Part shown: positions 1 to 12,326 of the stretch, piece by piece
Layout: each line of letters begins with the position of its first letter
Position numbering within the stretch: the first letter of the stretch is position 1
Program-made: the position numbers and the translations under genes
Origin: a virus
Taxonomy: Duplodnaviria > Heunggongvirae > Uroviricota > Caudoviricetes
Length of the DNA stretch: 12,326 bases
Virus record (IMG/VR): IMGVR_UViG_2693429700_000004
Reading direction: 5' to 3' (one strand)
The notes under the pieces: generated by a model
Databases searched by the model: none
What the model was told of the DNA's origin: nothing
The model's input: the letters and a program-made list of their open reading frames with translations, nothing else

Positions 1-87
1 CTGTGAGTCATATTCATCCTGACTTTCCAGAACCATACGAATCGCCCGCTGACGGACTTCGGGGGAAAAACGAGTATTTTTAGTCAT
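1..87 (-). CDS. IS3-family transposase OrfA, N-terminal 29 codons only (gene continues beyond the window's left edge)
   Basis: Reverse complement of 1-87 translates MTKNTRFSPEVRQRAIRMVLESQDEYDSQ, which I recognise as the conserved N-terminus of IS3-family orfA HTH proteins. AAGAGG Shine-Dalgarno sits 6-7 nt upstream of the ATG (complement of 85-87). Confidence 0.6.
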   Translation of the reverse strand, partial: MTKNTRFSPEVRQRAIRMVLESQDEYDSQ

Positions 88-162
88 CCTGTTTACCTCT
101 TTCTCAGGGAGTTTAGTCTCCAGGATTTCCGGGGCGGTTCACTCAATTCCATCATAAACTTC

Positions 163-291
163 TCAGTTGTTAGCTTTTGCCGAACTGGAAAGCGCCTGTT
201 TAAACTCACTGAAGCTGAGAGCTTCTTCGCCTTCGGCAAGGCCTTCGAAGTATTCTTCGTAAGCCTTTTTCATGATTGTGTCGAAATCCAT
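163..291 (-). CDS. small acidic hypothetical protein (42 aa), leftward early operon; position matches the small ydaF/ydaG genes of Rac
   Basis: Minus-strand ORF MDFDTIMKKAYEEYFEGLAEGEEALSFSEFKQALSSSAKANN with GGTGAG RBS-like sequence upstream. Protein-like composition, unlike the overlapping + strand ORF 272-469. Not in the supplied ORF track (too short). Confidence 0.45.
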   Translation of the reverse strand: MDFDTIMKKAYEEYFEGLAEGEEALSFSEFKQALSSSAKANN

Positions 292-301
292 ATCACTCAC
301 C

Positions 302-448
302 TTAGTTTCTTTCCAACCAGCGACGTGCGCCAGCTTCGGTTTTAAACGATTTGCTTTTGGTATACGTCATGGCGGTGAATGTGCCGTCCTGATTGGGAAA
401 CACGCCACATACCAGAGATTCGTTGTTGCCAAGATCGATAGTATCCAT
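302..448 (-). CDS. small hypothetical protein (48 aa), leftward early operon
   Basis: Track ORF 302-511 begins with TTG; the internal ATG at 448 (MDTIDLGNNESLVCGVFPNQDGTFTAMTYTKSKSFKTEAGARRWLERN) is preceded by GAGG 5 nt upstream. Sits 10 nt upstream of the next small gene, consistent with an operon. Confidence 0.4.
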   Translation of the reverse strand: MDTIDLGNNESLVCGVFPNQDGTFTAMTYTKSKSFKTEAGARRWLERN

Positions 449-628
449 GTTGACCTCATTTCCCCTTAACGCCGGGTGGCGGAACGTTTTATCTACTGCG
501 CTTTGTATCAATCAACAACTGCCGTCATGTTCGTATGCCTCAGGCTGGCTACTTAGCCCTGTTCAGTGGCTGGATAACTCGAGGTATTGTCCAGCCGTTC
601 TCTGGTGGGGCGTTGTTTGGATATGCTT

Positions 629-657
629 ATTAAACACAATGCGTTTTCTTATGTCAA
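629..657 (-). promoter_or_regulatory. near-consensus sigma70 promoter (pL-like) driving the leftward small genes
   Basis: On the minus strand: TTGACA (complement of 652-657), 17-bp spacer, TTTAAT (complement of 629-634). Confidence 0.4.
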
Positions 658-698
658 CACGAAATGTGTTTTGTGGTGAGTGTCATATGATGATGGTA

Positions 699-723
699 CA
701 AAAAAGCCCGCTGATAGCGGGCT
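699..723 (-). terminator. intrinsic terminator downstream of the repressor gene
   Basis: Stem AGCCCGC (705-711) / GCGGGCT (717-723) with 5-nt loop; on the minus strand the hairpin is followed by a T6 run (complement of 699-704). Confidence 0.5.
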
Positions 724-753
724 GATTGGCATATTACTGTGATAGCAAGATCA

Positions 754-1173
754 TTACTCCGGTGGGGGATTATCTTTAAGCCTGCCTCTCAAATATTTTT
801 CTACATACTCATCGATTTCTTTTAGCCGGACTTCAAATAGCTCAATCATTCGTTGTTGTTCTGAGCCAGGTAGCTGGTTAAACAACTCAAGAAGTTTTCG
901 TTGGGATTCATTTAACCACAATTCAGAAGATTCCTGTTCTCCAAATAGGAGCTCAGGAGGAGATATGCCAAGTGCCTTTCCCAATACGACAGCGTCATGC
1001 ACTCCAACATTTCTGCTGCCCGCCTCATAGTTACCTATACGCGATTGCGTCCATCCGCAGATTTCAGCAAGTTTTCCTTGAGATAAACCAAGCTTCTGCC
1101 TGCGCTCTTTAAGACGCATTGCAATTTTGTCATTGAGCCTACTAGCGGCAATTTTTTCGTTTTCTTTTTCCAT
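754..1173 (-). CDS. racR: XRE/cI-type HTH prophage repressor, RacR-like
   Basis: 139-aa ORF with an HTH (LSQGKLAEICGWTQSRIGNYEAGSRNVG); AAGGA RBS 5 nt upstream of ATG. Transcribed divergently from a Cro-like gene, and synteny matches racR-ydaS-ydaT-ydaU-ydaV of Rac. Gene symbol is by synteny only. Confidence 0.75.
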   Translation of the reverse strand: MEKENEKIAASRLNDKIAMRLKERRQKLGLSQGKLAEICGWTQSRIGNYEAGSRNVGVHDAVVLGKALGISPPELLFGEQESSELWLNESQRKLLELFNQLPGSEQQRMIELFEVRLKEIDEYVEKYLRGRLKDNPPPE

Positions 1174-1184
1174 TGCATCCTTGT

Positions 1185-1245
1185 ATCACGAATCGTGATT
1201 TACATAAAACACAAAACAGCTTGACCATATAACACAAGGTGTGTT
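1185..1245. promoter_or_regulatory. divergent promoter/operator region of the immunity switch with two different palindromes
   Basis: Perfect 15-bp palindrome ATCACGAATCGTGAT (1185-1199) and inverted repeat AACACA-AGG-TGTGTT (1231-1245). TTGACC (1221-1226) is a -35 candidate for the rightward promoter. An 11-bp direct repeat AAAACAGCTTG occurs at 1213-1223 and 1293-1303. Confidence 0.45.
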
Positions 1246-1269
1246 TAAAATTGTCATCGGAGGTTTTCA

Positions 1270-1512
1270 ATGAACAAAATTTCAACATATCGAAAACAGC
1301 TTGGGCTGTCTCAAAGACAACTTGCTGTTCAGTTAGGGTGGATACAAAGCCGACTGGCAAATTACGAAGCAAATTTTCGTACCCCTGGACTAGAGGAGTG
1401 CAGAAAAATTGTTTCTACCCTTAATCGGCTTGGCGCTCATTGTGGACTTGACGATGTATTCCCCCCAGACGGTAAGCATAGCGAAAACAGCATAGGAGCG
1501 GTTGATTCATGA
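1270..1512 (+). CDS. ydaS: Cro-like HTH regulator, YdaS-like
   Basis: 80-aa ORF with an N-terminal HTH (LGLSQRQLAVQLGWIQSRLANYEAN); GGAGG RBS 6 nt upstream. First gene of the rightward operon, divergent from the repressor. Confidence 0.75.
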   Translation: MNKISTYRKQLGLSQRQLAVQLGWIQSRLANYEANFRTPGLEECRKIVSTLNRLGAHCGLDDVFPPDGKHSENSIGAVDS

Positions 1513-1931
1513 AAATCAGGCATGAGCACATCGAATCAGTGTTGTTAGCCCTGGCAGCCGAAAAAGGGCAGGCGTGGGTCGCTAACGCAATTACTGAAGA
1601 ATATCTGCGCCAGGGGGGCGGCGAATTGCCCCTTGTACCAGGCAAGGACTGGAACAATCAGCAGAATATCTATCACCGTTGGTTGAAAGGTGAAACGAAA
1701 GCGCAAAGGGAAAAAATTCAGAAACTGATCCCTGCGGTTCTGGCAATTCTTCCGCGCGAGCTGCGTCACCGACTCTGCATCTTCGATACCCTGGAACGCC
1801 GTGCATTACTGGCGGCGCAGGAAGCGTTGAGTACGGCAATTGATGCGCATGATGATGCAGTCCAGGCCGTTTACCGGAAAGCACATTTCAGCGGTGGTGG
1901 GTCGCCCGGCGATTCTGTCGTAGTGCATTGA
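1509..1931 (+). CDS. ydaT: YdaT-like protein (toxic when derepressed in Rac; proposed CII-like regulator)
   Basis: 140-aa ORF whose start overlaps the upstream stop (ATGA), indicating translational coupling. Size and position match ydaT of Rac. Function is taken from literature on the family, not from the sequence. Confidence 0.7.
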   Translation: MKIRHEHIESVLLALAAEKGQAWVANAITEEYLRQGGGELPLVPGKDWNNQQNIYHRWLKGETKAQREKIQKLIPAVLAILPRELRHRLCIFDTLERRALLAAQEALSTAIDAHDDAVQAVYRKAHFSGGGSPGDSVVVH

Positions 1932-1976
1932 TTGAAATTGATCGTGCCGGATTGTTTTGTTCGGTATCAGTTAAAT

Positions 1977-2417
1977 GTAACGCTGCGAGCGTTACAAGGT
2001 GAAAACAAATGGCTTCAAACTGGATAAAGCTCGAGGTTATTACGCCGGATAAGCCGGAAATATTCAGGCTTGCTGAGATTCTGAATATTGATCCAGATGC
2101 CGCATTAGGGAAGGTTATTCGCTTCTGGGCATGGGCGGATCAACAAATGATAGACGGTAATGCAGATTGTAACGCTCGCGGCGTTACAAAAAGTGCAATA
2201 GATCGCATCACTTTTATGGCTGGTTTTGCTGATGCGTTAATTCAGGTTGGATGGCTGATCGAAAATGACGGTGGGCTTTCTCTACCTAACTTTGAACGTC
2301 ATAACGGGAAAAGCTCTAAAAAACGGGCGGTTACAAACGAGCGAGTAACAAAAATACGCGAACTGCAACGAAAAGGTAACGCTGCCAGCGTTACACAAAC
2401 GGATCAAAAAGCGTTAC
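1977..2417. repeat. palindromic iteron-like repeats (GTAACGCT-N3-AGCGTTAC) around and inside the initiator gene: candidate origin or autoregulatory sites
   Basis: Copies at 1977-1995 (8-bp arms), 2169-2187 (one mismatch) and 2376-2394 (8-bp arms); a related GTTAC-N10-GTAAC at 2330-2349; a half-site AGCGTTAC at 2410-2417. Confidence 0.5.
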
Positions 2418-2791
2418 CAGAGGAAGAGGAAGATATAAATACTGATCTCCCCCTAAATCCCCCTCGCCAAAAACGAGCGTCTAAAAAATTCGAGCCGGAG
2501 GCTATCGAGCTGCCTGACTGGTTGCCGGAAACACTCTGGCATGAGTGGTTTCAGTTCAGGCAGGCATTGCGAAAACCGATTCGAACGGAGCAGGGCGCTA
2601 ACGGGGCGATACGGGAACTGGAAAAATTCCGTCAGCAGGGTTTTACACCTGAGCAGGTGATTCGACACAGCATCGCCAATGAATACCAGGGCCTGTTCGC
2701 GCCGAAAGGTGTTCGGCCTGAGACGTTGCTCCGACAGGTTAACACCGTCTCGTTGCCGGACAGTGCGATCCCGCCAGGCTTCAGGGGGTAA
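2009..2791 (+). CDS. phage replication initiator, lambda O-like / YdaU-like
   Basis: 260-aa ORF directly upstream of a DnaC-like loader; AAGGTGA RBS. Gene contains the repeated palindromes listed above, as lambda O contains ori. Assignment is by synteny and architecture. Confidence 0.65.
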   Translation: MASNWIKLEVITPDKPEIFRLAEILNIDPDAALGKVIRFWAWADQQMIDGNADCNARGVTKSAIDRITFMAGFADALIQVGWLIENDGGLSLPNFERHNGKSSKKRAVTNERVTKIRELQRKGNAASVTQTDQKALPEEEEDINTDLPLNPPRQKRASKKFEPEAIELPDWLPETLWHEWFQFRQALRKPIRTEQGANGAIRELEKFRQQGFTPEQVIRHSIANEYQGLFAPKGVRPETLLRQVNTVSLPDSAIPPGFRG

Positions 2792-2797
2792 CGGACC

Positions 2798-3544
2798 ATG
2801 AAAAATATTGCGACAGGCGGTGTTCTTGAACGTATCCGTAAGCTGGCTCCGCAGCATGTAACCGCGCCGTACCGGACAGTGGACGAGTGGCGAGAGTGGC
2901 AGCTTGCAGAAGGGCGAAAACGTAGCGAGGAGATCAACCGCCTGAATCGTCAGTTGCGGGTGGAAAAAATTCTGAATCGCTCAGGCATCCAGCCGTTGCA
3001 TCGTAAATGCTCGTTTGCAAATTACCAGGTGCAGAACGACGGCCAGCGATACGCGTTAAGCCAGGCGAAATCCATCGCCGATGAACTGATGACCGGGGGT
3101 ACAAATTTTGCGTTCAGCGGAAAACCTGGTACCGGGAAGAACCACTTAGCGGCAGCTATCGGAAATCGCCTGCTGAAAGATGGCCAGACAGTGATTGTGG
3201 TTACTGTGGCTGATGTTATGAGTGCCCTGCATGCCAGCTATGACGACGGACAGTCAGGCGAAAAATTTTTGCGGGAACTGTGCGAAGTGGATCTGCTGGT
3301 TCTTGATGAGATTGGCATTCAGCGCGAGACGAAAAACGAGCAGGTGGTACTGCACCAGATTATTGATCGACGGACAGCGTCGATGCGTAGCGTGGGAATG
3401 CTGACAAATCTGAACTATGAGGCCATGAAAACATTGCTCGGTGAGCGGATTATGGATCGCATGACCATGAACGGCGGACGCTGGGTGAATTTTAACTGGG
3501 AGAGCTGGCGTCCGAATGTCGTCCAGCCAGGAATTGCGAAGTAA
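2798..3544 (+). CDS. ydaV: DnaC-like replicative helicase loader (AAA+ ATPase; YdaV-like)
   Basis: 248-aa ORF with Walker [16 protein letters not shown] and Walker B-like LLVLDEIG; sits 6 nt after the initiator gene. Confidence 0.85.
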
Positions 3545-3566
3545 TTTTTACCGGGAGAAAAATTTA

Positions 3567-4328
3567 ATGGAGACTGTTTTTGACGCACTGAAAGCAATGG
3601 GAAAAGCCACATCCATAGAACTTGCTGCGCGACTTGATATCAGTCGTGAAGAGGTACTGAACGAGCTGTGGGAACTGAAAAAAGCTGGTTTTGTTGATAA
3701 AACCGCGTACACCTGGCGCGTGGCTGAAAACAACGTTCAGCAGGAACAGTCAGCGCAGGCAGAACTGCCGGAAGAAACCACCACAGCAACAGTAGCGAAA
3801 ATCTCAGAGTGCGATTTAACCGCAACGATTGAACAACGCGGACCACAAACGGCTGATGAGCTGGCTACATTGTTTGATACCACATCACGCAAAGTGTCTT
3901 CAACGCTGGCAATGGCAATCAGCAAAGGTCGTCTGATTCGCGTAAATCAGGGCGGTAAATTTCGTTACTGCATACCGGGCGATAATTTACCAGCAGAGCC
4001 GAAAGCAGCATCGGTAGCGGAAACTGATGGTAAAGCCTTTCCTCAGCCTGCATGTGTTGCGTTACCAGTACAGGAAGCTGCAACACAGGAAGATATTAAA
4101 ACAGAAACGATGGCGGACATTGTGCAGTCGCTGCCATCGTTTACTGCAACGCGATCTGATGATTTGATTTTGCCATCGCTGCATTTGGCAAACCGCGAAC
4201 TGCGTCGGGCGAAAAATCATGTCCAGAAGTGGGAGCGTGTCTGCGCCGCGCTGCGTGAGTTGAACAAGCACAGGGATATTGTACGACAGATTACTGATTC
4301 TTCCCGCCATGTTGCATCGGAAAAGTGA
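3567..4328 (+). CDS. phage protein with two winged-helix-like segments (function unknown)
   Basis: Start chosen at ATG 3567 ([13 protein letters not shown]...) with GGAGA RBS; the track's upstream start at 3516 would overlap the DnaC-like gene. wHTH-like stretches: [30 protein letters not shown] and [29 protein letters not shown]. Confidence 0.55.
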
Positions 4329-4343
4329 TTGCCGGAGGCGCTT

Positions 4344-4736
4344 ATGGCAAAAGTATTTACACAAGAAGAGCGGGAAGAAGTGAAGGCGCGCATTGTGGAA
4401 TTCGTGCGCCTGAGCGGACGAGAAACTTTTCGACAACTGGCAGATAAAACGGGTGTCAGTAAGACCGCTATTCGTCGTTTATCTGGTGCGCTTGCGGCCA
4501 GTGGTGATGTCTGGCTCTCTGGTTGCGGGGTATTTCCATCAGAGCAGGCGTATCGCGTATGGCGTAAGACACCGGAGAAGGCTGCTGACCCGACACTGAT
4601 TCGAAAGTTACCTGACGGAGAAATACGTCGTTACAACAGACGGCAGAACATAATTTGTCGTGAGTGCCGCCAGAGCGAAGTTATGCAGCGTGTGCTGGCG
4701 TTCTATCGGGGAAACTTTCAGGAGGTGATGTTGTGA
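4344..4736 (+). CDS. hypothetical phage protein with putative HTH
   Basis: ATG at 4344 with GGAGG RBS 5 nt upstream (the track start at 4329 is TTG). HTH-like TFRQLADKTGVSKTAIRRL; C-terminal CRECRQ. Confidence 0.5.
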   Translation: MAKVFTQEEREEVKARIVEFVRLSGRETFRQLADKTGVSKTAIRRLSGALAASGDVWLSGCGVFPSEQAYRVWRKTPEKAADPTLIRKLPDGEIRRYNRRQNIICRECRQSEVMQRVLAFYRGNFQEVML

Positions 4737-5206
4737 GTGAGTCGGCTACCATTCTCGACATGTGCTGTGGCAGTCGCATGTTCTGGTTTGATAAGAATGA
4801 CGAACGGGCGATATTTAGCGATATCAGAAAAGAAGAGCACACATTGTGTGATGGACGACGCCTGATTATCAGTCCTGACCTGATAGCAGATTTTCGAGCA
4901 TTACCATTTGCAGACGCATCGTTTCCGGTTGTTGTATTCGACCCTCCGCATCTTGAGCGTGTTGGTGATAACGCCTGGATGGGAAAGAAATATGGACGGC
5001 TGAATAAAGATACCTGGCGAGATGATTTGCGGCAGGGATTTAAAGAAGCCTTTCGTGTGTTGTGCCCACGCGGCGTTCTGATTTTTAAATGGAATGAAAC
5101 GCAAATACCTGTTCGCCAGATATTGGTACTGACCGACAGAAAACCTGTTATCGGTCAACGAACAGGAAAAAACGATAAAACCCACTGGATTATTTTTATG
5201 AAATAG
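4733..5206 (+). CDS. small SAM-dependent methyltransferase, probable phage orphan DNA N6-adenine/N4-cytosine MTase
   Basis: Motif I-like ILDMCCGSR, then catalytic motif IV DPPH (VVVFDPPHL) about 65 residues later. Start is either GTG 4733 (GGAGGTGA RBS, overlaps upstream stop) or ATG 4763. About 150-158 aa with no partner restriction gene. Confidence 0.6.
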   Translation: MSESATILDMCCGSRMFWFDKNDERAIFSDIRKEEHTLCDGRRLIISPDLIADFRALPFADASFPVVVFDPPHLERVGDNAWMGKKYGRLNKDTWRDDLRQGFKEAFRVLCPRGVLIFKWNETQIPVRQILVLTDRKPVIGQRTGKNDKTHWIIFMK

Positions 5207-5454
5207 GCATCCAGTGAGTAGGTTCGTAAGGTTACAGATGCGTATATCTGAATAATTAAATTCAGTTCTGTAAATAAAATTTAATCCTTAACCGGAGGGA
5301 TTCCTGCACCCTCAGAACATCAGGAGACCGCCCGAAAGGGCGGTAATGAAAAATGGCTGAATGAACCAAATGGCTACAAAACACGATTACCGGAATTGAA
5401 ACGGTAGTAGACGATAAATCGTTTGTATGTGATGAAATAGTATTCAAAATCGAT

Positions 5455-5820
5455 GTGGTTAAAAACGTACTTACCGCATTTAAAGTCGCGCTGGTATCGC
5501 TGGAAGCCGAACCGGTGACATGGCGATATCGCTACGTGAGAAAAGGCGTTACGAACTTTCAGGAGAAGCCGTGGGTTGGTGACTGGAAATATGTACCGAC
5601 AAAAGAGGATTGCAACGACAGGCCGAACTATGAAATTCAGGCGTTATTCACGGCCCAGCCTGTGCCACTGACACCCGAAGGATTGATTAAAGCGGTGCGC
5701 TTCTATGAACAGGTTAAGAGTGAAAATCCGCCAGTCGAAACCGGAGCATGGAAAGACGCTGTTGACTGGGTGCTCAAAGAGGCTTGTCAGGCTGTAAACA
5801 TTGGCATCAAAGGAGAGTGA
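5455..5820 (+). CDS. hypothetical protein (121 aa)
   Basis: ORF with GTG start at 5455 (in-frame stop at 5437 limits extension) and a weak RBS. Protein-like composition; stop sits 1 nt before the next gene's start. Confidence 0.45.
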   Translation: MVKNVLTAFKVALVSLEAEPVTWRYRYVRKGVTNFQEKPWVGDWKYVPTKEDCNDRPNYEIQALFTAQPVPLTPEGLIKAVRFYEQVKSENPPVETGAWKDAVDWVLKEACQAVNIGIKGE

Positions 5821-5821
5821 G

Positions 5822-6013
5822 ATGAACGGACAAATCTCAATTGTTCGACCGGGAGCATGTGACGATTGCGAGATACGAATGATTATTCGTCTGGCGATGG
5901 GGAAAACAATAACTGCTCTCATTACTCCAGAAAATCTCGCATTAGCATTAACAGGAAAGTCAGACCTGCCAGTAGAGCTAAAGCTGCGAAATGTTGAGAT
6001 TAAGGTGAAATAG
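5822..6013 (+). CDS. hypothetical small protein (63 aa)
   Basis: ATG 5822 preceded by AAAGGAGAG RBS (MNGQISIVRPGACDDCEIRM...); tightly packed between neighbours. Confidence 0.45.
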   Translation: MNGQISIVRPGACDDCEIRMIIRLAMGKTITALITPENLALALTGKSDLPVELKLRNVEIKVK

Positions 6014-6015
6014 CT

Positions 6016-7437
6016 ATGACCACTATTACCAAAGAGCGACTGCTGACAATCAAGCAGTGGCGCGAAACATACGGACCTGGTAGCAACGTTGTACTGCCAG
6101 CAGAAGAAGCGGAAGAACTGGCACGGATTGCACTGGCATCATTGGAAGCAGATCCAGTTAAACGAGTTAACTCAGATCAGATGCACCGAGTCTGCTTAGA
6201 AGCTAATCGCTATTTAGATAAATATGACGCGATGGCGAAAGAGGTAAATAAGTTGCTTGGACGCATCGCCCCGCCAGCGCCAGTATTTAACGGCGAATAC
6301 GGTGACGCATATCAGGGCGCTCGTGAAGACCTGTCCATCTGGAAACGGCGAGCGCTTGAAGCTGATGAGCACGTTCGGCGACTGGAGCAAATCAATGACC
6401 ACATGGTGAAAGAGGCGCAGGGAGAATCACGCATGGGCGAGCCTGTAATACGTGAGCCAGCACCGGTAGTGCCTGAAGAAGCAACTCCGGAAAACGTAGA
6501 AATGCTCTCTGGCTATGTTTCAACGTACAAATTAACCGATAGCGAGCGCGATATTGCTGCCGAAATATGGAACGCCTGCCGCGCCGCCATGCTTCAGTCA
6601 GGAAACTTTCGGGAAAACAAGAATTCGTCAACCAATAATTTTCGGGAAATCGAGGAAACGTCAACCAACTATCCGGCAATTCCTAGTGAGGTGTTGTCCG
6701 CAATCCTGAAGGTTGCCAGGATTCGTGCCGATTTCGATGATTTTGACGGTGACAGGCGAGGTATCGGTGATTGTCTGGATGAGGCTGAGCAAGAGCTTAT
6801 CGTTACCATTAACAAATATGCCAGTCAGTTGGCAGCAGAACCGATAGCGACTAATGACGTTCGAGAGCAGCAGACAGCCGTTCCGCCAGTTCCGGAAATA
6901 CAGGCTGATGTCGCGCAAGCAATTGAAAATCTCAAGCAGAAGCTAGTGGAATGTAATCGCTATAACTACTGCGCAGATGCAGTTAAAGGCGTAGAGGATG
7001 CCTGCCGTGCTGTTAGCTATAGCCAAGCCGACAATCAACCAGCATCTGGCAACCAGGCTGCCGAATCCAATCGCGGTAATGAGTGGACCGGCAATCCTGA
7101 TATTGATAACGCCATCATCATGCTCGACCGCATAGATACGCTGGAAAATTGCGATGATGACCGTATTGAGGCTGTTAAGGCTGTTTTGCGTAGACTGGCT
7201 GGCAACTATCCGGTAACTCCGGATGGTTGGATAAGCTGTAGTGAGCGAATGCCGAATACCAAAACAGCCGTTCTTGTTGCCGTGGAGTTTGACAGGAAAG
7301 GTGACTGGCGAATGAAATGGGCTACTTACATCCCGGGGCATCCTGACGCTAATGATGGGTGGATAATTCCTGGTGCGTCGTGGAAACCGTCACACTGGAT
7401 GCCGCTACCAGAACCGCCGCAGGAGGTGCGCCAATGA
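6016..7437 (+). CDS. 473-aa phage protein with C-terminal DUF551-type domain (Ead/Ea22-like region)
   Basis: C-terminus GWISCSERMPNTKTAVLVAVEF...WKPSHWMPLPEPP looks like the DUF551 signature as I recall it. AAGGTGA RBS. Internal imperfect tandem DNA repeat at 6604-6670 encodes NFRENKNSSTN / NFREIEETSTN. Confidence 0.65.
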   Translation: MTTITKERLLTIKQWRETYGPGSNVVLPAEEAEELARIALASLEADPVKRVNSDQMHRVCLEANRYLDKYDAMAKEVNKLLGRIAPPAPVFNGEYGDAYQGAREDLSIWKRRALEADEHVRRLEQINDHMVKEAQGESRMGEPVIREPAPVVPEEATPENVEMLSGYVSTYKLTDSERDIAAEIWNACRAAMLQSGNFRENKNSSTNNFREIEETSTNYPAIPSEVLSAILKVARIRADFDDFDGDRRGIGDCLDEAEQELIVTINKYASQLAAEPIATNDVREQQTAVPPVPEIQADVAQAIENLKQKLVECNRYNYCADAVKGVEDACRAVSYSQADNQPASGNQAAESNRGNEWTGNPDIDNAIIMLDRIDTLENCDDDRIEAVKAVLRRLAGNYPVTPDGWISCSERMPNTKTAVLVAVEFDRKGDWRMKWATYIPGHPDANDGWIIPGASWKPSHWMPLPEPPQEVRQ

Positions 7438-7517
7438 TCTGGCCTGAAGCCTTTGCAATTACAGGCGTTGCTATAGCTATTGATTTTTTAGTATATGTTA
7501 TTTGTCGGTGGGGGTAA
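7434..7517 (+). CDS. unannotated mini-ORF, 27-aa hydrophobic peptide (candidate small membrane protein)
   Basis: ATG overlaps the upstream stop (ATGA) and AGGAGG lies 8 nt upstream; MIWPEAFAITGVAIAIDFLVYVICRWG is one predicted TM helix. Not in the ORF track. Confidence 0.35.
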   Translation: MIWPEAFAITGVAIAIDFLVYVICRWG

Positions 7518-7551
7518 AACGTTCGCCGGGATTCACACCAAAGGAGGGAAT

Positions 7552-7656
7552 ATGTCGGATGATATTTCACTGGCAATGGAAGGTGCGCTGGCTGTTATTG
7601 CTGTTGTGGGCGTTTACTGCCTGGTTGTGTTTTTGATGGATCGACTAGGGAACTGA
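7552..7656 (+). CDS. unannotated mini-ORF, 34-aa hydrophobic peptide (candidate small membrane protein)
   Basis: AAAGGAGGG RBS 6 nt upstream of ATG 7552; MSDDISLAMEGALAVIAVVGVYCLVVFLMDRLGN has an acidic N-terminus then a TM helix. Followed by a perfect 22-bp palindrome at 7665-7686. Confidence 0.4.
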   Translation: MSDDISLAMEGALAVIAVVGVYCLVVFLMDRLGN

Positions 7657-7789
7657 ATTCATTACGATATGGGAATTCCCATATCGGGTAAAAACGGTTT
7701 GCGGTAAAGCGAGAGTTAAGTAGAATTGCTGCGGGTGCTTGAGGCTATCTGCCTCGGGCATGCCACCGTAAGGCAGACAGAGAAAAGCC

Positions 7790-7890
7790 CCAGTTAACAT
7801 TACGCGTCCGGCAAGACGCTTAACATTAATCTGAGGCCATATCTATGCTCTACACACGTAGGTTAGCCTCTTACGGACCGAAAGGTCAAG
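7790..7890 (-). ncRNA. sok: predicted Sok-like antisense RNA region (coordinates approximate)
   Basis: Inferred from hok/mok architecture. Minus-strand TTGACC (complement of 7885-7890) is a possible -35; the mok leader contains hairpins and a direct repeat TTAACATTA. Boundaries are not resolved from sequence. Confidence 0.3.
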
Positions 7891-8051
7891 GAGAAGCAGG
7901 CTATGAAGCAGCAAAAGGCGATGTTAATCGCCCTGATCGTCATCTGTTTAACCGTCATAGTGACGGCACTGGTAACGAGGAAAGACCTCTGCGAGGTACG
8001 AATCCGAACCGGTCAGACGGAGGTCGCTGTCTTCGTAGACTACGAATCTGA
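7845..8051 (+). CDS. mok: Mok-like overlapping reading frame (modulation of killing) of the hok locus
   Basis: 68-aa ORF starting upstream of hok and overlapping it in another frame, the canonical hok/mok arrangement. Confidence 0.55.
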   Translation: MLYTRRLASYGPKGQGEAGYEAAKGDVNRPDRHLFNRHSDGTGNEERPLRGTNPNRSDGGRCLRRLRI

Positions 8052-8058
8052 GAAGTAA
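7903..8058 (+). CDS. hok: Hok/Gef-family type I toxin (HokD/RelF-like), 51 aa
   Basis: Translation MKQQKAMLIALIVICLTVIVTALVTRKDLCEVRIRTGQTEVAVFVDYESEK matches the Hok family as I recall it, nearly identical to HokD/RelF except the C-terminal tail. AAGGAGAAG RBS. Not in the ORF track. Confidence 0.85.
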   Translation: MKQQKAMLIALIVICLTVIVTALVTRKDLCEVRIRTGQTEVAVFVDYESEK

Positions 8059-8125
8059 GAGACCAGGCGGGGGAGTAATCTCCCGCCACCTCTGATGTGT
8101 CAGGCATCCTCAACGCACCCGCACT

Positions 8126-8150
8126 AAACCCGCTTCGGCGGGTTTTTTGT
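8126..8150 (+). terminator. intrinsic terminator ending the hok transcript
   Basis: ACCCGC-TTCG-GCGGGT hairpin followed by TTTTTTG. A second 9-bp stem with GTAA loop (8066-8087) lies just after the hok stop but has no T-run. Confidence 0.6.
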
Positions 8151-8333
8151 TGCGTGCTGAATGCGCAGGGTGAAAAATAACCATATATTTGATTATATAC
8201 ACAACAAAAAATAAAAGTCATTGTACCTGCACATTAAATAATCAAATATACAGCGTGAAATAAATATTTTTCAGATTAATATTTTTGTCTCTATGTGGAT
8301 ATAACCGTTTGTACTTATAAACTCGGAGGCATC

Positions 8334-8546
8334 GTGGAAAAAATAAAGAAACTATTTAGTTGCAAATACGCAGTCATACGTCGTGATGACCTGTCAGTTA
8401 TAGTCGAAATGGATTACTTCCCTGAAACCCCAAAATCAATGATGTATCGTAATGGTCGAAAGGCAATTTTTTTACCGATGAGGGTAAGTGACATTATGGG
8501 AAATGATAAACTGCTGGATGAATTGCGAGTCAGAGCATCCTGTTAG
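8334..8546 (+). CDS. hypothetical protein (70 aa)
   Basis: GTG 8334 preceded by GGAGG 4 nt upstream; the track ORF 8295-8546 is the same frame with an upstream GTG. Follows an AT-rich spacer. Confidence 0.4.
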   Translation: MEKIKKLFSCKYAVIRRDDLSVIVEMDYFPETPKSMMYRNGRKAIFLPMRVSDIMGNDKLLDELRVRASC

Positions 8547-8617
8547 TATTGGCATTAATTCTGGTATACTACATAACGGGCTGAACACCCATTCTACTGC
8601 GCCAGCGGAGAACTACG

Positions 8618-9217
8618 ATGGCGCATATACAACTGGTCAAACAAACCTCTTCCGGATTACTTCTCCCGGCGACACCGGAGAGTTGCGATTTTTTGCATCA
8701 AATCAAAATAGGCGAGTGGATACACGCAGACTTTAAGCGTGTGCGTAACTACGCATTCCACAAGCGTTTTTTCAAACTCCTGCAACTGGGATTCGATTAC
8801 TGGACTCCGGTCGGTGGGGCGATCACGCCTCGCGAACGAGAACTGCTGTCTGGTTTCGTTGATTACCTGTGCGAATCAGTTGGTCGGGAACACACGCCAG
8901 CCCTGAGTGATGCCGCAGAGCAATATCTGAATACAGTTGCGACACGCAGAACCCGGGATACGGCATTGTTAAAGTCGTTTGAGGCTTTTCGCGAGTGGGT
9001 AACCATTCAGGCTGGATTTTACACCGAACATTTTTATCCGGACGGTAGCCATGGGCGTCGGGCGAAATCCATCGCTTTTGCGAATATGGACGAAACCGAG
9101 TTTCAGCAGGTTTATAAATCTGTTCTGAATGTGCTGTGGAACTGGATTCTGTTCCGTAAATTTTCCTCTCCGGAACAAGTCGAAAATGTGGCCGCGCAGC
9201 TGCTGGAGTTTGCGTAA
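8618..9217 (+). CDS. DUF1367-family phage protein (YbcN-like, nin region)
   Basis: 199-aa ORF with GGAGA RBS, immediately upstream of and overlapping a YbcO-like gene, as in the DLP12 ybcN-ybcO arrangement. Family call is from recollection and synteny. Confidence 0.55.
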   Translation: MAHIQLVKQTSSGLLLPATPESCDFLHQIKIGEWIHADFKRVRNYAFHKRFFKLLQLGFDYWTPVGGAITPRERELLSGFVDYLCESVGREHTPALSDAAEQYLNTVATRRTRDTALLKSFEAFREWVTIQAGFYTEHFYPDGSHGRRAKSIAFANMDETEFQQVYKSVLNVLWNWILFRKFSSPEQVENVAAQLLEFA

Positions 9218-9507
9218 TGGTGGATTTACGTAAAGCGGCGCGGGGGCAGATGTGCACCGTCAGAATTCCTGGCTACTGCAATCACGATCCGGAAACGTCT
9301 GTGCTGGCGCATTACCGACTGGCGGGAACGTGCGGAACAGCGATAAAGCCACACGATATGCAGGCAGCGATTGCCTGTAGCTCGTGCCACGATTTAATCG
9401 ACGGGCGGGTAAAAACCGGCGATTACACCAAAGAAGAATTACGCCTGATGCATGCAGAAGGTGTTTTTCGCACACAAGAAATCTGGAGAAAGGAGGGATA
9501 TTTATGA
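9217..9507 (+). CDS. ybcO: DUF1364 / YbcO-like Cys/His-rich putative nuclease
   Basis: 96-aa ORF with spaced Cys/His residues (C13, C21, H23, C54, C57, H58); start overlaps the upstream stop (TAATG). Size and position match ybcO. Confidence 0.6.
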   Translation: MVDLRKAARGQMCTVRIPGYCNHDPETSVLAHYRLAGTCGTAIKPHDMQAAIACSSCHDLIDGRVKTGDYTKEELRLMHAEGVFRTQEIWRKEGYL

Positions 9508-10058
9508 TTTACCCAACGAATACAGGAAAAAGCGGAGAACACCTTCGTCTCACCACGCTGGAAAGTGTCTGGATTCAGGGAAAACTACGTATGTGGGGGC
9601 GCTGGTCGTATATTGGCGGCGGTAAGACGGGAAATATGTTTAACCAGTTGCTGACCTCTAAAAAGCTAACAAAAACGGCAATTAATGAGGCGCTCCGGAG
9701 GATGAAAAAAGCAGGTCTGGACAAACCTGAACTTGAGGCTTTTTTGCGGGATATGATCAACGGCAAGCAAAAAAGCTGGCTGGTGCATTGTACTGATGCA
9801 GAGGCGTTATGCATTGATCGGGTGATTAGTGAAGTGCTGGCAGAACACCCAGGATTGATTTGTATCCTCCGGCAAAGATATGAAGGGCGGGGGATGAGTA
9901 AGCGCAAAATGGCTGAATTGCTAAATGATGCACACCCTGAGTGGTGTTTTCGGACGTGCTGCAGTCGGGTAGATGTATGGCTAAATCTTGCTGAATATAT
10001 GCTCTATCTGCCGATGCGTGATGCATTCTCTTCCGGGTATTTAAAAACTGTCTGTTGA
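9504..10058 (+). CDS. late-gene antitermination protein Q-like
   Basis: ATG 9504 with AGGAGGG RBS (track start 9384 overlaps the previous gene and is unlikely). Last nin gene; a strong promoter overlaps its stop and a short terminated leader follows, the pR'/tR' arrangement. Contains a Cys cluster (CFRTCCS). Assignment is mainly positional. Confidence 0.55.
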   Translation: MIYPTNTGKSGEHLRLTTLESVWIQGKLRMWGRWSYIGGGKTGNMFNQLLTSKKLTKTAINEALRRMKKAGLDKPELEAFLRDMINGKQKSWLVHCTDAEALCIDRVISEVLAEHPGLICILRQRYEGRGMSKRKMAELLNDAHPEWCFRTCCSRVDVWLNLAEYMLYLPMRDAFSSGYLKTVC

Positions 10059-10084
10059 CTCAATCTGTTATCCGGGGCTATATT
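10055..10084 (+). promoter_or_regulatory. pR'-like late promoter
   Basis: TTGACT (10055-10060), 18-bp spacer, TATATT (10079-10084); overlaps the stop codon of the Q-like gene. Confidence 0.45.
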
Positions 10085-10146
10085 CCTCACGCGCCAGCAA
10101 AATCTGGCGTCGGGATTAGGAACCCCGGATAGAGACCGCGACAGAC

Positions 10147-10170
10147 ACACGCCGCGAGCGTGTTTTTTAT
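10147..10170 (+). terminator. tR'-like intrinsic terminator about 80 nt downstream of the late promoter
   Basis: ACACGC-CGCGA-GCGTGT hairpin followed by TTTTTTATT. Confidence 0.55.
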
Positions 10171-10331
10171 TGTCGTATGCACGCGCACATCTGAATTATG
10201 GTGGGGCGTATGGGGGAGCTGAAAAGCTCGCCGGTTGGTTTCCCGGTAGTTCCTAACCCTGTACGTCTCACCACCCGATGATTAGGAACCTGACGGTGGT
10301 GATGGTTTAGAAACCACCAGAGGGCGTCATT

Positions 10332-10913
10332 ATGACAACTCAAATTTCTGTTGAAACTCTCTCCCCGATCACCCATAACCAGATTCCTGTTATTACCACC
10401 GAACTTTTGGCGCAGTTGTACGGTGCTGGAGTTAAGAACATTCAAAATAACTACGCCAGAAATGCTGAGCGCTTTATTGAAGGAAAGCATTTTTTCAAAG
10501 TGGCTGGCGATGCCCTGAAAAATTTGCGGGTAGCTTTAAACTACTCACAAAATTTGCAACCATCTTTAAGAGGGTTACAAATTTCCCCGAAAGCCCGCTC
10601 CCTCATCCTCTGGACAGAACGCGGAGCAGCCCGTCATGCCAAAATGCTGGAAACCGATCAGGCGTGGGATGTGTTCGAAAAGCTGGAAGACTGCTATTTC
10701 AGACAAAAGGATCCGTCAGCGCCAGTTTCATGCCAGAAAAGTTACGACACGCGAGTTCTCTGTTATCAGAGAGGCGGTGTCACTGTTTCCACAATTCAGT
10801 TACGGGATGATGATATTGTTATTTCCCTTGAGTCATGGCTGGAACTGGCGAGAGCCAATGGTTGGTTTGTTGTTCGCAGAGATAAACTGGTGGAAAGGTT
10901 GATGCAGCTTTAA
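10332..10913 (+). CDS. ORF6N-domain (antirepressor-like) protein
   Basis: 193-aa ORF with AGAGGG RBS; N-terminal segment TELLAQLYGAGVKNIQNNYARNAERFIEGKHFFKV resembles the ORF6N/antirepressor N-domain as I recall it. Confidence 0.55.
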   Translation: MTTQISVETLSPITHNQIPVITTELLAQLYGAGVKNIQNNYARNAERFIEGKHFFKVAGDALKNLRVALNYSQNLQPSLRGLQISPKARSLILWTERGAARHAKMLETDQAWDVFEKLEDCYFRQKDPSAPVSCQKSYDTRVLCYQRGGVTVSTIQLRDDDIVISLESWLELARANGWFVVRRDKLVERLMQL

Positions 10914-11011
10914 AAAAGTTCTTGCATTTTTGCACATAAACTGCTTCAATTCCTGTTTGCTTCGCAAAGCTGTATCGCGAGGCGAAACGCAAGTTTTTTT
11001 CGCACAAGGAA

Positions 11012-11034
11012 GCCACCGGAAGGTGGTTTTTTTG
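11012..11034 (+). terminator. intrinsic terminator
   Basis: CCACC-GGAA-GGTGG hairpin followed by T7; a weaker hairpin plus T-run lies just upstream at about 10985-11003. Confidence 0.55.
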
Positions 11035-11156
11035 TGTCCGTAATATACAGCAGCGCAATAAATTCGCTGGTGGTTATTAATACCGTTCTTTCAGCTTGCT
11101 GGCTTTTTCGACAAGAGTTATTGGTATGTCACGTTAACCGGAAAGGGTAAAAAGAC

Positions 11157-11354
11157 ATGCTGAAACAGCAGGATATGACAGAAACCGCCAGAGTTGTGTT
11201 TGATGAATTAAGCGTTACCGAACCGGCGACAGTCGGGGAGATTGCGCAGAATACTTACCTTTCACGCGAACGCTGCCAGTTAATACTGACCCAGCTGGTT
11301 ATGGCGGGTCTGGCAGACTATCAGTGCGGTTGTTACAGACGCATTCAGTCCTGA
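11157..11354 (+). CDS. small putative winged-helix DNA-binding protein (65 aa)
   Basis: ORF MLKQQDMTETARVVFDELSVTEPATVGEIAQNTYLSRERCQLILTQLVMAGLADY with an HTH-like core; weak RBS. Confidence 0.4.
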   Translation: MLKQQDMTETARVVFDELSVTEPATVGEIAQNTYLSRERCQLILTQLVMAGLADYQCGCYRRIQS

Positions 11355-11489
11355 AGGCTTTTTATTTGTGGTAAATGGGCGGCTGGTGGGGGGGGCGGCA
11401 CCTGTCAGTCCTTTGCTTATGTGTTGATGATAATTTACCTTTTGGGGCTATAATTGAGCTAACCAATTGCTAATGAAAGTAAAATTATA

Positions 11490-12203
11490 ATGGCTGTTGT
11501 CTGTTCAGTTATCATGGTTTGCTCCCCAATTAATATTTTTCTTGAAAAGGATACGTTGTCACTTAAGCCAGGCTCAGTCGTTCTGGCCACCAAATGCATC
11601 AGGGAGCTTTTCCTTATGCATTATGGCAAAGTTAAAATTGTCGATATAAGCGAATCCGTCGTAAGTCAATATCTGGAAAGTCAGCATAAGCTGACGAGGA
11701 CTCGTCTGACTGACATTCCGCTTTACCTGTTGCTGGAACCCAACAATCCTGCGTTGGCTGCGGCTTTAATTACCAGCCAGGGATTTTCCGGAGAGGTCAC
11801 GGATATGTTTCTTATGATGGCCTGCCTGTCTCTGTTTGAAACAGATGAACGGATGTCATTGTTTTTAAGTGGATGTTTATCCAGCATAAGTGCCAAAGTC
11901 AGGGCGATAATTCAGACAGATATATCAGCAAGCTGGACGCTTGGTGCGATTGCTCTACAGTTGCATATGAGTGAGAGTTTGTTAAAGACAAAACTGAAAA
12001 ATGAAGGGGGCATGTTCAGTCGCTTGTTGCTGGAAGAGCGGATGCGTGTTGCTGTAAATATGTTATGTTCCCGGCATGGATATGGACAGGCTGTAGCAGA
12101 AAAATGCGGTTATTCAAGCAGGTCCTACTTTATTTCTGTATTTCACCGCTATTATGGCTTCCCGCCAGACAGATATGTATCCAGGCAAGGGCTTGATTAT
12201 TGA
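11490..12203 (+). CDS. AraC/XylS-family transcriptional regulator (AppY/YdeO/GadX/PatE-like)
   Basis: 237-aa ORF whose C-terminal HTH region (YGQAVAEKCGYSSRSYFISVFHRYYGFPPDRY) has the AraC signature, and whose N-terminus (MAVVCSVIMVCS) recalls AppY. AT-rich gene and flanks suggest a horizontally acquired moron. Confidence 0.8.
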   Translation: MAVVCSVIMVCSPINIFLEKDTLSLKPGSVVLATKCIRELFLMHYGKVKIVDISESVVSQYLESQHKLTRTRLTDIPLYLLLEPNNPALAAALITSQGFSGEVTDMFLMMACLSLFETDERMSLFLSGCLSSISAKVRAIIQTDISASWTLGAIALQLHMSESLLKTKLKNEGGMFSRLLLEERMRVAVNMLCSRHGYGQAVAEKCGYSSRSYFISVFHRYYGFPPDRYVSRQGLDY

Positions 12204-12231
12204 TTTTCATCTGATTATTATTTTTTGGCTC

Positions 12232-12307
12232 GGCCCTTTAGCTCAGTGGTGAGAGCGAGCGACTCATAATCGCCAGGTCGCTGGTTCAAATCCAGCAAGG
12301 GCCACCA
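12232..12307 (+). tRNA. tRNA with CAU anticodon, ileX/ileY-like (tRNA-Ile2, lysidine) and diverged from the host copies; tRNA-Met not formally excluded
   Basis: 76-nt cloverleaf: acceptor stem GGCCCTT/AAGGGCC, D-loop AGCTCAGTGG, anticodon loop CTCATAA, T-arm GGTTCAAATCC, encoded CCA end. Resembles E. coli ileX/ileY as I recall it, with compensatory stem changes. Confidence 0.85.
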
Positions 12308-12326
12308 ACCGCCACTAGCTCATCAG

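Follow-up and report, generated by a model that had tools for sequence, protein, structure and literature searches.

Three genes make up the locus studied here, which lies in a 12,326-nt stretch of viral DNA (hereafter, the window): a repressor gene, a Cro-like gene transcribed divergently from it, and ydaT, whose start codon overlaps the cro stop codon in an ATGA at 1509-1512. The initial annotation had described the same layout of a divergent cI-type repressor, a Cro-like gene and an overlapping 140-aa gene, and the open reading frames bore it out apart from small coordinate slips; the region between the repressor gene and cro measures 96 bp (1174-1269) instead of 97. In near-identical genomes the locus is placed next to ttcA, between intR/xisR/recT-type genes and O-like/DnaC-like replication genes. 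It is the immunity (lysis/lysogeny control) region of a lambdoid E. coli prophage, which in those genomes occupies the Rac site. DUF1391/ydfB genes lie downstream of the repressor gene, where a candidate PL-like promoter would drive them, and the window also contains an anti-repressor candidate, an ORF6N protein encoded at 10332-10913, with a C4-like RNA at 10194-10278. No LexA/SOS box was found in the window. The open reading frames at 272-469(+) and 393-725(+) were rejected as genes; they have no family matches and overlap the DUF1391 gene and the PL region. All features are collected in Table 1, including the OR2-like site, the two OL sites, the YdaT-box and the terminator, which the initial annotation had overlooked.

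Table 1. Features of the immunity region, in window coordinates.
Feature	Position	Strand	Sequence	Description
PL-like promoter	629..657	-		Predicted; -35 TTGACA (657->652), 17-nt spacer, -10 TTTAAT (634->629)
OL proximal operator	633..647		AACACAATGCGTTTT	Putative; one good half-site, 1 mismatch; in PL spacer
OL distal operator	656..670		AACACGAAATGTGTT	Putative; perfect half-sites; overlaps PL -35
Intrinsic terminator	705..723	-		After repressor gene; 8-bp stem with 6 GC pairs, then T-run
Repressor gene	754-1173	-		139 aa
Candidate PRM-like promoter	1180..1208	-		Predicted; -35 TTTATG (1208->1203), -10 TACAAG (1185->1180)
OR3-like operator	1185..1199		ATCACGAATCGTGAT	ATCACGA-A-TCGTGAT; in candidate PRM spacer; proposed Cro-preferred
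OR2-like operator	1208..1222		AACACAAAACAGCTT	Left half conserved, right half degenerate; overlaps PR -35
11-bp repeat, copy 1	1213..1223	+	AAAACAGCTTG	Inside OR2 and PR -35; variable among relatives
PR-like promoter	1221..1249	+		Predicted; -35 TTGACC (1221-1226), 17-nt spacer, -10 TTTAAA (1244-1249)
OR1-like operator	1231..1245		AACACAAGGTGTGTT	AACACA-AGG-TGTGTT; in PR spacer; proposed repressor-preferred
Cro-like gene	1270-1512	+		80 aa, HTH_3; SD GGAGG at 1259-1263
11-bp repeat, copy 2	1293..1303	+	AAAACAGCTTG	Inside cro, codons R-K-Q-L-G
YdaT-box	1502..1519		TTGATTCATGAAAATCAG	Overlaps ydaT start codon; 1 mismatch to TTGATT-N6-AATCAA
ydaT	1509-1931	+		140 aa, CII analogue

The N-terminus of the repressor is a cI/434/P22-type HTH_3 domain (Pfam, E 5e-13; 49.4 bits against a gathering cut-off of 23). 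The protein aligned with DicA over its full length (29% identity, E 2e-15) and scored 57.2 bits on the NCBIfam DicA model NF007257, under the curated cut-off of 101; judged by these matches it is a distant DicA homologue, and its C-terminus is a DicA-like helical domain. An AF2 model (pLDDT 85) predicted the HTH domain and a long helix (103-133), and the modelled HTH superposed on P22 c2, 434 and C.AhdI at about 1 A. When the C-terminal domain was used for a fold search we obtained loose overlaps with Stl and SinR only, and nothing convincing past the HTH. The 139-aa repressor has no Pfam match to Peptidase_S24, the domain of RecA-stimulated autocleavage, its C-terminus being helical. The RacR homology that the initial annotation had implied for it was not supported either, as BLASTP against K-12 RacR detected no similarity (best E = 2.0).

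The Cro-like protein also carries an HTH_3 domain (Pfam, E 7e-10; 39.3 bits against a gathering cut-off of 23), and HTH_3/19/31 were the only Pfam families that it matched. Its identity to the protein annotated as Cro in Stx2 phages (VT2-Sakai) is 43.5%, and to phage L Cro 40%. Its recognition helix, GWIQSRLANYE, closely resembles the GWTQSRIGNYE of the repressor, and the protein is a paralogue of the repressor HTH. The YdaS homology implied earlier found no backing in either a BLASTP comparison with K-12 YdaS, which gave no alignment, or a Pfam search for the YdaS family (PF15943); similarity to DicC was likewise not found.

In the case of the third protein the match to Rac is close, with 95% identity to K-12 YdaT. 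It belongs to Pfam YdaT_toxin PF06254 (E 5e-11) and to PHROG 163 'CII-like transcriptional activator' (E 1.5e-36), matches the structures PDB 3c4r and 8bt1, and keeps the functionally tested residues H56 and R57, with W58 also present. K-12 YdaT has been experimentally shown to be a CII analogue, and its footprinted box, ATGATTCATGAAAATCAA, has the same place at the ydaT start (PMC11879457); in CP-933P the YdaT operator (OM site) lies at the end of the Cro-like gene (PMC9986795). The box of the window is invariant in 63 of 65 window-type loci. The earlier view of a RacR/YdaS/YdaT-type module thus stands for YdaT and its box at the start codon and fails for the repressor and the Cro-like protein; as far as sequence comparison goes, YdaT is the only Rac-like member of the three.

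Next, we considered the operators. The initial annotation had pointed out two non-identical palindromes, at 1185-1199 and 1231-1245, and both were located as claimed; two palindromes (arms of at least 6, loop of at most 3) fell within 96 bp in 0.6% of shuffles. Both fit the pattern xNCAC-N5-GTGNx and appear to be members of one operator family. The pattern was matched 6 times where 1.4 matches would be expected. The two regulatory regions contain 4 of these matches; those at 3884-3898 and 4838-4852 were taken as chance, given the expectation. The three OR sites are spaced 23 bp, the centre of OR2 lying 23 bp from each neighbour, and an extended left half, CATAwAACACAA, recurs at 1203, 1226 and 628. 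A literature search with the operator sequences gave no matching paper in the searchable library. Among relatives (47 distinct sequences) none of the 40 half-site positions varied, compared with 59 of 156 other non-coding positions (Fisher p = 8e-8). The half-sites of OR3 showed no variation, those of OR1 are invariant around a variable centre (1237-1239), and OR2 has an invariant left half and a variable right half. On the PL side, the AACAC half of the proximal site is invariant in 47 relatives and its centre varies; the distal site has invariant half-sites and a variable centre (661-665). The Salmonella group with 84% identity retains the operator sites, OL distal included, and OR2-equivalent sites were found in 9 related modules.

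None of the three promoters that we propose was called by a strict sigma-70 scan, and the matches of that scan at 726-754 and 1251-1280 were rejected as promoters because they are at odds with the gene layout. The PL-like and PR-like promoters align in register, with the same -35, operator and -10 layout and an identical operator register relative to the two boxes; 10 modules share a TTGAC(N)-17-(T/A)(T/C)TAA(T/A) arrangement whose spacer contains OR1. Homology to pPE4 picks up again just downstream of the PL-like promoter. Compared with the consensus, PRM (TTTATG/TACAAG) is a weak assignment. Its +1 would probably be the A of the repressor ATG, giving a leaderless mRNA such as those shown for PaaR2 (PMC8630535) and for the PY54 repressor, cI (PMC4488713). 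A TAnAAn hexamer lies at -12 to -7 from the repressor ATG in the window, L070, Chris1 and mEp213 (counted in mEp213 from the third codon, an ATG) and at -13 to -8 in pPE4, and is absent from pAEv1818. An AAGGA Shine-Dalgarno-like motif upstream of the repressor ATG would speak for a leadered mRNA. With divergent repressor and Cro genes, a three-site spacer and a second operator pair at 633-670, and with its predicted promoters, the locus has a lambdoid-type layout.

The comparison of 15 related modules, behind which there are perhaps 3-5 independent lineages, revealed a single residue of the recognition helix that changes together with half-site base 2: Gly goes with A, Ala with T and Ser with C. 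The left half of OR3 reads ATCAC in 8/8 modules with an Ala Cro and ACCAC in 7/7 with a Ser Cro, and OR1 and the PL-side sites read xACAC where the repressor has Gly and xTCAC where it has Ala. The site adjoining the repressor gene (OR3) follows Cro, and the other sites follow the repressor. A natural swap illustrates this: pPE4 and 10 E. coli genomes have the Cro protein of the window unchanged and a repressor with 62-64% identity, and in these loci OR1, OR2 and OL are all CTCAC-type and OR3 remains ATCAC. The Salmonella modules L070 and L112 repeat the pairing of window and pPE4, and an ATCAC...GTGA(T/A) OR3 is kept in both pPE4 and L112, where Cro is shared and the repressor and the other operators differ. 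Exceptions are the OR1 left halves of mEp213 and L092, and Yersinia L113, which has the same helix in both proteins and no CAC-N5-GTG sites. We also tried, as a predictor of base 2, the residue that we take to be equivalent to 434 Gln28 from our own alignment to the 434 R1-69 sequence, and rejected it; Gln pairs with A, T and C (counted by eye). The discriminating contact to base 2, A versus T, may be residue 5 of helix 3 (Gly47 in the repressor, Ala30 in Cro).

From its observed anatomy, conservation, homologies and covariation we read the locus as a lambda-type bistable immunity switch (rough probability 0.75), for which binding, promoters and induction route are predicted as follows. During lysogeny the repressor would bind AACAC-N5-GTGTT at OR1 and OR2 and shut off the rightward promoter of cro, ydaT and the replication genes, and at the two OL sites it would silence the leftward promoter. 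In the lytic state the Cro paralogue would prefer ATCAC-N5-GTGAT (OR3), in the spacer of the repressor's promoter, and stop repressor synthesis. For establishment, YdaT, translated across the overlap with the cro stop, would bind the YdaT-box at its own start codon and, by analogy with K-12 YdaT, activate a reverse promoter, which would raise repressor synthesis like lambda CII at PRE. Induction by SOS/RecA is unlikely because the repressor has no S24 autocleavage domain; presumably an anti-repressor acts instead of RecA cleavage.

A different reading makes the locus a toxin-repressor addiction unit, in which the repressor mainly restrains toxic cro-like and ydaT genes and cells die once the repressor or the prophage is lost. 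K-12 requires racR and is killed by expression of ydaS/ydaT (PMC5700373, PMC5700377), its YdaT leads to filamentation and death through rcsA (PMC11879457) and is 95% identical to the protein of the window, and among 162 complete E. coli genomes with this cro we saw none lacking an adjacent repressor. Nevertheless, this reading seems improbable to us. The toxin and antitoxin of type II systems are co-transcribed, whereas here the repressor is divergent from cro-ydaT, and nothing points to neutralisation of one protein by another. Putative operators of the repressor are also present at a second promoter (633-670), and the YdaT family consists of DNA-binding CII analogues that raise repressor synthesis (PMC11879457, PMC9986795). 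Moreover, the YdaT of CP-933P is non-toxic and its authors argue that YdaS/YdaT are no TA pair (PMC8630535); YdaS and YdaT act as Cro and CII analogues, and the TA reading is disputed (PMC5917428, PMC8630535, PMC11879457). Trios of repressor, Cro and a YdaT-family protein are found in prophages across Enterobacterales and in isolated phages, which also argues against addiction. The initial annotation had further drawn attention to an exact 11-bp direct repeat, and one copy does lie in the promoter and one in the first gene. A function for this repeat, such as a further binding site that would connect the promoter with the coding part of cro, we regard as very improbable. In its favour, only 2% of shuffles have an intergenic 11-mer that recurs elsewhere in 754-1931, outside the spacer, and position 1484 has a third copy, though a partial one (GAAAACAGC). 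An exact 11-mer direct pair of any kind arises in 754-1931 by chance in 14% of shuffles. Of the 47 distinct relatives, 11 have lost the identity without the other copy changing to match, a variability on which we rejected the repeat as a conserved element; pPE4-type loci have copy 2 and lack copy 1. OR2 and the -35 account for copy 1 and the coding sequence for copy 2, which is probably coincidental.

Within the lambda-type switch, the two palindromes had been taken as evidence of two distinct DNA-binding specificities. That the repressor and the Cro-like protein differ in preference is probable in light of the covariation across 15 modules; unrelated specificities are not, since the helices are paralogous (QSRIGNYE and QSRLANYE) and the CAC-N5-GTG core is shared. 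We tentatively propose, at a little short of even odds, that the two operator specificities are partly orthogonal and set by helix position 5, with OR3 dedicated to Cro. If so, the repressor and the four other operators could diversify into new immunity types (AACAC, CTCAC/TTCAC, GACAC) with the same Cro and OR3 retained, which would yield heteroimmune prophages with a common lytic regulator. A strict partition of sites is unlikely because both lambda proteins bind all sites. In PY54, Cro binds OR3 only and peripheral base pairs set specificity (PMC4488713), a mechanistic precedent only. Alternatively, repressor and Cro might read all five sites alike, base 2 (A or T) setting the affinity for both and the covariation being phylogenetic hitch-hiking. 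The nearly identical helices and the CAC-N5-GTG common to all sites fit such a single specificity, as does the textbook behaviour of lambda, 434 and P22, e.g. the weak OR3 of lambda, and the modules are related, so that the covariation counts are not independent. We nonetheless find it rather unlikely: OR3 is still ATCAC in pPE4 and L112, whose repressor and remaining operators are all different, it becomes ACCAC where the Cro class changes and the repressor helix does not (Chris1, L091, L117, L118), and it sits within the swapped, diverged cassette and outside the conserved flank.

Finally, we compared the locus with known systems. It shares with K-12 Rac the chromosomal site (ttcA/intR, in near-identical genomes), the order of repressor, divergent Cro analogue and YdaT followed by replication genes, the 95% identical YdaT and the YdaT-box over the ydaT ATG. 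However, the operators differ, its repressor and Cro-like protein lack detectable similarity to RacR and YdaS, and K-12 has a 22-bp gap before ydaT where cro and ydaT overlap in the window; because its operators differ from those of Rac, the locus represents a different immunity type. Like Qin dicA-dicC, it has a short repressor without a peptidase domain and with full-length DicA homology that takes in the helical LFxxLPxxEQ domain at its C-terminus; a small Cro-like gene diverges from the repressor gene, and DUF1391/ydfB genes lie downstream. Unlike Qin, its Cro-like protein is unrelated to DicC, its repressor falls under the DicA cut-off, and the DicA-DicC spacer carries TTAGT-type palindromes rather than CAC-N5-GTG. 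CP-933P paaR2/ydaS/ydaT of O157:H7 also combines a non-cleavable CI analogue with analogues of Cro and CII, a spacer about 97 bp long, a leaderless repressor mRNA and an extra PL-like promoter (PMC8630535, PMC9986795), the last two being predicted for the window; its authors put the identity of its YdaT to Rac YdaT at only about 31%, against 95% here, and the window has no paaA2-parE2 toxin-antitoxin genes after the repressor. With lambda, 434 and P22 it has in common a tripartite OR with sites two helical turns apart, OL sites, and, given the predicted promoters, an OR1 within the spacer of PR and an OR3 overlying the repressor's promoter; the repressor and Cro HTHs are paralogous, like those of 434 and P22, and the HTH matches the P22 c2 and 434 structures. 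It differs from these phages in the missing S24 domain, in having two recognisable OL sites and in a CII analogue that is YdaT/POU-like and, by analogy, an inverted-repeat binder. In mEp213 the HTH (58% identity) and Cro (55%) are homologous and the three-site CAC-N5-GTG layout is the same, whereas its cI has a LexA-like (S24) C-terminal domain and its CII is lambda-type.

The switch is of an ordinary phage kind. The locus bears the label 'toxin YdaT' and is read as Rac-like or TA-like, an annotation habit that our analysis corrects: its immunity type is a distinct one, which about 3% of complete E. coli genomes carry, O157, O145, O103 and O111 strains among them. Should the code of one residue and one base hold, the family would be a compact natural system for the evolution of repressor-operator specificity, would show a route to heteroimmunity with Cro unchanged, and would help to predict cross-immunity and cross-induction between co-resident prophages of pathogenic E. 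coli and Salmonella.

The three reading frames of the module lie where the initial annotation had placed them, with the repressor gene divergent from a Cro-like gene that is joined to ydaT by an ATGA overlap, and the spacer first given as 97 bp is present but measures 96 bp. Positions 600-2000 share 99.9% identity with the chromosomes of many E. coli strains. In one near-identical E. coli genome the prophage adjoins ttcA and carries intR, xisR, ralR and recT on its left, and an O-like initiator, the DnaC-like ydaV, DUF1627 and DUF977 genes and a Q-like gene on its right. From these flanking phage genes and the ttcA neighbour we infer that the locus is a prophage immunity region, which in near-identical E. 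coli genomes occupies the Rac site. The cro gene was present in 162 of 5426 complete E. coli genomes, and the whole repressor-operator-cro unit in 153.

Features of the locus and of other parts of the window
Feature	Position	Strand	Detail
Repressor ORF	754-1173	-	139 aa
Intergenic spacer	1174-1269		96 bp
Cro-like ORF	1270-1512	+	80 aa
YdaT ORF	1509-1931	+	140 aa
Terminator	723-705	-	between repressor gene and leftward promoter
OR3	1185-1199		perfect palindrome ATCACGA-A-TCGTGAT
OR2	1208-1222		AACACAAAACAGCTT, half-degenerate; exactly midway between the two palindromes
OR1	1231-1245		perfect palindrome AACACA-AGG-TGTGTT
OL sites	633-647, 656-670		3' of repressor gene
Rightward promoter layout			AAAACAC-AAAAC-AGCTT-GACC-ATAT-AACAC-AAGGT-GTGTT-TAAAAT
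Leftward promoter layout			AAAACAC-ATTTC-GTGTT-GACA-TAAG-AAAAC-GCATT-GTGTT-TAATAA
11-mer AAAACAGCTTG	1213-1223, 1293-1303	+	exact copies
YdaT-box	1502-1519		TTGATTCATGAAAATCAG, overlaps ydaT start codon
YdaT-box-like palindrome	3933-3950		CTGATTCGCGTAAATCAG, within DUF1627 gene
19-bp palindromes	1977-1995, 2169-2187, 2376-2394		GTAACGC-N5-GCGTTAC
O-like initiator gene	2009-2791
IS3-family element	1-~140	-	transposase start (MTKNTRFSPEVRQRAIRMV...) and terminal repeat (TGAACCGCCCCGG)
ydfB	163-291
hok/sok	7733-8058		sok RNA 7733-7905, Hok-size ORF 7903-8058
C4 RNA region	10078-10278
ORF6N-domain gene	10332-10913
tRNA gene	12232-12307		CAT anticodon, window right end

The module had been assigned to the RacR/YdaS/YdaT type, and this holds for YdaT, which is 95% identical to K-12 YdaT, matches Pfam YdaT_toxin and belongs to PHROG's 'CII-like transcriptional activator' family. 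It does not hold for the other two proteins: sequence comparison detected no similarity of the repressor to RacR, or of the Cro-like protein to either YdaS or DicC. Instead, the repressor is distantly related to DicA over its full length (29% identity, E 2e-15) and scores below the NCBI DicA cut-off. Its N-terminal HTH shares 49-58% identity with the cI of mEp213, mEpX1 and VT1-Sakai; it lacks an S24 peptidase domain. In its AlphaFold model (pLDDT 85), helices 89-99 and 103-133 follow the HTH domain, and matches to solved structures (P22 c2, 434 and C.AhdI, ~1 A) are limited to the HTH part. The Cro-like protein is 40-44% identical to the annotated Cro of phage L and of Stx2 phages such as VT2-Sakai, and the two recognition helices are nearly alike (repressor GWTQSRIGNYE, Cro GWIQSRLANYE). 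The repressor family comprises 155 protein clusters matching at E <= 1e-10; the matches listed (120 of the 155 clusters) come from enterobacterial genera and all have unspecific names of the kind 'helix-turn-helix domain-containing protein', and we regard the family as a previously unnamed DicA-like family. An adjoining small HTH_3 gene and then a YdaT-family gene accompany the repressor in six of seven relatives looked up; in the seventh, from Yersinia, the small HTH_3 gene is present and no YdaT-family match was obtained. Separately, in seven loci (L087 and L096-L101, from Klebsiella, Kluyvera, Pluralibacter and others) the C-terminal LFxQLPExEQxRMID..RLKEIDxYVEKYLRGR domain of the repressor sits on an unrelated HTH (..GISKADMARIAGVTPQAVNGWFK..), with a different Cro as partner and TTTAC/GTAAA-type palindromes, which indicates shuffling between DNA-binding and tail domains.

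Both palindromes of the spacer were recovered as first described. Such a pair arose within 96 bp in 0.6% of shuffles, and the observation of genes and palindromes is real and strongly non-random. One 15-bp pattern, AWCAC-N5-GTGWT, covers both; allowing one mismatch, it matches six times in the window against 1.4 expected, and four of the six are OR3, OR1 and the two OL sites. The OR centres (1192, 1215 and 1238) follow each other in 23-bp steps, as do the OL centres (640 and 663). The rightward and leftward promoter regions align in register when each is read on its own strand, and both predicted promoters conform to TTGAC(C/A)-N17-TTTAA(A/T), with one operator in the spacer and another over the -35. 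This three-site layout is repeated in nine other related modules. Among 66 window-type sequences (the window and 65 IMG/VR loci, with 47 distinct versions of 540-1330), the eight well-formed half-sites are invariant at all 40 positions, whereas variation occurs at 59 of 156 other non-coding positions (Fisher p = 8e-8); the variation falls in the 5-bp site centres and the inter-site spacers. Variable centres with fixed half-sites are typical of operators for dimeric HTH proteins. In the Salmonella lineage (84% identity) the half-sites are likewise unchanged and the centres different.

The 11-bp direct repeat does exist, with one exact copy in the promoter and one in cro, but it is most likely a coincidence: the first copy lies inside OR2 and the -35 and the second is coding sequence, identity is lost in 11 of the 47 distinct relatives with no compensating change, and pPE4-type loci have the second copy and lack the first. 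Exact 11-mer direct pairs number 48 over the window as a whole, versus 26 in shuffles.

The YdaT-box of the window is the counterpart of the K-12 box ATGATTCATGAAAATCAA, which has been DNase-footprinted (PMC11879457), and the CP-933P OM site TTGATT-N6-AATCAA corresponds to it (PMC9986795). It is unchanged in 63 of the 65 window-type loci. In K-12, racR expression rises when YdaT occupies its box and activates a reverse promoter, a role that has been likened to lambda CII at PRE (PMC11879457). Elsewhere in the window, the perfect palindrome in the DUF1627 gene resembles the box with two mismatches; it may be either a chance match, about one being expected, or another target of YdaT.

The repressor-cro-ydaT module had also been read as a toxin-antitoxin-like addiction unit. 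K-12 racR is indeed essential, and expression of YdaS/YdaT is toxic (PMC5700373, PMC5700377), but the toxin-antitoxin label originated from a prediction tool, CP-933P YdaT is non-toxic, and Jobling (PMC5917428) and Jurenas et al. (PMC8630535) argued that the proteins are Cro/CII analogues. Death on derepression is expected of such a prophage and makes an addiction function unnecessary. Divergent genes, a further set of operators at the leftward promoter and phage surroundings are all consistent with ordinary prophage immunity. We consider an addiction unit unlikely; the sequence evidence points to a lambda-type immunity switch with a DicA-like repressor, a paralogous Cro and the well-studied YdaT.

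OR3 is directly followed, on the strand of the repressor gene, by a TAnAAn hexamer (TACAAG in the window). The hexamer ends 6 nt 5' of the ATG in the window, Salmonella L070, Chris1 and mEp213 (in mEp213 counted from its third codon) and 7 nt in pPE4; in the spacer comparison of related modules it was absent from pAEv1818. Its position near the ATG suggests that the repressor mRNA is leaderless, in which case OR3 would lie in the promoter spacer and OR2 would abut a weak -35. The mRNAs of the PaaR2 repressor (PMC8630535) and of PY54 cI (PMC4488713) are leaderless.

No LexA box was found in the window. Rfam identified IsrK and a C4 antisense RNA with its a1/b1 targets, and directly 3' of them lies the ORF6N-domain gene (PHROG 2379 'anti-repressor', E 1e-90), which makes it reasonable that a P1 immI-like anti-repressor route could inactivate the non-cleavable repressor. 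Other features were also observed. Three perfect 19-bp palindromes (0.03 expected; at intervals of 192 and 207 bp), the first in the region from ydaT to the O-like initiator gene and the others within that gene, may be initiator binding sites or an origin. At the left end, an insertion sequence recognized by reading the sequence, which we take to be IS3/IS629, truncates the leftward operon just 3' of ydfB. The window also holds a hok/sok toxin-antisense locus and a tRNA gene; the near-identical prophage L001 has a four-tRNA cluster at the corresponding end, its first tRNA annotated as tRNA-Ile.

The two palindromes had been taken to reflect two distinct binding specificities. In phage pPE4 and 10 E. 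coli genomes, Cro is identical to that of the window and the repressor only 62-64% identical. Homology between the window and pPE4 ends at ~625 and restarts at the cro ATG, and thus the exchanged cassette comprises OL, the repressor and OR, without cro. pPE4 has CTCAC-type sites at OR1, at OR2 and in both positions of OL, and its repressor-adjacent site is still ATCAC...GTGA; Salmonella L070 and L112 form a matching pair of arrangements with Salmonella's own Cro allele. The record of pPE4 (PP818812, 'Actinobacillus phage vB_Apl-pPE4') has Rac-like early genes (exonuclease VIII, Kil) in the 8.7 kb examined, a repressor-cro segment 98-99.7% identical to E. coli chromosomes and a cro-ydaT segment 95.5% identical to the window, and its Actinobacillus host label looks doubtful.

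Across 15 modules with recognizable sites, which are phylogenetically non-independent, recognition-helix position 5 (..SR-x-[G/A/S]-NYE) tracks the second half-site base in both paralogues. The left half of OR3 is ATCAC with a Cro Ala (8/8) and ACCAC with a Cro Ser (7/7), also among repressors sharing the helix W[T/A]QSR[I/V]GNYE. At OR1 and the PL-side sites, a repressor Gly goes with xACAC (both OR1 halves carry A in 8 of 10; the left half carries T in mEp213 and L092) and an Ala with xTCAC (5/5); the exceptions include a Yersinia module without CAC-N5-GTG sites. In the window, repressor Gly47 and Cro Ala30 fit the four AACAC sites and the single ATCAC site, which supports the idea of two specificities in a refined form: the covariation favours related proteins that share a CAC-N5-GTG core and differ in preference at one base, not unrelated specificities. 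PY54 Cro binds OR3 as its sole site, with specificity set by peripheral base pairs (PMC4488713). The apparent one-residue/one-base code, the one feature of the locus worth an experiment, would dedicate OR3 to Cro and let a single Cro serve two heteroimmune repressors.

Follow-up and report, generated by a model that had tools for sequence, protein, structure and literature searches.

Palindromic sites upstream of and inside the initiator gene of a Rac-like prophage as parts of a putative theta-type replication origin

Described systems and the prophage locus

The principle that a replication origin lies within the gene of its own initiator is already familiar. In phage lambda, four 18-bp iterons and an adjoining AT-rich stretch of 38 bp make up oriλ, which is located inside the O gene (PMC3349717), while in SPP1 the AB boxes and the unwinding element of oriL are located inside gene 38 (PMC5737612). 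Another system to be considered is the oriJ region of the K-12 Rac prophage with its gene ydaU; in the literature that we found, oriJ is mentioned without being mapped to sequence. The host itself has DnaT, which acts in origin-independent restart and for which we know of no sequence-specific site, and in the host dnaT-dnaC operon a DnaC-type gene follows dnaT, as is also the case for the locus studied here.

The window, by which we mean the whole 12,326-base stretch of DNA that was analysed, belongs to a Rac-like lambdoid prophage of E. coli, of which it covers the immunity and replication region. It carries a repressor gene on the minus strand (754-1173), a Cro-like gene (1270-1512), a YdaT/CII-like gene (1509-1931), the initiator gene on the plus strand (2009-2791, 260 aa) and, also on the plus strand, the gene of a DnaC-like helicase loader, YdaV (2798-3544; Pfam IstB_IS21, NCBIfam PRK12377 at 1e-152, PHROG 50), which is presumed to be the partner recruited by the C-terminal domain of the initiator. 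A DUF1627 gene, which comes after the loader in the gene list, is also present in the replication region. A first-pass annotation of this DNA had placed palindromic repeats 5' of and inside a replication initiator gene, and the gene at 2009-2791 indeed matches PHROG 2509, 'replication initiation protein', at 3.8e-87. On the whole, we consider it probable that these palindromes are sites for a dimer of the initiator, and that they form, together with the sequence 3' of the third one, a theta-type origin of the prophage.

In the initiator, a predicted DNA-binding domain (about aa 1-122) is connected to a DnaT-like domain (aa 168-260) by a disordered, charged linker. The 260-aa protein has no match in Pfam and NCBIfam, and the N-terminal domains of six homologues have no match in Pfam either (E <= 0.01), while homologues match PF17948. 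The match of PHROG 678 ('O-like') to the initiator is confined to residues 93-234. Over its last 93 residues (168-260) the protein is similar to the C-terminal domain of E. coli DnaT (2ru8, with 2ru8_A as the best match, and 9zbt; E = 1.7e-4), and the alignment takes in the terminal PDSxIPPGFRG motif; for full-length DnaT (9zbt), only chain residues 92-179 are covered, against residues 168-260 of the query. The structure model has a confident helical domain with a beta hairpin at residues 11-100, followed by a long basic helix and the disordered linker. Its fold is winged-helix-like, and structure searches return weak, generic winged-helix matches only; helix 101-122 is modelled with low confidence (pLDDT 51-61). 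The basic helix KSSKKRAVTNERVTKIRE (codons 101-118; 2309-2362, plus strand), which follows a PNFERHNG motif, is our candidate for the recognition helix. In phage records the gene is labelled only as hypothetical or as replication initiation protein.

Compared with lambda, the locus is alike in its layout, in that the repeats are located in the part of the initiator gene coding for the junction of the N- and C-terminal domains, a stretch that is AT-rich, modestly so in the window, comes directly 3' (PMC3349717), and the helicase-loader gene is next. The resemblance to the lambda origin inside O, which had been pointed out in the first-pass annotation, is borne out. There are differences from lambda, however: no relation of the N-terminal domain to O is detected at the sequence level (no match to Pfam Phage_rep_O); instead of four tandem 18-bp iterons there are half-sites of 6-7 bp together with dyads about 200 and 400 bp upstream; the unwinding region of the family carries a conserved (GAGAA)n polypurine tract; and the C-terminal domain is DnaT-like, with a loader that is DnaC-like and not P. 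The palindromic form of the sites, which had been regarded as unusual, is not among the differences, since the lambda iterons are also internally symmetric. In addition, lambdoid origins are exchanged in modular fashion, and the N-terminal domain and the repeats move as one module in lambdoid phages as well as in the family of the window.

SPP1 would share with the window an origin located inside the gene of a non-AAA+ initiator (G38P in SPP1) and repeats, bound by this initiator, beside an unwinding element, which is a putative one in the window, and it also has loader and helicase genes downstream (PMC5737612), whereas the window protein has no Pfam match to the G38P families, and host range, repeat type (AB boxes in SPP1) and partners are different. 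The likeness to E. coli DnaT is in the C-terminal domain with its PDSxIPPGFRG motif; in the window this domain is fused to an N-terminal domain predicted to be sequence-specific, while the N-terminal domain of DnaT is unmatched. Finally, the K-12 Rac gene ydaU has the same position in the prophage, the same type of C-terminal half, the AT-rich stretch and the neighbours ydaV and ydaW, but its N-terminal domain is DUF1376, and the repeats it carries are TGTTCAAACA units, in tandem at distances of 12-33 bp. DNA homology of the K-12 Rac prophage to the window gene is found in the 3' part only, from about 2430-2534 on.

Palindromic sites and the predicted origin core

The sites have the dyad form GTAACGCT-N3-AGCGTTAC. 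With up to three mismatches allowed, the pattern GTAACGCTNNNAGCGTTAC has exactly three matches in the 12,326-base window, at 1977-1995 (0 mismatches), 2169-2187 (1 mismatch) and 2376-2394 (0 mismatches), and no further copy elsewhere in it, while shuffled sequences have 0.04 matches on average and none of 200 shuffles reaches three. The spacings of 192 and 207 bp agree with the intervals of roughly 200 bp given in the first-pass annotation. Among 80 viral loci, no extra copy (up to 2 mismatches) is detected within 3 kb of the gene. Of the 10 copies of the half-site 7-mer GCGTTAC in the window, 7 are within 1977-2417, where 1.36 would be expected. As the half-sites are inverted, the palindromes suit a dimeric binder, in accordance with the earlier proposal. 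Direct repetition is present at the half-site level only, with a spacing of 11-12 bp, and tandem direct repeats of 17-22 bp, as in plasmid-type iterons bound by Rep monomers, are not found among the sites.

Site 1 (1977-1995) is a perfect dyad, GTAACGCT-GCG-AGCGTTAC, and non-coding; it is located 3' of the ydaT-like gene, whose stop is at 1931, and 5' of the ATG of the initiator gene at 2009, directly beside the AAGGTG ribosome-binding site, and is probably an auxiliary initiator-binding site. Site 2 (2169-2187), GTAACGCT-CGC-GGCGTTAC, has one mismatch and lies within the coding sequence of the N-terminal domain, where it encodes C-N-A-R-G-V-T. A degenerate extra half-site, GTAATGC (2157-2163, plus strand), is found 12 bp 5' of site 2; it belongs to a 12-nt duplication (peptide GNAD/CNAR) present only in the Enterobacterales branch, and close relatives have the exact GTAACGC at its position. 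Site 3 (2376-2394), again a perfect dyad (GTAACGCT-GCC-AGCGTTAC), is at the end of the N-terminal domain with the peptide G-N-A-A-S-V-T, and is probably the centre of the putative origin core. Besides three dyads, two variant or half sites had been reported. One of them, the terminal half-site GCGTTAC (2411-2417, plus strand, encoding A-L-(P)), is kept in nearly all homologues, including distant ones, and therefore stands; the other, at 2329-2349 (GCGGTTAC ... GAGTAAC, peptide RAVT..RVT), is rejected, since the homologues have RALT there without GTTAC. The only terminator-like match at a dyad (site 3, minus strand) was judged to be an artefact of the palindrome, with a weak T-run and a location inside the gene.

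The sites had also been described as dispersed, which holds for the copies at 1977 and 2169, but not for site 3, as it sits in a cluster of half-sites at 2364-2417. This cluster, the polypurine tract and the AT-rich stretch following it make up what is likely the origin core (2364-2447). The half-sites around site 3 are at 2364, 2376, 2388 and 2411, about one helical turn apart, and the layout is one of three to four half-sites GTAACG(C), two rightward and then two leftward. The leftmost, GCAACGA (2364-2370, plus strand), is degenerate and 12 bp 5' of site 3; its counterpart is exact in many homologues, for example GTAACGCaaaaaGTAACGC in two of them (L014 and L029). Many homologues also have one to two more half-sites 3' of site 3, at 11-12 or 23 bp, and after the half-sites comes directly CC(A/T)AGAGAAGAGAAGAGAAG, that is (GAGAA)n, and then a short AT-rich stretch. 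This probable core at 2364-2447 was absent from the first-pass annotation.

In the window, the polypurine tract AGAGGAAGAGGAAGA (2419-2433, plus strand) directly 3' of the terminal half-site is the local form of (GAGAA)n and the longest homopurine run of the 12.3-kb window, and the sequence after it is TATAAATACTGATC. Among 46 diverse loci, 35 have the longest homopurine run of their whole ~6-kb locus at 20-50 nt after site 3, with GAGAA enriched 43-fold in that stretch. Of 50 loci, 33 contain the 12-mer AGAGAAGAGAAG, with each of the three frames represented, and the tract is kept in epsilon15 in spite of a wholly changed half-site. In any frame (GAGAA)n codes only for E, K and R, which gives a flexible linker, and its five-base period does not fit coding periodicity. 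The tract is probably part of the predicted unwinding element. It encodes a charged linker (the acidic EEEE in the window), and part of its conservation could thus be at the protein level.

The short AT-rich stretch AAGATATAAATACTGATC (2430-2447) is probably both the end of the predicted unwinding element and the junction between mosaic modules. At +30 to +75 from site 3, the AT content goes up by 17-18 points (mean of 45 loci). In the window the AT content after site 3 is modest, with 0.60 against a gene mean of 0.50, and the most AT-rich 40-mer of the gene is at 2059 rather than after site 3; this modest local rise is the main weakness of the unwinding-element reading for the window sequence.

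Judged from the extent of homology, module junctions fall at this AT-rich stretch, as the sequences shared with the K-12-type ydaU and with a variant bearing an insertion start or stop at 2430-2447. Phage vB_EcoS-683R6 (L003) is homologous to the window in the flanks of the gene, in the AT-rich stretch and in the half coding for the C-terminus, while the N-terminal domain is DUF1376 (8.7e-26 for its K-12-type protein), a domain for which the window initiator has no match in Pfam. The dyads of the window are replaced there by 4-5 tandem TGTTCAAACA units, 12-33 bp apart, and the array ends just 5' of the shared AAGATnTAAAnACnGATC-CCCCCTAAATCCCCC. A third variant, found in six loci (L007 and L139-L143), has about 350 extra bases that start exactly after ACTGATCT. 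Since the N-terminal domain and the repeats are swapped together, with the AT stretch and the C-terminus shared, the predicted DNA-binding domain travels with its own repeats. In some homologues of the N-terminal domain, it is the DnaT-like C-terminus that is replaced by unrelated ones. The genes downstream are also various: a DnaC-like loader in the window, PAN70, phiPSA1, Cimandef, RPZH6 and Carin1, a DnaB helicase in three Planctomycetota loci and Raharianne, and a lambda P-like protein in Pseudomonas nitroreducens.

These results bear on the possibility that the dyads are operators for autoregulation only, bound by the initiator or by another regulator and acting as a transcription roadblock or by blocking the ribosome-binding site, with the origin located elsewhere. 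Many initiators repress their own genes, site 1 abuts the initiator Shine-Dalgarno sequence, and the intragenic sites could serve as roadblocks. However, the promoter scan gives nothing promoter-like near site 1. The counterpart of site 1 is found in Enterobacterales homologues at -32 to -44, with fixed half-sites and a varying central triplet, while it is missing in most other lineages, which keep the two intragenic sites. Moreover, the conserved cluster of half-sites, the polypurine/AT tract and the module junctions at this tract would all be left unexplained. We therefore regard autoregulation as the sole role of the dyads as unlikely, and the hint in this direction that had been taken from the most upstream copy is not supported, although autoregulation may be an added function in Enterobacterales.

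Conservation across phyla and concerted change with the initiator

With the N-terminal domain alone as the query, about 4,200 clusters (50% identity, E <= 1e-10) are obtained from at least five phyla. Loci were fetched from genomes of Enterobacterales, Pseudomonas, Burkholderiales, Planctomycetota, Verrucomicrobiota (including Akkermansia), Ignavibacteria and Acidobacteriota, the homologues having 31-71% protein identity, and among the named phages with the domain are epsilon15, TL-2011b, Xanthomonas CP2 and Pseudomonas PAN70. Counted from the start codon, the dyad of nearly all fetched loci is at two fixed intragenic places, +136 to +160 and +328 to +391, and among close relatives its half-sites are invariant, while the central three bases are free to vary. 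An unbiased scan of viral contigs for exact 19-mers detects 168 sites in 120 stretches, and 161 of them are within or beside a homologue of the domain, with two of the other seven at contig ends; the enrichment of the 19-mer at this kind of gene, which the first-pass annotation had proposed as a check, is thus found. Among the protein families of 46 diverse loci, the initiator alone is present in all, the next most shared families being antisense shadow ORFs of the initiator gene, HTH regulators (14) and DnaC-like proteins (11).

Variant half-sites also occur, and within one locus all sites are of the same class, including the unpaired extra half-sites. The GTCACG class includes seven loci, the GTTGCG and CTAACG classes one locus each, the GTCCGC-N7-GCGGAC class epsilon15, phiPSA1 and RPZH6 as well as Carin1 (at the site-3 position only), and the GTAGACG-N6-CGTCTAC class the Ralstonia phage Raharianne. 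The terminal half-site shifts together with the palindrome, to GCGTGAC, GCGCAAC or GCGGAC. On the protein side, residues T109 and V113 of the basic helix change with the half-site class. As raw counts from few independent lineages and without phylogenetic correction, [T/S]109 combined with V113 is associated with xTAACG (40 of 41 loci), K or Q at position 113 with GTC (11 loci) and M at this position with GTT (two loci). One locus of the GTCACG class, L039, which has the dyad at site 2 only, combines a helix and a dyad of GTCACG type with a remainder of the protein like that of the GTAACG group. Taken together, the shared family, the concerted half-sites and the tracking by helix residues argue that the initiator itself is probably the binder of the sites.

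The same comparison weighs against a different binder, be it a host factor, the YdaT/CII-like regulator, the repressor or YdaW, and a role outside initiation such as partition, packaging or recombination. Several DNA-binding proteins are encoded nearby, and the stretch just 3' of the sites coincides with module junctions, both of which would be consistent with such a role. None of these candidates, however, is common to the 46 diverse site-bearing loci as the initiator is; the flanking genes vary widely among loci; the half-site class follows residues of the initiator; and no DnaA-box or IHF consensus is present in 1800-2900. For a host factor in particular, it is unlikely that it would be common from E. 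coli to Planctomycetes and yet switch its specificity among related phages. We consider this explanation, as a whole, very improbable.

Slightly less probable still, in our estimation, is that the palindromes act as mRNA hairpins, with an 8-bp stem and a 3-nt loop, which govern stability, ribosome pausing or translation of the initiator. Each site does fold as predicted, moderately well, with -10.9 to -13.5 kcal/mol and z-scores of -2.2 to -3.0, and the symmetric changes described above would keep the pairing too. On the other hand, it is the sequence, beyond pairing, that is kept across phyla, and all sites of one locus have a sequence class in common. G-U is not enriched at unpaired positions, with 15 cases against 68 other mismatches, or about the random share. 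The extra half-sites, which are unable to pair because their spacers are non-complementary, still shift with the dyad. In addition, the covariance models of Rfam 15 have no match in 1700-2900 at E <= 1.

The position of the sites in the reading frame shows at which level they are constrained. Across lineages, site 2 is always in frame 1, while site 3 is in frame 0, 1 or 2 depending on the lineage, giving xNAxSVT, VTxxAL or SRxxRD; since site 3 is read in three frames, it is the DNA and not the peptide that is conserved. Of the 48 loci compared at site 2, 39 use GTT for Val, whereas the share of GTT in the remainder of these genes is 31% (p = 8e-12); the bias persists when only loci with at least 55% G+C are taken, with GTT in 22 of 30 and a share of 27% outside the site (p = 4e-7). 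Asn is preceded by an NGT codon in 46 of 48 loci. In the GTCACG lineages, each change of Asn to His at site 2 is paired with a synonymous change of GTT to GTG in the partner arm, and in epsilon15-type genes the upstream dyad is at +65, with the peptide motif missing at its usual place. From the comparison of sequences, then, the constraint on the sites acts at the DNA level.

The reading that the DNA repeat simply follows from a repeated, conserved peptide, G-N-A-x-S-V-T, with no role of its own at the DNA level, for which it could be said that sites 2 and 3 of the window encode the same type of heptapeptide and that the motif is conserved at site 2, is refuted by the frame and codon data just given (three frames at site 3, fixed synonymous codons, matched GTT-to-GTG changes, the displaced epsilon15-type dyad) together with the non-coding site 1, and we give it practically no weight. 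The first-pass annotation had stated that the repeats are in frame and impose a recurring tripeptide on the protein. In the window they are in frame (CNARGVT and GNAASVT), but a peptide is imposed in all lineages at site 2 alone, the frame at site 3 being different from lineage to lineage. Part of the protein, G-N-A-x-S-V-T, thus appears to be dictated by the protein's own putative binding site, and the locus clearly illustrates how a cis element and a coding sequence constrain each other over deep evolutionary time.

Proposed mechanism and its meaning

The preferred reading, a prophage origin bound by its own initiator, is put forward because the sites are beyond chance, conserved at the DNA level, concerted in their changes, linked to the gene and located beside replication genes. 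We infer that the initiator binds the sites, that the duplex unwinds at the polypurine/AT tract, that the sites are connected by looping and that the whole has origin activity. In this scheme, the half-sites clustered at 2364-2417 would be contacted by the N-terminal domains of an initiator dimer, with the basic helix (aa 101-118) likely reading the half-site. The duplex would then open at the polypurine tract of (GAGAA)n type and the short AT-rich stretch, and through its DnaT-like C-terminal domain the protein would bring the DnaC-like loader YdaV, together with host DnaB, to the open region. Auxiliary sites would be provided by the two dyads farther 5', at 2169 (about 200 bp from the core) and at 1977 (about 400 bp), which probably aid a looped or wrapped nucleoprotein complex. 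The looping between sites is a conjecture; a spacing of ~200 bp would permit it, but in the case of sites 2 and 3 this spacing adds no independent support, because it is set by the length of the domain.

A further and more tentative suggestion, which we hold to be possible but somewhat doubtful, is that the locus represents a widespread and undescribed origin-initiator cassette of about 450 bp, sufficient by itself for recognition of the origin, in which the DNA coding for the domain holds the domain's own sites, residue 113 reads base 3 of the half-site (V with A, K/Q with C, M with T), and the linker-coding (GAGAA)n tract is a new type of unwinding element. In the literature on oriJ and Rac, on ydaU and ydaV, on a replisome organiser with DnaT and on the epsilon15 origin, we found no sequence-level description of the origin. 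The DNA-binding domain, the half-site layout with its two upstream dyads, the (GAGAA)n tract, the conservation of intragenic sites across phyla and the link between helix and half-site all appear to be undescribed.

The present finding overturns nothing established. For a very large family of temperate phages and prophages, including Rac-like E. coli prophages, epsilon15, Xanthomonas CP2 and Akkermansia prophages, it offers a testable candidate origin and possibly a rule of recognition. The concerted changes of half-sites and helix residues can be seen as a natural experiment on DNA recognition, and they may also allow the design of orthogonal origin-initiator pairs. If the cassette suggested above is real, origin specificity would become predictable, and perhaps reprogrammable, for thousands of phages, from Proteobacteria to Planctomycetes and Akkermansia. 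As for the distribution of the module, the whole initiator gene is present in about 680 complete E. coli genomes, and a weak hint at origin activity is that, among circular records filed as plasmids, two have the module, both of which are phage-like circles.

Repeat array of the K-12-type ydaU gene

In Escherichia phage vB_EcoS-683R6 (locus L003), we identified four to five tandem TGTTCAAACA units within the DUF1376-type YdaU gene, which is of the K-12 Rac type (L003:2294-2400), with spacings of 33, 33 and 12 bp and with one copy inverted. The array immediately precedes the AT-rich stretch that this phage and the window have in common. At the sequence level, the tandem array is a plausible candidate for oriJ of Rac.

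Insertions, polypurine tract and Dam sites near the AT-rich stretch

Some close relatives bear an insertion of about 350 bases, found at 1556-1926 in locus L007 and at about 3446-3800 in loci L139-L143, and it starts exactly after ...ATAAATACTGATCT, where the AT-rich stretch ends. The initiator gene with the insertion is annotated in RefSeq as two pseudogene fragments in L007, and that of L139 may give a longer protein by read-through; the protein P0081 (376 aa) may be such a read-through form of the insertion-bearing gene. The polypurine tract (window 2419-2433) differs in repeat number among close relatives when the window is compared with L007 and L139, being AGAGGAAGAGGAAGA versus AGAGGAAGAGGAAGAGGAAGA, a difference of one additional GAGGAA unit, in frame. 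Two Dam sites (GATC), at window 2402-2405 and 2444-2447, enclose the polypurine tract together with the last half-site, and positions 1900-2900 of the window have 8 GATC, about twice the roughly 4 expected for 1 kb with equal base frequencies.

Variation and distribution of the dyad sites

In the region at window 2151-2187, members from Enterobacterales have a 12-nt duplication at site 2, the second 19-bp dyad, with the peptide GNAD|CNAR, the other lineages having GNAxSVT. The extra direct half-site 12 bp upstream of site 2 is the product of this duplication, and the non-coding upstream dyad (site 1) is present only in members with it. In addition, two viral contigs each have one further exact 19-mer (L199:1368 and L274:1561), with about 4.5 kb between it and the initiator gene.

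Antisense frames and genomic neighbourhood of the initiator gene

Long stop-free frames are seen on the minus strand opposite the N-terminal domain (window 2009-2400), as in the same region of 42 of 46 diverse loci, and all-against-all BLAST of the 46 grouped them as 'conserved' families; the frames are shadows of the conserved initiator gene and do not speak for antisense genes. The initiator is also found on two circular records filed as plasmids, E. coli pE16EC1016-8 (L289) and the 41-kb Pusillimonas sp. T7-7 'plasmid' (L290, NC_015459.1). The latter, typed rep_cluster_1580, has CII, NinB and Rha genes; it looks like a complete phage and could represent a phage-plasmid or else a phage that has been excised. 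In two distant phages, epsilon15 (L279:342-1511) and Vibrio phage 1.211.A (L287:204-1208), the end of a C-5 cytosine methyltransferase gene meets or overlaps the initiator gene start, and a reading frame at window 4664-5206 is weakly methyltransferase-like.

Follow-up and report, generated by a model that had tools for sequence, protein, structure and literature searches.

A constant gene pair and the start of a hypervariable cargo slot in a probable early-right operon segment of a Rac-type Escherichia coli prophage

The six genes at 3567-7437 of the window (the whole 12,326-nt stretch of DNA that was analysed) are real, yet they do not form a co-inherited module. The block probably lies in the early-right operon (cro to Q) of a lambdoid E. 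coli prophage of the Rac type, and probably has two unlike parts: (i) a conserved backbone unit of two genes, P1 and P2, and (ii) the opening 2.7 kb of a hypervariable slot for cargo, filled by swappable cassettes. Mosaic cargo of this kind is usual in lambda-like prophages of E. coli. The features are collected in Table 1. Gene content, P1-P2 linkage, mosaicism and the hotspot nature of the slot are shown directly; the biochemical roles given to all six proteins are predictions from sequence.

Table 1. Features of the six-gene block and its flanks (positions in the window)
Feature	Position	Strand	Basis or remark
DnaC/YdaV-type helicase loader	2798..3544	+	left flank; backbone gene outside the block; annotated ydaV
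P1, YdaW-family, 253 aa	3567..4328	+	Pfam DUF1627 9e-95
P2, DUF977 winged-helix, 130 aa, lambda Ren homologue	4344..4736	+	Pfam DUF977 2.7e-42
P3, orphan class I SAM-dependent amino-methyltransferase (predicted), 157 aa	4733..5206	+	PADLOC, PHROG, motifs
Conserved non-coding junction element (cassette leader)	5246..5370	+	copies upstream of many cargo genes
P4, ancestral 155-aa ORF, nonsense-truncated	5353..5820	+	translation compared with the intact L100 orthologue
P5, 63 aa, function not assigned	5822..6013	+	PHROG 1222 9e-41
P6, 473-aa acidic chimeric DUF551 protein	6016..7437	+	Pfam DUF551 1.3e-20
sok RNA region	7733-7905	+	Rfam sok 105 bits, E 1.6e-23; right border of variable slot
hok	7903-8058	+	annotated Hok/Gef family protein; right border of variable slot
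DUF1367	8618-9217		downstream of block; nin-type; PHROG 319 label NinB/Orf-like
YbcO nuclease	9217-9507		downstream of block; nin-type
DUF1133 Q-like gene	9504-10058		downstream of block; nin-type

The six ORFs share one strand and are closely spaced or overlapping, as the first-pass annotation had described them, and the calls match the annotation of NZ_CP148401.1, an E. coli chromosome that is 99.95% identical to the window. In that annotation, IS1203 copies flank and interrupt the prophage, and further pseudogenes lie inside it. The helicase loader on the left flank is matched by Pfam IstB_IS21 (5.6e-20) and PHROG 50 (1e-84). Tight spacing, overlaps and Shine-Dalgarno (SD) sites are read from the sequence of the block, where translational coupling is seen; close gene packing is, however, the norm across the entire operon and not peculiar to these six genes. 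A crude consensus scan, which may miss internal promoters active in the lysogen, finds 9 promoter-like sites in the block vs 8.0±2.8 in shuffles, none above chance; therefore, we infer that the block is expressed from pR upon induction. Expressed in this way, it would act for the phage in lytic growth without protecting the lysogen. The block had been taken for a nin-equivalent region that lacks the usual ninB/ninG/rusA set. The absence holds, with no NinB, NinG or RusA family matches in 3567-7437 (Pfam, PHROG), but the equivalence does not, since the nin-type genes lie downstream and outside these coordinates.

Co-occurrence separates the six genes. The related loci are the best 80 IMG/VR matches per anchor and not a random sample; among the 80 with the closest P1 relatives (at least 91% identity), a DUF977 gene is present in 78, whereas P3 is found in 2, P4 in 6, P5 in 1 and P6 in 3. 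When the methyltransferase or P6 serves as anchor, the remaining block genes are rare. At least 80% of the block occurs in only 3 of 5426 complete E. coli genomes, while pieces occur in 4449. Only P1 and P2 travel together, and the single six-gene module first proposed fails this test. A stricter form of that proposal, in which the genes make up one defence or anti-defence system with P1 and P2 as sensors, P3 as modifier and P4-P6 as effectors, is scarcely credible. It draws on the common strand and the tight or overlapping packing, on the defence systems that relatives carry at the same locus, and on a methyltransferase adjoining unknowns in a superficially R-M- or BREX-like manner; yet such packing is operon-wide, P4-P6 are without nuclease, ATPase or other effector domains (Pfam, NCBIfam, PADLOC), P4 carries a nonsense codon and P6 is a rare chimera. 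Together with the scarcity of the partners in P1 loci and of the whole block in genomes, these points leave the one-system reading already largely refuted by synteny. The defence-system search suggested at first pass likewise lends it nothing: in PADLOC-DB 2.0, only the methyltransferase is matched, with weak HTH-type noise for P1 and P2 (E at least 2e-4) and no match for P4, P5 or P6.

P1 is a tandem winged-helix protein, as had been proposed. Its AF2 model includes a wHTH domain (residues 1-51), a linker, a second wHTH domain (80-136), a disordered stretch (140-201) and a long C-terminal helix (202-252), with a pLDDT of around 80-89 across the three folded parts. The DUF1627/YdaW family (PF07789) covers residues 88-242 at 315 bits vs a gathering cut-off of 28.1, and weak Pfam matches are to HTH_20/MarR/FeoC. 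The structure prediction advised for each protein was of use in part: Foldseek comparison of the P1 model to the PDB yields generic winged-helix matches only, none at E≤0.001, while the P3 model (pLDDT 50) is too low for use. The Rac prophage of E. coli K-12 (ydaU-ydaV-ydaW) has the same backbone, with a YdaT-family gene, an O-like gene, the DnaC-like ydaV and the DUF1627 gene ydaW. By contrast to full-length P1, the K-12 ydaW is a truncated remnant (the K-12-type YdaW fragment aligns with residues 1-151 of P1 and is 95% identical to them), and the downstream cargo differs.

P2 had been described as a small HTH protein of unknown function; the HTH assignment stands, as a DUF977 wHTH, but the protein is not without a known relative since it is a homologue of lambda Ren. 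P2 matches PHROG 142 ('Ren-like exclusion protein') at 8.8e-44 and lambda Ren (J02459 40280-40570) by BLASTP at 4e-9 (29% identity over 90 aa), and a C-terminal ECRQSxxMxRVLAxY motif is common to both. The ATG at 4344 is preceded, 5 nt ahead, by GGAGG. Lambda ren resembles P2 in homology, strand and operon, both being downstream of replication genes; however, lambda Ren is 96 aa, has no Pfam DUF977 match, and is encoded in a phage without a P1 equivalent between loader and Ren. In the window, the + strand order is O-like, DnaC-like, P1 and P2, with P1 as the one extra gene between the loader and P2. A DUF977-type gene is next after P1 in about 93 of 98 related loci, at a median gap of 1 nt, while the replication gene upstream of P1 varies (DnaC in 67 of the 98, a 348-aa alternative in 16, and others).

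P1 and P2 may be DNA-binding early proteins with a role alongside or near replication, or in evading exclusion. Lambda Ren acts in escape from exclusion by Rex. It is possible, although we doubt it, that the pair instead assist or regulate replication in the Rac-type module (e.g., as origin- or loader-associated DNA-binding proteins) and are not counter-defence proteins. Lambda ren is dispensable for replication. The P1-P2 pair is kept when the types of initiator and loader ahead of it differ, and this argues against one specific replication partner. In favour of a replication role are the position of the pair, always directly after the replication genes, the winged-helix nature of both proteins, and the description of lambda ren, which is transcribed together with O and P, as 'likely involved in DNA replication', with Ren and O both interacting with Rex proteins (bioRxiv 10.1101/2021.04.19.439022). 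Against it, K-12 ydaW is listed among the blockers of the retron toxin RcaT in an overexpression screen, where the protein was the truncated form (bioRxiv 10.1101/2020.06.22.160242). P1, P2 and the orphan methyltransferase are plausible candidate counter-defence factors.

The hypervariable slot begins after the DUF977 gene and extends to hok/sok, DUF1367, YbcO and Q, such that P3 onward is cargo; in related loci, the conserved right flank is hok or DUF1367/Q. The 54 loci with both borders and a P1 at least 91% identical contain 29 distinct cargo sets that span 1.2-5.7 kb, as clustered from + strand ORFs only, so minus-strand cargo (e.g., the KilA-N gene in L074) is under-described. The cargo of relatives includes IetA/IetS (E 9e-143 and 3e-300), HEC-06/GmrSD (4e-221), a NACHT NTPase, a SIR2, adenosine deaminase and HAM1 trio, and QueH. 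The slot is a hotspot: its flanks are conserved, its content is hypervariable, and some occupants include known defence systems. The early intuition that the setting is typical of defence or anti-defence is supported and the module reading is wrong, because the slot is hypervariable and carries defence cargo in relatives while its genes are not co-inherited. Antiviral hotspots are known in P2-like phages and P4-like satellites (Rousset et al. 2022, PMC9122126; Vassallo et al. 2022). As in those hotspots (PMC9122126), conserved phage genes bracket hypervariable defence cargo; the slot differs in its lambdoid phage type, in its position between a ren-like gene and hok/nin/Q, in the location of much of the cargo on the early lytic strand without an evident promoter of its own, and in having no recognised defence system in the window itself. 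Independent cassettes are probably swapped in and out by recombination, both at short, conserved sequences at the junctions and within homologous gene boxes. The cargo of the window comprises an orphan methyltransferase, a nonsense-truncated Ead-like P4, the 63-aa P5 and the DUF551 protein P6.

The apparent 248-nt gap at 5207-5454 contains the junction element, the 3' end of which is a hairpin (GCCGCCC-GAAA-GGGCGGT) a few nucleotides ahead of the next start codon. The element is present as 84 copies in 70 of 244 related loci, all on the + strand and upstream of many different cargo genes, and is found at 2419 places in 1543 of 5426 E. coli genomes (about 28% of complete genomes) and in 21 phage records. 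Its fold z-score is -1.8, with no Rfam match and no compensatory pairs. A more specific proposal, which we consider unlikely, is that P1-P2 form a dedicated early counter-exclusion unit of Rac-type phages and that the region beyond is a plug-in cassette site with a leader of ~125 nt. This conserved leader would supply a translation start context, as well as homology through which unrelated lambdoid prophages could exchange defence and counter-defence genes between their nin and exo-xis sides.

P3 agrees with the compact methyltransferase reported at first pass. Its start codon, GTG, shares bases with the stop of P2 (GTGA), and GGAGG lies 7 nt before it. The protein is matched by PADLOC MTase_II (1e-72) and oMTase (2e-49) and by PHROG 954 'DNA methyltransferase' (5e-86), and residues D9, D30 and D70-P71-P72-H73, which correspond to the SAM-binding and DPPH motifs, are invariant among 72 diverse relatives. 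The family is very widespread in phages (2024 representatives; 254 phage records, from phages of many phyla); no related solved structure was found, and no target-recognition domain is recognisable in P3. A restriction-modification or other MTase-containing defence system was considered and rejected, as no nuclease or effector gene adjoins P3 and is co-inherited with it; the neighbours are without a nuclease, ATPase or PADLOC match (Pfam, NCBIfam, PADLOC), and they differ among the 80 MTase-anchored IMG/VR loci. The Dam-type methyltransferases of phages T4 and P1 protect phage DNA from restriction. Like these phage orphan enzymes, P3 is solitary, has intact SAM-binding and catalytic motifs and matches the PADLOC orphan and type II MTase models; by contrast, it is not of the Dam-like fold family and is only ~157 aa. 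P3 may similarly methylate phage DNA in lytic growth, by which progeny would escape restriction in the next host.

A functional unit of P3, P4 and P5 (about 4751-6035) is a very unlikely alternative, in which P4 and P5 would be accessory to the tiny methyltransferase, e.g., in target recognition, because the enzyme has no obvious domain for that purpose. This 1285-bp segment is contiguous at 97.5% identity in two backbones, the Rac-type backbone here and that of prophages of the yfdQ-yfdR-yfdS context (L100, L101 and L118), and PHROG 11564 fuses the N-terminal half of the MTase to a P5-like C-terminus; the small size of the enzyme fits as well. However, P4 and P5 are present in only 10 and 5 of the 80 MTase-anchored loci, L111 and L119 diverge inside P4, P4 is nonsense-mutated in the window while the MTase is intact, and the MTase family stands on its own in phages of Firmicutes, Actinobacteria, Bacteroidetes and archaea.

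Two small unknowns had also been reported. P5 remains one, with no match in Pfam, NCBIfam or PADLOC and no family beyond its PHROG, whereas P4 is the remnant of a longer gene. In the ancestral 155-aa ORF, which starts at 5353, an in-frame TGA is at codon 4 (5362-5364), and the annotated 121-aa remnant (5455-5820) uses a GTG start at 5455 without an obvious SD site; the PHROG 660 match of P4 starts at profile position 33. The 473-aa DUF551-type protein is as described, with DUF551 (PF04448) at residues 404-469 of P6 (74.5 bits vs a gathering cut-off of 22). P6 (pI 4.7) has twelve partial PHROG matches, and an HSP breakpoint map places recurrent mosaic breakpoints near residues 44-48, 148, 216, 293 and 332. 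A common 314-aa relative consists of residues 1-292 and a truncated DUF551, and P6 is probably a multi-module DUF551 protein that was assembled recently.

Alternatively, P4, P5 and P6 are decaying debris of a defective prophage, with selection on the methyltransferase and P1-P2 only, an account we find doubtful. The nonsense codon in P4, the annotation of P6 by PGAP as three pseudogene fragments, the occurrence of the exact 473-aa P6 on only 6 contigs, and the IS1203 copies and other pseudogenes of the prophage are consistent with decay. Yet P6 is an unbroken 473-codon ORF, for which the chance expectation is (61/64)^473 or about 1e-10, the exact P5 sequence is kept on 944 contigs under a MULTISPECIES label, and both P5 and P6 have an SD site at the start codon, which is coupled to the stop of the gene before.

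Within the mosaic cargo, P4 and P6 are most readily compared to the Ead/Ea22 and DUF551 mosaic proteins of the lambda/Stx-phage exo-xis region. The Pfam Ead_Ea22 model has no match in P4 or P6 at E≤0.01, and the common ground with Ead-like ORFs is limited to short boxes and a C-terminal module: N-terminal and junction boxes are common to the Ead/DUF551 proteins, P4 and P6, and the last 52 aa of P4 are the same as those that close an Ead-like protein of 243 aa (cluster c310). Ead/Ea22 genes reside between exo and xis, whereas P4 and P6 are on the replication/Q side, and P6 is far longer than Ea22. Ea22 variants are modular, acidic and mosaic (PMC10834534), a character that applies to this window as well, and P6 ends in DUF551.

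The E. coli Z1323CEC0019 chromosome (NZ_CP148401.1) carries a prophage that is 99.95% identical to the window, and the organisation of the window, with all genes from cro on lying on the + strand, is that of a Rac-type lambdoid prophage (see table). The six ORFs (P1 to P6) that the first-pass annotation had grouped as a candidate uncharacterised module are genuine, as identical ORFs are annotated in the public record. Read from the sequence, P1 starts at ATG 3567 with GGGAG upstream, P2 at ATG 4344 with GGAGG 5 nt before, and P3 at GTG 4733 with GGAGG 7 nt before and an overlap with the P2 stop (GTGA), while P5 (ATG 5822) and P6 (ATG 6016) start 1 nt past the P4 stop and 2 nt past the P5 stop, respectively. 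The description of the products also holds for (i) P1, a tandem winged-helix protein by its DUF1627 match (9e-95), weak helix-turn-helix (HTH) matches and an AF2 model with two winged-helix domains, (ii) P3, a small class I methyltransferase by family matches, and (iii) P6, with DUF551 at residues 404-469. P2 is a small HTH protein as proposed, of the winged-helix family DUF977, but it is not an unknown, as it matches PHROG 142 ('Ren-like exclusion protein') at 8.8e-44. An NCBIfam search of the window proteins gave only weak HTH and methyltransferase matches. While the observation of the six ORFs is largely correct, their placement in a nin-equivalent region is not: the nin-type genes (DUF1367 and YbcO) lie downstream of hok and, thus, the block has been inserted after the replication genes and ahead of the nin equivalents rather than taking the place of the latter. 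Lambdoid mosaics of this type, assembled from known families, are ordinary and well populated.

Features of the window (window coordinates) and of the deaminase/HAM1/SIR2 trio in related loci (last row)
Feature	Position	Strand	Remark
cI-like repressor	754-1173	-	Rac-type layout
cro-like gene	1270-1512	+	
YdaT-family gene	1509-1931	+	
O-like initiator	2009-2791	+	
DnaC/YdaV-like loader	2798-3544	+	
Six ORFs of the block (P1-P6)	3567-7437	+	
P1	3567-4328	+	YdaW/DUF1627, 253 aa
P2	4344-4736	+	DUF977, 130 aa
P3	4733-5206	+	methyltransferase, 157 aa
Junction element	5246-5370		non-coding
P4	5455-5820	+	121 aa as annotated
P5	5822-6013	+	63 aa
P6	6016-7437	+	DUF551, 473 aa
Hydrophobic ORF	7552-7656	+	34 aa
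sok/hok	7733-8058	+	
DUF1367	8618-9217	+	
YbcO nuclease	9217-9507	+	
DUF1133 Q-like gene	9504-10058	+	
c4-a1b1 target	10078-10131		Rfam match
isrK	10091-10168		Rfam match
C4 antisense RNA	10194-10278		Rfam match
ORF6N/antirepressor-like gene	10332-10913		
AraC-like HTH protein	11490-12203		
tRNA gene	12232-12304		
Trio examples	L016:12129-13154, L014:13154-13705, L014:13708-14499		

The proposal of a single six-gene module was assessed in three sets of IMG/VR loci, up to 80 each, anchored on P1, P3 and P6 and each searched for all window proteins; co-occurrence across these loci came out against it. In the P1-anchored set (80 loci, P1 91-100% identical), a DUF977 gene is present in 78, usually as a different allele of about 60% identity, while the methyltransferase is found in 2, P4 in 6, P5 in 1 and P6 in 3. 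The methyltransferase-anchored loci carry DUF1627 in 16/80 and DUF977 in 15/80, and in the P6-anchored set (79 loci) each of the other five block genes occurs in 1-7 loci only. Pieces of the block are detected in 4449 of 5426 complete E. coli genomes, and at least 80% of it in only three. With no closer relatives available than the anchored loci, the test leans towards finding a module and fails nonetheless; thus, the gene distributions do not support reading the six genes as one module. Within the block, a consensus scan found promoter-like and terminator-like signals no more often than expected from shuffled sequence, and the genes are translationally coupled. On these grounds the block would be transcribed from pR once the prophage is induced, which favours functions that serve the phage in lytic growth.

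The only co-inherited unit is P1-P2, since a DUF977-type gene follows P1 in about 93 of 98 loci (median gap 1 nt, by ORF clustering), while the gene 5' of P1 varies: 67 loci have a DnaC-like loader there, 16 have an alternative replication protein of 348 aa, and the remainder have other genes. A scan of genome contigs with P1 returned 4 loci. The pair behaves as an appendage to several kinds of replication module. The AF2 model of P1 places winged-helix domains at residues 1-51 and 80-136, followed by a disordered segment and then a long helix at the C-terminus; Foldseek comparison of this model to the PDB retrieved generic winged-helix proteins only, none at E≤0.001. P2 aligns with lambda Ren at E 4e-9, including the C-terminal ECRQS..M.RVLA.Y motif, and its sequence has only weak matches in the PDB (E≥0.1). 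Lambda Ren protects against Rex exclusion. The ren gene is transcribed together with O and P, and Ren interacts with the Rex proteins (bioRxiv 10.1101/2021.04.19.439022); DUF977 is a winged-helix family (PMC2686095). By analogy, P2 would play a Ren-like role during lytic growth, with P1 as its putative DNA-binding partner. In a screen by overexpression, the truncated K-12 homologue of P1, ydaW, came up among genes that block the retron toxin RcaT (bioRxiv 10.1101/2020.06.22.160242), a result that by analogy is only a hint to P1 function. The P1-P2 pair connects two poorly understood proteins, Ren and YdaW, with hints of counter-exclusion activity. The gene in the cII position, annotated 'toxin YdaT family protein', accompanies P1 in 75/80 loci.

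P3 belongs to a large family, with 2024 representatives (E≤1e-3) among library sequences clustered at 50% identity and members in 254 phage records at 34-66% identity, from Streptococcus, Vibrio, Acinetobacter, Listeria and Gordonia phages up to one haloarchaeal virus. The acidic SAM-binding residues D9 and D30 and the D70-P-P-H73 motif are invariant in 72 diverse members, the signature of methyltransferases that act on an exocyclic amino group of a nucleobase. P3 is an orphan because no nuclease accompanies it in the window and its neighbours vary between loci. Phage orphan methyltransferases are established to protect phage DNA; likewise, P3 would self-methylate replicating phage DNA and so shield it from restriction. 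Searches of the PDB found no solved relative of P3, either with the single sequence (E≥0.8) or with the 72-sequence profile, whose best match (PH0226 at 4e-5) is marginal, and the AF2 model, built with 38 close homologues, has a mean pLDDT of 50. The CPS-53 proteins YfdM-YfdT of K-12 do not match any window protein at 1e-3 and, thus, YfdM is a different methyltransferase. P3 is a very small methyltransferase kept across many phyla.

P3 and P4 are separated by 248 nt, which contain a conserved non-coding element of about 125 nt, here termed the junction element. It is present in 84 copies in 70 of 244 fetched loci, at 1-3 per locus and always in gene orientation, and is preceded by DUF977, the methyltransferase or other cargo, while a wide variety of genes follow it directly. 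The element ends in a hairpin (GCCGCCC-GAAA-GGGCGGT, with a GAAA loop) just before the next start codon, and conservation stops a few nt past this GC hairpin, where diverse start codons begin. Complete E. coli genomes carry it in 2419 places (1543 of 5426 genomes), and phage records with it include Rac, mEp460 and Stx2a. A possible identity is that of a prophage Pas sRNA, of the kind reported near DUF1627 genes. The element is not called a structured RNA gene because it has no Rfam match, its folding signal is weak (z-score -1.8) and none of 20 predicted pairs has a compensatory change among 32 sequences compared. From its recurrence 5' of varied genes without an RNA signal, the junction element is therefore read as a probable conserved leader or linker that supplies homology for cassette exchange and possibly also gives translation start context. 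Boundary sequences have long been part of how lambdoid mosaicism is pictured, and this reading is in line with that.

Of the genes downstream of the junction element, P4 is a remnant and P6 a patchwork. The stretch 4751-6035, which begins in the methyltransferase, ends with P5 and includes the junction element and P4, is 97.5% identical in prophages with yfdQ-, yfdR- and yfdS-like genes upstream, on a different backbone and in the other genome arm; in some other loci the similarity ends inside P4. The intact P4 orthologue of one such yfdQRS-type locus (L100) has 155 aa with an N-terminal MAELTKW, and P4 is also intact in L101 and L118. In the window the ATG is kept at 5353, in frame with the annotated GTG at 5455, and codon 4 (5362-5364) is TGA instead of TTA; P4 is thus the remnant of a 155-aa gene (5353-5820), a nonsense-mutated copy. 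The truncated 121-aa form is nonetheless common, its exact sequence occurring on 426 contigs. P5 gave no informative match in family searches and is widespread (exact sequence on 944 contigs). P6, an acidic protein (pI 4.7) without a relative in the PDB by sequence, is a patchwork: breakpoints recur near residues 44-48, 148, 216, 293 and 332, PGAP divides it into pseudogene pieces, and its exact 473-aa form is on 6 contigs only, while a common relative of 314 aa (87 contigs) consists of P6 residues 1-292 and a truncated DUF551. P4 and P6 are not full-length paralogues, since pairwise comparison found short shared boxes only, and neither carries the Ead_Ea22 signature in a Pfam search. For P4, P5 and P6, only membership in the Ead/DUF551 mosaic gene pool can be offered; Ea22, the best-studied member of this pool, tilts the outcome towards lysogeny (PMC10834534).

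The block had also been proposed as a defence or counter-defence setting, which stands for the locus and not for the window's own occupant. In the 54 loci with both borders, the interval from DUF977 to the right flank (hok, DUF1367 or Q) is filled by 29 different gene sets of 1.2-5.7 kb, and the combination of the window occurs a single time. For the larger cargo proteins of relatives, representatives were compared with known defence components. The known or probable defence systems suggested by these matches include (i) IetA (9e-143) with IetS (3e-300) in L020, L021, L033, L039, L040 and L053, (ii) HEC-06/GmrSD (4e-221) plus a TPR protein in L011 and L026, and (iii) a 752-aa NACHT NTPase in L071, all in loci with a DUF1627 protein at least 91% identical to P1. 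In three further relatives (L008, L014 and L016, at about 12100-14500), the slot holds three genes: one for an adenosine deaminase that resembles the CARF-ADA deaminase (3e-36), one for an NTP pyrophosphatase of the HAM1 family and one for a SIR2 protein similar to ThsA (9e-32). This trio has the look of a so far undescribed defence candidate that would deplete nucleotides or NAD. Other cargo includes QueH, DUF4406, several small acidic proteins and a minus-strand KilA-N protein. Given the 29 gene sets and the defence systems of relatives, the slot is an accessory hotspot of the same kind as in P2 and P4 elements (PMC9122126; bioRxiv 10.1101/2022.05.12.491691). In the window itself, the slot has no recognised defence system, the methyltransferase being the sole PADLOC match in the block, and there is no case for dedicated cloning of the six genes as a defence or anti-defence module. 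In Rac-type prophages, the slot that runs from the ren-like gene to hok/Q behaves as a cargo hotspot and can be mined in other genomes. The main interest, low to moderate overall, is in the P1-P2 pair, the small methyltransferase and this hotspot with the junction element as a mining handle.

Several features outside the block were also observed. Between P6 and sok, the 34-aa ORF (MSDDISLAMEGALAVIAVVGVYCLVVFLMDRLGN) is strongly hydrophobic and could be a small membrane peptide; several loci have it alongside P6-type genes. Two single-base indels distinguish the window from NZ_CP148401.1. Coordinate and frame offsets place them in 7438-7903, where they alter the reading frame of the annotated 34-aa ORF and put hok and a mok-like ORF (7845-8051) in different frames, while mok and hok share one frame in NZ_CP148401.1. 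Positions 1-141 match part of the same prophage's IS1203 copy, in inverted orientation compared to NZ_CP148401.1. As IS1203 copies flank or interrupt the prophage and several pseudogenes are present, the prophage is probably defective. Downstream of the Q-like gene, the c4-a1b1, isrK and C4 RNA matches lie directly upstream of the ORF6N/antirepressor-like gene, and together they make up an antisense-controlled antirepressor unit of the P1/P7 or Gifsy-1 IsrK type. The AraC-like HTH gene is followed by a tRNA gene, which in NZ_CP148401.1 opens a cluster of four tRNA genes (Ile, Lys, Thr, Gly) before the lysis genes, an arrangement as in Stx-type phages.

Follow-up and report, generated by a model that had tools for sequence, protein, structure and literature searches.

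Precedents for the function proposed here are prophage-borne enzymes that methylate adenine in DNA without sequence specificity. M.EcoGII, an orphan that stays unexpressed in lysogens, is a non-specific adenine methyltransferase of 349 aa and belongs to the beta-class (PMC5778455), the enzymes of which act as dimers, dimerisation being obligate for their activity (PMC7544214). Hia5, Hin1523 and Nme1821 of Mu-like prophages are non-specific adenine methyltransferases of the alpha-class and confer a broad anti-restriction effect (PMC3299994).

We have analysed a stretch of 12,326 nucleotides of phage DNA (IMG/VR record IMGVR_UViG_2693429700_000004, hereafter the window), which encodes a compact methyltransferase from a very widespread family apparently without a characterised member. 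We suggest with moderate confidence, at rather better than an even chance, that it is a DNA amino-methyltransferase of low specificity, an orphan whose synthesis follows induction. Most likely it methylates phage DNA, with evasion of host restriction as the outcome.

Position of the gene and its translation start

The window corresponds to the early-right region of an E. coli prophage that is lambdoid and Rac/Qin-like. Its features, with the methyltransferase gene among them, are arranged as follows.

754-1173, minus strand: cI-like repressor
1270-1512: cro-like gene
1509-1931: YdaT
2009-2791: O-like replication initiator
2798-3544: DnaC/YdaV-like loader
3567-4328: DUF1627 gene
4344..4736, plus strand: DUF977 or "Ren-like exclusion protein" gene (Pfam DUF977 2.3e-42; phrog_142)
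4720..4725, plus strand: Shine-Dalgarno sequence AGGAGG, 7 nt 5' of GTG 4733, read off the sequence
4733..5206, plus strand: methyltransferase CDS, with GTG start and TAG stop (5204-5206)
3' of the methyltransferase gene, in order: two unknown ORFs, a DUF551 protein, hok/sok and nin-region (nin-like) genes

According to this gene order, in which the methyltransferase gene lies 3' of the replication genes, it is a member of the early-right operon and, by analogy with lambdoid regulation, would be silent in the lysogen. A scan for promoters and terminators around it gave nothing above shuffle expectation. None of the genes in the window looks like that of a restriction enzyme, in line with the original prediction that no restriction gene is adjacent, and of the three neighbours scanned with PADLOC two had no match and DUF977 only a marginal one to mad1 (E 0.0079). 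By its prophage location and the absence of a nearby endonuclease gene, this is a solitary (orphan) phage methyltransferase gene.

The ORF list and the translation give a basic protein of 157 aa and 18.4 kDa, its 157 codons reading MSESATILDMCCGSR...VVVFDPPHLERVG...HWIIFMK. The motif DMCCGSR (residues 9-15, nt 4757-4777) precedes DPPH (residues 70-73, nt 4940-4951), and so the methyltransferase ORF with these two motifs in this order, as originally predicted, is confirmed. The same prediction had left the start ambiguous between GTG 4733 and ATG 4763, an ambiguity which we do not find. Translation starts at GTG 4733, and five lines of evidence speak for it: the spacing of the Shine-Dalgarno sequence; the GTGA that this codon shares with the TGA stop (4734-4736) of the preceding gene; the starts of relatives, nearly all of the 82 related loci having, 0-9 nt from the homologous position, an ATG or GTG that is preceded by an SD-like sequence; the invariant residue D9; and the start that PGAP assigned to an identical protein in RefSeq (WP_024237025.1, "class I SAM-dependent methyltransferase"), which is the same GTG. 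If translation began at ATG 4763, strand beta1 and the invariant D9 would be lost, and an in-frame start further upstream at GTG 4664 (180 aa), which would overlap the preceding gene by 73 nt, is not conserved.

A minimal catalytic core and its family

For a view of conservation we used an alignment of 57 diverse members of the family. Twelve positions are invariant in it (D9, D30, R32, P48, D70, P71, P72, H73, E105, R108, K119 and P138) and the window copy retains all twelve; the residues for SAM binding and catalysis are among them. The motifs, placed by this alignment and by an AlphaFold2 model built with it, are given below.

4751..4777, plus strand: motif I, ILDMCCGSR (residues 7-15), SAM-binding strand beta1 and loop, from the alignment and model strand 7-9
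4820..4828, plus strand: D30-I31-R32, end of strand beta2, with D30 and R32 invariant, from the alignment and the model
4874..4879, plus strand: P48-D49, motif III-like position, with P48 invariant and D49 in at least 90% of members
4940..4951, plus strand: motif IV, catalytic DPPH (residues 70-73), directly after strand beta4 (64-69), in 57/57 members

Within motif I, D9 is invariant and C12 and G13 are nearly so among the 57 members. D30 stands where class I methyltransferases have the acidic residue for binding the ribose of SAM, and may have this role here. The model (pLDDT 94.6, pTM 0.89) has a methyltransferase-type beta sheet, with helices only at 82-87, 95-109 and 127-131 and none in the N-terminal 80 residues. 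With its beta-sheet core, glycine-containing motif I loop, acidic beta2 end and beta6-beta7 hairpin, the protein is a class I (Rossmann-like) SAM-dependent methyltransferase, and the DPPH straight after beta4 makes it, judged by sequence, one of the exocyclic-amino type.

The chain ends after beta7 and all of its 157 residues are used by the core fold, which leaves no target-recognition domain (TRD); the expectation that there would be very little room for one was therefore right. Only one recurrent insertion site exists, after residue 40 within the 34-46 hairpin (21 of the 57 members), and long variable segments are absent. The pI of the protein is 9.0, the family median being 8.8. We are dealing with a reduced Rossmann-type catalytic core, a stand-alone amino-methyltransferase without a TRD, and this architecture is the minimum conceivable for an amino-methyltransferase acting on nucleic acid.

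The family is a large one. DNA of the gene is present in 1008 of 5426 complete E. coli genomes, or about one in five, with at least 80% of the gene covered in 855 of them. Homologues fall into 7578 clusters at 90% identity and 2024 at 50% identity (E<=1e-3), and tblastn finds a family member in 254 deposited phage genomes. The hosts of these phages include Streptococcus, Vibrio, Acinetobacter, Porphyromonas, Listeria, Gordonia, Lactobacillus, Enterococcus, Staphylococcus and Bacteroides, so that temperate phages of many phyla carry the family, at 48-66% identity. Its members are usually stand-alone proteins of 150-170 aa; where longer homologues are extended at the N-terminus, the extensions differ in kind (DUF6291, HTH, miscalled starts) and carry no consistent message.

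Comparison of the window gene with close copies gave dN/dS of 0.14-0.22, which means that it is under purifying selection. The thousands of homologous clusters, this low dN/dS and the 12 invariant positions put the ORF far beyond chance. Copies that have been shortened do exist in the family, in 118-aa and 148-aa forms and as a 68-aa remnant in phage HannyBb, and IS and pseudogene scars lie close to the prophage copy in NZ_CP148401.1, which might raise the thought that the window copy too is a decaying, non-functional prophage remnant. We hold this to be extremely improbable, as the window copy is of full length, keeps the invariant residues, has the dN/dS of a constrained gene, and possesses a strong Shine-Dalgarno sequence and a conserved start.

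The protein matches PHROG 954, annotated "DNA methyltransferase", over residues 3-157 (4.9e-86) and, at full length, two PADLOC models, MTase_II PDLC03288 (1e-72, residues 6-157) and oMTase PDLC03730 (2.1e-49), which we take to be REBASE-type defence models. From these restriction-modification models and the PHROG annotation it follows that existing catalogues already list its members as putative DNA methyltransferases. Our literature search found no experimental characterisation, activity, substrate or methylated motif for any family member. The gene is ordinary and already annotated, and its phage family is catalogued and apparently uncharacterised; what is unusual about it is confined to its minimal, permuted architecture without a recognition domain and to this apparent absence of characterisation.

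Substrate and possible partners

The family profile was compared by hhalign with one representative of each candidate class of amino-methyltransferase, the sequences being taken from E. coli K-12 and from phage records. The hhalign probabilities were as follows, together with the region of homology to the best match.

YhdJ, beta-class N6-adenine DNA methyltransferase (PF01555): 91.7%, E 7.9e-7, 101 columns
4853..5188, plus strand: residues 41-152, apparently homologous to YhdJ 13-123, its N-terminal DPPY-containing catalytic half
SpSL1 gp16, PF01555-like phage enzyme: 72%
RsmD, m2G in rRNA: 4.6%
PrmC, protein glutamine: 1.6%
RlmL N-terminal region, m2G in rRNA (UPF0020): 1.4%
YfiC, m6A in tRNA: 1.3%
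E. coli Dam, alpha-class DNA: 0.4%
ST64B Sb44, PF05869 phage Dam: 0.2%

In the N-terminal 15 residues it is only motif I that aligns with YhdJ (TILDMCCGS against IVLDPFAGS), over 9 columns that alone are not significant. Pfam searches with the 57 members returned weak matches to PF01555 in 16, to the RsmD family in 2 and to UPF0020 in 1, all of them sub-threshold, the best to PF01555 having E 0.0012; the window protein itself had no PF01555 match in the Pfam scan. Taken together, the hhalign values, the PF01555 matches of family members and the motif I alignment relate the core to beta-class enzymes. They indicate, at the level of sequence comparison, a relative of the beta-class DNA amino-methyltransferases which has no recognition domain and in which the SAM-binding motifs have apparently shifted to the N-terminus. 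By the values for Dam and for the PF05869 phage Dam the protein is not of the Dam type, to which the original prediction had looked.

Other searches with the window protein were of a generic outcome. Methyltransf_11 was its only Pfam match above cutoff, NCBIfam matches were generic or sub-threshold, and the Methyltransf_11 matches do not extend beyond the generic SAM-binding and RVL segments. Its best single-sequence match in the PDB, to the T. thermophilus modification methylase 2zie over the region from DPPH to RVL, was not significant (E 0.82), and PDB sequence and profile searches gave nothing significant beyond PH0226. It would be conceivable that the protein is a small-molecule or protein methyltransferase, Methyltransf_11-like or HemK-like, acting on a metabolite of the host or on a protein, for example a release factor. 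We think this very unlikely, because the invariant DPPH after beta4 is a signature of planar amino or amide methylation, the Methyltransf_11 matches are confined to generic segments, and PrmC scores 1.6% by hhalign, the extended homology that hhalign indicates being instead to the DNA methyltransferase YhdJ.

Fold searches, too, return generic, RNA and small-molecule methyltransferases as their top matches (in Foldseek Bud23, Trm11, N6AMT1 and KMT9 are among these, and M.TaqI stands at rank 14 with E 3e-5 and TM 0.52), which means that fold comparison does not reveal the substrate. The original prediction had regarded top structural matches to non-DNA enzymes as evidence against itself; such matches are formally what we obtain, but for a bare catalytic core they are uninformative.

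More can be learned from the long variants. Many enterobacterial members have 248 aa owing to a C-terminal tail of about 90 aa, which among the retrieved loci is an in-frame fusion in 8 and a separate downstream ORF in 3; no copy of this module is found in the window. The tail matches phrog_16025 and the C-terminus of phrog_111, both annotated as DNA methyltransferase, and by tblastn it also forms the C-terminal end of ST64B Sb44 and of the Citrobacter phiNP Mtase, in which residues 18-198 are a PF05869 phage Dam domain and the tail comes after it. Between the 248-aa variants and the PF05869 phage Dam enzymes the tails are 44% identical (E 2e-16). The genes of ST64B Sb44 and phiNP Mtase lie after replication genes, in a slot that matches that of the window methyltransferase. 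The occurrence of one tail on two unrelated cores, at a matching genomic position, argues that they share a job, the modification of phage DNA.

An identity of 48-66% across phyla, with no variable element for recognition, suits an RNA or protein target that is conserved universally no less than it suits non-specific DNA methylation. An RNA amino-methyltransferase of m2G/m6A type, like Trm11, TrmN, RsmD or RsmC, would modify a universally conserved position of host rRNA or tRNA, or phage transcripts, in lytic growth. We regard this as unlikely: hhalign gives 4.6% for RsmD, 1.4% for the RlmL N-terminal region and 1.3% for YfiC against 91.7% for YhdJ, the protein bears neither THUMP nor another RNA-binding domain, and its structural scores to RNA enzymes are no better than those to hundreds of other class I methyltransferases. 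The tail that the long variants have in common with PF05869 DNA methyltransferases speaks against an RNA target as well, and so does the placement of the gene in a slot that is held by DNA methyltransferases in related phages. If the target were nevertheless RNA or protein, many "DNA methyltransferase" annotations of phage genes would be wrong.

It also has to be considered that the protein might be no more than the catalytic subunit of a DNA methyltransferase in two parts, to which a separate DNA-binding or activating partner would give activity and specificity. Candidates for this partner would be the winged-helix-like DUF977 protein, the tail module that other phages have in fused or adjacent form, or a factor of the host. 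The GTGA stop-start overlap implies that the methyltransferase is translationally coupled to the DUF977 gene, whose product, besides its match to DUF977, has weak matches to winged-helix and HTH families of Pfam, and the occurrence of the tail both fused and as an ORF of its own would suit such an arrangement. Bud23, Trm11, N6AMT1 and KMT9, which appear among the top Foldseek matches, represent families that depend on Trm112, and the helix-free N-terminal 80 residues of the model could leave a face of the sheet exposed. Across the 82 related loci there is, however, no conserved neighbouring partner gene. DUF977 lies upstream in just 13, all of them close enterobacterial copies, the other upstream genes being unrelated, which makes an obligate partner encoded next door unlikely for the family as a whole, and we rejected DUF977 in that role. 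Most members, moreover, stand alone at 150-170 aa in phages of many phyla, and the window is without the tail module. For these reasons we give dependence on a partner, which could still be a local one or one encoded by the host, a small probability, similar to that of an RNA target.

We return to the orphan DNA methyltransferase of low specificity. Following induction the enzyme, silent in the lysogen, would be made alongside the replication proteins and would bind DNA, probably as a homodimer like the beta-class enzymes. A base of the replicating phage DNA would be flipped into the DPPH pocket and its exocyclic amino group methylated, the most likely target being adenine N6, with cytosine N4 as a possible one. 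The sequence specificity would be little or none, given that the protein lacks a recognition domain as well as any hypervariable segment, and progeny DNA would thereby be protected from a wide range of host restriction systems.

Besides the fold and Pfam matches, the conservation across phyla and the outcome of the literature search, a further observation counts against a DNA substrate. For strains 95NR1 and 95JB1 a methylome study that used comparison with REBASE does not have the gene in its list of methyltransferases and reports no unexplained motif (PMC6602927). According to our analysis both strains carry the gene at 96.4% identity, and the missing motif weighs against the DNA reading, yet it is equally to be expected of a silent prophage gene. 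Of what was originally proposed, a compact, orphan methyltransferase stands, and its DNA substrate is backed only indirectly, by the YhdJ profile, the PF01555 matches, PADLOC and PHROG, and the tail.

We may go one step further and suggest, tentatively and well short of an even chance, that the family is the smallest self-sufficient DNA amino-methyltransferase known, a permuted beta-class relative with adenine (or cytosine N4) as its target in virtually any sequence context. If DNA is methylated by the enzyme alone, it would set a lower size limit for DNA methyltransferases and reveal how an enzyme engages DNA when it lacks a recognition domain, and it would help to explain how temperate phages pass restriction barriers. 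Context-free methylation would amount to a universal anti-restriction coat for temperate phages across bacterial phyla, and the enzyme could offer an alternative of half the size to M.EcoGII and Hia5 for chromatin footprinting.

Comparison with known systems

Several identities can be put aside. M.EcoGII and M.EcoGI are both 349-aa beta-class enzymes with a recognition domain, and M.EcoGIX is plasmid-borne. The "N6 adenine methylase" gp16 of pneumococcal phage SpSL1, for which no adenine methylation was found, is not a member of the family (BLASTP E 0.017).

Among enzymes with other substrates, the likeness to Methyltransf_11 and PH0226-type proteins, which have no DPPx catalytic motif, is limited to the cofactor-binding scaffold. 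HemK/PrmC has NPPY where the window protein has DPPH, and the hhalign value of 1.6% to PrmC has been given above. Trm11, TrmN and Trm14 bear THUMP RNA-binding domains. The window protein is without THUMP, and profile similarity to the group of Trm11, TrmN/Trm14, RsmC and RsmD is absent (4.6% for RsmD, 1.4% for RlmL).

With the gamma-class of DNA amino-methyltransferases (M.TaqI-like) the protein has in common the order of motif I followed by motif IV, but the C-terminal TRD of that class is absent from it. With the PF05869 phage Dam enzymes (ST64B Sb44, phiNP Mtase) the gene has in common the slot after the replication genes, and its 248-aa variants a tail of about 65-90 aa, whereas the catalytic domain is unrelated in sequence (0.2% by hhalign) and the tail is missing from the window copy. 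Hia5, Hin1523 and Nme1821 are phage-borne orphan amino-methyltransferases with minimal specificity, which is the functional model that we propose for the window protein. The likeness proposed is one of function. Hia5-type enzymes have about 281 aa, are of the alpha-class (Dam-like; E. coli Dam gives 0.4% by hhalign), have DPPY and keep a divergent recognition region. M.EcoGII and Hia5/Hin1523 alike retain the region of the recognition domain, and the window protein does not have it.

With the beta-class (PF01555; YhdJ, M.EcoGII) the protein is comparable in its core. Beta-class enzymes have the order of motif IV region, TRD, and motifs X and I-III, while here motif I is N-terminal and IV comes after it; they have a central TRD, 294-349 aa and DPPY, where the window protein has no TRD, 157 aa (about half) and DPPH, and it scores below the PF01555 threshold. 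Both have a (D/S)PP-aromatic motif IV preceded by a ...LP..S.D.... strand, and about 100 residues that follow appear homologous between them in the hhalign comparison with YhdJ.

Neighbourhood of the methyltransferase gene

Features near the gene (window coordinates):
4344-4736, DUF977 gene (phrog_142, 'Ren-like exclusion protein'), directly 5' of the methyltransferase
5207-5454, non-coding gap of 248 nt, directly 3' of the methyltransferase
6016-7437, unbroken ORF of 473 aa with a DUF551 domain at its end

A GTGA overlap couples translation of the DUF977 gene to that of the methyltransferase, and the DUF977 product gives weak Pfam matches of winged-helix and Trp-repressor-like type; the pairing of the two genes is confined to close enterobacterial copies. 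The gap on the other side holds a GC-rich 7-bp hairpin (ACCGCCC-GAAA-GGGCGGT, about 5327-5344), and the segment that includes it (nt 5296-5352) folds with an MFE of -19.6 kcal/mol and a z of -2.5. Neither strand has a T-run by this hairpin, which is therefore no canonical intrinsic terminator. DUF551 genes lie immediately 3' of the methyltransferase in the related loci L004, L009, L019 and L022, and one methyltransferase homologue, P0124, is apparently fused to a DUF551-like tail.

Shortened and extended forms of the methyltransferase

Some phages and prophages carry the methyltransferase in shortened forms of 148, 118 and 68 aa (records PV340562.1, locus L002, and PP925841.1, locus L093, as well as loci L042-L045), and from these truncated copies it follows that the gene is dispensable and in places decaying. 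Variants of 248 aa also exist, extended at the C-terminus by a fused module of some 90 aa; this module is absent from the methyltransferase copy of the window. It recurs, at 44% identity, as the C-terminal tail of the unrelated PF05869 phage Dam DNA methyltransferases, whose tail-bearing genes occupy the same genome slot as the compact methyltransferase.

Occurrences of the ~90-aa module in related loci:
L008, L016, L030, L033, L036, L038, L039, L041, fused to the methyltransferase
L015, L017, L056, separate ORF downstream of the methyltransferase
L091:2302-3192, PF05869 phage Dam of ST64B, with the module as its tail
L092:1820-2698, PF05869 phage Dam of phiNP, with the module as its tail

Downstream elements and comparison with the RefSeq copy

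Further features (window coordinates):
7733-8058, hok/sok-type toxin-antitoxin module
7733-7905, sok antitoxin RNA (Rfam, 105 bits)
7903-8058, Hok/Gef-like ORF of 51 aa, which the identical copy in RefSeq labels Hok/Gef
10078-10913, P1/P7-like C4 antisense-RNA immunity element with ORF6N gene
10078-10131, c4 a1/b1 targets
10091-10168, isrK-like RNA
10194-10278, C4 antisense RNA
10332-10913, ORF6N-domain (antirepressor-like) gene
12232-12307, tRNA with CAT anticodon, at the window end

The P1/P7-like C4 element is here hosted by a lambdoid prophage and stands shortly upstream of the ORF6N-domain gene. In the RefSeq copy (NZ_CP148401.1) several partial DUF551 pseudogene pieces are annotated where the window has the one continuous ORF at 6016-7437, and at the position of the terminal tRNA, called tRNA-Met by ARAGORN, that copy has a four-tRNA cluster whose first member is annotated as tRNA-Ile and which stands ahead of the holin gene.

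Follow-up and report, generated by a model that had tools for sequence, protein, structure and literature searches.

Why should an operon in which most neighbouring genes lie 0-22 nt apart be interrupted by an apparent spacer of 248 bp? The question is raised by a 12,326-nucleotide stretch of DNA (the window), a Rac-like lambdoid prophage of Escherichia coli with 100% identity to strain Z1323CEC0019. Its rightward early operon runs from a cro-like HTH gene through ydaT, replication genes, DUF1627, DUF977 and a SAM-dependent methyltransferase gene (4733-5206) to the conspicuous gap, followed by a "hypothetical protein" with GTG 5455 as its annotated start and by more small genes. The gene upstream of the gap, on the + strand with its stop codon at 5204-5206, encodes a class I SAM-dependent (DNA) methyltransferase, as judged by the PGAP annotation of the identical genome and by Pfam and PHROG matches.

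The original prediction treated positions 5207-5454 as a single 248-bp non-coding gap. Part of this description stands: 5207-5352, or 146 nt, is a true spacer, but 5353-5454, about 41% of the gap, is coding sequence. The locus is best explained, with somewhat more confidence than doubt, as a decapitated gene standing behind a composite junction, of which the last part, module J2, would act as a split Shine-Dalgarno (SD) site. The descriptive components of this account are secure: coding sequence extends upstream to ATG 5353, the nonsense codon is private, the junction is modular, its spacing obeys a rule and its flanks are reshuffled.

The 5' end of the downstream gene

Positions 5353-5454 are the 5' end of the downstream gene, and the true start of that gene is ATG 5353. 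Translation from this codon reads MAE*TKWLQNTITGIE...IDVVKNVL..., and GTG 5455, the annotated start, lies in the same frame. Thus the earlier statement that the gap holds no convincing ORF is correct in the sense that no ATG-, GTG- or TTG-initiated ORF of at least 20 aa occurs on the + strand between the methyltransferase stop and GTG 5455, but it does not hold for the 3' part, where MAE*TKWLQ... continues directly in the frame of the downstream gene. When intact, this gene spans 5353-5820 on the + strand (155 codons), belongs to the phrog_660 family and begins M[A/T]ELTK; in the window it is annotated only from GTG 5455 (121 aa).

Relatives of the locus establish the longer reading frame. The fourth codon, a premature TGA at 5362-5364 with G at 5363, is replaced by TTA in loci L002 and L005 and in phage mEp460, the annotation of which includes the full 155-aa CDS from the ATG equivalent to 5353; a 65-aa mosaic variant is annotated from the same ATG in one O157:H7 genome. 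The extension is therefore in frame and open in relatives. The phrog_660 profile, moreover, aligns to residues 1-154 of the rebuilt protein, and within M[A/T]ELTK the relatives differ by synonymous codons (GCT/GCA, ACT/ACA, ACC/ACA and TTA/CTA), so that both family coverage and synonymous variation mark the segment as protein-coding.

The interruption has a narrow distribution. The 61-nt segment 5340-5400, TGA included, has an exact match only in the source strain; it is present in 298 complete E. coli genomes, the other 297 of which differ by at least one base. The TGA is a nonsense mutation private to the strain, or a sequencing error. Because of it, ORF finders restart at GTG 5455, without a proper ribosome-binding site, and the GTG start and poor ribosome-binding site ascribed to the next gene are an artefact of the mutation, the relatives having TTA at 5362-5364 and an ORF open from ATG 5353. 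In the source strain the gene has probably lost its function, or at best yields a truncated product at a low level. A single private nonsense codon can, in this way, mimic a structured non-coding gap.

The 121-aa GTG-start model (WP_050575132.1) is kept by PGAP even in O157:H7 493/89 (L005), where the ORF is open from the upstream ATG.

Other sequence features were discounted. Two tiny + strand ORFs, from ATG 5238 (MRISE*) and ATG 5346 (MKNG*), have start codons that are not conserved in relatives. The duplication of AAATGGCT is real, with copies at 5351-5358 and 5368-5375, but it lacks conservation; because relatives do not have it, it is treated as a coincidence between the start codon region and the codons for K-W-L.

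A composite and reshuffled junction

The true spacer, 5207-5352, is with high confidence a composite gene junction with reshuffled flanks, the core of which recurs throughout the arrays of accessory genes in lambdoid prophages of E. coli/Shigella. It begins with a 41-nt trailer (5207-5247, + strand) that travels with the methyltransferase module and holds, at 5209-5219, the 3' arm of I1, an inverted repeat straddling the methyltransferase stop codon. The junction core (5248-5352, ~105 nt) follows, and is made of two modules, J1 (5248-5298) and J2 (5322-5352), joined in the window by 23 nt. The trailer can run on into the core: E. coli matches extend over gap positions 1-145, and a match to PhiR42_1 covers 5100-5351. 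Among the features listed for the matches over gap positions 1-145, DUF7167 appears in nine rows and a SAM-dependent methyltransferase in one.

J1 comprises three-frame stops within a weak palindrome, an AU-rich stretch and an SD sequence. The palindrome, hairpin 1 (CTGAAT-AATTAA-ATTCAG, 5248-5265, + strand), corresponds to the inverted repeat of the original prediction, which exists with arms at 5248-5253 and 5260-5265 but had been placed one nucleotide too far left, at 5247-5264. Its stops cover all three frames (TGA 5249-5251, TAA 5253-5255 and TAA 5257-5259), and in most relatives the upstream gene terminates at the GAA-TAA inside it, as in the annotated stops of L003 and L004. The idea that J1 acts as a universal three-frame stop adaptor finds little support, since upstream genes terminating within hairpin 1 almost always do so at that same GAA-TAA. 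The AU-rich spacer (5266-5293, + strand) comes in two or three variants, and aligned copies differ by 2-nt indels.

The SD sequence of J1, SD1 (GGAGG, 5294-5298, + strand), is an orphan in the window, where the 23 nt to J2 follow it directly. In L020 and L060 it is put to use: J1 ends in GGAGG, as part of ...AATCCTTAACCGGAGG in L020, and 7 nt later comes the ATG of a 70-aa gene. In L020 the stop of this gene is followed by TGTC-AGGAGG-hairpin-AATGAAAA-GTG of an M/V-TELTK gene, giving the order J1, gene, J2. J1 supplies stops in three frames, an AU-rich stretch and, in some relatives, the GGAGG serving the 70-aa gene. The second predicted hairpin, GAGGG-N9-CCCTC (hairpin 2, 5295-5313, + strand), is present with arms at 5295-5299 and 5309-5313 just as described. 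It amounts to orphan SD1 paired with an anti-SD-like CCCUC, its folding is unexceptional relative to shuffled sequences (z = -1.1, 28/200 as good), and it deserves little weight.

The junction is widespread and its neighbours are not constant. Of 5426 complete E. coli genomes, 2723 match the gap, at up to nine places each, so that the junction, unannotated and with differing accessory genes on its two sides, is present in about half of the set. O157:H7 genomes such as Sakai and EDL933 have, as a rule, about three matching places, and 5080 E. coli copies come with flanking sequence. The commonest span of homology is gap positions 42-145 only (window 5248-5351), and the edges of BLAST alignments fall at gap positions 40-42 or 73 on the left and at 138, 145 or 164 on the right. 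Annotated neighbours include DUF7167, ead/Ea22-like, DUF551, DUF4014 and methyltransferase genes. When 145 copies with enough flanking sequence were clustered, 7 upstream and 16 downstream clusters were obtained, in 37 combinations. Different phages thus have non-homologous genes on both sides of the element, and homology breaks at its edges.

The range of hosts is restricted. When 185,579 species genomes were searched with an exact 29-nt pattern taken from around hairpin 2, in the middle of the element, only E. coli and Shigella flexneri gave matches; conservation of the element may therefore be due to recent spread and not to selection. Both modules are absent from prophages Rac, Qin, DLP12 and CPS-53 of K-12 MG1655. 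In two of the three Klebsiella phages examined, homologues of the DUF7167 gene have no spacer and overlap the upstream gene, and therefore the cassette is unnecessary for this gene family; in the third phage the nearest annotated gene upstream of DUF7167 ends ~256 nt away. The cassette is an Escherichia prophage feature, dispensable for the genes behind it.

These observations bear on the main alternative, in which the junction is purely a recombination linker: a boundary sequence maintained by prophage recombination, with hairpins that have no RNA function and a start-codon spacing inherited with the module. The reticulate flanks, the clustering of homology breakpoints at the element edges, the confinement of exact-pattern matches to Escherichia/Shigella and a hairpin 2 no better than chance are all as this alternative would have it, and the boundary-sequence model itself is an established one (PMC3233612). 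As a complete account it is rather unlikely, for reasons that lie in J2, yet it is compatible with the split-SD explanation and not exclusive of it. Since the same junction stands between many unrelated genes, it would also serve as a homology patch for their exchange by recombination.

A second alternative assigns the junction to mRNA processing and stability. RNase E would cut within 5266-5293, hairpin 1 would shield the upstream message at its 3' end, while hairpins 2 and 3 would shield the downstream message at its 5' end, resulting in unequal expression of the cistrons. Hairpins that stabilise intercistronic RNA are well known in E. coli operons, an example being the REP elements in malE-malF, and the junction offers both an AU-rich single-stranded stretch between hairpins and a very stable GC hairpin without a terminator T-run. 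However, hairpin 1 is weak among the copies (-4.4 kcal/mol or less, with a G-U pair in most), and in 32 of 131 copies J2 stands alone, 10 nt past a stop codon, with no AU-rich stretch; hairpin 3 therefore does not require J1 for its own role. Processing would also leave unexplained the strict distance of 5-8 nt between hairpin 3 and the ATG, and as an explanation it is improbable.

Module J2 and its spacing rule

J2 consists of AGGAG, an 18-nt GNRA hairpin and a short A-rich spacer. No other sequence in the region matches the anti-SD as strongly as SD2 (AGGAG, 5322-5326, + strand), which directly adjoins the 5' base of hairpin 3 (ACCGCCC-GAAA-GGGCGGT, 5327-5344, + strand), which has a 7-bp stem with six G-C pairs and a GNRA tetraloop and was correctly placed by the original prediction, as was the absence of a T-run downstream. 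Between hairpin 3 and the true start codon lies an 8-nt A-rich spacer, AATGAAAA (5345-5352, + strand), without an SD motif. AGGAG or AGGAGG is found directly at the 5' stem base in essentially all copies of the hairpin, and SD2 has zero diversity across 36 copies. Its anti-SD energy is -7.4 to -10.3 kcal/mol, and it is predicted to be unpaired in both the window and the short-form contexts. The 3' arm of the hairpin, GGGCGGU, is weakly SD-like (-7.1 kcal/mol against the anti-SD) and is predicted to be paired with a probability of ~1, so that, as far as sequence goes, the stem may instead act by sequestering this arm. In the G-variant copies CCCUC is able to pair with SD2 in place of SD1.

Folding sets hairpin 3 apart. 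A 45-nt fragment containing it (5316-5360) has a predicted energy of -16.6 kcal/mol (z = -3.95, with 0/200 shuffles as good), compared with -4.4 kcal/mol for hairpin 1 (z = -3.3) and z = -1.1 for hairpin 2. Among the three hairpins, the GC hairpin alone is clearly beyond chance. All six core pairs are kept in 76 of 80 copies sampled via an anchor outside the hairpin.

The position of the hairpin relative to the next start codon follows a rule. An ORF of at least 30 codons begins 5-8 nt past the stem in 117 of 131 exact hairpin copies; when up to three mismatches are allowed, 154 of 182 copies keep this spacing, all 154 with spacers free of GGAG, GAGG and AGGA. In typical relatives the start of the DUF7167 gene is 6 nt past hairpin 3. 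The ORFs headed by J2 belong to unrelated families, whose profiles begin at these starts: DUF7167, phrog_1832, phrog_660 and a few others. In a custom scan of 1.6 Mb of related loci, an SD-hairpin-spacer-ATG architecture occurred in 36 of 2521 start-like ATG contexts versus 0 of 2409 internal ones; 35 of the 36 matches were members of the hairpin 3 family, and the sole other (L166) appears spurious.

The linear distance from the SD to the ATG, 23-26 nt, lies beyond the functional range, and falls to 5-8 nt when the 18-nt hairpin is looped out, so that a stable hairpin would restore a spacing of the ~5-11 nt kind. In the proposed mechanism the J2 hairpin would always be folded, looping out its 18 nt and shortening the SD-ATG distance to an effective 5-8 nt, which would allow the ribosome to initiate. 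Judged by this analogy, J2 is a candidate hairpin-bridged split ribosome-binding site of the T4 gene 38/25 type, a reading that we find evenly poised between acceptance and doubt; an in vivo bridge between SD and AUG, formed by the hairpin, is equally easy to believe and to question. Of the options first put forward for the gap, a cis-regulatory leader is accordingly the best supported, the robust structure at 5327-5344 lying between an SD sequence and ATG 5353 just as it does in 154 of 182 copies elsewhere.

It is at this point that the pure linker meets difficulty. The genes that follow contribute no SD themselves, and their initiation therefore depends on something in J2. The sequence variation of the stem is likewise unpredicted by DNA homology alone, its changes being overwhelmingly pair-preserving and strand-asymmetric. 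Among distinct variants, twelve C>T changes were found in the 5' arm, giving G-U pairs in the + strand RNA, and zero G>A changes, which would produce C-A, in the 3' arm, although the C>T excess is possibly inflated by shared ancestry and by strand-biased deamination. In one copy a G-C pair of the stem is replaced by A-U, with A-C intermediates in relatives. This weaker signal, read from sequence variants, fits a sense-strand RNA hairpin and speaks against both a DNA palindrome and an antisense RNA. Diversity is also lower in the middle of the element (pi 0-0.07) than in the DUF7167 coding sequence next to it (~0.13), a comparison affected by the sampling of copies. On the side of the linker, covariation was not significant: in 72 aligned copies there was one double-sided change and no measure rose above shuffles, the copies, at ~85-100% identity, being too alike for such a test. 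Against the split-SD reading, six copies with a 10-nt spacer each have their own GGAG inside the spacer, and in these the hairpin persists where bridging is needless.

The recurrence of a near-identical J2 hairpin before unrelated genes, sometimes twice per operon ~1064 nt apart, invites a further alternative, that of a translational operator. Hairpin 3, or the two GGA sites, would be bound by a putative phage or host RNA-binding protein, or the SD-like 3' arm would be hidden, so that J2 genes are co-repressed. The GNRA loop is conserved, its commonest variant, GGCA in place of GAAA, remaining in the same class, the SD-like GGGCGGU arm is fully paired, and the GCCC...GGGC core of the stem resembles lambda boxB. 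Loop variants TAAA and AAAA also occur, however; the position deep in the operon is unlike that of nut sites; and the abutment of SD2 on the stem is better explained by bridging. An operator is distinctly improbable. Processing and operator roles are both less likely than the linker, and neither is mutually exclusive with the split-SD explanation.

It is very improbable that the gap harbours a small RNA gene of its own or a site of transcription attenuation or termination. The + strand of the gap does fold better than shuffles (z = -2.7, against -1.7 for the - strand), and the same prophage holds other small RNAs (sok, IsrK and C4). However, no Rfam 15 match reached the gathering threshold in 5207-5454, and a permissive search (E <=10, 5100-5600) gave nothing credible in the gap, the best E being 2.9 with scores far below threshold. 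A scan of 4600-6100 revealed no promoter-like or terminator-like site in the gap, and no T-run follows any stem on either strand; the letters after hairpin 3 are AATGAAAAATGG on the + strand and CTCCTGATG on the - strand, and the scan did not call the hairpin a terminator. The 3' 102 nt of the gap are coding. A minus-strand 61-aa ORF with a TTG start (5262-5447) was also rejected, as it overlaps the + strand coding extension and crosses the 2-nt indels between copies. With neither an Rfam match nor covariation above shuffles, the discrete small RNA and attenuator options of the original prediction lose their footing.

Together, the spacing rule and the reshuffled flanks suggest a broader proposal, which we put forward tentatively and regard as possible but doubtful: J2 may be a portable hairpin-bridged ribosome-binding cassette, the first outside T-even phages, selected for the initiation of several unrelated accessory genes and hence a homology patch for prophage gene swaps. 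In a less likely extension of this proposal, one RNA-binding factor would control all J2-headed genes through their common hairpin. If J2 is indeed such a hairpin-bridged site, it would carry over to temperate phages a mechanism otherwise known from T4 genes 38 and 25 alone, and would give a functional reason for the conservation of boundary sequences, a translation signal being a physical cause of mosaicism. It would also provide a natural, compact, context-insulating intercistronic part for engineering. Current understanding is not overturned by any of this.

Relation to known systems

In the searchable literature the sequence of the element was not found, and on split ribosome-binding sites only the T4 work and generic studies were found. 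J2 has several better known counterparts, each of which it resembles in part.

An intrinsic terminator shares with hairpin 3 a GC-rich 7-bp stem-loop; unlike a terminator, hairpin 3 has no T/U run on either strand and lies within a ribosome-binding region. REP elements are likewise stable extragenic palindromes between cistrons, with many copies per genome, whereas J2 is restricted to prophages, keeps a fixed distance to the next start and is not known to be related in sequence to REP. Lambda boxB, GCCCUGAAAAAGGGC, has a similar GC-rich GCCC/GGGC core closed by a GNRA-type loop. The boxB loop is, however, a pentaloop and that of J2 a tetraloop, and J2 is found deep in the operon, just before starts, rather than just past pL/pR. 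This location, abutting a start codon, argues against a lambda-type nut site.

The concept of boundary sequences has reportedly been illustrated with phage HK620, which is absent from the 21 phage records that match the element. The junction resembles such sequences in being short, conserved and placed between non-homologous genes, with homology ending at its edges; it differs in having an internal anatomy of stops, SD, hairpin and start. The modular-evolution model, as cited in PMC3233612, places conserved boundary sequences at the joints of lambdoid modules.

The closest likeness is to phage T4. In gene 38 a hairpin cuts the SD-AUG spacing from 22 nt to 5, in gene 25 from 27 to 11, and mutations that destabilise these hairpins lower initiation (PMC3014915). 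J2 has the same combination of a distant SD (23-26 nt, as against 22 and 27 in T4), an intervening stable hairpin and a restored spacing (5-8 nt, as against 5 and 11). There is no sequence relationship between the two, and the settings differ, the phages being temperate lambdoid prophages here and T-even in T4. The T4 cases are experimentally proven, whereas J2 is known from sequence. Finally, T4 has one hairpin per gene, whereas here one cassette, probably moved by recombination, stands before several unrelated genes.

The methyltransferase gene and its 3' end

The gene directly upstream of the gap, which encodes a class I SAM-dependent methyltransferase (4733-5206, + strand), matches the phrog_954 profile at positions 50-201 of 229 only, and because the match is limited to this central portion the gene may be missing sequence at each end. 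In one O157:H7 genome, the orthologue is interrupted by an internal stop. The methyltransferase stop codon (5204-5206) is spanned by an 11-nt inverted repeat (5180-5190 / 5209-5219), in which 10 of 11 positions are complementary and the arms lie 18 nt apart; no T-run follows this repeat.

Arrangement of J1 and J2, and the start of the downstream gene

J1 (three-frame stops in a weak hairpin, an AU-rich stretch and GGAGG) and J2 (AGGAG and a GNRA hairpin shortly before the start codon) are parted in some prophages by a small 70-aa gene. In the related locus L020 this gene lies between the two elements at about 1401-1613 in reverse-complement coordinates, with a Chi octamer (GCTGGTGG) inside it, some 60 nt before J2 begins. 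Chi occurs on the + strand of the window at 11066 and 11382. The J2 hairpin is found twice within a single operon in each of four IMG/VR contigs (L017, L035, L073 and L081), the copies being about 1064 nt apart: one belongs to a long form comprising J1 and J2, and the other to a short form placed directly after a stop codon.

The counterpart of window 5455-5820 in E. coli O157:H7 493/89 (L005, 1856-2221) is annotated by PGAP as WP_050575132.1, a 121-aa protein beginning at GTG. The L005 reading frame is open from an upstream ATG, giving 155 aa, and the start assigned to WP_050575132.1 looks like a propagated start-site miscall.

Neighboring genes and RNAs of the prophage

A 473-aa open reading frame occupies 6016-7437 (+ strand), over which PGAP annotates only DUF551 pseudogene fragments and a single DUF551 protein of 62 aa; a search of 5800-7600 revealed no tandem repeat. 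A tRNA-Met gene with anticodon CAT (12232-12307, + strand) lies at the right-hand end of the window.

The sok antitoxin RNA (Rfam match of 105 bits, 7733-7905, + strand) and the adjoining gene for a Hok-family (Hok/Gef) toxin (about 7903-8058) constitute a hok/sok type I toxin-antitoxin locus within the prophage. Further along, Rfam matches on the + strand to c4-a1b1 (10078-10131), IsrK (10091-10168) and C4 antisense RNA (10194-10278) precede an ORF6N-domain gene (10332-10913). We read these RNAs (10078-10278), together with the ORF6N gene, as an immunity module of the P1/P7-style C4/antirepressor type in a lambdoid prophage.

Follow-up and report, generated by a model that had tools for sequence, protein, structure and literature searches.

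Two Genes for Short Hydrophobic Peptides Upstream of a Prophage hok/sok Cassette

Closest Described Systems

Annotation systematically overlooks small membrane proteins, several of which control transporters, sensors, cell division, or phage exclusion. AcrZ, MgtS, CydX, and KdpF are small single-pass inner-membrane modulators of larger proteins. The mRNAs of type I toxins are usually silenced at the level of translation, and holins, which end in a charged tail and frequently use dual starts, are encoded in a late lysis cassette beside the endolysin. With regard to prophage products, the protein DicB acts on ManYZ (PMC6832061), and HokW aids phage release following induction (PMC8621323). A ribosome profiling study of E. 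coli O157:H7 Sakai reported XECs145 as a novel gene that is translated and whose product is predicted to be located in the inner membrane; it gave the gene no function and left the link to hok unmentioned (PMC5597208). In LB, XECs145 had 79.1 RPKM of RNA, 346.1 RPKM of footprints, a ribosome coverage value of 4.35, and a coverage of 0.99, and in BHI the ribosome coverage value was 1.14, with the footprints being mapped in a genome with several near-identical copies (PMC5597208).

The window analyzed here is a stretch of 12,326 nucleotides from the virus record IMGVR_UViG_2693429700_000004 (Caudoviricetes), in which two short open reading frames, ORF1 and ORF2, lie between an early gene with a DUF551 domain and a hok/sok cassette. 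The original prediction of two ORFs of 27 and 34 residues, each with one hydrophobic stretch and the second with an acidic N-terminus, can be read directly from the sequence. Both resemble AcrZ, MgtS, CydX, KdpF, and DicB in their size (<50 residues) and in possessing one hydrophobic helix, and the likeness extends to short conserved terminal motifs and to operon expression by translational coupling. There is, however, no sequence similarity to any of these proteins, and the likeness is one of analogy and not of membership.

ORF1

ORF1 extends on the plus strand from an ATG at 7434 to a TAA at 7515-7517 and encodes the 27-residue peptide MIWPEAFAITGVAIAIDFLVYVICRWG, which contains a single 19-residue hydrophobic stretch with a Kyte-Doolittle mean of 2.31 (3.07 for Hok). 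Immediately 5′ of it, the ORF list gives a 473-residue early gene (6016-7437, plus strand) with a C-terminal DUF551 domain, residues 404-469 of which match Pfam PF04448 with an E-value of 1.3e-20. The TGA stop of this gene (7435-7437) is shared with the start codon of ORF1 in the form of an ATGA at 7434-7437, and the AGGAGG Shine-Dalgarno sequence of ORF1 (7421-7426, plus strand), whose pairing with the 3′ end of the 16S rRNA was computed at -11.6 kcal/mol, is located within the 3′ end of the DUF551 gene. An ATGA overlap preceded by a ribosome-binding site that lies within the gene upstream is the arrangement of a translationally coupled operon gene.

The coupling, which had been proposed on the basis of the overlap seen in this sequence, agrees with what is found in relatives, since the ATGA is kept in all of the approximately 190 related ORF1 loci that were tabulated. 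Across these, the upstream genes end in at least four unrelated C-termini, and despite the differing upstream genes a GGAGG-type site is positioned 7-10 nt 5′ of the ATGA in most of the loci. To judge from the sequence, the translation of ORF1 is coupled to that of the DUF551 gene: a ribosome that ends the preceding early gene at the TGA would restart on ORF1, aided by the GGAGG 7-10 nt upstream, and through this coupled re-initiation the peptide would therefore be made whenever the early operon of the phage is expressed.

The relatives of both short peptides were gathered by alignments, tblastn, and pattern scans. For ORF1, 246 copies were found, which represent 66 distinct coding sequences. 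Of these, 62 have exactly 27 codons, and the shorter variants are in-frame deletions that retain the CRWG motif of the family pattern M-x-WPEAF…CRWG (WPEAF being N-terminal and CRWG C-terminal). One identical peptide is encoded by 25 different DNA sequences, and the ORF1 frame has a pairwise pN/pS of 0.24, the other sense frames giving 0.95 and 2.06. The frame-specific pN/pS, the synonymous versions, and the restriction of deletions to in-frame ones argue for selection at the level of the protein. A TAG at codon 3 is found in the POCJ13 copy.

Matches to ORF1 were obtained by tblastn in 90 phage records, and the gene is present on about 510 viral contigs, its carriers including 933W, VT1-Sakai, Stx2a_WGPS2, and the virulent Vequintavirinae phage Av-05. 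A scan of one genome per species recovered it from E. coli and Shigella, from a 431-bp contig labelled Xanthomonas, and as one dubious MAG match, and from nothing else. Searches for a Pfam, PHROG, NCBIfam, or PADLOC family returned sub-threshold noise alone. Because the Sakai study left out ORFs shorter than 30 residues, the 27-residue ORF1 falls outside its data (PMC5597208). ORF1 is not tied to hok, since in some loci it precedes xis/int and it is also present in a virulent phage. ORF1 is a genuine conserved gene under purifying selection, and an early gene that is portable among temperate and virulent coliphages.

ORF2

ORF2 extends on the plus strand from an ATG at 7552 to a TGA at 7654-7656 and encodes the 34-residue peptide MSDDISLAMEGALAVIAVVGVYCLVVFLMDRLGN with an acidic N-terminus. 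Its single 19-residue hydrophobic stretch has a Kyte-Doolittle mean of 2.72 (against the 3.07 of Hok), and the helix segment reads …YCLVVFLMDRLGN. The Shine-Dalgarno sequence AAGGAGGG (7541-7548, plus strand) is separated from the ATG by a 3-nt spacer, and its computed pairing of -12.1 kcal/mol is the top value among the 21 gene starts scored. The claim that the two ORFs have the strongest Shine-Dalgarno sequences in the window holds insofar as they take the top two places among these starts, and has to be qualified by an equally good AAAGGAGGG at 9490.

The peptide is identical to RefSeq WP_001278450.1, to ECs_5710 of the Sakai prophage Sp6, and to the core of XECs145, and the Sp6 locus has the same order as the window, i.e., DUF551 gene, ORF1, ORF2, palindrome, and hok. 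These are the same gene as ORF2, the difference being that the published ORF began at an upstream near-cognate start, which gives it a longer, non-conserved N-terminal extension (PMC5597208). A 1-nt length difference (A4/A5) 5′ of the ORF2 ribosome-binding site shifts the frame of this longer N-terminus, and by breaking the longer reading it supports the ATG at 7552 as the true start. ORF2, being annotated in RefSeq and in Sakai and reported as translated (PMC5597208), is hence neither unannotated nor undescribed, as the original prediction had it; ORF1 is annotated in just a handful of GenBank records. Neither peptide is present in the EDL933 translatome supplements, and a literature search by peptide sequence returned no main-text match, the ORF2 match having come from the supplements of PMC5597208.

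Viral contigs contain approximately 390 copies of ORF2. It occurs in two subtypes, A (that of this window) and B, which are 50% identical (E 1e-9). Subtype B uses a GTG start, keeps the GGAGG, and is associated with a promoter-like motif, TTGAA[GT]-N17-CATATT, conserved across three unrelated upstream contexts; for subtype A, the promoter/terminator scan of the window gave no convincing promoter or terminator. In that, subtype B partly resembles the phage morons, having its own promoter-like motif between unrelated neighbors, and ORF2 is expressed in the lysogen, whereas subtype A differs from them in that no promoter or terminator of its own was found and in that it seems to have been joined to the early operon, following ORF1. 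The start codon, the strong ribosome-binding site, and the open frame are kept in both subtypes despite their unrelated flanks, while one lineage stops four codons early. Within subtypes, ORF2 has a pN/pS of 0.25 in A and of 0.34 in B, lower than in any of the other five frames, with few substitutions underlying this signal, and between subtypes it is 0.47, as against 0.46 in one antisense frame. Conservation in related prophages, which had been proposed as a check on both ORFs, is thereby confirmed for ORF1, with a length of 27 codons in 62 of 66 distinct coding sequences and a pN/pS of 0.24, and for ORF2 within subtypes.

A phmmer search with ORF2 against 1.84 billion representatives returned seven close relatives and no wider family, and the comparison with Pfam, PHROGs, NCBIfam, and PADLOC yielded sub-threshold noise alone. 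There are no named K-12 homologues in CPS-53, Rac, or Qin, the prophages covered. ORF2 is also absent from the classical plasmid hok/sok loci, with six plasmid matches in all. Taken together with the published footprints, the sequence data present ORF2 as a genuine protein-coding gene for a single-helix hydrophobic peptide. It would be a dispensable accessory gene carried along at the upstream flank of hok/sok cassettes of the lambdoid type. ORF2 is translated even in the uninduced lysogen, and its own very strong ribosome-binding site would drive this translation.

The Palindrome and the hok Cassette

The hok/sok type I toxin-antitoxin cassette occupies 7733-8151 on the plus strand, as delineated by its ORFs, Rfam, and the terminator scan. 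It consists of the mRNA leader, which includes the sok target (7733-7905, plus strand; Rfam RF01794, 105 bits), mok (7845-8051, plus strand; ORF list), the hok coding sequence (7903-8058, plus strand; ORF list, with a hokD annotation in close relatives), and a terminator (8126-8151, plus strand; terminator scan). The putative hok promoter (7699-7726, plus strand), composed of TTGCGG (7699-7704), a 16-nt spacer, and TAGAAT (7721-7726), was placed with reference to position 7733, where the Rfam hok-leader match begins, and its mEp460 equivalent, TTGGCG-17-TAGAAT, was picked up by the promoter scan.

Between ORF2 and this promoter lies the 22-bp palindrome CGATATGGGAATTCCCATATCG (7665-7686), which is perfect, as originally described, and has a central EcoRI site. 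By simple arithmetic, approximately 0.003 such palindromes are expected by chance per 12 kb, and the RNA is computed to fold into a 9-bp hairpin. The segment formed by ORF2 and the palindrome is bracketed by direct repeats, the left copy of which, GGGTAAAACG (7512-7521, plus strand), comprises the last ORF1 codons and the stop, and the partner of which, GGGTAAAAACG, is located at 7686-7696. In 933W-type loci there is a single repeat copy, and ORF1 runs directly into the hok promoter.

The palindrome had been noted as immediately following the two ORFs; it does not belong to them, as it is present next to hok without ORF2 in the PPompW prophages. Its conservation in relatives is accordingly partial, i.e., it is retained beside hok in these prophages and absent from subtype-B and 933W-type loci. 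In other contexts its distance to the promoter varies and mismatched variants occur, and in some lineages there are single-sided mutations, which weaken any strict structural role. As a repeated operator it can be dismissed, the half-site matches elsewhere in the window numbering 5 against 3.3 expected, i.e., at chance level, and as an intrinsic or classical terminator it lacks the U-tract. From its distribution, the palindrome is best assigned to the upstream border of one hok cassette subtype and not to ORF2. Transcripts that read through from ORF2 would fold into a stable hairpin at this point, directly ahead of the hok promoter, and this hairpin may serve as an insulator or as a mark of where the hok transcription unit begins at its 5′ side.

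Weighing the Explanations

The reading that we favor, with a probability of roughly 0.6, is that the segment comprises two independent genuine micro-genes, whose products are single-pass membrane micro-proteins of an early or accessory kind with larger membrane proteins as their probable targets, together with one DNA or RNA element that belongs to the hok cassette. Both peptides would insert into the inner membrane and, by analogy with the small modulators, probably act there on a larger membrane protein and not by forming pores. The original prediction had pointed to type I toxins, holin- or antiholin-like proteins, and membrane-acting exclusion factors, and the ORFs do share with Hok/Gef, Ldr, Ibs, TisB, and ShoB that they are small, very hydrophobic single-helix membrane peptides, here adjoining a bona fide type I toxin. 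That one or both of them are membrane-damaging toxins, of either the type I or the holin kind, is nevertheless very unlikely. Two minus-strand promoter-like sites (7576→7549 and 7518→7490) could in principle give antisense RNAs, but such hits number 5 against 2.7±1.6 expected from shuffled sequence, which is not above chance, and subtype B, whose sequence is different there, does not keep the site at the start of ORF2. Over 7400-7700, Rfam gave no match at E≤1 on either strand, and apart from the palindrome hairpin there is no excess of structure, so that the suggested search for an antisense RNA ended negatively. While a small hydrophobic membrane peptide is encoded by both ORFs, neither an antisense or trans RNA antitoxin nor blocked translation was found: their ribosome-binding sites are exposed and the strongest of the 21 starts scored, ORF1 is in addition coupled, and Sakai cells in exponential growth translate ORF2 well, with a ribosome coverage value of 4.35 in LB, which, for ORF2 only, argues against strong toxicity. 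No Pfam match to Hok_Gef (PF01848) was obtained for either. With the class I-III holins and antiholins they have in common that they are small phage membrane proteins, but they are located in the early-right (nin-like) region, from the DUF551 gene to hok and upstream of the antiterminator region, they end in RWG and MDRLGN, and they have a single start each; there is no adjacent lysis cassette, endolysin neighbor, dual-start motif, or match in Pfam, PHROGs, NCBIfam, or PADLOC. By all of these features, ORF1 and ORF2 do not look like type I toxins or holins. It is likewise very improbable that the ORFs are not functional proteins at all, their conservation reflecting nucleic-acid functions (recombination junctions, or a hok leader or insulator) and the footprints being incidental. 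Mosaic joints are especially frequent in this region, with four ORF1-to-hok architectures whose junctions lie exactly at the ORF ends, short direct repeats flank ORF2 and the palindrome, the selection signal of ORF2 is weak between subtypes, and many of the intergenic ORFs of the Sakai ribosome-profiling study may be noise. Such functions would, however, hardly explain the frame-specific pN/pS of 0.24, the 25 synonymous versions, and the in-frame-only deletions of ORF1, or the preservation of the start, ribosome-binding site, and frame of ORF2 in two subtypes with unrelated flanks, along with its high ribosome coverage value and coverage of 0.99.

An alternative that accepts the peptides as proteins would make ORF2, possibly with ORF1, a protein-level partner of Hok that tunes its insertion, oligomerization, or timing, i.e., an antiholin- or immunity-like third component. 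This is unlikely, although the physical association is close: the hok cassette directly follows ORF2, at fixed spacing, in 78 of 80 subtype-B and in 80 of 80 subtype-A loci, and in the 78 subtype-B loci ORF2 is positioned 42 nt before the hok transcript start. The original emphasis on the position beside hok is in this respect justified for ORF2, and not for ORF1, which is also found before xis/int and in a virulent phage. Furthermore, Hok is a single-pass peptide like ORF1 and ORF2 and shares with ORF2 the presence of a cysteine within the helix, and a modulator of timing would make biological sense because HokW assists phage release. In a largely unbiased sample, 29 of 114 hok loci contain ORF2, which can be counted in favor of a partnership, while it also leaves about three quarters of the sampled cassettes without ORF2. 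The commonest Hok protein is unchanged whether a locus contains ORF2-A, ORF2-B, ORF1 alone, or neither, and this absence of co-variation, with the same Hok occurring both with and without ORF2, argues against an obligatory partnership. Truncated ORF2 remnants adjoin intact hok cassettes, which means that hok persists without ORF2, and modular recombination alone can give physical linkage. ORF2 shares no sequence similarity with Hok, and a BLASTP comparison with the Hok of the window, which gave no alignment, rejects a degenerate Hok paralogue. Distinctly unlikely, too, is a more elaborate proposal, according to which a subset of lambdoid prophages would have a three-component hok/sok system, where a constitutively translated ORF2, as a membrane partner dedicated to Hok, would set the threshold or timing of Hok damage at induction or abortive infection, and ORF1 would be a widespread, unrecognized early host-takeover micro-protein of temperate and virulent coliphages that hits a specific inner-membrane protein.

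Significance

ORF1 is a clear case of a missed gene: it has 27 residues, is under purifying selection, and occurs on contigs of E. coli phages and prophages in the hundreds, with 933W/Sp5 and VT1-Sakai, both Shiga-toxin phages, among its carriers. With ORF2, the hok/sok cassettes of some prophages have a conserved and translated companion that was not considered in the published hokW-sokW work. As it stands, the two peptides are additions to the well-known class of small membrane proteins and do not constitute a new kind of system; if either of them affects Hok action, lysis timing, or superinfection, this would have a bearing on the release of Stx phages.

Genomic Context of the Two Small Reading Frames

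The window covers part of the early-right operon of an E. coli prophage of the Rac/lambda-like type, and its sequence matches E. coli Z1323CEC0019 at 100% identity and O157-type strains at ~98%. Its genes run from the repressor, a cro-like gene and ydaT through replication genes, DUF1627, DUF977 and a methyltransferase to the DUF551 protein, hokD, DUF1367, DUF1364, DUF1133, an ORF6N gene and tRNAs. The elements of the original prediction, i.e. two short frames 5' of hok with strong ribosome-binding sites (RBSs) and hydrophobic segments, together with a palindrome, are all present in the sequence. ORF1 (ATG 7434 to TAA 7517) encodes the 27-residue peptide MIWPEAFAITGVAIAIDFLVYVICRWG, its ATG overlapping the TGA stop of the 473-aa DUF551 gene, and ORF2 (ATG 7552 to TGA 7656) encodes the 34-residue peptide MSDDISLAMEGALAVIAVVGVYCLVVFLMDRLGN; each peptide contains one strongly hydrophobic segment of 19 residues. 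The pairing of their RBSs with the 3'-end of 16S rRNA (-11.6 kcal/mol for ORF1 and -12.1 kcal/mol for ORF2) is the best among 21 scored gene starts, and AAAGGAGGG at 9490 resembles these two sites. The perfect 22-bp palindrome CGATATGGGAATTCCCATATCG (7665-7686) lies between ORF2 and hok. Since the match to the Rfam sok/hok-leader model (7733-7905, 105 bits) begins at 7733, the hok transcript start is placed near that position, and the hok promoter is therefore predicted at TTGCGG (7699-7704) and TAGAAT (7721-7726), separated by 16 nt, which would position the palindrome 13 nt 5' of the -35 box.

Further along the plus strand, gathering-level Rfam matches are found for c4-a1b1 targets (10078-10131), the isrK Hfq-binding RNA (10091-10168) and C4 antisense RNA (10194-10278), directly 5' of the ORF6N-domain gene (10332-10913); together, these resemble an IsrK-like module, or a C4 antisense immunity module of the P1/P7 type, residing inside the prophage. 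A plus-strand tRNA with a CAT anticodon (12232-12307) is called tRNA-Met by ARAGORN and tRNA-Ile in the annotation of a close relative, where two tRNA-Arg genes follow its equivalent, and it is plausibly a lysidine-type tRNA-Ile. This is the tRNA cluster usually present 5' of the Stx or late genes.

ORF1 Is a Widespread Micro-Gene

ORF1 is a real, widespread micro-gene whose family is effectively unannotated: only a handful of GenBank records call it as a protein, and it carries no annotation in TW14359, 2013C-3342 or Sakai, and has no family match in Pfam, PHROG, NCBIfam or PADLOC. Relatives with 50-63% identity are detected by tblastn in 90 phage records, including 933W, VT1-Sakai, VT2-Sakai, several Stx1/Stx2 phages and virulent Vequintavirinae-type phages, while pattern scans of IMG/VR return ~510. 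Among all fetched data there are 246 copies in 104 distinct contexts, corresponding to 66 distinct coding sequences, 62 of which have exactly 27 codons; in three shorter versions an in-frame deletion leaves the C-terminal residues in place, and one has lost its stop. The family peptide MTWPEAFTTVGIAMAVALVVYSICRWG alone is encoded by 25 different DNA sequences. Consistent with selection on the peptide, pairwise Nei-Gojobori counts give a pN/pS of 0.24 in the ORF1 frame vs 0.95 and 2.06 in the other sense frames, with antisense frames ranging from 0.33 to 3.1, the 0.33 frame being the one that shares wobble positions. The residues M1, W3, P4, A6, F7, G11, R25 and W26 are invariant in the six representatives first aligned.

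The ATGA start/stop overlap is kept at all of the ~190 tabulated loci, most of which have a GGAGG-type site 7-10 nt 5' of the start, and the preceding gene ends in at least four unrelated C-termini (…PEPPQEV[RN]Q in DUF551, …RNGLISVEDILR, …NDLKNIEQEVNR and …RAAMLKKKGMNQ). What follows ORF1 is similarly variable: the hok promoter directly, after 56 nt (933W type); a terminator and other sequence, then hok (~220 nt); ORF2 subtype A, the version found in the window, with the palindrome, then hok (~230 nt); a hairpin and a second ORF2 version, subtype B, then hok (~305 nt); or, in loci lacking hok, xis/int or other genes. This variable 3' context implies that ORF1 is a portable early gene and not a component of hok. 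The ~220-nt filler, seen in loci L089, L098, L111 and similar ones, consists of a strong terminator-like hairpin (AAAAACCCCGGATTGATGGTCCGGGGTTTTT), a 14-codon ORF (MASKRISGERIAPF, then a stop) and a different hok promoter region.

In the one-genome-per-species collection, ORF1 is confined essentially to E. coli and Shigella, and it is absent from the K-12 prophages CPS-53, Rac and Qin. The sole nonsense copy, in Shigella phage POCJ13 (L002, 1542-1625), has TAG for TGG at codon 3, which could reflect either a sequencing error or true decay. A match on a 431-bp contig of Xanthomonas pisi DSM 18956 (L091), a plant-pathogen assembly, most likely stems from contaminating enterobacterial or phage DNA. 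A 66-aa ORF beginning MTWPEAFAIVGVA… in a high-GC Pseudobdellovibrionaceae MAG (L092, 1501-1698) shares 13 identical residues with an ORF1 variant and then diverges; it could be a chance match following pattern selection or a distant relative beyond enterobacteria.

ORF2 Is Translated and Travels with hok

ORF2 was originally put forward as a candidate for something undescribed, which does not hold, as it is annotated by the NCBI pipeline in close relatives as the "hypothetical protein" WP_001278450.1, corresponds to ECs_5710 of prophage Sp6 in Sakai, and was profiled as XECs145 by Hücker et al. (2017; PMC5597208), whose 30-aa cut-off left out ORF1. In that RNA-seq and ribosome-profiling study of O157:H7 Sakai, XECs145, which comprises ORF2 and a 20-residue upstream extension, showed 79.1 RPKM of RNA and 346.1 RPKM of footprints in LB (ribosome coverage value 4.35, coverage 0.99), 121.3 and 150.1 RPKM in BHI (1.14, 0.84), and 73.3 and 1.1 RPKM under cold/osmotic stress (0.01, 0.37). 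The extension is not conserved, and the stretch separating the ORF1 stop from the ORF2 RBS has A4 in the window vs A5 in Sakai and most loci; this shifts the upstream frame, so that ATG 7552 with its RBS is the real start. Contigs with the exact ORF2 sequence number about a thousand or more. Its family is narrow: a set of 1.84 billion clustered proteins contains only 7 representatives, and beyond these the family is present in only 4 isolated phages and 6 plasmids. Within-subtype pN/pS values of 0.25 (A) and 0.34 (B) are the lowest of the six frames, few changes lying behind them, and comparing the two subtypes gives no decisive signal. ORF2 is a translated gene travelling with hok, a linkage which, as far as our searches show, is a new observation.

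Subtype B, (GTG)LVLKCALAIAAVMAIYCLVIVLMDHLSD, which is carried by mEp460-type phages as well as many viral contigs, shares 50% identity with subtype A across 28 residues (E 1e-9), retaining the GGAGG and GTG start. In 78 of 80 loci it ends exactly 42 nt 5' of the hok transcript start, and 56 of these 78 have no ORF1 upstream. Three unrelated upstream contexts have in common only GTATTGAA[GT]-N17-CATATT, a TACGTC box and the RBS; such islands are what a sigma-70 promoter of its own would be expected to leave, and they are probably a dedicated promoter with a 5' leader. Motif, TACGTC box and GGAG-GTG follow one another in, for example, L186 (1430-1500) and L008 (~2440-2500). A promoter scan found no comparable promoter for subtype A in the window.

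Direct repeats GGGTAAAACG (7512-7521, at the ORF1 end) and GGGTAAAAACG (7686-7696) flank the block of ORF2 and palindrome, and 933W-type loci have a single repeat copy and no block, which suggests insertion into, or deletion from, an ancestral ORF1-hok junction. The palindrome folds into a hairpin with a 9-bp stem and an AAUU loop, and no U-tract follows it. It occurs with hok in loci lacking ORF2, is absent from subtype-B and 933W-type loci, and has no second copy or half-site enrichment within the window; its distance to the -35 box varies in other contexts, and its variants include mismatches in some lineages, a 1-nt deletion in one and a symmetric double change in another. It is probably part of the left border of the window's hok-cassette subtype, and might act as a hairpin in read-through RNA.

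Possible Roles of the Peptides

How tightly ORF2 is bound to hok can be judged from 114 phage hok loci sampled largely without bias, of which 12 have subtype A with palindrome and ORF1 upstream, 17 subtype B, at least 15 ORF1 directly or nearby, 5 the palindrome alone, and ~60 none of these elements. In PPompW prophages only the last two ORF2 codons ("…GAACTGA") and the palindrome remain, and in another lineage the remnant is only ATGGATCACCTTTCTGATTGA (MDHLSD, then a stop), which behind a new AAGGAG forms a 6-codon mini-ORF before hok; hok thus persists after ORF2 is lost. Recombination joints coincide exactly with the ORF2 3' end in L267 (PPompW_132418, 1490-1560) and likewise, 5' of hok, in L284, L278 and L273. 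Because such remnants adjoin hok, the commonest Hok protein is identical across all four classes of upstream context (ORF2 subtype A, ORF2 subtype B, ORF1 only, neither), and sequence comparison finds no similarity between ORF2 and Hok, ORF2 accompanies the hok cassette as an optional passenger or accessory and not as an obligatory partner. A published study of hokW-sokW, which makes no mention of the upstream ORFs, shows that this cassette functions as a toxin-antitoxin system and assists Sp5 release after mitomycin C (PMC8621323). A role for ORF2 in tuning Hok is the most interesting alternative, albeit an unlikely one.

The proximity of two hydrophobic peptides to hok had also led to the suggestion of type I toxins or holins. 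The genes are indeed real and their products hydrophobic, but neither is toxin-like, several features that define toxins and holins being absent. A toxin would be expected to have a masked RBS, whereas those of ORF1 and ORF2 pair better than any other of the 21 scored starts; no conserved antisense promoter or RNA was found in the region, ORF2 is translated in growing cells (Sakai ribosome profiling, PMC5597208), and the pair lacks both a lysis-cassette context and any match to a Pfam, PHROG, NCBIfam or PADLOC family. On the best-supported reading, both ORFs encode genuine single-pass membrane micro-proteins, ORF1 being an early, translationally coupled phage gene and ORF2 an accessory of the hok cassette that is expressed even in lysogens. 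The analogy of small membrane proteins already characterised suggests that the two peptides would most likely bind a larger protein of the inner membrane and modulate it.

Follow-up and report, generated by a model that had tools for sequence, protein, structure and literature searches.

The window, that is the whole stretch of 12,326 nucleotides analysed here (IMG/VR virus record IMGVR_UViG_2693429700_000004), very probably carries, in the nin region of a Rac/Qin-like lambdoid prophage, a self-contained hok/mok/sok type I toxin-antitoxin cassette that is intact, belongs to the hokW/hokD lineage and brings its own promoter and terminator. The cassette spans positions 7699-8151, and all the family-defining sequence elements that were tested are present. 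In a cmscan of the whole window, the Rfam family RF01794 'sok', which is a model of the hok leader, matches positions 7733-7905 with 105 bits against a gathering score of 59 (E-value 1.6e-23), and the match covers the full model (positions 1-157 of 157). The locus is already known, being an allele of hokW-sokW, which has been named and studied by experiment, and it lies in its usual genomic place. A first-pass annotation, made from the sequence alone, had proposed a complete hok/mok/sok-type locus embedded in the nin region at 7780-8150. The sequence elements, Pfam, Rfam and the folds bear out the completeness of the locus. The proposed span does hold cassette elements, but its start lies about 50-80 nt too far to the right and cuts off the promoter and the tac element.

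A chromosomal prophage of E. coli Z1323CEC0019 (the sister genome) matches the window at 99.95% identity, and its annotation, together with PHROGs, gave the gene order. The left part encodes cI/cro-like regulators, YdaT and a replication protein, followed by a DnaC-like loader (2798-3544). Between this loader and hok are found DUF1627, DUF977, a methyltransferase, a DUF551 protein and a 34-aa ORF. Downstream of hok come a rem-like ORF (8334-8546), a NinB/Orf-like gene (8618-9217), a DUF1364/HNH gene and a Q-like antiterminator (9504-10058), and beyond the latter an isrK/C4-type RNA module, an anti-repressor and a tRNA. The nin placement given by the first-pass annotation is thus confirmed by the loader on one side and by the NinB- and Q-like genes on the other. 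This placement is standard for the lineage, being shared by hokD of the K-12 Qin prophage, mok/hok of a Rac-like phage and a hokD-type copy of E. coli ECO2947. The prophage appears degraded at its left end: the end of an IS1203 occupies positions 1-141. The lysis genes of the sister genome are broken, and its prophage contains pseudogenes. More generally, hok-like matches were found in 4725 of 5426 complete E. coli genomes, at a median of 2 places per genome and up to 10, and the full-length version is carried by 143 complete E. coli genomes.

Genes and RNA elements of the cassette

The toxin gene hok (7903-8058, plus strand) encodes a protein of 51 aa, MKQQKAMLIALIVICLTVIVTALVTRKDLCEVRIRTGQTEVAVFVDYESEK, and is preceded by a Shine-Dalgarno (SD) sequence AGGAG (7889-7893, plus strand), read from the sequence and conserved in the alignment described below. 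The protein matches the Pfam profile HOK_GEF (PF01848) over its full length (positions 1-42 of 42; E-value 4.3e-23, 81 bits against a cut-off of 22), as well as PHROG 251 'MokW-like host killing' (1e-32), and the RefSeq name of the identical product is Hok/Gef family protein (WP_000813258.1). Since RefSeq gives the Hok CDS only, we advise that hok, mok and sok all be labelled here. Hok is 100% identical (51/51 residues) to HokW of phage 933W/Sp5. By comparison, 47 of the 51 residues are shared with the K-12-type HokD (...AVFTAYEPEE), and the four differences all fall in the C-terminal tail, which reads VDYESEK here and TAYEPEE in K-12. The frame had been described as close to HokD with another tail. 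The closeness and the confinement of the differences to the tail hold, but the tail is not new, being exactly that of HokW of phage 933W. A novel HokD variant was therefore rejected, the coding region being of the hokW type.

The overlapping mok frame that had been reported was found at 7845-8051 (plus strand; 68 codons, 68 aa), in the +1 frame relative to hok. It starts 58 nt upstream of hok, crosses both the hok SD (7889-7893) and the hok ATG (7903) and stops 7 nt before the hok stop. Its own SD, GAGG (7833-7836, plus strand), lies 8 nt upstream of the mok ATG (7845), inside the region complementary to Sok. Since mok still reads over the hok start, we infer that mok-hok translational coupling is formally intact.

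For comparison, 47 related loci were retrieved by scanning species-representative genomes (Escherichia, Shigella, Kluyvera, Photorhabdus, Pantoea, Citrobacter and others). The named helices were counted on an alignment of 33 sequences, made up of 30 of these loci plus the window, 933W and phage Rac. The mok SD is invariant in all 33.

A putative hok promoter is located at 7699-7726 on the plus strand, with a -35 box TTGCGG (7699-7704), a 16-nt spacer and a -10 box TAGAAT (7721-7726). In the same alignment columns, a TAGAAT, TATAAT or TACAAT hexamer occurs in most, not all, hok loci of several genera. The hok mRNA has its 5' end at about 7731-7733, and the Rfam model starts at 7733, 7 nt downstream of the hok -10 box. 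This 5' end is occupied by the translational activator (tac) element, GCGGGUGCUUGAGG (7731-7744, plus strand), which pairs with the fold-back inhibitory (fbi) element, CCUCAACGCACCCGC (8108-8122, plus strand). The tac-fbi helix comprises 14 pairs, is obtained in both the MFE and the centroid folds of the full-length mRNA, and its two arms were also recovered as inverted repeats I3 and I5. The mRNA as a whole (7733-8150, 418 nt) folds with -174.7 kcal/mol (z -6.75), a stability equalled by none of 100 shuffles.

The hok leader (7733-7905, plus strand), full length with respect to RF01794, contains the ucb or anti-SD box AAGCCCC (7785-7791, plus strand), which is invariant among hokD/hokW-type loci and has two alternative partners, tac or the mok SD. 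In the full-length MFE fold, its GCCCC part (7787-7791) stands opposite GAGGC (7833-7837), and four pairs (G7787-C7837, C7788-G7836, C7789-G7835 and C7791-G7833) keep the mok SD hidden. In the Rfam consensus structure aligned to the window, the same box closes hairpin 1 with the 5' GGGUGCUU. Since the box pairs with the mok SD in the fold and with the 5' end in the Rfam consensus, the alternative pairings are encoded in the sequence. When the 3' end was deleted in silico, the 5' end of the mRNA refolded locally. The thermodynamic fold of this 3'-truncated mRNA gave a local tac hairpin and not the textbook tac/ucb stem; hence, the open form draws its support from the Rfam consensus structure rather than from our own fold.

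Right after the hok stop, the 9-bp stem with a GTAA loop noticed in the first reading was found at 8066-8087 (plus strand; arms 8066-8074 and 8079-8087). It includes one G-U pair, has a GUAA loop in the RNA and folds with -19.3 kcal/mol (z -3.5). By analogy with the 3' stem-loop of R1 hok, for which a protective role is described (PMC9841398), it is probably the last stem-loop of the 3'-processed, truncated mRNA and would shield it from exonucleases. The strong intrinsic terminator reported earlier is present as well (8126-8151, plus strand): a stem-loop at 8126-8145, AAACCCGCTTCGGCGGGTTT, is followed by a T run. This terminator is common to K-12 hokD and pPE4, and is absent from 933W hokW.

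Conservation of pairing is marked in the alignment. The tac-fbi helix was delimited by explicit pairs on the alignment, a blanket RNAduplex of 5' against 3' flanks being too greedy. Its core pairs are standard in 32-33 of the 33 sequences, and a compensatory switch between UA (19 loci) and CG (11 loci) was observed across genera at alignment columns 43/447. The clean covariation count is that of the upper 6-8 tac-fbi pairs only, and the 12-13 apparently unpaired cells of the lower helix are an artefact, since a 1-nt bulge in the E. coli fbi shifts the register of the Photorhabdus rows. The pairs of the 3' stem-loop are kept in 95-98% of cells over the 33 loci, with one pair alternating between AU and GC. 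The whole structure is 83.8% paired against at most 45% in every slid control.

On the minus strand, an antisense RNA Sok of about 71 nt is predicted at 7783-7853, with coordinates transferred from the sokW misc_RNA of 933W, a 71-nt RNA whose 5' end lies 8 nt inside mokW. The predicted Sok consists of a single-stranded 5' tail over the mok ATG, a 24-bp hairpin and then a U-rich tail, CUUUUCUCU. The structured leader with direct repeats and hairpins of the first reading is supported by the Rfam match and by the repeats themselves, TTAACATTA at 7794 and 7820, which are the two arms of one long Sok/sokT hairpin. This hairpin has a 16-nt insertion relative to the Rfam consensus. It folds with -30.4 kcal/mol on the minus strand (z -4.45) and with -18.9 kcal/mol on the plus strand, that is 11.5 kcal/mol apart, because G-U pairs form on the minus strand where the plus strand has two C-A/A-C mismatches. 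Such a bias towards the minus strand marks a structure under selection in the antisense transcript. The variability of the Sok 5' tail argues against cross-talk between hok-like loci.

A putative sok promoter is found at 7860-7889 on the minus strand, with a -35 box TTGACC (7889-7884), an 18-nt spacer and a -10 box TAACCT (7865-7860). The -10 box is identical to that of sokW, but the 933W promoter has a -35 box TTGCCT and a 17-nt spacer. Mutation of the sokW -10 region abolished antitoxin activity (PMC8621323), and the sequence of the mutagenic primer YO-421 suggests that the mutated site was the TAACCT hexamer. A consensus promoter scan picked up neither the hok nor the sok promoter. The hok promoter was missed because its -35 box matches the consensus at only three of six positions. 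Since the sok -10 box is the very hexamer presumably mutated in the sokW experiments, the negative scan was not counted as absence of a promoter. As regards function, the weak points of the locus are a sok promoter unlike the validated one and hok and sok promoters too weak for a consensus scan.

Relationships with named hok loci and origin of the mok frame

The closest named system is hokW-mokW-sokW of 933W/Sp5 (AF125520). Besides the identical Hok protein, there is a single synonymous difference in the ORF, and 933W annotates hokW, mokW and sokW at matching positions. Across window positions 7689-8125, from the promoter region to fbi, the DNA identity with 933W, VT2-Sakai and other Stx phages of the phage collection is about 95%. 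The sok -10 box, the Sok hairpin, tac, ucb, the mok SD, the 3' stem-loop and fbi are all shared with 933W. However, 933W hokW is located at the far end of the record, in a late, att-proximal position beside L0136-L0141, whereas the window copy lies in the nin region. In 933W, mokW is in frame and forms a 70-aa Mok-Hok extension, whereas mok of the window is +1 out of frame, and the Sok 5' tail differs between them at about 6 of 17 positions. Because of these differences in mok frame, position and Sok 5' tail, the window locus is, on sequence comparison, a recombinant relative of hokW, distinct from the 933W/Sp5 hokW locus itself. It is also complete at both ends and has kept a canonical terminator, unlike 933W hokW.

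The hokD gene (relF) of the K-12 Qin prophage occupies the same niche, upstream of rem and of the Q-like ydfT and co-directional with both, and the 3' stem-loop, fbi and terminator are conserved in addition to the coding region. However, relBE replaces everything upstream of the hok SD in K-12, so that the promoter, tac, the mok start and sok are gone there, whereas the window keeps them all. Comparison with K-12 hokD had been suggested as a way of judging whether the locus is intact, and it gives a clear answer: K-12 homology begins only at the hok SD, and the window copy is the complete one. Over the whole length of the region, a Rac-like phage record is 93% identical. In the Rac-like phage from E. 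coli 442/2 (MN652886), the mok/hok locus lies between ydaW and rem-irsA-ybcO-Q, with ydaU/V/W upstream and rem, DUF1367 (irsA), DUF1364 and Q downstream, and its geometry is identical (mok of 207 nt, starting 58 nt before hok and ending 7 nt before the hok stop). In E. coli ECO2947, a hokD-type copy of this same geometry lies between DUF551 and RusA/Q, and its leader is that of the window from 7785 to past the hok start, including the patch described below. The MN652886 and ECO2947 copies differ from the window in having HokD-type tails and other promoter-proximal flanks.

The founding member of the family, hok/sok (parB) of plasmid R1, follows the same logic of tac/fbi, ucb, mok coupling, Sok and 3' processing (PMC9841398). 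It is the locus on which the Rfam family that matches the window was built. HokW is 44% identical to R1 Hok, and the window copy is carried by a chromosomal prophage whereas R1 hok/sok is carried by a plasmid. The wider significance of the locus is limited: intact hok/sok modules, beyond the truncated K-12 hokD, are carried along in the nin region of Rac/Qin-like prophages, in pathogenic as well as commensal E. coli, and their parts (coding tail, leader patches, Sok recognition tail and terminator) are shuffled between hok copies. Furthermore, the cassette is worth remembering when this prophage region is cloned or deleted.

The mok start of 933W and most relatives is located 57 nt upstream of hok and is in frame with it, so that Mok is an N-terminally extended Hok there, whereas in the window it lies at 58 nt and in the +1 frame. 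The shift was traced to a 3-nt patch (G7876, A7877 and an extra T7886) in a 12-nt GAAA-tetraloop hairpin (7876-7887, plus strand), which reads GACCGAAAGGUC here instead of UGCCGAAAGGCA. The RNA hairpin is GACC-GAAA-GGUC in the window and UGCC-GAAA-GGCA at the same position in the near-identical sister genome and in 933W. The patch is compensated, the stem of the hairpin staying intact, and it accounts for three of the six differences between the window and the sister genome over 12.2 kb. On the opposite strand, it changes the -35 box and the spacer of sok. Its probable origin is gene conversion over a short tract, with another hok copy as the donor.

The out-of-frame geometry is not restricted to the window. 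The 48 bases that include the patch were matched at at least 99% identity in 454 of the complete E. coli records searched. A mok start at -58 was found in 7 of the 38 distinct loci of the species-representative genome scan, Kluyvera loci among them. For instance, the -58 out-of-frame geometry occurs in a locus of Kluyvera cryocrescens (L016) with a leader sequence unlike that of the window. Moreover, the phage Rac record MN652886 annotates a mok of 207 nt whose end lies 7 nt short of the hok stop. On this distribution (MN652886, 7/38 loci, 454 E. coli records), the idea that the mok frameshift is an inactivating lesion was rejected. Likewise, the disrupted mok/hok coupling that, according to the first-pass annotation, would make hok non-expressible does not apply here, as the out-of-frame mok spans both the ribosome-binding site and the start codon of hok. 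The occurrence of in-frame and out-of-frame mok in otherwise identical prophages amounts to a small natural experiment, which supports the view that translation of mok matters and that the Mok peptide does not.

Functional status and proposed mechanism of control

Judging from its sequence, the cassette is complete and probably functional. According to the reverse reading, the locus would be a decayed, non-functional relic, as several hok loci on the K-12 chromosome are, in which the mok frameshift or the altered sok and hok promoters leave hok unexpressed or uncontrolled. Such decay has a precedent in K-12 hokD, which has lost its whole 5' regulatory half and shows homology only from the hok SD; mok of the window is indeed frameshifted relative to 933W mokW, and the surrounding prophage contains an IS element, with pseudogenes in the sister genome. 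However, every regulatory element of the window copy is present and complementary to its partner, the frameshifted mok covers the hok start and is open for 68 codons, and within its hairpin the patch is compensated. The 48-bp segment is matched at at least 99% in 454 E. coli records and the out-of-frame -58 start recurs in 7 of 38 distinct loci. Furthermore, without control hok would kill its carrier and be lost. A relic is thus very improbable.

For the family, published work describes a full-length mRNA closed by tac/fbi, in which the mok SD is hidden by an upstream complementary box (PMC9841398). Trimming of the 3' end lets tac pair with this box and frees the mok SD; Sok binds this opened form, and the final 3' stem-loop protects the trimmed RNA (PMC9841398). 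Within the lineage, experiments on hokW-sokW of the Sakai prophage Sp5 have established it as a type I TA system (Takada et al. 2021, PMC8621323). HokW arrests growth; it is neutralised by sokW under the latter's own promoter, and the neutralisation depends in part on RNase III and Hfq (PMC8621323). Mitomycin C treatment leads, in a RecA-dependent manner, to loss of sokW and to accumulation of HokW in the inner membrane, and deletion of hokW-sokW delays growth arrest and halves phage release (PMC8621323). Given the identity of the toxin with HokW, toxicity and antisense control can be expected of the window copy by analogy.

The mechanism that we propose combines the work on R1 hok/sok and Sp5 hokW-sokW with the elements found here. 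The sense promoter would produce a stable mRNA of about 418 nt, closed by tac-fbi and with its mok ribosome-binding site hidden by the GCCCC box. In this closed form, the full-length mRNA would be neither translated nor bound by Sok. Slow trimming of the 3' end would then remove fbi, tac would pair with the GCCCC box and the mok site would open. Ribosomes translating mok would run over the hok start and thereby allow synthesis of Hok. As long as it is made, the short-lived Sok would pair with the mok start region, causing a block and cleavage of the duplex. If the supply of Sok stops, the 51-aa Hok would enter the inner membrane, and the cell would be killed or lysed.

Possible roles in the prophage

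The direct experiments on the identical Hok protein point to a help in lysis and phage release at induction (PMC8621323). By analogy with HokW in Sp5, Hok of the window may be released on prophage induction and advance lysis and phage release, a role that we put forward tentatively as the likeliest of those considered. It may no longer apply in this host, since the left end of the prophage is degraded and the lysis genes of the sister genome are broken. Given the IS1203 end found here and these broken lysis genes, the module may be no more than a selfish element that survives while the prophage around it decays.

The cassette could also be mainly an addiction module, penalising loss or excision of the prophage by post-segregational killing as plasmid R1 hok/sok does. 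The canonical architecture, with its short antisense RNA and a toxin mRNA that is both structured and stable, fits such a function, 933W annotates hokW as 'prophage maintenance' and hok copies persist in cryptic prophages such as Qin. However, deletion in Sp5 had no growth phenotype, the measured effect being on induction and lysis (PMC8621323), and, with a median of 2 hok-like places per cell and as many as 10, cross-protection by Sok could blunt the penalty, although the variable Sok 5' tail speaks against it. On annotation and analogy, addiction is possible but rather unlikely as the main role. Defence genes are common in prophage nin regions and morons. As an abortive infection system, the cassette would respond to a lytic phage such as T4 that stops host transcription: Sok would decay and Hok would kill the cell before the invader matures. 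With R1 hok/sok on a high-copy plasmid, the plating efficiency of T4 was indeed lowered by 42% and the size of plaques by about 85% (cited in PMC8621323), but the effect so reported is a small one, seen at high copy number. None of the PADLOC defence models matched Hok, Mok, the upstream 34-aa ORF or Rem. A defensive role appears improbable.

To return to release of Hok on induction, its trigger may lie in transcription of the prophage itself. Since the cassette has the same orientation as the early rightward operon in which it lies, sense transcription could read through it on induction, colliding with the convergent sok promoter and flooding the cell with Sok targets. We regard this as speculative and on the whole unlikely. 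If true, it would explain the RecA- and induction-dependent disappearance of Sok that releases Hok, and the module would be an induction-wired auxiliary lysis timer, neither addiction nor defence. The near-identical prophage pair that differs by the patch, and hence by the mok frame and the sok promoter (-35 TTGCCT with a 17-nt spacer versus TTGACC with 18 nt), offers a ready-made comparison of timing. In all six of the phage contexts examined, hok is co-directional with the upstream phage genes.

Short-range divergence in the hok leader

Over 12.2 kb, the window and the sister E. coli genome (NZ_CP148401.1), whose chromosome carries a near-identical prophage, differ by a total of 4 mismatches and 2 gaps. 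Three of these differences are grouped within a single GAAA-tetraloop hairpin of the hok leader (7876-7887). The stem stays paired through compensation, the reading frame of mok is switched, and sok has a different -35 box and spacer. Since the state of the hairpin found in the window also occurs in hokD-type loci (relatives sharing the HokD tail), sequence comparison suggests a short gene conversion between hok copies as the origin of this patch.

Another segment of the leader, located at 7837-7853, is the counterpart of the single-stranded 5' tail of the antisense RNA Sok and coincides with the mok start. Among hokD/hokW-type loci, no other part of the leader varies as much: 12 of the 17 columns of this segment vary, versus 0-1 variable columns in the regulatory elements tac, ucb and mok SD. 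Judging from the alignment, this variability is consistent with antisense specificities that have diverged between the several copies of hok present in a genome.

Sequences bordering hok loci

In the Stx2 phage 933W, the homology of hokW to other hok loci ends directly after the fbi element (1936-2000 of locus L001). Since no terminator directly follows this fbi and the next one is located downstream of the YgiW-like gene L0136, the 3' end of the hokW mRNA of Stx phages may differ from that of the canonical hok mRNA.

Immediately upstream of the hok cassette of the window, a small ORF (7552-7656, + strand) encodes a hydrophobic product of 34 aa, MSDDISLAMEGALAVIAVVGVYCLVVFLMDRLGN, recorded in RefSeq as a hypothetical protein (WP_001278450.1). 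Searches against Pfam, PHROG and PADLOC gave no match for this product, which may be a small membrane protein. Between this ORF and the hok promoter lies a perfect palindrome of 22 bp, CGATATGGGAATTCCCATATCG (7665-7686), which occurs once in the window, none being expected by chance. It is followed by no T run on either strand and, according to sequence comparison, is absent from the corresponding position of 933W and pPE4.

The latter record (PP818812.1), titled 'Actinobacillus phage vB_Apl-pPE4', shows 92-93% identity to the E. coli Rac-like early region of the window. Furthermore, short contigs (a few hundred bases) from Acinetobacter and Xanthomonas assemblies carry hok (loci L017 and L025). 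All these records are likely to result from host mislabelling or contamination by E. coli DNA.

Downstream modules and state of the prophage

Rfam matches to isrK (69 bits), the C4 antisense RNA (67 bits) and the C4 a1/b1 target (48 bits) are located at 10078-10278, immediately 5' of an anti-repressor gene (10332-10913). Together, they look like a c4-ant immunity module of the P1/P7 style, downstream of the Q-like antiterminator gene (9504-10058). Further downstream, ARAGORN assigns a tRNA with a CAT anticodon (12232-12307, + strand) to Met, while RefSeq labels its sister-genome copy tRNA-Ile; there, this tRNA heads a tRNA cluster that precedes the holin gene.

Positions 1-141 of the window match the end of a copy of IS1203 (IS3 family). 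Since the prophage of the sister genome is flanked by IS1203 copies on both sides and has broken lysis genes, the prophage is probably defective.

Follow-up and report, generated by a model that had tools for sequence, protein, structure and literature searches.

The C4 RNA of phage P1 is excised from its precursor by RNase P. In the immI regions of P1 and P7 this antisense RNA, acting with the a1/b1 and a2/b2 sites, controls icd-ant (Rfam RF01695 and RF03163; PMC12197685). A locus with the order antQ, isrK, orf45/STnc1160, anrP and isrJ has been described in the Salmonella prophage Gifsy-1 (Hershko-Shalev et al. 2016, PMC4825925). In that prophage the promoter has been shown to be active and the terminator to be partly read through, b1 to pair with b', IsrK to act in trans as an activator and the antirepressor to cause induction: promoter deletion and lacZ fusions showed that the promoter drives IsrK and anrP, the IsrK start lies 7 nt past the -10 hexamer by the numbering of that paper, and AnrP induces both Gifsy-1 and the antQ operon (PMC4825925). 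Trans activation of antirepressor translation and Hfq binding of IsrK have been demonstrated for Gifsy-1 only, and the activation was explained chiefly by translation of orf45 coupled to that of anrP (PMC4825925). A third arrangement, represented by lambda pR'-6S RNA-tR', phage 21 pR' and StxS, consists of a Q-linked promoter, a terminated leader of ~80 nt and then the late genes (PMC7547250; 10.1101/651190).

In this work we have analysed a stretch of 12,326 nt from a virus of the Caudoviricetes (IMG/VR record IMGVR_UViG_2693429700_000004), called the window below. The segment from 10055 to ~10915 is probably a self-contained antirepressor cassette of the P1/P7 immI (C4) type, lying between a Q gene of the Q21 family and the late promoter of that Q. 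Judged by its sequence, the cassette is homologous to the isrK-orf45-anrP locus of Gifsy-1. The locus is an E. coli member of an already characterised system, that of Gifsy-1 isrK, hence its novelty is modest; what is new is that IsrK is tied to the C4 system and that pR' is correctly placed. The features are as follows.

9504..10058, + strand: predicted gene for a Q-type antiterminator of 184 aa, DUF1133, a remote member of the Q21/Q933W family
10055..10084, + strand: PisrK-type sigma-70 promoter, TTGACT (10055-10060), 18-nt spacer, TATATT (10079-10084)
10091..10169, + strand: predicted IsrK-type sRNA of ~78 nt (Rfam isrK and c4-a1b1, fold)
10091-10110, + strand: IsrK hairpin 1, CGCCAG/CTGGCG at 10092-10097 and 10104-10109
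10111-10127, + strand: IsrK hairpin 2, its loop carrying b1 (UUAGGAAC, 10116-10123)
10147-10169, + strand: IsrK intrinsic terminator, stem ACACGC/GCGTGT (10147-10163), then T6
10194..10278, + strand: C4-type antisense RNA (Rfam C4, fold, compensatory changes)
10198..10281, + strand: short uORF of 27 codons within the C4 RNA, counterpart of Gifsy-1 orf45
10199-10215 with 10257-10273, + strand: C4 closing stem, 17 bp
10216-10229, + strand: GAGCT-GAAA-AGCTC hairpin of C4, inside the closing stem
10236-10242, + strand: a' (UGGUUUC), loop of C4 hairpin 2
10249-10256, + strand: b' (GUUCCUAA; DNA GTTCCTAA), single-stranded in C4
10268-10275 with 10295-10302, + strand: hairpin of TCACCACC with GGTGGTGA, competing with the C4 closing stem
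10282..10289, + strand: b2, to which b' is complementary, in the leader of the antirepressor mRNA and in the loop of the competing hairpin
10310-10316, + strand: a2 (GAAACCA), target of a', beside the Shine-Dalgarno sequence of the antirepressor gene
10320-10325, + strand: Shine-Dalgarno sequence AGAGGG of the antirepressor gene, adjoining a2
10332..10913, + strand: antirepressor gene, ORF6N domain, homologue of Gifsy-1 AnrP, 193 codons, intact
10921..10949, + strand: pR'-type late promoter, probable hexamers TTGCAT and TTCAAT, 17-nt spacer TTTTGCACATAAACTGC
10956..11033, + strand: short terminated leader, lambda 6S-like, putative start

The ORF at 9504-10058 is predicted to encode a Q-type antiterminator related to Q of phage 21, in agreement with an earlier sequence-only reading of the same DNA, which had called the product Q-like. 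At E <= 0.01 Pfam gave DUF1133 (354 bits) and PF06530 (27.5 bits, cut-off 26) alone and no lambda-Q model, and the PHROG match was PHROG 753, 'anti-termination protein Q-like'. Compared with the PDB, the DUF1133 family profile aligned with Q21 (6jnx/6p18, E 6e-8) over Q21 residues 6-46 and 57-152. The earlier expectation that the protein would escape recognition was right for the lambda-Q models, which miss it, and wrong for PF06530, PHROG 753 and the PDB profile, all of which find it. The top 8 Foldseek matches of an AlphaFold model in the PDB were all Q21 (TM 0.46-0.64), a result counted as support for the sequence-profile match and nothing more, the model being of low confidence (pLDDT only 59) because its input alignment was shallow. 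The hhalign match of the DUF1133 Q to Q933W was weak (probability 19%), and no homology was detected between the Q of the window and AntQ of Gifsy-1. The DUF1133 gene stands immediately 5' of the lysis genes in phages of E. coli, Klebsiella, Providencia and Edwardsiella, and this position of Q ahead of the lysis genes was found in the 5 other phages examined. DUF1133 has already been listed as 'Q antiterminator HHPred' (PMC8136144); for annotation, DUF1133 proteins would be Q21-type late regulators.

The TGA stop codon of this ORF lies inside the -35 hexamer TTGACT of the promoter 10055-10084, as the sequence-only reading had observed; the promoter matches the consensus at 10 of 12 positions in the scan and is kept in 17 of 17 aligned cassettes. 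With a start taken near 10091, the transcript ending at the intrinsic terminator would be ~78 nt long, and Rfam isrK (RF01394) matches it over the full length of the model (1-77; 69.4 bits, E 1.8e-13, gathering score 50), which supports the short terminated RNA predicted earlier from this promoter. Rfam c4-a1b1 also matches (47.8 bits, E 1e-9, gathering score 46.7). Both IsrK hairpins, 1 and 2, show 100% pairing in the cassettes and, as in the IsrK family, there is a promoter, a terminator, a b1 complementary to b' and an ORF6N gene downstream, with read-through predicted. Taken alone, the consensus scans were no better than chance (4 promoter-like sites where 5.1 were expected, 9 terminator-like where 3.7 were expected), and the significance of the IsrK and C4 features comes from covariance-model matches and covariation across homologues. 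The promoter, terminator, stems and repeats listed previously are all present, as read from the sequence and the scans. The inverted repeat around the promoter is real as well, but it measures 9 bp (TATCCGGGG at 10069-10077 and CCCCGGATA at 10123-10131) rather than 8 bp. As a functional stem it was rejected, IsrK starting only downstream of its left arm; both arms scarcely vary and so offer no real covariation test. LexA control of the cassette promoter was likewise rejected, as no LexA box lies nearby within 1 mismatch. Sub-threshold Rfam matches (isrK-like and rsmX at 8061-8148, Trp_leader at 698-784, Plastid-ycf2 on a tRNA) were discarded.

The suggestion that the structured region beyond the terminator might hold a small RNA is borne out by a match of 10194-10278 to Rfam C4 (RF01695; 67 bits, E 1.5e-11, gathering score 45). 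The minimum free energy is -42.9 kcal/mol (z = -4.5 against shuffles), and the corresponding fold is the structure of the Rfam model, a closing stem around two hairpins and a single-stranded segment. The repeated GATTAGGAACC pointed out earlier is b1, in IsrK, and b2: TTAGGAAC occurs twice, at 10116-10123 and 10282-10289, and both copies partner GTTCCTAA at 10249-10256. All three C4 helices are 100% paired and hold 9 of the 14 doubly changed pairs of the tested structure, and the competing hairpin (10268-10275/10295-10302) is 99.3% paired across the cassettes. In 17 cassettes the b1-b' pairing amounts to 99.2%, with 4 doubly changed pairs, and the b'-b2 pairing to 100%, with 4 pairs and 18 cells altered on both sides; slid controls reached 23-42% for b'-b2 and 15-43% for the two pairings overall. 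Among 18 cassette variants b1, b' and b2 co-vary through six specificities and a' and a2 through eight. Cognate a'-a2 partners form 6-8 contiguous Watson-Crick pairs at most 22 nt upstream of their own ant ATG, as against a non-cognate mean of 4.3. A one-base insertion found only in the window is shared by all three b sites, and the cassette of the ArgO145 Stx2a phage is 94% identical over the aligned region, yet its three b sites have switched in concert, to the b type UUCGAAC. As in the C4 family, a' and b' are thus complementary to co-varying a2 and b2 sites at the antirepressor ribosome-binding region. A P1-style a1-a' pairing, by contrast, is not supported: the loop of IsrK hairpin 1 ('a1') is the same in 16 of 17 aligned cassettes, whereas a' occurs in about eight forms.

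The gene downstream, 10332-10913, matches Pfam ORF6N (69 bits) and PHROG 2379, 'anti-repressor' (303 bits), and its product is 54% identical to AnrP (E 3e-67). The likeness to Gifsy-1 extends to the noncoding region, with 80.6% identity between the -35 hexamer and the start of ant, to the Q stop codon within the -35 hexamer, to the order Q gene, cassette and short late leader of Q, and to the Rfam trio isrK, C4 and c4-a1b1, above gathering score in the window and found also in Gifsy-1 and phage VT2-Sakai. The positions changed in two compensatory mutants of Gifsy-1, G28-C162 and G31-C159, correspond exactly to b1 and b' (PMC4825925). The two loci differ in the upstream Q, DUF1133/Q21-like in the window and PF06323/Q82-like in Gifsy-1 with no detectable similarity; in the b specificity (UUAGGAAC versus UUGGCGU) and the a specificity (UGGUUUC/GAAACCA versus CGGUGAU/AUCACCG); in the uORF, 27 codons and non-overlapping versus 45 codons with an AUGA overlap; and in the late leader after ant, of the DUF1133 type versus IsrJ.

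As in P1 and P7, the a' and b' segments are complementary to sequences close to the place where ribosomes bind on the antirepressor operon, a duplicate site is carried farther upstream on the same transcript, and specificity variants occur, which in P1 and P7 act as heteroimmunity types. By analogy the antisense RNA would also be cut from the leader of the mRNA that it represses. Unlike in P1/P7, a1b1 and C4 are separated by an intrinsic terminator, by which the upstream sites are set free as a distinct sRNA, IsrK, only b1 follows b' while the 'a1' loop does not follow a', a2 lies beside the ribosome-binding site of ant itself and not of an icd-like gene, and the host element is a lambdoid and not a plasmid prophage; repressor control of the cassette promoter, known from P1, is not evident. 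For annotation, the labels 'IsrK', 'c4-a1b1', 'C4' and 'orf45/STnc1160' denote components of a single device.

On the basis of the homology, the folds and the three-way covariation observed here, and of where the cognate pR' lies, we propose the following course of events. The promoter 10055-10084 would fire without Q, and the terminator 10147-10169 would halt most transcripts, giving IsrK of ~78 nt with b1 displayed in a hairpin loop. A minority of transcripts would read through and include the C4-type RNA, whose a' and b' may pair with a2, by the Shine-Dalgarno sequence, and b2 in the antirepressor leader and so keep translation off, as inferred by analogy for this prophage. Being identical in sequence to b2, b1 would compete for b' in cis as well as, in the form of free IsrK, in trans; a rise of IsrK relative to C4 would therefore turn the antirepressor on. 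The antirepressor would then inactivate the prophage repressor, which is encoded at 754-1173 and has an HTH domain only and no self-cleavage domain, and early rightward transcription would yield Q. The module would in this way govern antirepressor production, hence the waking of a prophage with a non-cleavable repressor. A processed RNA, STnc1160, has been reported at the C4 position in Salmonella (PMC4825925), and the span in Gifsy-1 between the start of IsrK and the terminator of IsrJ (5037-5947) fits the reported long transcript of ~910 nt. Extra STnc1160/orf45 RNA enhanced, and did not relieve, the toxicity of IsrK in Gifsy-1 (PMC4825925), which is not predicted by a simple picture in which C4 represses.

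The Gifsy-1 explanation applied literally would have the uORF translated, its ribosome-binding site freed by IsrK and ribosomes re-initiating on the antirepressor gene, the C4-like fold serving only to hide the uORF start. Tagged orf45 is translated in Gifsy-1, where it overlaps anrP as AUGA, and changing its start codon or giving it an early stop lowers the response of anrP to IsrK. A uORF ATG is present in 17 of 18 cassettes, and in the window it lies at 10198, within the 5' arm of the stem that closes C4, where it is needed anyway as part of that stem. The AUGA overlap, however, is confined to cassettes of the Gifsy-1 type; the uORF of the window has 27 codons and ends 50 nt short of the ant ATG, and the 18 cassettes have uORFs of 14 to >47 codons, which stop anywhere between 85 nt ahead of ant and the interior of ant and show no conservation of the peptide sequence. 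Conservation lies in the pairing of the RNA, that of a' with a2 across the ribosome-binding site of ant included; re-initiation makes no use of this a'-a2 pairing, and we consider this explanation unlikely for the window.

The sequence-only reading had taken 10055-10084 as the pR' of the adjacent Q, the ~78-nt RNA as its 6S-like leader, 10147-10169 as tR' and the hairpins beyond as the place of qut. A promoter on the Q stop codon with a terminator ~60 nt later is indeed what cassette-less DUF1133 loci show; moreover, Q proteins with and without a downstream cassette differ only in their last ~35 residues, which track the type of the downstream promoter, and a passage by Sy et al. also counts in favour. 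But Stx phages carry the identical promoter-IsrK-C4-ant unit behind ninE, with their own Q and pR' 2.5 kb downstream, and the cassette also follows the unrelated Q82-type Q of Gifsy-1, so that the segment 10055-10170 does not travel with the upstream Q as a lambda 6S-like leader would. The element bound by Q21 lies within -40 to -1 of pR' (10.1101/651190). The unit of the cassette-less genes is, furthermore, intact at 10921-11033. A promoter-leader-terminator directly follows the DUF1133 gene in ~50 cassette-less loci and in Klebsiella, Providencia and Edwardsiella phages, with homologous leaders 5' of tRNA and holin genes in cassette-less loci. The nhmmer profile of this unit, taken directly 3' of cassette-less DUF1133 genes, matched 10913-11039 (64 bits, E 3e-18) and gave no significant match at 10055-10084, its nearest being 10143-10173, over the terminator, at E 4.9. 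A strict pattern search of the window for a DUF1133-type promoter had earlier given nothing convincing, which in the light of the nhmmer match was a problem of sensitivity. We therefore regard the assignment of 10055-10170 to Q, whether as pR'/6S-like unit or as qut site, as very unlikely; promoter and terminator belong to the independent C4-type cassette. A promoter and terminator right after a Q gene need not be the pR' of that Q.

The cassette is thus followed, ~860 bases beyond the promoter 10055-10084 region, by the predicted late promoter and leader of Q. The hexamers TTGCAT and TTCAAT are weak matches and were not called by the promoter scan. The leader 10956-11033 folds into a hairpin, GCUUCGC...GCGAGGC, and the terminator CCACC-GGAA-GGUGG with U7 (11012-11033), with a minimum free energy of -34.6 kcal/mol (z = -4.5). 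Motifs of spacer and leader recur in Providencia and Edwardsiella phages; antiterminators of the Q21 type bind a direct-repeat element in pR' and load at a sigma-dependent pause, and the conserved spacer TTTTGCACATAAACTGC and the leader motif GCTTCGCAAAGCTG are no more than candidates for these two elements. It is this unit, with pR', leader and terminator as in the Q21 family, that resembles those of lambda, phage 21 and StxS, differing from them in the 860-bp cassette that parts Q from pR'; the likeness does not extend to 10055-10170. Gifsy-1 likewise has an 82-type pR' leader after anrP, coincident with IsrJ. As the probable cognate late unit of the DUF1133 Q, it would load Q at 10921-10949, and Q would take RNA polymerase past the terminator at 11012-11033 and on to the region of the tRNA and lysis genes.

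That the cassette is a non-functional relic of a cryptic prophage, as IS3 insertions and pseudogenes in this prophage in the closest genomes might suggest, is scarcely credible given that promoter, terminator, C4 helices, three b sites, a'/a2 and the 193-codon antirepressor ORF are all intact and at least 15 complete genomes carry the region with 100% identity.

The cassettes could also be read, tentatively and with considerable doubt, as a combinatorial heteroimmunity code of at least 6 b and 8 a types among the lambdoid prophages of one cell. IsrK exposes only b1, and therefore a prophage could activate co-resident antirepressors of the same b type and would be blind to others; such a code would amount to a network of cross-induction and cross-immunity among prophages, set by a few bases. 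Equally tentatively, the published passing view of IsrK as an antitermination-regulated late-promoter RNA would be wrong, and leaders of the IsrJ type would fill that role. Closely related cassettes in O157 and O145 Shiga-toxin phages mean that the specificity types would bear on toxin-phage induction and prophage cross-talk, and nearly identical cassettes are present in Stx-converting phages.

The promoter and terminator at 10055-10170, at the 3′ end of the Q-like gene (DUF1133 ORF, 9504-10058), are assigned by comparison with related loci to a mobile antirepressor cassette, and the predicted lambda 6S-like unit of the window Q is located at 10921-11033. In this region three Rfam matches exceeded the curated thresholds, and the next gene encodes an ORF6N antirepressor (ant):

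TTGACT (10055), 18-nt spacer, TATATT (10084): promoter
10078-10131: c4-a1b1, 47.8 bits
10091-10168: isrK, 69.4 bits
10147-10163: terminator, followed by T6
10194-10278: C4 antisense RNA, 67 bits
10310-10316: a2 site GAAACCA, four bases 5′ of the Shine-Dalgarno sequence AGAGGG
10332-10913: ant, ORF6N antirepressor gene

All features listed in the sequence-only reading are present, with the stop codon (TGA) of the Q-like ORF lying within the -35 hexamer; the inverted repeat also stands, its length being 9 bp (10069-10077/10123-10131) and not 8 bp. The motif TTAGGAAC occurs at 10116 and 10282 and its complement at 10249. CGCCAG/CTGGCG is IsrK hairpin 1, GAGCT-GAAA-AGCTC is C4 hairpin 1, and GGTGG/CCACC is the C4 closing stem and forms with GGTGGTGA at 10295 a competing hairpin that presents b2, one of the pairing sites (b1 in IsrK, b′ and a′ in C4 RNA, b2 and a2 in the ant leader). 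GTTCCTAA is b′, and the two copies of GATTAGGAACC are b1 and b2. Since consensus scans were at chance level (4 promoter-like sites versus 5.1 expected), the case rests on homology and covariation.

The closest described system is that of the Salmonella prophage Gifsy-1, which contains the same Rfam trio (isrK, c4-a1b1, C4); its isrK region is 80.6% identical to the noncoding stretch of the window, the similarity beginning exactly at the -35 hexamer, and its antirepressor AnrP is 54% identical to the ORF6N protein. In Gifsy-1, IsrK is made from the isrK promoter, and some of the transcripts extend past it into orf45-anrP; this read-through RNA is silent in translation until activated by IsrK in trans. 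AnrP brings about induction of both the prophage and the antQ operon, and a processed RNA, STnc1160, accumulates 3′ of IsrK (PMC4825925). When the numbering of that work was mapped (start at 5037 of the Gifsy-1 sequence L008, orf45 A107 at 5143), the compensatory mutant pairs G28-C162 and G31-C159 fell in b1 and b′ of the C4 nomenclature, and "helix d-II" was found to be the C4 closing stem.

Cassettes were gathered from Stx phages, Gifsy-like prophages and DUF1133 prophages, and 17 distinct ones were aligned. Pairing is complete (100%) in the three C4 helices and in IsrK hairpins 1 and 2, and 14 pairs are doubly changed in the tested structure (slid controls, 33-46% paired). The b1-b′ and b′-b2 interactions are 99.2% and 100% paired, with four of eight pairs doubly changed in each. 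The alignment contains five b types (GGCGU, GGAAC, AGGAAC, AGCAC and CGCAG); that of the window has a single additional base compared with the nearest one, and this base is found at all three b sites. A sixth type, CGAAC, was found in the Stx2a phage ArgO145, whose cassette is otherwise 94% identical to that of the window and has a different hairpin (ACGGUC...GACCGU; L169, about 2480-2505) in place of IsrK hairpin 1. Among the a′ loops eight different recognition words occur, and cognate words match 6-8 contiguous complementary bases at most 22 nt 5′ of their own ant start codon (non-cognate mean, 4.3). The loop of IsrK hairpin 1 is identical in 16 of the 17 aligned cassettes, which is not the behaviour of an a1 partner. 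A viral contig (L028) carries two cassettes (289-588, 3551-3850) with the same b type GGCGU and different a types, UUUCCGUAC and AUGUUUCGA, so one element can hold two partly cross-reacting switches. The promoter spacer TTATCCGGGGC (10064-10078) is nearly invariant across all cassettes and has its complement in the 3′ arm of IsrK hairpin 2 (10123-10131); in Sakai-type cassettes (Sakai and locus L036) both changes in this complementarity give G-U and no mismatch. Its left arm would be RNA only in transcripts from upstream.

The C4 scheme with IsrK as decoy is the most likely working of the cassette, although Gifsy-1 genetics assign a role to orf45 translation, and extra STnc1160 RNA does not relieve IsrK toxicity. 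The orf45-equivalent uORF (10198-10281 in the window) shows no conservation at the coding level across the cassettes: its length ranges from 14 codons to more than 47, and its stop codon falls anywhere between 85 nt 5′ of ant and the interior of that gene (in the window, 50 nt before ant). Polymerases arriving from upstream across the Q gene would meet the IsrK terminator.

The identification of the ORF as a Q-like antiterminator was borne out. It matches DUF1133, marginally PF06530, and a PHROG annotated as Q-like; its family profile, run against PDB, found phage 21 Q over nearly the whole length (E 6e-8). The eight best structural matches of a low-confidence model (pLDDT 59) were all Q21, and that search gave no other credible match. 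The Q21/Q933W family is PF06530 (10.1101/651190), whereas Gifsy-1 AntQ belongs to PF06323, the Q82 type, and showed no similarity to the window protein. The gene stands immediately 5′ of lysis genes in E. coli, Klebsiella, Providencia and Edwardsiella phages, and one Stx-phage survey labels DUF1133 "Q antiterminator HHPred".

The further proposal that 10055-10170 is the pR′/6S-like unit of this Q did not hold. Among 80 related loci the DUF1133 genes form two classes: in about 50 (180 aa) the gene is directly followed by TTGATT, a 17-nt spacer, TTCAAT, a leader with GCTTCGCAAAGCTGTATCGCGAGGCG, a terminator and tRNA/holin genes, and in about 30 (184 aa) by the isrK cassette. Differences between the proteins of the two classes are confined to the last 35 or so residues, which places a recombination joint inside the Q gene. 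DUF1133 proteins with and without the cassette (window 9950-10058 versus loci L003 and L042) are nearly identical to about residue 148; the Klebsiella homologue shares the window-type C-terminal motif SRVDVWLNLAE but has a promoter of yet another kind. In the window, the profile of the first-class unit finds 10913-11039 (64 bits, E 3e-18), right behind the antirepressor stop codon; every cassette-bearing locus is matched at the corresponding position. The leader of the 10921-11033 unit folds into a hairpin and terminator (-34.6 kcal/mol, z = -4.5), and the spacer and leader motifs recur in part in Providencia and Edwardsiella phages, with Q protein identities of only 33-44%.

The unrelated Q82 family shows the same order of Q, cassette and Q's own late unit. 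AntQ relatives without the cassette have an 82-type promoter-leader-terminator directly 3′, and in Gifsy-1 this unit comes right after anrP (L008 5841-5965, E 1e-38). In Stx phages the cassette lies 3′ of ninE, well upstream of their Q. Taken with the first-class unit 3′ of the antirepressor, these arrangements argue that 10055-10170 belongs to the cassette and not to Q. The Gifsy-1 unit contains IsrJ (Rfam isrJ, 100 bits, 5873-5947), and this Salmonella sRNA, coinciding with a unit found directly 3′ of Q82-family genes in other prophages, thus appears to be the Gifsy-1 counterpart of the lambda 6S late-promoter leader. A long Gifsy-1 transcript of about 910 nt, which hybridises to an isrJ probe, has been reported (PMC4825925), and the interval 5037-5947 agrees with that length. 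In Sy et al. (2020) IsrK is referred to as a product of an antitermination-regulated promoter, the same interpretation as that of the sequence-only reading, and a 2025 review gives IsrK and C4 as separate systems (PMC12197685). The kind of element is already known; the link between its parts and the placement of pR′ are refinements and do not amount to a new class.

The window derives from a Rac-like lambdoid prophage in E. coli. The segment 9504-10331 is 100% identical to O145, O157 and ML35 chromosomes, where the gene order is DUF1367, DUF1364/YbcO, DUF1133, ORF6N protein, small genes, tRNAs, TerB, carbohydrate esterase, holin and lysozyme. The putative regulatory genes are:

754-1173, minus strand: divergent repressor-like gene, HTH_3 domain only
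1270-1512: Cro-like HTH gene, faced by the repressor-like gene
1509-1931: YdaT-family gene, likewise faced by it

No peptidase (self-cleavage) domain was found in the repressor-like protein, which fits antirepressor-based induction rather than RecA-stimulated cleavage. A hok/sok-type toxin-antitoxin locus is present at 7733-7905 (Rfam sok, 105 bits), where two ORFs of mok and hok size overlap (7845-8051, 7903-8058). The pR′-type leader is followed by a 65-aa gene of PHROG 331 (11157-11354), of unknown function, and an AraC-type HTH gene of PHROG 1450 (11490-12203); in strain RM9872 an IS3 element separates the 65-aa gene from a shorter AraC-type gene (196-aa form). The stretch 12193-12304 holds a tRNA gene (72.5 bits, anticodon loop CUCAUAA) and, immediately 5′ of it, a promoter-like site (TTGATT, 17-nt spacer, TATTAT); in related genomes this tRNA is the first of an Ile-Arg-Arg cluster resembling that of Stx phages.

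Follow-up and report, generated by a model that had tools for sequence, protein, structure and literature searches.

A probable RNA-gated antirepressor cassette of the Gifsy-1 IsrK/AnrP type between a Q-like gene and its candidate late promoter in an E. coli prophage

In a lambdoid prophage of E. coli, the segment that lies between a Q-like antiterminator gene and its late promoter (positions 10055-10913 of the window, the whole 12,326-nucleotide stretch of DNA that was analysed) is probably an autonomous antirepressor cassette gated by RNA, with a Gifsy-1-like layout and the logic of the immI region of P1 and P7. The ORF6N-domain gene carried by this segment appears to correspond in E. coli to the IsrK/AnrP module of Salmonella Gifsy-1 and, judged from sequence comparison, is part of a self-contained cassette upstream of the Q-cognate pR' and tR', not late-operon cargo. 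An initial annotation had placed the gene first behind the late promoter. That annotation was right about two intact open reading frames (10332-10913, the ORF6N protein of 193 aa, and 11157-11354, a small HTH protein of 65 aa), about the ORF6N domain and about lysis genes lying past the window; the late position of the ORF6N gene and the 'double terminator' behind it did not hold. Three RNA elements with significant Rfam matches between Q and the ORF6N gene, namely c4-a1b1, isrK and C4, were absent from it.

The cassette promoter and its RNA leader

The upstream part of the locus contains the following features.

9504-10058, plus strand: Q-like antiterminator, DUF1133 family (PF06576; Pfam DUF1133, E=1e-106; weaker Phage_antitermQ match; PHROG 753, 'anti-termination protein Q-like')
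10055-10084, plus strand: sigma-70 promoter of the cassette, TTGACT-18-TATATT, near-consensus (promoter scan), equivalent to PisrK of Gifsy-1
10091-10168, plus strand: IsrK-like short RNA (Rfam isrK, 69.4 bits; gathering score 50)
10194-10278, plus strand: C4-type antisense RNA (Rfam C4, 67 bits; gathering score 45; MFE -42.9 kcal/mol, z = -4.5)
10198-10281, plus strand: upstream ORF of 27 codons that overlaps C4, positional counterpart of Gifsy-1 orf45 (ORF comparison of leaders)
10282-10324, plus strand: target sites adjacent to the ribosome binding site, with b2 TTAGGAAC at 10282-10289, a2 GAAACCA at 10310-10316 and the Shine-Dalgarno sequence AGAGGG at 10319-10324

The stop codon of Q overlaps the -35 hexamer of the cassette promoter, and it is at this hexamer that homology to the ant cassettes of the Stx-phage nin region starts. 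The IsrK-like RNA is closed by an intrinsic terminator (stem 10147-10163 and a U-run, seen in the terminator scan and in the fold) and holds within it a target mimic, b1, TTAGGAAC at 10116-10123. A c4-a1b1 match was found at 10078-10131 (Rfam, 47.8 bits; gathering score 46.7), and the order and spacing of isrK, C4 and c4-a1b1 are those of Gifsy-1. A search for LexA boxes (CTGT-N8-ACAG, at most 1 mismatch) gave 4 sites against 3.7 expected, none of them near the cassette, and there is therefore no sign of SOS control.

C4 presents a loop a', TGGTTTC at 10236-10242, and a single-stranded b', GTTCCTAA at 10249-10256. The latter is complementary to both b1 and b2 over 8 nt each, and a' pairs with a2 over 7 nt adjoining the Shine-Dalgarno sequence; no Watson-Crick match of 5 nt or more was found for a1 in the leader of the window. 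These pairings are conserved in a comparison of 126 related leaders, in which b' covaries with b1 and b2 in 122 of the 123 leaders scored for it, forming seven specificity classes, and a' covaries with a2 in several variants; counts across loci, here and below, ignore kinship. Explicit loop-complement counts were used in place of RNAduplex energies, which, computed over whole lengths for C4 against its targets, gave no distinction between cognate and non-cognate pairs.

The 27-codon ORF ends with a stop codon at 10279-10281, 51 nt short of the ORF6N ATG, and does not overlap the start codon, whereas orf45 of Gifsy-1 has 45 codons and overlaps the start of anrP (ATGA). In Gifsy-1 this ORF is required for translational coupling; because it is truncated here, the mechanism of activation may differ from that of Gifsy-1.

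The antirepressor candidate and its putative target

Two proteins of the window would be the effector of the cassette and its target.

10332-10913, plus strand: AnrP-like antirepressor candidate (ORF6N domain, residues 12-105; AnrP-type C-terminal domain, residues ~126-193)
754-1173, minus strand: prophage repressor of 139 aa, candidate target (Pfam HTH_3 only)

The ORF6N assignment was upheld by HMM search (Pfam PF10543, E=4.1e-19; score 69.1 bits, cutoff 27.8), the match spanning profile positions 3-86 of 86. The label 'antirepressor-like' given in the initial annotation also fits, the protein being homologous along its entire length to AnrP of Gifsy-1 (54% identity over 193 aa, E=3e-67) and matching PHROG 2379, 'anti-repressor', over its full length (positions 1-187 of 187, E=1e-90). 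Expression of AnrP raises transcripts of the antQ operon and induces Gifsy-1 (PMC4825925). An identical 193-aa protein was found on at least 1000 contigs. Among species-representative genomes, one full-length relative, of the AnrP type, was found in Salmonella; the other loci share the N-terminal domain only, besides two 17-residue fragments in E. coli and Shigella. A PDB sequence search gave nothing significant, and the AlphaFold model of the ORF6N protein (pLDDT 44, from a shallow alignment of 10 sequences of at least 86% identity to the protein of the window) was excluded from the fold search. One source names close relatives of the protein 'KilA-N DNA-binding domain-containing'.

Pfam finds P22_AR_C in Ant of VT2-Sakai and in the protein classes C4 and C6, and gave no match to this domain in the ORF6N protein of the window. 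That the latter is a truncated Stx-type Ant was considered and ruled out, because its last 68 aa are near-invariant across variants and homologous to the C-terminus of AnrP.

The 139-aa repressor has no S24 peptidase domain in Pfam, and one motif of its C-terminal part recurs in the repressor of Gifsy-1 (46% identity over 35 aa; pairwise comparison, E=9e-7). Where at least 9 kb upstream could be scored, short repressors of this type accompany AnrP-type cassettes at 10 of 11 loci and other Ant types at none of four; at loci with at least 7 kb upstream, the association with AnrP-type C-termini is 12/17 against 0/9. The type of the Ant C-terminal domain tracks both the repressor type and the cassette position, a simple rule, and the occurrence of AnrP-C with short repressors and of P22_AR_C in other prophages is consistent with a module for protein recognition. 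As the target, co-occurrence suggests in the first place the short repressor encoded by the prophage itself.

The displaced post-Q element

The sequence behind the ORF6N gene carries two features.

10914-10990, plus strand: Q-cognate pR'-like element, displaced by the cassette (homologous to the sequence directly after Q at loci L006 and L007)
11002-11037, plus strand: tR'-like terminator hairpin (core 11013-11026, U-run 11027-11033)

The pR'-like element has a -35 hexamer TTGCAT (10922-10927) and a -10 hexamer TTCAAT (10945-10950), followed by a conserved hairpin. Its -10 hexamer is without the usual A at position 2, and the element was not called by the promoter scan; the pR' at 10922-10950 is a candidate assigned by positional homology. 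The region 10950-11040 folds with an MFE of -37 kcal/mol (z = -4.15), and the terminator scan found the stem of 11002-11037 on the opposite strand. What had been described as a double terminator consists of the conserved 5' hairpin and T-run of the post-Q element, plus one strong terminator hairpin (11002-11037).

This post-Q element is the one of ~90 bp that normally adjoins DUF1133-type Q genes; here it is found 3' of ORF6N. In 1084 E. coli genomes mostly only the 10914-10990 part matches, and among the matches listed it adjoins a DUF1133 gene. In IMG/VR, where a DUF1133 Q lies upstream, the element follows the ant gene in 18 of 19 cases. More generally, the 126 related leaders include three unrelated Q families in which an AnrP-type cassette separates Q from its cognate post-Q region, the sequence after AnrP-type genes being the cognate post-Q region in 18/19 cases for PF06576, 15/15 for PF06323 and 19/19 for PF06530. 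The post-Q region of PF06530 is the experimentally mapped pR'/StxS region (PMC7547250). A literature search found no mapped pR' for a DUF1133-type Q, and the only paper mentioning DUF1133 was PMC8136144. The isrJ region, which follows anrP in Gifsy-1, adjoins Q in phages of Klebsiella and Enterobacter; no isrJ homologue was found 3' of ORF6N (Rfam, E<=1), the element behind the gene being instead specific to the Q family.

Stx phages carry a similar promoter, leader and ant gene together in their nin region, 1.5-2.4 kb upstream of a Q gene. We regard the cassette as self-contained because this same combination occurs there, away from Q. The promoter that follows Q in the window (10055-10084) would then be the cassette's own and not the late promoter to which the ORF6N gene had been attributed, and the Q-associated element (10914-10990), with its candidate pR', comes after the gene.

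The late operon downstream

Behind the tR'-like terminator lie three further genes.

11157-11354, plus strand: 65-aa winged-helix protein, first ORF after pR'/tR' (PHROG 331, unknown function; AlphaFold; fold search)
11490-12203, plus strand: AraC-family regulator, 237 aa (Pfam HTH_AraC and HTH_18; PHROG 1450)
12232-12307, plus strand: tRNA with anticodon CAT, first of a cluster before the holin (ARAGORN; Rfam tRNA)

All Pfam matches of the 65-aa protein were below threshold (TrmB 0.0029, MarR_2, HTH_20). Its AlphaFold model (pLDDT 90.9) has the winged-helix topology H-b-H-H-b-b, with helices at residues 4-16, 26-33 and 37-49 and strands at 53-56 and 59-62, and Foldseek retrieved winged-helix domains of IclR, MarR and OhrR regulators, of O-methyltransferases and of Z-alpha (TMq 0.7-0.8); the fold is predicted with confidence. 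Being the first ORF downstream of pR'/tR', this gene is therefore a late-operon moron. The AraC-like gene has a promoter-like site at 11427-11454 (promoter scan), and its product resembles the PatE/Psr class of prophage regulators (reviewed in PMC10877973).

In a genome that is 100% identical, PGAP annotates the cluster as tRNA-Ile followed by Lys, Thr and Gly, so that three more tRNAs lie beyond position 12326, and then a class II holin, ~0.5 kb past the end of the window. Replacement of the late operon by cargo, one of two possibilities raised by the initial annotation, is not borne out. The other, extra morons ahead of lysis genes beyond the window, fails for ORF6N but stands for the genes of the 65-aa protein, the AraC-like regulator and the tRNAs; each of these is a moron of its own within the actual late operon. 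The three share their slot with known late-operon morons (tRNAs, stx and AraC regulators of the PatE/Psr type), a class outside which ORF6N falls, being upstream of pR'/tR'. In the related prophage L007 the moron slot is occupied by tRNAs, TerB, DUF3927 and an esterase. The prophage in the 100%-identical genome is degraded, as it contains insertions of IS1203 and its lysis and head genes are disrupted, and its self-induction could not yield phage.

Comparison with known systems

The closest known system is the isrK-orf45-anrP-isrJ region of Gifsy-1 in Salmonella Typhimurium (Hershko-Shalev et al. 2016, PMC4825925), which likewise consists of Q, a promoter over the Q stop codon, IsrK with its terminator, C4 (STnc1160) and an ORF6N protein with the same type of C-terminal domain, followed by a post-Q short-RNA region and tRNA(s). 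Its Q, in contrast, belongs to PF06323 and that of the window to PF06576, and the post-Q elements differ too. The RNA specificities are also distinct: b is TTAGGAAC in the window and TTGGCGT in Gifsy-1, and a' is TGGTTTC in the window and CGGTGAT in Gifsy-1. In Gifsy-1, PisrK was found to drive transcription without translation, with activation by IsrK in trans; the cassette was not presented as an insertion between Q and pR' (PMC4825925).

The second parallel is the immI region of P1 and P7 (c4-icd-ant), in which C4 antisense RNA controls the ant operon. Both systems have a C4-family RNA and its target on one transcript, with complementary sites upstream (a1/b1) and downstream (a2/b2), the downstream ones close to where ribosomes bind the ant operon, and in both, covariation of loop and target creates distinct specificities. 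Unlike immI, the cassette of the window resides in a lambdoid phage, not a P1-like one, has an intrinsic terminator that cuts off the a1/b1 part as a separate sRNA and appears to possess no icd-like gene coupled to ant, its 27-codon ORF being without overlap. The Ant-like protein, consisting of ORF6N and AnrP-C, also seems to differ in domain make-up from Ant of P1/P7.

Ant of the Stx phages VT2-Sakai and phi24B is related in another way. Promoter and leader DNA are ~85% identical to those of the window, and the N-terminal ORF6N domains are 79% identical over residues 1-125; the C-terminus, however, is of the P22_AR_C type in the Stx phages and of the AnrP type in the window, and the Stx-phage cassette precedes Q, within the nin region, while that of the window stands between Q and pR'. 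Ant of phi24B has been proposed to promote efficient prophage induction (Fogg et al. 2011, PMC3064807).

Proposed mechanism and alternative explanations

By analogy with the Gifsy-1 experiments and with P1/P7, most transcripts from the cassette promoter would end at the IsrK terminator, and those that read through would be translationally silent because C4 pairs with b2/a2. The long transcript would probably end at the tR'-like terminator, giving ~945 nt compared with ~910 nt in Gifsy-1. Surplus short IsrK might titrate the C4 loops through b1, upon which the ribosome binding site would open. The ORF6N/AnrP-C protein might then inactivate the short, non-cleavable repressor (754-1173), and the early operon, hence Q, would be derepressed. 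Such a route of induction would be independent of repressor cleavage.

A different reading takes the promoter after Q to be a Q-dependent pR', IsrK to be a short terminated transcript like lambda 6S RNA and ORF6N to be the first late gene, expressed only once Q has acted. A promoter over the Q stop codon with an intrinsic terminator within ~80 nt is indeed the architecture of pR'/tR', and IsrK has been described as originating from an antitermination-regulated promoter (Sy et al., PMC7547250). The same promoter and leader are found, however, in the Stx-phage nin region, at a long distance from Q, which there belongs to another family, and the element that adjoins DUF1133-type Q genes stands after ORF6N. 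In lambdoid phages, Q proteins act at specific sites of their own late promoters, and the cassette is sandwiched in three Q families, each with its own cognate post-Q region behind the ant gene. We therefore judge a Q-dependent origin very unlikely.

The remaining alternatives concern the protein and its site of action. Instead of binding a repressor, it might be a KilA-N/ORF6N-type transcription factor that acts directly on DNA to activate or derepress the early operon, the Q operon or host genes, as ORF6N is classed with KilA-N DNA-binding domains and as the Gifsy-1 study reports a rise in transcripts and induction upon expression of AnrP from a plasmid, not repressor binding (PMC4825925). 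We consider this unlikely; the C-terminal type tracks the repressor type, AnrP-C occurring with the short repressor and P22_AR_C in other prophages, and P22_AR_C derives from a protein proven to bind a repressor, as cited in PMC3064807. The cassette might also act mainly in trans and, instead of switching its own, defective prophage, lift immunity in other phages of the same repressor type, whether co-resident or incoming. The cassette is intact in a degraded host prophage, at least 1000 contigs encode the identical protein, and up to 17 places per E. coli genome match the 2.9-kb region. Cross-induction of other prophages would be plausible by precedent, antirepressor crosstalk in trans being the stated subject of Lemire 2011 (PMC3121763). 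A repressor of the cognate type is nevertheless present in the same prophage at most scorable loci, and a mainly trans-acting role seems to us highly improbable. The reading that we prefer remains that of an autonomous, RNA-gated antirepressor cassette inserted between Q and its late promoter.

Distribution and implications

Among 5426 complete E. coli genomes, 129 contain the junction of the cassette. With more doubt than belief, we propose that AnrP-type cassettes are a distinct induction switch kept by selection exactly between Q and pR' in at least three unrelated Q systems, that AnrP-C recognises short, non-cleavable Gifsy-like repressors and that at least seven RNA specificity classes insulate or couple co-resident prophages. 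If this is true, the cassettes would determine which prophages are induced jointly in a polylysogenic E. coli, with no need for cleavage of a repressor. The post-Q position would also create a feed-forward commitment loop, because read-through from the early operon would override the IsrK terminator.

The cassette is largely already understood through Gifsy-1 IsrK/AnrP and, as the core mechanism has been worked out in Salmonella and P1, the advance is incremental. It nonetheless changes how the region is read, since the abundant post-Q sRNA promoter in such prophages would not be the late promoter; the interpretation of transcripts and of Q-dependence would be affected in effector-carrying EHEC-type prophages and in Gifsy-1 itself. 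The cassette also points to a widespread route of prophage induction that may operate without cleavage of the repressor.

Gene order of the prophage

The window comes from a lambdoid prophage, where the early-right region passes into the late one, and its nucleotides 9400-12326 are 100% identical to E. coli Z1323CEC0019, in which the prophage lies at the Rac site, adjoining ttcA/intR, and is degraded by IS1203 insertions. The features discussed here are listed below (a' and b' are loops of the C4 RNA; a2, b1 and b2 are complementary sites).

754-1173, minus strand: short HTH repressor; then cro-like and ydaT-like genes
After the ydaT-like gene, in this order: replication genes, hok/sok, DUF1367, YbcO/DUF1364
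9504-10058: DUF1133 Q-like antiterminator
10055-10084: near-consensus promoter (TTGACT-18-TATATT), ahead of c4-a1b1, isrK and C4
10078-10131: c4-a1b1
10091-10168: isrK
10116-10123: b1 in IsrK, TTAGGAAC, exact complement of b'
10194-10278: C4 antisense RNA
10236-10242: a' hairpin loop, TGGTTTC, exposed in the C4 fold
10249-10256: b' single-stranded stretch, GTTCCTAA, exposed in the C4 fold
10282-10289: b2, just 3' of C4, complement of b'
10310-10316: a2, GAAACCA, complement of a', abutting the ORF6N Shine-Dalgarno sequence (10319-10324)
10332-10913: ORF6N-domain protein
10914-10990: post-Q element, TTGCAT-17-TTCAAT then GCTTCGCAAAGCTGTATCGCGAGGCGAA, homologous to post-Q DNA of two related prophages (L006, L007)
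11002-11037: strong hairpin terminator, 3' of the post-Q element
11157-11354: 65-aa ORF
11490-12203: AraC-family gene
12232-12307: tRNA

Beyond the window, the identical genome adds a further three tRNAs and then a class II holin gene that begins ~0.5 kb from the window end; lysis genes disrupted by IS elements, terminase, tail genes and genes of the DUF1076 family (NleG-type) come next. The initial annotation had allowed either that cargo replaced the late operon or that lysis genes lay beyond 12326; since the tRNAs, holin and disrupted lysis genes are found there, the latter holds and the late operon has not been replaced.

The prophage of the matching genome (L001) is defective, though its regulatory cassette is intact: IS1203 copies (8242-10640 and 23655-25317) lie within the recE-like nuclease gene and within the lysis cassette, and between terminase and tail the head genes are absent. 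The nin-like region of the window holds a hok/sok locus, a complete type I toxin-antitoxin system (7733-8058; sok, Rfam match of 105 bits; Hok/Gef ORF at 7903-8058, Pfam E=4e-23). Positions 6016-7437 form an uninterrupted 473-aa ORF with a DUF551-like C-terminus; in the closely matching genome, PGAP breaks this stretch up into several DUF551 pseudogene fragments.

An IsrK/C4 leader ahead of the candidate antirepressor gene

Q and ORF6N are separated by 273 bp in which c4-a1b1, isrK and C4 all score above their Rfam gathering thresholds; the initial annotation had missed these three matches. The isrK locus of the Salmonella prophage Gifsy-1 has the same layout, with Rfam matches in identical order: Q (STM2617), a1b1/isrK, C4, the antirepressor AnrP (STM2616, 187 aa), isrJ, tRNA-Arg and, further on, holin. 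AnrP and the window protein are 54% identical over their whole length, and the assignment of the latter to ORF6N is solid (Pfam E=4e-19, well over cutoff; full-length match to the PHROG 'anti-repressor' family); its AlphaFold model was unusable. A protein 90.7% identical over its full length is encoded by PP818812.1, named Actinobacillus phage vB_Apl-pPE4, an odd host for so near a match.

In Gifsy-1, transcription from PisrK reaches anrP in a long RNA that is untranslated; the short form of IsrK acts in trans to open the ribosome binding site of orf45, upstream of anrP, which is then translated by coupling, and AnrP induces Gifsy-1, with antQ-operon mRNA raised (Hershko-Shalev et al., PMC4825925). 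The window cassette differs in having no overlapping upstream ORF and in its adjoining Q/pR' system. The orf45 counterpart, 27 codons long, stops 51 nt short of the ORF6N ATG, and those of the Stx phages VT2-Sakai (33 codons) and phiSTEC1589 (36 codons) also end before the ATG; because these ORFs stop short, start/stop-overlap coupling is not conserved in these E. coli examples. Judged by sequence and layout, the cassette represents the known Gifsy-1 IsrK/AnrP type in E. coli, here associated with a DUF1133 Q and carrying a P1/P7 immI-type C4 gate.

With -42.9 kcal/mol and z = -4.5, the fold predicted for C4 is very stable. In 122 of 123 parsed leaders, IsrK and the 75 nt that follow C4 each contain a 7-8 nt complement of the leader's own b'; the leaders fall into seven sequence classes, that of the window (TTAGGAAC) having 21 members, and the a' loop and a2 co-vary in several variants. 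Because covariation across leaders is three-way, it is strong comparative evidence that the C4 pairings are functional, with distinct specificities. P1 and P7 likewise have distinct C4 specificities. At least seven RNA specificity classes appear to exist, seemingly unstated in the cited literature.

Other arrangements were also observed. A single prophage region of Salmonella enterica strain s1 (L011) has two isrK+C4 leaders ~3.3 kb apart (6476-6662 and 9774-9954), the second directly upstream of an AnrP-like gene. In some leaders from IMG/VR loci (L039, L042, L054, L100), a small hairpin-terminator element and an additional promoter-like site (TTGACA...) separate the C4/b2 region from the AnrP-type gene, within the 150-250 nt that follow C4/b2, and in at least some of these loci the ant gene start differs (MNSTSVENLP...). 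In Pectobacterium (L012, 9881-9965) and Desulfovibrio (L031, 9839-9921), an Rfam match to sRNA-Xcc1, not C4, precedes an ORF6N-type gene at the same distance, which suggests that an ~85-nt structured RNA and an ORF6N ant gene form a wider pairing across distant genera.

Position relative to Q and the late promoter

Four lines of comparison support an autonomous cassette that would lie upstream of the real late promoter. In Stx phages (e.g. VT2-Sakai, phiSTEC1589), this promoter and leader, with an ORF6N-type ant gene, are found in the nin region, 1.5-2.4 kb upstream of Q, and homology to the window starts at the -35 hexamer of the cassette promoter. In alignments, DNA right after the ORF6N stop is homologous to DNA right after the Q stop of cassette-less related prophages, in which Q, the element, a terminator and tRNAs are followed by essD/rrrD/rzpD (L006) or, further on, holin (L007). 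When the ORF6N 3' end plus the element was used as query, 1084 of 5426 complete E. coli genomes matched, 129 of them over the whole junction; the others have the element alone, mostly against a DUF1133 gene among the matches listed. Finally, the Gifsy-1 isrJ region corresponds to the Q gene 3' end plus ~90 nt beyond in Klebsiella/Enterobacter phages, with tRNA and lysis genes following.

ORF6N had been placed downstream of the late promoter but lies upstream of the Q-cognate element, and the 'double terminator' described between ORF6N and the HTH gene is better read as the Q-dependent late promoter and terminator, pR'/tR'. The cassette appears to be an insertion between Q and pR', seemingly unstated in the cited literature, in which case IsrK would not be the pR' transcript; isrJ probably is.

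Genes of the late operon

Within the window, the late operon opens with the 65-aa winged-helix gene, followed by the AraC-like gene and tRNAs; of the two genes initially put there, the small HTH protein stands and ORF6N, upstream of pR'/tR', does not. All HTH matches of the 65-aa protein by sequence are sub-threshold; its AlphaFold model (18-sequence alignment, pLDDT 90.9) has canonical winged-helix topology, and Foldseek matches it to winged-helix domains of IclR, MarR and OhrR regulators and to Z-alpha domains. At E<=0.001 its family comprises 295 members, and all that have a named source are from Enterobacteriaceae.

The AraC-family regulator has its own promoter-like site (11427-11454) on a prophage that also carries three DUF1076-family (NleG-type) genes, a combination that resembles the PatE/PsrA/PsrB class, regulators by which acid resistance and type III secretion are rewired in EHEC. 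The tRNA, with a CAT anticodon, is called Met by ARAGORN and Ile by PGAP, and Ile would be consistent with an Ile2-type tRNA modified with lysidine; it is the first of four clustered tRNAs (Ile, Lys, Thr, Gly) directly before holin (L001 22833-23142).

Ant protein type and proposed target

A 28-mer that is invariant in the IsrK terminator served to fetch >100 IMG/VR loci, and 126 leader instances were analysed. Ant proteins with an AnrP-type C-terminus directly follow a Q gene in 53/67 instances (29/41 deduplicated) and those with P22_AR_C or other C-termini in 0/41 (0/23), counts from loci that are not phylogenetically independent, though the pattern recurs in three unrelated Q systems. For the three Pfam families of Q, PF06576, PF06323 and PF06530, post-ant DNA matches the cognate post-Q region in 18/19, 15/15 and 19/19 cases, respectively; for PF06530 this region is pR'/StxS, mapped by experiment in Sakai Stx phages (PMC7547250).

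The 139-aa prophage repressor has an HTH_3 domain, no S24 peptidase domain by Pfam, and a C-terminal motif in common with the 136-aa Gifsy-1 repressor; no LexA box was found near the cassette. Among loci with at least 9 kb of upstream DNA, short-repressor homologues accompany AnrP-type C-termini in 10/11 and other Ant types in 0/4 (12/17 vs 0/9 at 7 kb or more). Among E. coli variants the last 68 aa are near-invariant, the ORF6N domain being variable in patches, and the AnrP-type C-terminus is also fused to a Rha domain: in L118, an IMG/VR locus whose C4-type leader has yet another loop sequence, it follows a Phage_pRha N-terminal domain, not ORF6N, and so is a shuffled module. From repressor co-occurrence, C-terminal conservation and the Rha fusion, we infer that this domain is a repressor-recognition module. 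Its type appears to track both cassette position and repressor type, a relation seemingly unstated in the cited literature. The ORF6N protein would thereby inactivate the non-cleavable repressor of its own prophage, and may act in trans on similar repressors elsewhere.

Follow-up and report, generated by a model that had tools for sequence, protein, structure and literature searches.

A putative psrB allele between the Q-like gene and the tRNA and lysis genes of a lambdoid prophage, with a polymorphic G run upstream of its predicted promoter

The window, by which we mean the whole stretch of 12,326 nucleotides that was analysed (IMG/VR record IMGVR_UViG_2693429700_000004), carries near its right end a gene for a regulator of the AraC/XylS family. 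The gene lies between a short ORF and a tRNA gene, downstream of a late antiterminator gene, and the features on which the following rests are these:

9504-10058, plus strand: Q-like late antiterminator gene (DUF1133), annotated by PGAP as a CDS in the matching prophage L001; phrog_753, 4e-80
10055-10084: pR'-like promoter after the Q-like gene, with a terminator at 10147-10163 (promoter and terminator scan)
11157-11354, plus strand: ORF of 65 aa, winged-helix-like; phrog_331, 1e-36, and a weak Pfam match to TrmB, 0.0029
11341-11363, plus strand: terminator-like hairpin, GCATTCA-GTCC-TGAAGGC followed by T5; weak, overlapping the stop codon of the 65-aa ORF
11388-11395: G8 homopolymer, polymorphic from G6 to G9 and derived from GGGTGTTAG
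11427-11454, plus strand: predicted sigma-70 promoter of psrB, with -35 ATGATA at 11427-11432, a spacer of 16 nt and -10 TATAAT at 11449-11454
11428-12217, plus strand: psr-specific cassette, approximate, with its left edge at the -35 region and its right edge just before the tRNA
11490-12203, plus strand: psrB-type gene, 237 aa from an ATG start, YdeO/AppY-like in its N-terminal domain and with a double HTH at the C-terminus
12232-12307, plus strand: tRNA with anticodon CAT (ileZ-like), first of the phage cluster after psr (ARAGORN, Rfam)

The initial annotation took the product of 11490-12203 to be an AraC/XylS-family regulator, and the domain searches agree. Pfam HTH_AraC (3.4e-13, two stretches) and HTH_18 (9.8e-10) match residues 155-230, both above the gathering score, and the hallmark of the family, a C-terminal domain of about 100 aa with two helix-turn-helix motifs, is present. 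The best NCBIfam match is YdeO over the full length (1.3e-30), which is below the cutoff with 107 vs 348 bits, and the match to the GadX model (4.7e-25) is far under the equivalog cutoff; these two are the closest curated families, yet both are chromosomal and not prophage-borne. YdeO also activates gadE. The protein falls in phrog_1450 (4e-99), an identical protein is found on 46 contigs, and no gene names were found among the members of its cluster. Its N-terminal motif MAVVCSV aligns with AppY and with the PatE candidate, which supports the start of the ORF at 11490. The family is under purifying selection, with dN/dS of 0.28-0.44 overall, and more strongly so in the DNA-binding (HTH) half, where the values are 0.17-0.27. 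That the gene is AT-rich holds to a moderate degree only: its GC content of 44.0% is below that of the window (47.7%) and of the adjacent ORF (50.5%), the 135-nt intergenic stretch has 41.5%, and the gap to the neighbouring phage DNA is modest.

The closest named protein is WP_000301797.1 of O157:H7 (Xuzhou21, EDL933), to which the window protein is identical in 236 of 237 residues (99.6%); the single difference is at residue 195, H in the window and Y in O157. In the re-sequenced EDL933 genome that protein is encoded at CP008957 1,905,274-1,905,987, which falls inside the coordinates of OI-57 (1,849,324-1,929,825; PMC8565820), and it is in OI-57 that the reviews place psrB (z2104; PMC10877973, PMC8565820). 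The full-length ORF of Sakai ECs_1087, called psrA by the Tree laboratory (PMC13502914), is 91.1% identical to the window protein, and the O157 paralogues share 90.7% identity, while the published PsrA/PsrB identity is 90% (PMC10877973). Because the OI-57 coordinates and this published identity both fit, we infer that WP_000301797.1 is PsrB (Z2104) and that the window gene is a psrB allele, an assignment made by coordinate mapping on CP008957 and paralogue identity and not by a locus-tag match. The 135-bp upstream region, G8 included, is identical between the window and EDL933.

The label AppY/PatE-like, which the gene had been given at first, is thus not one of orthology. AppY is 28% identical and lies at the distal end of DLP12, whereas the window gene is mid-prophage; YbcM is 23% identical; and the PatE candidate, Sakai ECs_0287, is 36% identical and lies at the distal end of Sp1, from which position it is probably PatE (Z0321). 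None of the three was kept as an orthologue. What AppY and PatE do share with the window protein is the family, the domain layout and an alignment over the full length, including the N-terminal M-x-x-x-C-S-V motif, but both lie by the chromosomal junction at the distal prophage end and not in the slot described below. They are prophage-borne and reported to act on GAD/acid-resistance genes (PMC10057817, PMC10877973). The broader expectation of a prophage-borne regulator of the acid-resistance kind does stand, through the identity with PsrB and the function given for PsrB in review (PMC10877973). The gene belongs to a known and named family, and the arrangement around it is known as well.

The last 1,227 bases of the window (11100-12326) are 100% identical to a prophage of E. 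coli strain Z1323CEC0019, our locus L001, which shows what lies beyond. The order there is repressor/cro, replication genes, the Q-like antiterminator (DUF1133), an ORF6N anti-repressor, the 65-aa ORF and psr, followed by four tRNAs, holin, lysis genes, terminase and tail. The gene had been thought to sit at the end of the prophage; it is only the window that stops there. A prophage end with a tRNA attachment site was rejected on the same ground, as the tRNA starts a phage cluster with lysis, terminase and tail genes beyond it. This tRNA is annotated as tRNA-Ile in RefSeq and as ileZ1 in Sakai, and the promoter scan places a promoter-like site ahead of it at 12193-12221; the terminator scan of the window found no terminator between psrB and the tRNA. 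The Q-like gene, the pR'-like promoter and the terminator that follows define a late-operon context. The same position between a Q-like gene and the tRNAs and holin is occupied by psr in L001, Sakai Sp4, Xuzhou21, EDL933 and the loci L087-L090, and the slot also holds family members that are only 58-78% identical. It is also the position of stx in Stx phages, and phage phiSTEC1575-Stx2k carries a psr-like gene immediately before its tRNAs and stx2k. About 7 kb downstream of psr there is a PerC-family gene in Xuzhou21 and EDL933, and Sakai Sp4 carries pchA; none is annotated within 14 kb of psr in L001, whose late region IS1203 has disrupted. The association of Psr, Pch and T3SS effectors on one prophage is one that reviews report, and it is no strict criterion.

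The edges of what belongs to psr can be read from related phages that lack it. In a search of annotated phages the match in many Stx2 phages covers no more than window 11100-11390, the first 291 query bases, and that in phiP27 the first 327 (to window 11426), and other phages match the tRNA end alone, from query position 1119-1129, that is window 12218-12228. In Stx2_95, phiP27 and L089 a DNA methylase replaces psr after the 65-aa ORF, and then come the same tRNAs; Stx2a phages and phiP27 have the methylase where psr would be. The 65-aa ORF (phrog_331) is a backbone gene downstream of Q, found in Stx2_95, phiP27, L087-L089 and the psr-carrying prophages alike. Alignment of the junctions gives a common backbone made up of the tail of this ORF, the hairpin terminator and a stretch beginning GGGCGGCTGGTGGGTGTTAGCGGCACC, up to about 11427, and past that point the psr and methylase cassettes have nothing in common. 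Since the backbone common with the methylase phages stops there, the psr cassette begins at the -35 region. Replacement of one gene by another at a fixed slot among related phages is what a moron would be recognised by, and this is what methylase and psr display; the proposal that the gene is a moron is upheld in the form of a moron-like cassette, with a -10 element conserved in the family and a methylase cassette in the same slot elsewhere.

The predicted promoter matches the consensus at 10 of 12 positions, and an alternative -35, TTGATG, is found at 11424-11429. When members that are 58-100% identical are aligned, the surrounding sequence diverges, but TATA[A/C]T stands unchanged at the same distance from the ATG in all of them, and this conservation is the best available support for the predicted promoter. 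The hairpin at 11341-11363 folds at -4.5 kcal/mol in the window vs -11.2 kcal/mol in Sakai, and it is weakened because position 11343 is an A where the Sakai version has a C; given this weakened terminator, read-through from upstream may contribute to the expression of psrB.

The G8 run lies where it had been said to lie, at 11388-11395, and the distance to the ATG is 94 nt, the first estimate having been about 95 bp. Among the homopolymers of the 12.3-kb window it is the longest. Of the mononucleotide shuffles of the window 20% contain a G or C run of at least 8, and its presence by itself is statistically unremarkable. From the end of the run to the predicted -35 there are about 31-32 nt (28 nt to the alternative TTGATG), and the run occupies roughly -66 to -73 relative to the predicted start near 11461. 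The suggestion that it could vary promoter spacing does not agree with this placement: as the run is upstream of the predicted -35, and thus outside the -35/-10 spacer, it cannot alter the spacing between the two elements. The site is backbone DNA outside the psr cassette and is equally present in phages without psr. Upstream of psrA, and in the Stx2 phages, phiP27 and L089, it reads GGGTGTTAG, which we take from these comparisons to be the ancestral sequence; the 78%-identical homologue has GGGTGCCAGGGGG there and the homologues of 58-63% identity have unrelated sequence. Because the relatives have these other sequences, the homopolymer is a derived trait of the psrB lineage and not of the family.

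No Rfam family was found in the intergenic region, at gathering or at E<=1, and an sRNA or riboswitch is rejected as far as Rfam reaches. A role of the run in a structured RNA is likewise unsupported, as 11366-11425 folds no better than shuffles (z -0.58). The run is flanked by an 8-nt direct repeat, TCAGTCCT, at 11345-11352 and 11405-11412, which is absent from the 78%-identical homologue and which we set aside as likely due to chance.

The length of the run does vary. Among 80 IMG/VR loci G6, G7, G8 and G9 were all found, and groups with identical flanks (250 bp upstream and 800 bp downstream) differ by one G, in one case with 19 loci of G7 and 1 of G8 and in another with 4 of G8 and 1 of G9. 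The upstream region is present in 655 of 5,426 complete E. coli genomes, in which alleles were counted as records with an exact match to synthetic alleles:

Haplotype TAAAT...CGGC (that of the window): G7 28, G8 287 and G9 13 records; lengths queried G7-G9
Haplotype TGAAT...CGAC: G6 8, G7 264 and G8 4 records; lengths queried G6-G8

The modal allele accounts for 87-96% of the records in each haplotype and non-modal alleles for 4-12%. The count for the interrupted GGGTGTTAG allele is not comparable with these, being inflated by partial matches to Stx-phage backbones. Strains of O157:H7 carry G7, G8 or G9, with G8 in EDL933 and G9 in 86-24; the latter is G9 in three records, namely two NADC 86-24 derivatives and 86-24 itself, and since these agree, the variant is real and stably inherited. 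One modal length per haplotype together with the stable G9 of 86-24 fits slow mutation of a homopolymer and not fast phase switching; the constancy in 86-24 argues against very fast switching, and ordinary replication slippage would be expected to leave one prevailing length in each lineage. Of the idea of a slipped-strand site, the variation in length across genomes stands, but a single modal allele dominates each haplotype.

Our reading, in which we have considerable confidence, is that psrB forms a moron-type cassette with its own predicted promoter in the slot between Q and the tRNA and lysis genes, and that the G run most likely plays no part in regulation. The sequence identity, the genomic position, the cassette boundaries, the conserved -10 and the spectrum of run lengths are shown by the comparisons; that the promoter is active, what the regulon is and that the run is neutral we infer, the last from its position and non-conservation. 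The run could instead be a contingency (phase-variable) element, whose shifts in length alter the transcription of psrB and give heritable variants with high and low PsrB, and this we hold to be very unlikely. In its favour are that G6 to G9 occur across genomes, even with identical 1-kb flanks, that 4-12% of the complete genomes in each haplotype carry non-modal alleles and that the laboratory strains EDL933 (G8) and 86-24 (G9) differ. One route would be helical phasing between an upstream-bound factor or an H-NS filament and the core promoter; psrA answers to the Hha/H-NS axis (PMC13502914), so the architecture of the upstream DNA could matter. A run about 31-32 bp upstream of the predicted -35 is not in the spacer, however, and it belongs to backbone DNA that the methylase phages without psr have in common. 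There is moreover no homopolymer at this site in psrA or in the 78%-identical homologue, and the homologues of 58-63% identity are unrelated there. Any switching must be slow, with a single allele dominating each haplotype and G9 in all three 86-24 records, and the length of the run is unexceptional for the composition, being reached in 20% of the shuffles. A slower version of the same thought, to which we likewise give little credence, is that the derived run is a tuning knob, in which changes of one base shift the helical phase or the geometry of H-NS/Hha nucleation relative to the psrB core promoter.

Two further explanations concern the gene itself. It could lack a functional promoter of its own and be expressed only in the Q-dependent late transcript at induction, or through transcription that runs on from the 65-aa ORF. 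The gene is indeed co-oriented with the late operon and downstream of the pR'-like promoter and terminator, the hairpin before it is weak in the window (-4.5 kcal/mol), and the promoter scan of the whole window is unenriched, with 4 sites vs 3.8 expected from shuffles. The -10 hexamer nevertheless keeps its sequence and its distance from the ATG even among diverged members, the boundary of the cassette is at the -35, as is expected of a moron with its own promoter, and a strong terminator lies upstream (11002-11037, -23.9 kcal/mol, z -6.2). According to the reviews, the phenotypes of psrA/psrB deletion and complementation come from uninduced lysogens (PMC10877973, PMC8565820), and altogether an expression from such transcripts only is quite improbable. 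Least probable is that the prophage is in decay and the psrB of the window an inert relic without effect on the host. The 100%-identical L001 prophage is interrupted by two copies of IS1203 and has several pseudogenes, but the ORF is intact and one residue off the EDL933 protein, its promoter region is that of EDL933, the family is under purifying selection and the exact protein is found on those 46 contigs.

If psrB is a moron-type cassette with its own sigma-70 promoter, as predicted, a lysogen could express it independently of late transcription. By analogy with PsrB of EDL933 the protein would then bind AT-rich promoters of the GAD island (gadE, hdeA) and raise acid resistance, and in LEE-positive hosts it would indirectly lower type III secretion, while the G run would occasionally change its length through replication slippage, outside the core promoter. 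PsrB is reported to bind the promoters of hdeA (-132 to -45) and gadE and to raise acid resistance, and to lower LEE type III secretion through GadE/YhiF (PMC10877973, PMC8565820); activation of gadE, yhiF and hdeA is ascribed to the Psr family in the literature. The host of the window may be LEE-negative, in which case the acid-resistance arm alone applies. The AT-rich promoter and gene of psrB fit a target of H-NS/Hha silencing, an axis to which psrA is reported to respond (PMC13502914).

Compared with PsrB of EDL933 (Z2104, O-island 57), the window has in common the 236 residues, the 135-bp upstream region with its G8, the location in the late region of a lambdoid prophage and the immediate neighbours, the 65-aa ORF upstream and the ileZ-like tRNA downstream. 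The backbone is different, as the window has an isrK/C4/ORF6N anti-repressor module between Q and the 65-aa ORF; the tRNAs further downstream are Lys/Thr/Gly here vs Arg there, and no PerC/Pch regulator is annotated nearby in L001. With PsrA (ECs_1087 in Sakai Sp4, PMC13502914; z1789 in the reviews) the gene order is the same and there is hardly any difference in the core promoter and 5' UTR, but at psrA the G run gives way to GGGTGTTAG, the proteins differ at 21 residues that cluster in the N-terminal domain, and upstream a CAAX protease gene stands in place of the anti-repressor.

Simple-sequence contingency loci are well known, e.g. the poly-G tracts in promoters of Neisseria, Haemophilus and Campylobacter. 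The run at psrB resembles them in being a G/C homopolymer of 8 bases close to a promoter and in varying in length from isolate to isolate; it differs in lying outside the -35/-10 spacer and outside any ORF, in not being conserved among the paralogues and in having a single modal length per lineage. To our knowledge no expression switch is known for it, and a literature search on poly-G phase variation in E. coli prophages gave nothing relevant.

As found, the locus matters little: it repeats almost exactly an EHEC regulator that has already been characterised, it occupies the prophage slot usual for that gene, and its upstream DNA is that of the reference strain. What is gained is a better description, with PsrB as the gene, the Q-to-lysis slot as its place, a cassette boundary at the -35, and a G run outside both the cassette and the core promoter. 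The polymorphism of the run, its derived origin and its placement relative to the cassette boundary are the only elements that we did not find described, and they are minor. Should the improbable tuning by the run be true, lineages with G7, G8 and G9 (EDL933 being G8 and 86-24 G9) would differ heritably in their PsrB level, and thereby in GAD-dependent acid resistance and LEE repression, and an indel of one base would account for the way in which EHEC lineages and laboratory strains differ in acid resistance and type III secretion. Natural G7, G8 and G9 alleles already exist, so this is cheap to test.

The hairpin terminator that lies 3' of the 65-aa ORF and upstream of psrB (window 11341-11363) has an A at position 11343, whereas Sakai, the Stx2 phages and phiP27 have a C at the equivalent position, and it carries T5 in the window versus T6. 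EDL933 has the same weakened allele as the window. Since the predicted stability of the hairpin drops from -11.2 to -4.5 kcal/mol in this allele, the window and EDL933 may have more read-through into psrB.

The run upstream of psrB is G9 in 86-24 (assemblies H99-H102) and G8 in EDL933 (L086), two O157:H7 laboratory strains in wide use.

Stx2a phages, like phiP27 and some prophages, have the exact slot of psr filled by an N6/N4 DNA methylase of about 350 aa, which is flanked by the 65-aa ORF and the tRNAs, as psr is in the window. At two loci with more distant psr homologues, L089 and L090, the methylase and the psr homologue are both present, in tandem. The methylase was located as follows:

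L092 (Stx2a phage) 2907-3965, N6/N4 DNA methylase
L095 (phiP27) 1905-2963, N6/N4 DNA methylase
L089 1860-2912, N6/N4 DNA methylase

Downstream of psrB, a tRNA with a CAT anticodon at window 12232-12307 is called Met by ARAGORN, tRNA-Ile in RefSeq and ileZ in Sakai. In O157 prophages and Stx phages this tRNA is followed by an argN/argO pair, but in the source-like genome L001 (15133-15442) Lys, Thr and Gly tRNAs come after it instead. The source-like prophage is probably defective; it contains two copies of IS1203, one in the early left arm and the other in the lysis region (L001 1582-2795 and 16184-17397), and its annotation includes several pseudogenes.

Reviews assign psrA (z1789) to O-island 50, CP-933N (PMC10877973), while the current psrA of the Tree laboratory is ecs1087 in Sakai Sp4 (L003; PMC13502914). 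The CP-933N prophage of re-sequenced EDL933 (L094, CP008957 1636001-1686000) carries nleL, espN and espK, and no AraC gene was found in it between the antiterminator and TerB. The published O-island 50 location may be a product of the original assembly.

A pR'-like promoter is predicted immediately 3' of the Q-like gene, where the stretch 10055-10913 looks like an anti-repressor control module of the P1 c4/ant or Gifsy-1 IsrK type, inserted in the late leader. The anti-repressor gene comes next after the RNA matches:

10078-10131, c4 a1/b1 target, Rfam match
10091-10168, isrK, Rfam match
10194-10278, C4 antisense RNA, Rfam match
10332-10913, ORF6N anti-repressor, phrog_2379

The window also holds a type I toxin-antitoxin system, hok/sok, at 7733-8058:

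7733-7905, sok RNA, Rfam, 105 bits
7903-8058, Hok/Gef ORF, 51 aa

Follow-up and report, generated by a model that had tools for sequence, protein, structure and literature searches.

A known phage tRNA gene, ileZ, at the head of a four-tRNA late-region cassette in an Escherichia coli prophage, and its probable role in AUA decoding

A tRNA gene with a CAU anticodon lies at the right edge of a 12,326-nt stretch of Caudoviricetes DNA (IMG/VR record IMGVR_UViG_2693429700_000004; hereafter the window). The gene raises two questions: which amino acid the tRNA carries, and whether it travels with the phage or marks the place in the chromosome where the phage integrated. A preliminary description of the window favored a phage-borne tRNA-Ile2 and named a chromosomal attachment-site tRNA as the alternative. 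Here, we address both questions, as well as the possible use of the gene to the prophage and its host.

Identity of the tRNA

ARAGORN called a single tRNA in the window, 76 nt long and with anticodon CAT (Table 1). The Rfam model RF00005 matched the same interval end to end at 72.5 bits (E = 1.2e-14; gathering score, 29), which is far above chance. Both programs thus confirm the CAU-anticodon tRNA reported in the preliminary description at positions 12232-12307. Of the 21 stem pairs, 20 are standard, the exception being 27:43. The conserved nucleotides U8, A14, G18, G19, U33, T54, T55, C56, and A58 are all kept, A73 serves as the discriminator, and the gene itself supplies the CCA end. The statement that the tRNA folds cleanly holds for the tRNA model but not for the unconstrained minimum-free-energy fold of the unmodified sequence, for which ViennaRNA returned an alternative, non-cloverleaf hairpin (z = −4.0). 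This hairpin was set aside as uninformative, as such folds are commonplace for unmodified tRNA sequences. The tRNA is almost certainly functional.

Over its whole length (76 of 76 positions), the gene is identical to the annotated ileZ of the Shiga-toxin phage 933W (NC_000924). In the same record, a site just before the gene is described as ‘pT; putative tRNA promoter’, argN and argO lie downstream, and flanking terminators are marked. At an identity of at least 99%, the ileZ allele was found in at least 2730 complete E. coli records and in at least 278 phage records, mostly of Stx2a and Stx2c converting phages. Each of the 5426 genomes has at least one and at most 14 tRNA-Ile(CAU) genes (median 3). 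A search of IMG/VR with a degenerate pattern gave 120 matches, 106 of them the exact ileZ allele; no intermediates between ileZ and ileX occurred among these 120. A passage in PMC3636060 cites Schmidt et al. (1997) for an ‘ileX tRNA gene’ beside stx2. A search of a limited collection of papers found nothing relevant on ileZ, argN, and argO. The feature is therefore the known ileZ of lambda-like E. coli prophages, including Shiga-toxin phages, which reads the rare codon AUA. As the same gene is present in 933W and in roughly half of the complete E. coli genomes, it adds nothing new.

A different assignment is widespread in annotations. Any tRNA with a CAT anticodon is reported by ARAGORN as ‘Met’, ileZ appears as tRNA-Met in many GenBank phage records, and ‘one tRNA-Met’ has been reported beside stx2a (PMC7946995). 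We attribute these labels to a literal reading of the anticodon. Taken at face value, they would make ileZ an elongator or initiator tRNA-Met reading AUG, which the determinants in the gene render highly improbable. The E. coli TilS enzyme needs the acceptor pairs C4-G69 and C5-G68 (PMC1635315, PMC11947777), and the IleRS determinants comprise A73, C4-G69, U12-A23, C29-G41, A37, and A38 (PMC9976931). Both TilS pairs and all of the IleRS determinants are found in ileZ. Absent from it are the MetRS acceptor determinants U4-A69 and A5-U68 (PMC1635315, PMC9976931), as well as the initiator features A11-U24 and a 1:72 mismatch. Counting differences, the method by which Ile(CAU) and Met tRNAs were told apart in PMC1635315, places ileZ at 25 differences from the elongator genes metT/metU and 31 from the initiator gene metZ, but at only 6 from ileY and 8 from ileX. 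Every identical copy is labeled tRNA-Ile by NCBI PGAP, and the 933W record names the gene ileZ. On these sequence features, the tRNA belongs to the tRNA-Ile2 class, and lysidine formation and charging with isoleucine are predicted. The tRNA-Met label given to ileZ by ARAGORN and in many GenBank phage records is wrong, and it spreads into papers. The tRNA is not Met-like, nor is it identical to ileX or ileY, and core genes do not follow it; the preliminary description had named scoring as elongator Met, or identity to the host gene with core genes immediately downstream, as speaking against its proposal.

The six differences from K-12 ileY are 20a U>G, 26 A>G, 27 G>A, 43 U>C, 44 U>A, and 59 G>A. 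The eight differences from K-12 ileX are these six plus the 6:67 pair. Position 20a, in the D loop, is thus G in ileZ and not U. The counts agree with the earlier view of a diverged copy that resembles ileX and ileY and is distinct from the host gene. The paired compensatory substitutions claimed for it fared less well. In the acceptor stem, the change from C6-G67 to U6-A67 is compensatory with respect to ileX only, since ileY already has U6-A67. In the anticodon stem, the G27·U43 wobble of the host genes has become an A27·C43 mismatch rather than a Watson-Crick pair, and Infernal flags it as non-standard. Otherwise, host ileX and ileY share with ileZ (i) the anticodon loop and stem positions 28-42; (ii) the TilS acceptor determinants; (iii) the IleRS determinants; and (iv) the length and the encoded CCA. 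They differ from it at 26/44 (G/A in ileZ, A/U in the host genes), in lacking its G at 20a and A at 59, and in location, as they adjoin mug/nfeF or ypjC, whereas ileZ lies in a prophage.

T4-like phages and P1 also carry tRNA-Ile(CAU) genes for the decoding of AUA. The anticodon loop of ileZ and its C4-G69 and C5-G68 pairs recur in them, but they differ from ileZ at 15 (T4-like) and 11 (P1) positions and sit in tRNA clusters of virulent phages or a plasmid prophage, in contrast to the lambdoid late-region cassette of ileZ. The tRNA-Ile2 of the T4-like phage U115 has both the A27·C43 mismatch and A44 in common with ileZ, and P1 has G27·A43. In addition, tRNA(CAU) genes with an identical 28-nt anticodon arm are present in the genomes of Methylococcus capsulatus, Meiothermus, Bifidobacterium, Gemmatimonadetes, Pirellulaceae, and others. 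Judging from these comparisons, a non-Watson-Crick 27:43 pair seems ordinary for the tRNA-Ile2 class. A reading of A27·C43 as a mark of decay was rejected, given the same arm in tRNA(CAU) genes of distant phyla and the same mismatch in T4.

Another enterobacterium, e.g. Serratia or Lelliottia, was also considered as a source in which ileZ would be the core ileX. This was rejected because the matches there again lie in tRNA arrays; none of the ileZ-allele matches in Serratia and Lelliottia adjoined rpoD, mug, or nfeF, and no donor was found among them.

Position in the prophage and expression signals

Over its last 1027 nt, the window matches the genome of E. coli Z1323CEC0019 (NZ_CP148401.1) at 100% identity, and as a whole it agrees with this genome save for the orientation of one IS end and a few small differences. 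An exact substring match was tried and rejected, as a few 50-mers differ and the IS end is reversed. This end, which makes up the first ~100 nt of the window, matches that of IS1203 and is reversed with respect to the IS copy on the left of the stretch. Because the match is inexact, coordinates moved into the window by the offset of 2701 from the locus sequence L001 are approximate on the left side of the window (Table 1).

Table 1. Features of the window in and around the ileZ region (window positions)
Feature	Position	Strand	Evidence
Q-like late antiterminator gene	9504..10058	+	Pfam DUF1133 353 bits, Phage_antitermQ 26.5 bits; PGAP coordinates
Candidate late promoter, pR'-like (TTGACT/18-nt spacer/TATATT)	10055..10084	+	Promoter scan (L001 12756-12785)
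IsrK-like short RNA with terminator	10091-10168		Rfam isrK 69.4 bits; terminator L001 12848-12864
AraC-family regulator gene, 237 aa	11490..12203	+	Pfam HTH_AraC and HTH_18
Putative sigma-70-like promoter (TTGATT/17-nt spacer/TATTAT)	12193..12221	+	Consensus scan, 9/12 matches
tRNA-Ile2 gene ileZ, anticodon CAU (lysidine-AU once modified)	12232..12307	+	ARAGORN, Rfam, identity with 933W ileZ
Next tRNA gene, Lys(UUU), first 18 nt, cut by the window end	12309..12326	+	Near-identical genome

In NZ_CP148401.1, the sequence belongs to a lambdoid prophage at the Rac site beside ttcA, bounded by ttcA and intR on one side and by NleG-like genes and uspF on the other. From the left, the prophage carries intR, xisR, ralR, recT, a cI/cro-like pair, ydaT, and hok/sok. 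These are followed by DUF1367, DUF1364, the Q-like DUF1133 gene, an ORF6N gene, the AraC-family gene, and four tRNA genes. To the right lie a holin gene (class II), terminase, tail genes, and three NleG-like (DUF1076) genes, and then uspF. Terminase and gpJ are present, but the prophage is degraded, with IS insertions and a truncated terminase-tail region. The Q-like gene places ileZ inside the late transcription unit. Together with the identity to 933W, this position between the Q-like gene and the holin gene bears out the earlier proposal that the gene is an ileZ-type tRNA-Ile2 carried by a lambdoid prophage downstream of its Q gene. The AraC-family gene directly upstream has a GC content of 0.44 and 4 AUA among its 237 codons (16.9 per 1000). 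Being an AT-rich accessory gene, it is a likely user of the ileZ tRNA, and its pairing with the tRNA recurs in O104:H4 and other prophages.

The same map bears on the alternative that ileZ is a chromosomal tRNA used as the attachment site, at the prophage boundary. Islands are known to insert at host ileX (table in PMC7545054), and the window stops 19 nt past the tRNA, so this alternative could not be excluded from the window alone. In NZ_CP148401.1, the gene is instead found in the prophage interior, with phage genes on both flanks: three more tRNA genes and then holin, terminase, and tail genes follow downstream, the integrase end (intR/xisR, by ttcA) is ~17.7 kb to the left, and the right end at uspF is ~17 kb away. 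A direct repeat of the tRNA 3′ end at the other prophage boundary, which the preliminary description had proposed to look for, was not found; no ileZ fragment of at least 14 nt is repeated elsewhere in the 62 kb spanning the prophage (L133, L001, and L134), and none of the 12-mers of ileZ recurs elsewhere in the window. The sequence also differs from those of host ileX and ileY. The interior position and the lack of a repeated tRNA fragment exclude the attachment-site explanation, which we regard as having practically no chance of being correct.

A putative sigma-70-like promoter ends 10 nt before ileZ and overlaps the stop codon of the AraC-family gene. As a match in a single sequence, it is not above chance (6 sites in the region versus 4.4 expected). 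We therefore examined 36 distinct 70-nt upstream sequences from IMG/VR that are unrelated further upstream. A TAT(T/C)AT hexamer lies 9-10 nt before ileZ in all 36 of these contexts, TTG is located 17 nt upstream of this hexamer in 34 of them, and a T at −22 is present in 36 of 36, while spacer and leader vary. The call of this promoter thus rests on hexamers conserved at a fixed distance in 36 contexts and not on the scan alone. It is the equivalent of the site annotated as pT in 933W. The promoters of host ileX and ileY (ATTGCG...−10) have the same layout; given this shared layout, promoter and gene were probably captured together. Past the array, a sequence motif indicates a strong intrinsic terminator (L001 15450-15465).

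Further upstream, the candidate pR′-like promoter directly follows the Q-like gene. With the array downstream of both, late read-through into the tRNA genes during lytic growth appears plausible from the arrangement of these elements. To reach the tRNAs, Q-modified polymerase would need to read through the terminator of the IsrK-like RNA.

Phage 933W shares with this prophage the ileZ sequence, its place after Q and the late promoter and before the lysis genes, the promoter layout 9-10 nt upstream, and a terminator past the array. The two differ in several respects. The 933W cassette lies upstream of stx2, whereas the prophage examined here is without stx genes; the promoter spacer and leader sequences are unlike; and ileZ is directly preceded by terminators in 933W but by the AraC-family gene here. 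The lambdoid phages SfI, Sf6, ST64T, and phage 21 have tRNA genes in the same post-Q slot. Those genes encode other species, namely tRNA-Asn and/or tRNA-Thr(UGU), which have been explained by phage-enriched codons such as ACA (PMC3636060); tRNA-Ile2 is not reported for them.

Composition and conservation of the tRNA cassette

The array in NZ_CP148401.1 reads Ile(CAU)-Lys(UUU)-Thr(UGU)-Gly(UCC), with spacers of 1-3 nt. The order known from 933W, i.e. ileZ followed by argN (UCG) and argO (UCU), was not found in this prophage; with Lys-Thr-Gly in place of argN-argO, the cassette is a variant array around the same ileZ. Among 120 IMG/VR loci, ileZ was followed by Arg(UCG)-Arg(UCU) in 53, by Arg(UCU) in 28, by Lys-Thr-Gly in 13, and by other arrangements in a few, with no further tRNA detected in 18. 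An Ile-Arg(UCU)-Thr-Gly array also occurs in E. coli and Shigella. The Thr gene of the cassette is 100% identical to host thrU and the Gly gene 100% identical to host glyT. The Lys(UUU) gene, by comparison, is unrelated to host lysT and consists of an argN-family body with a different anticodon arm. This neighboring tRNA-Lys(UUU) carries C33 and is more curious than ileZ.

Variation around ileZ was assessed in loci gathered via the neighboring argO gene, in order to avoid anchoring on ileZ itself. In 103 of the 118 argO-anchored loci, ileZ was identical at 76 of 76 positions; 12 had 1-3 differences or a slightly shorter alignment, and ileZ was absent from 3. Across the 108 comparable loci, the mean pairwise difference per site was 0.0015 for ileZ (6 alleles), 0.09 for the segment between ileZ and argO, i.e. 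the argN slot (50 alleles), and 0.30 for the 76 nt upstream of ileZ. Hence, ileZ is ~60-fold less variable than the argN slot and ~200-fold less variable than the upstream 76 nt.

These numbers weigh on the possibility that ileZ is an inert relic, a captured tRNA hitch-hiking in the late region. Such a fate would fit the degraded state of this prophage, the existence of decayed copies elsewhere (e.g. C42>A and T54>G in the truncated prophage of strain A1_181), and the adjacent argN slot, which is decaying or fast-evolving in many phages. Yet, in the argO-anchored loci, ileZ is much more tightly conserved than the sequence around it, as would not be expected of a relic without function. Moreover, its structural and identity nucleotides are all intact, and the promoter hexamers are kept across unrelated upstream contexts. 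We therefore consider a relic very unlikely.

Codon demand and the role of the cassette

Codon usage was compared between 34 intact prophage genes (6250 codons) and a sample of 40 K-12 core genes (15,040 codons). AUA was used 9.4 times per 1000 codons in the prophage versus 2.5 in the core sample, a 3.7-fold enrichment (Fisher p = 1.4e-10), in line with the supplementing of rare AUA decoding suggested in the preliminary description. The three NleG-like genes reached 27.7 AUA per 1000 codons (about 11-fold enriched). Enrichment was also seen for ACA (2.6-fold), GGA (2.4-fold), AGA (5.7-fold), and AGG (8.7-fold), while AAA showed none (1.0-fold). With AUA, ACA, and GGA enriched, the Ile, Thr, and Gly tRNAs fit codon supply. 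The Lys(UUU) tRNA is not accounted for in this way, given the AAA ratio of 1.0, and no tRNA-Arg is encoded in the array, despite the strongest enrichment being that of AGA and AGG. Codon supply thus cannot explain the whole cassette, and for ileZ its benefit is correlative.

Taking these observations together, we regard ileZ, with a probability of about 0.85, as a cargo decoder of AUA and the first gene of a four-tRNA late-region cassette in a Rac-site prophage. The cassette would be a self-contained unit, delimited by its own sigma-70 promoter and by the intrinsic terminator after the last tRNA. With these two signals, we propose that it can be expressed in the lysogen; its location after the Q-like antiterminator gene and the late promoter suggests that lytic induction should raise its expression. 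Host tRNA-processing enzymes would trim the precursor, in which CCA is already encoded. Host TilS would then convert C34 into lysidine by way of C4-G69 and C5-G68, and IleRS would charge the tRNA with isoleucine, so that only AUA is decoded. The result would be added capacity for a codon that is rare in core genes and 4- to 11-fold commoner in prophage and accessory genes. In this chain, we infer transcription of ileZ, lysidine formation, charging, and a benefit to fitness. As the prophage is degraded, a benefit in the lytic phase may no longer apply here.

Possibly, ileZ might serve instead as a counter-defense spare, its six-substitution allele escaping a tRNA-cutting toxin or nuclease that hits host tRNA-Ile2. 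Resistance to nucleases that attack the anticodon arm is an established property of phage tRNAs for Lys, Thr, Asn, and Tyr (PMC11464382, PMC12409363, PMC12445682, PMC11555353). Fixed and different from ileX and ileY alike, the ileZ allele is altered in the D loop and at the top of its anticodon stem, and the neighboring Lys(UUU) gene looks like an escape variant. Several observations stand against this: the anticodon loop and stem positions 28-42 are those of the host genes, and the papers examined on tRNA-cutting defenses yielded no nuclease specific for tRNA-Ile2. AriB left tRNA-Met(CAU) uncut, and tRNA-Ile is not among the reported AriB/OLD targets. Furthermore, the identity of the Thr and Gly genes with thrU and glyT points to dosage rather than escape. 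A counter-defense role for ileZ itself is not supported, and we consider it quite unlikely.

A broader version of the idea, also unlikely in our judgment though marginally less so, would hold that A27·C43, G26/A44, G20a, and A59 make ileZ functionally distinct and that the promoter, ileZ, Lys(UUU, C33), Thr, and Gly form a constitutively expressed counter-defense module. If so, ileZ might, for instance, resist an undescribed anticodon-arm or D-loop nuclease, or be handled better by TilS or IleRS. The present analysis gave no positive support for a functionally distinct ileZ itself.

In practical terms, ileZ is a sharply conserved marker of the lambdoid late region. The slot next to it changes fast, with anticodon swaps among Arg(UCG), Arg(UCU), Lys(UUU), and others, and if anything here merits experimental attention, it is this neighboring tRNA slot rather than ileZ.

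Surroundings of the tRNA array within the prophage

Besides the tRNA genes, the window contained several other features, whose coordinates are listed in the table. These include a hok/sok type I toxin-antitoxin locus, as well as a group of elements located where the late operon begins. The latter group resembles either the c4-ant immunity module of P1/P7 type or an isrK locus of Gifsy type.

Coordinates of features in the window and in related loci (window coordinates unless L001, the locus from NZ_CP148401.1, or L010, the locus from E. coli A1_181, is indicated)
Feature	Coordinates	Remarks
hok/sok type I toxin-antitoxin locus	7733-8058	inside prophage
sok RNA	7733-7905	105 bits
Hok/Gef ORF	7903-8058	51 aa
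Strong promoter-like site, IsrK-like RNA, C4 RNA, and ORF6N gene	10055-10913	directly 3′ of Q-like gene
a1/b1 target of C4 antisense RNA	10078-10131
IsrK-like Hfq-binding RNA with terminator	10091-10168	69 bits
C4 antisense RNA	10194-10278	67 bits
ORF6N-domain gene	10332-10913
AraC-family regulator	11490-12203	237 aa; adjoins tRNA promoter on upstream side
ileZ positions 27 and 43	12258 and 12274
tRNA-Lys(UUU)	12309-12326; whole gene L001 15010-15086	runs past window end
Thr(UGU) tRNA gene	L001 15089-15164	just right of window
Gly(UCC) tRNA gene	L001 15168-15242	just right of window
Decayed ileZ copy	L010 3001-3076	E. coli A1_181 prophage remnant

The gene for the AraC-family regulator and the tRNA promoter are interlocked, with the stop codon of the former lying in the -35 region of the latter. 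The pairing of this gene with ileZ was also detected in O104:H4 and in many other prophages. Possibly, the regulator belongs to the AraC-like regulators of EHEC prophages of the PatE/Psr kind (reviewed in PMC10877973). At the opposite end of the window (1-150), the first approximately 100 nt matched one end of IS1203, an element of the IS3 family. Their orientation is opposite to that of the IS copy which precedes this stretch on the left in NZ_CP148401.1, and a small number of further 50-mers of the window also differed from this genome. The source of the window is therefore a very near relative, or another assembly of the same strain, rather than this exact record.

Conservation and decay in the tRNA array

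Departure from Watson-Crick pairing at 27:43 seems to recur in tRNA-Ile2. This pair is G·U in ileX and ileY of E. coli, A·C in ileZ, and G·A in P1. The A·C combination was also found in tRNA-Ile of T4-like phages, as well as in tRNA(CAU) genes from several distant phyla, which have the identical anticodon arm.

The invariant ileZ stands in sharp contrast to the adjoining second slot of lambdoid tRNA arrays, which was hypervariable in the material compared (L013-L132 and L171-L222 from IMG/VR, together with L002 7014-7090 and L005 5078-5145). About 30 distinct Arg(UCG) alleles were detected in this slot. The same tRNA body also occurred with UCU, UUU, and the non-standard AUU anticodon, once with AAA, and in one Stx2c phage with the anticodon arm deleted. 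The second slot appears to undergo anticodon swapping or decay.

A decayed copy of ileZ itself was found in E. coli A1_181. It carries T54>G as well as C42>A, the latter disrupting the 28:42 pair, and resides in a prophage remnant in which the holin is fused to a fragment of a tail gene. The array here reads Ile-(gap)-Thr-Gly, with no tRNA called in the second slot.

Cassette tRNAs as nuclease targets or possible escape variants

The Thr(UGU) and Gly(UCC) tRNAs of the cassette showed 100% identity to thrU and glyT of the host, respectively. In contrast to ileZ and the Lys gene, both genes are simply additional copies. P2 OLD preferentially targets tRNA-Thr(UGU), which is also a prime target of AriB, the tRNA-cutting nuclease of PARIS.

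The tRNA-Lys(UUU) following ileZ reached an Rfam score of only 44.4 bits. Except for the anticodon arm, which differs, the arms of this tRNA share homology with those of the Arg(UCG) tRNA argN of Stx and O104:H4 prophages. The anticodon loop is unusual (C32-C33-U-U-U-A-A), with C in place of the near-universal U33; the end pair is C1-G72 and the discriminator U73. Codon supply does not account for the presence of this tRNA, since the prophage showed no enrichment of the AAA codon. Host tRNA-Lys is cut by AriB at UAAUCA (positions 36-41), whereas the cassette tRNA reads UAAGUU at these positions. The cassette tRNA-Lys(UUU) may represent a nuclease-escape tRNA-Lys.
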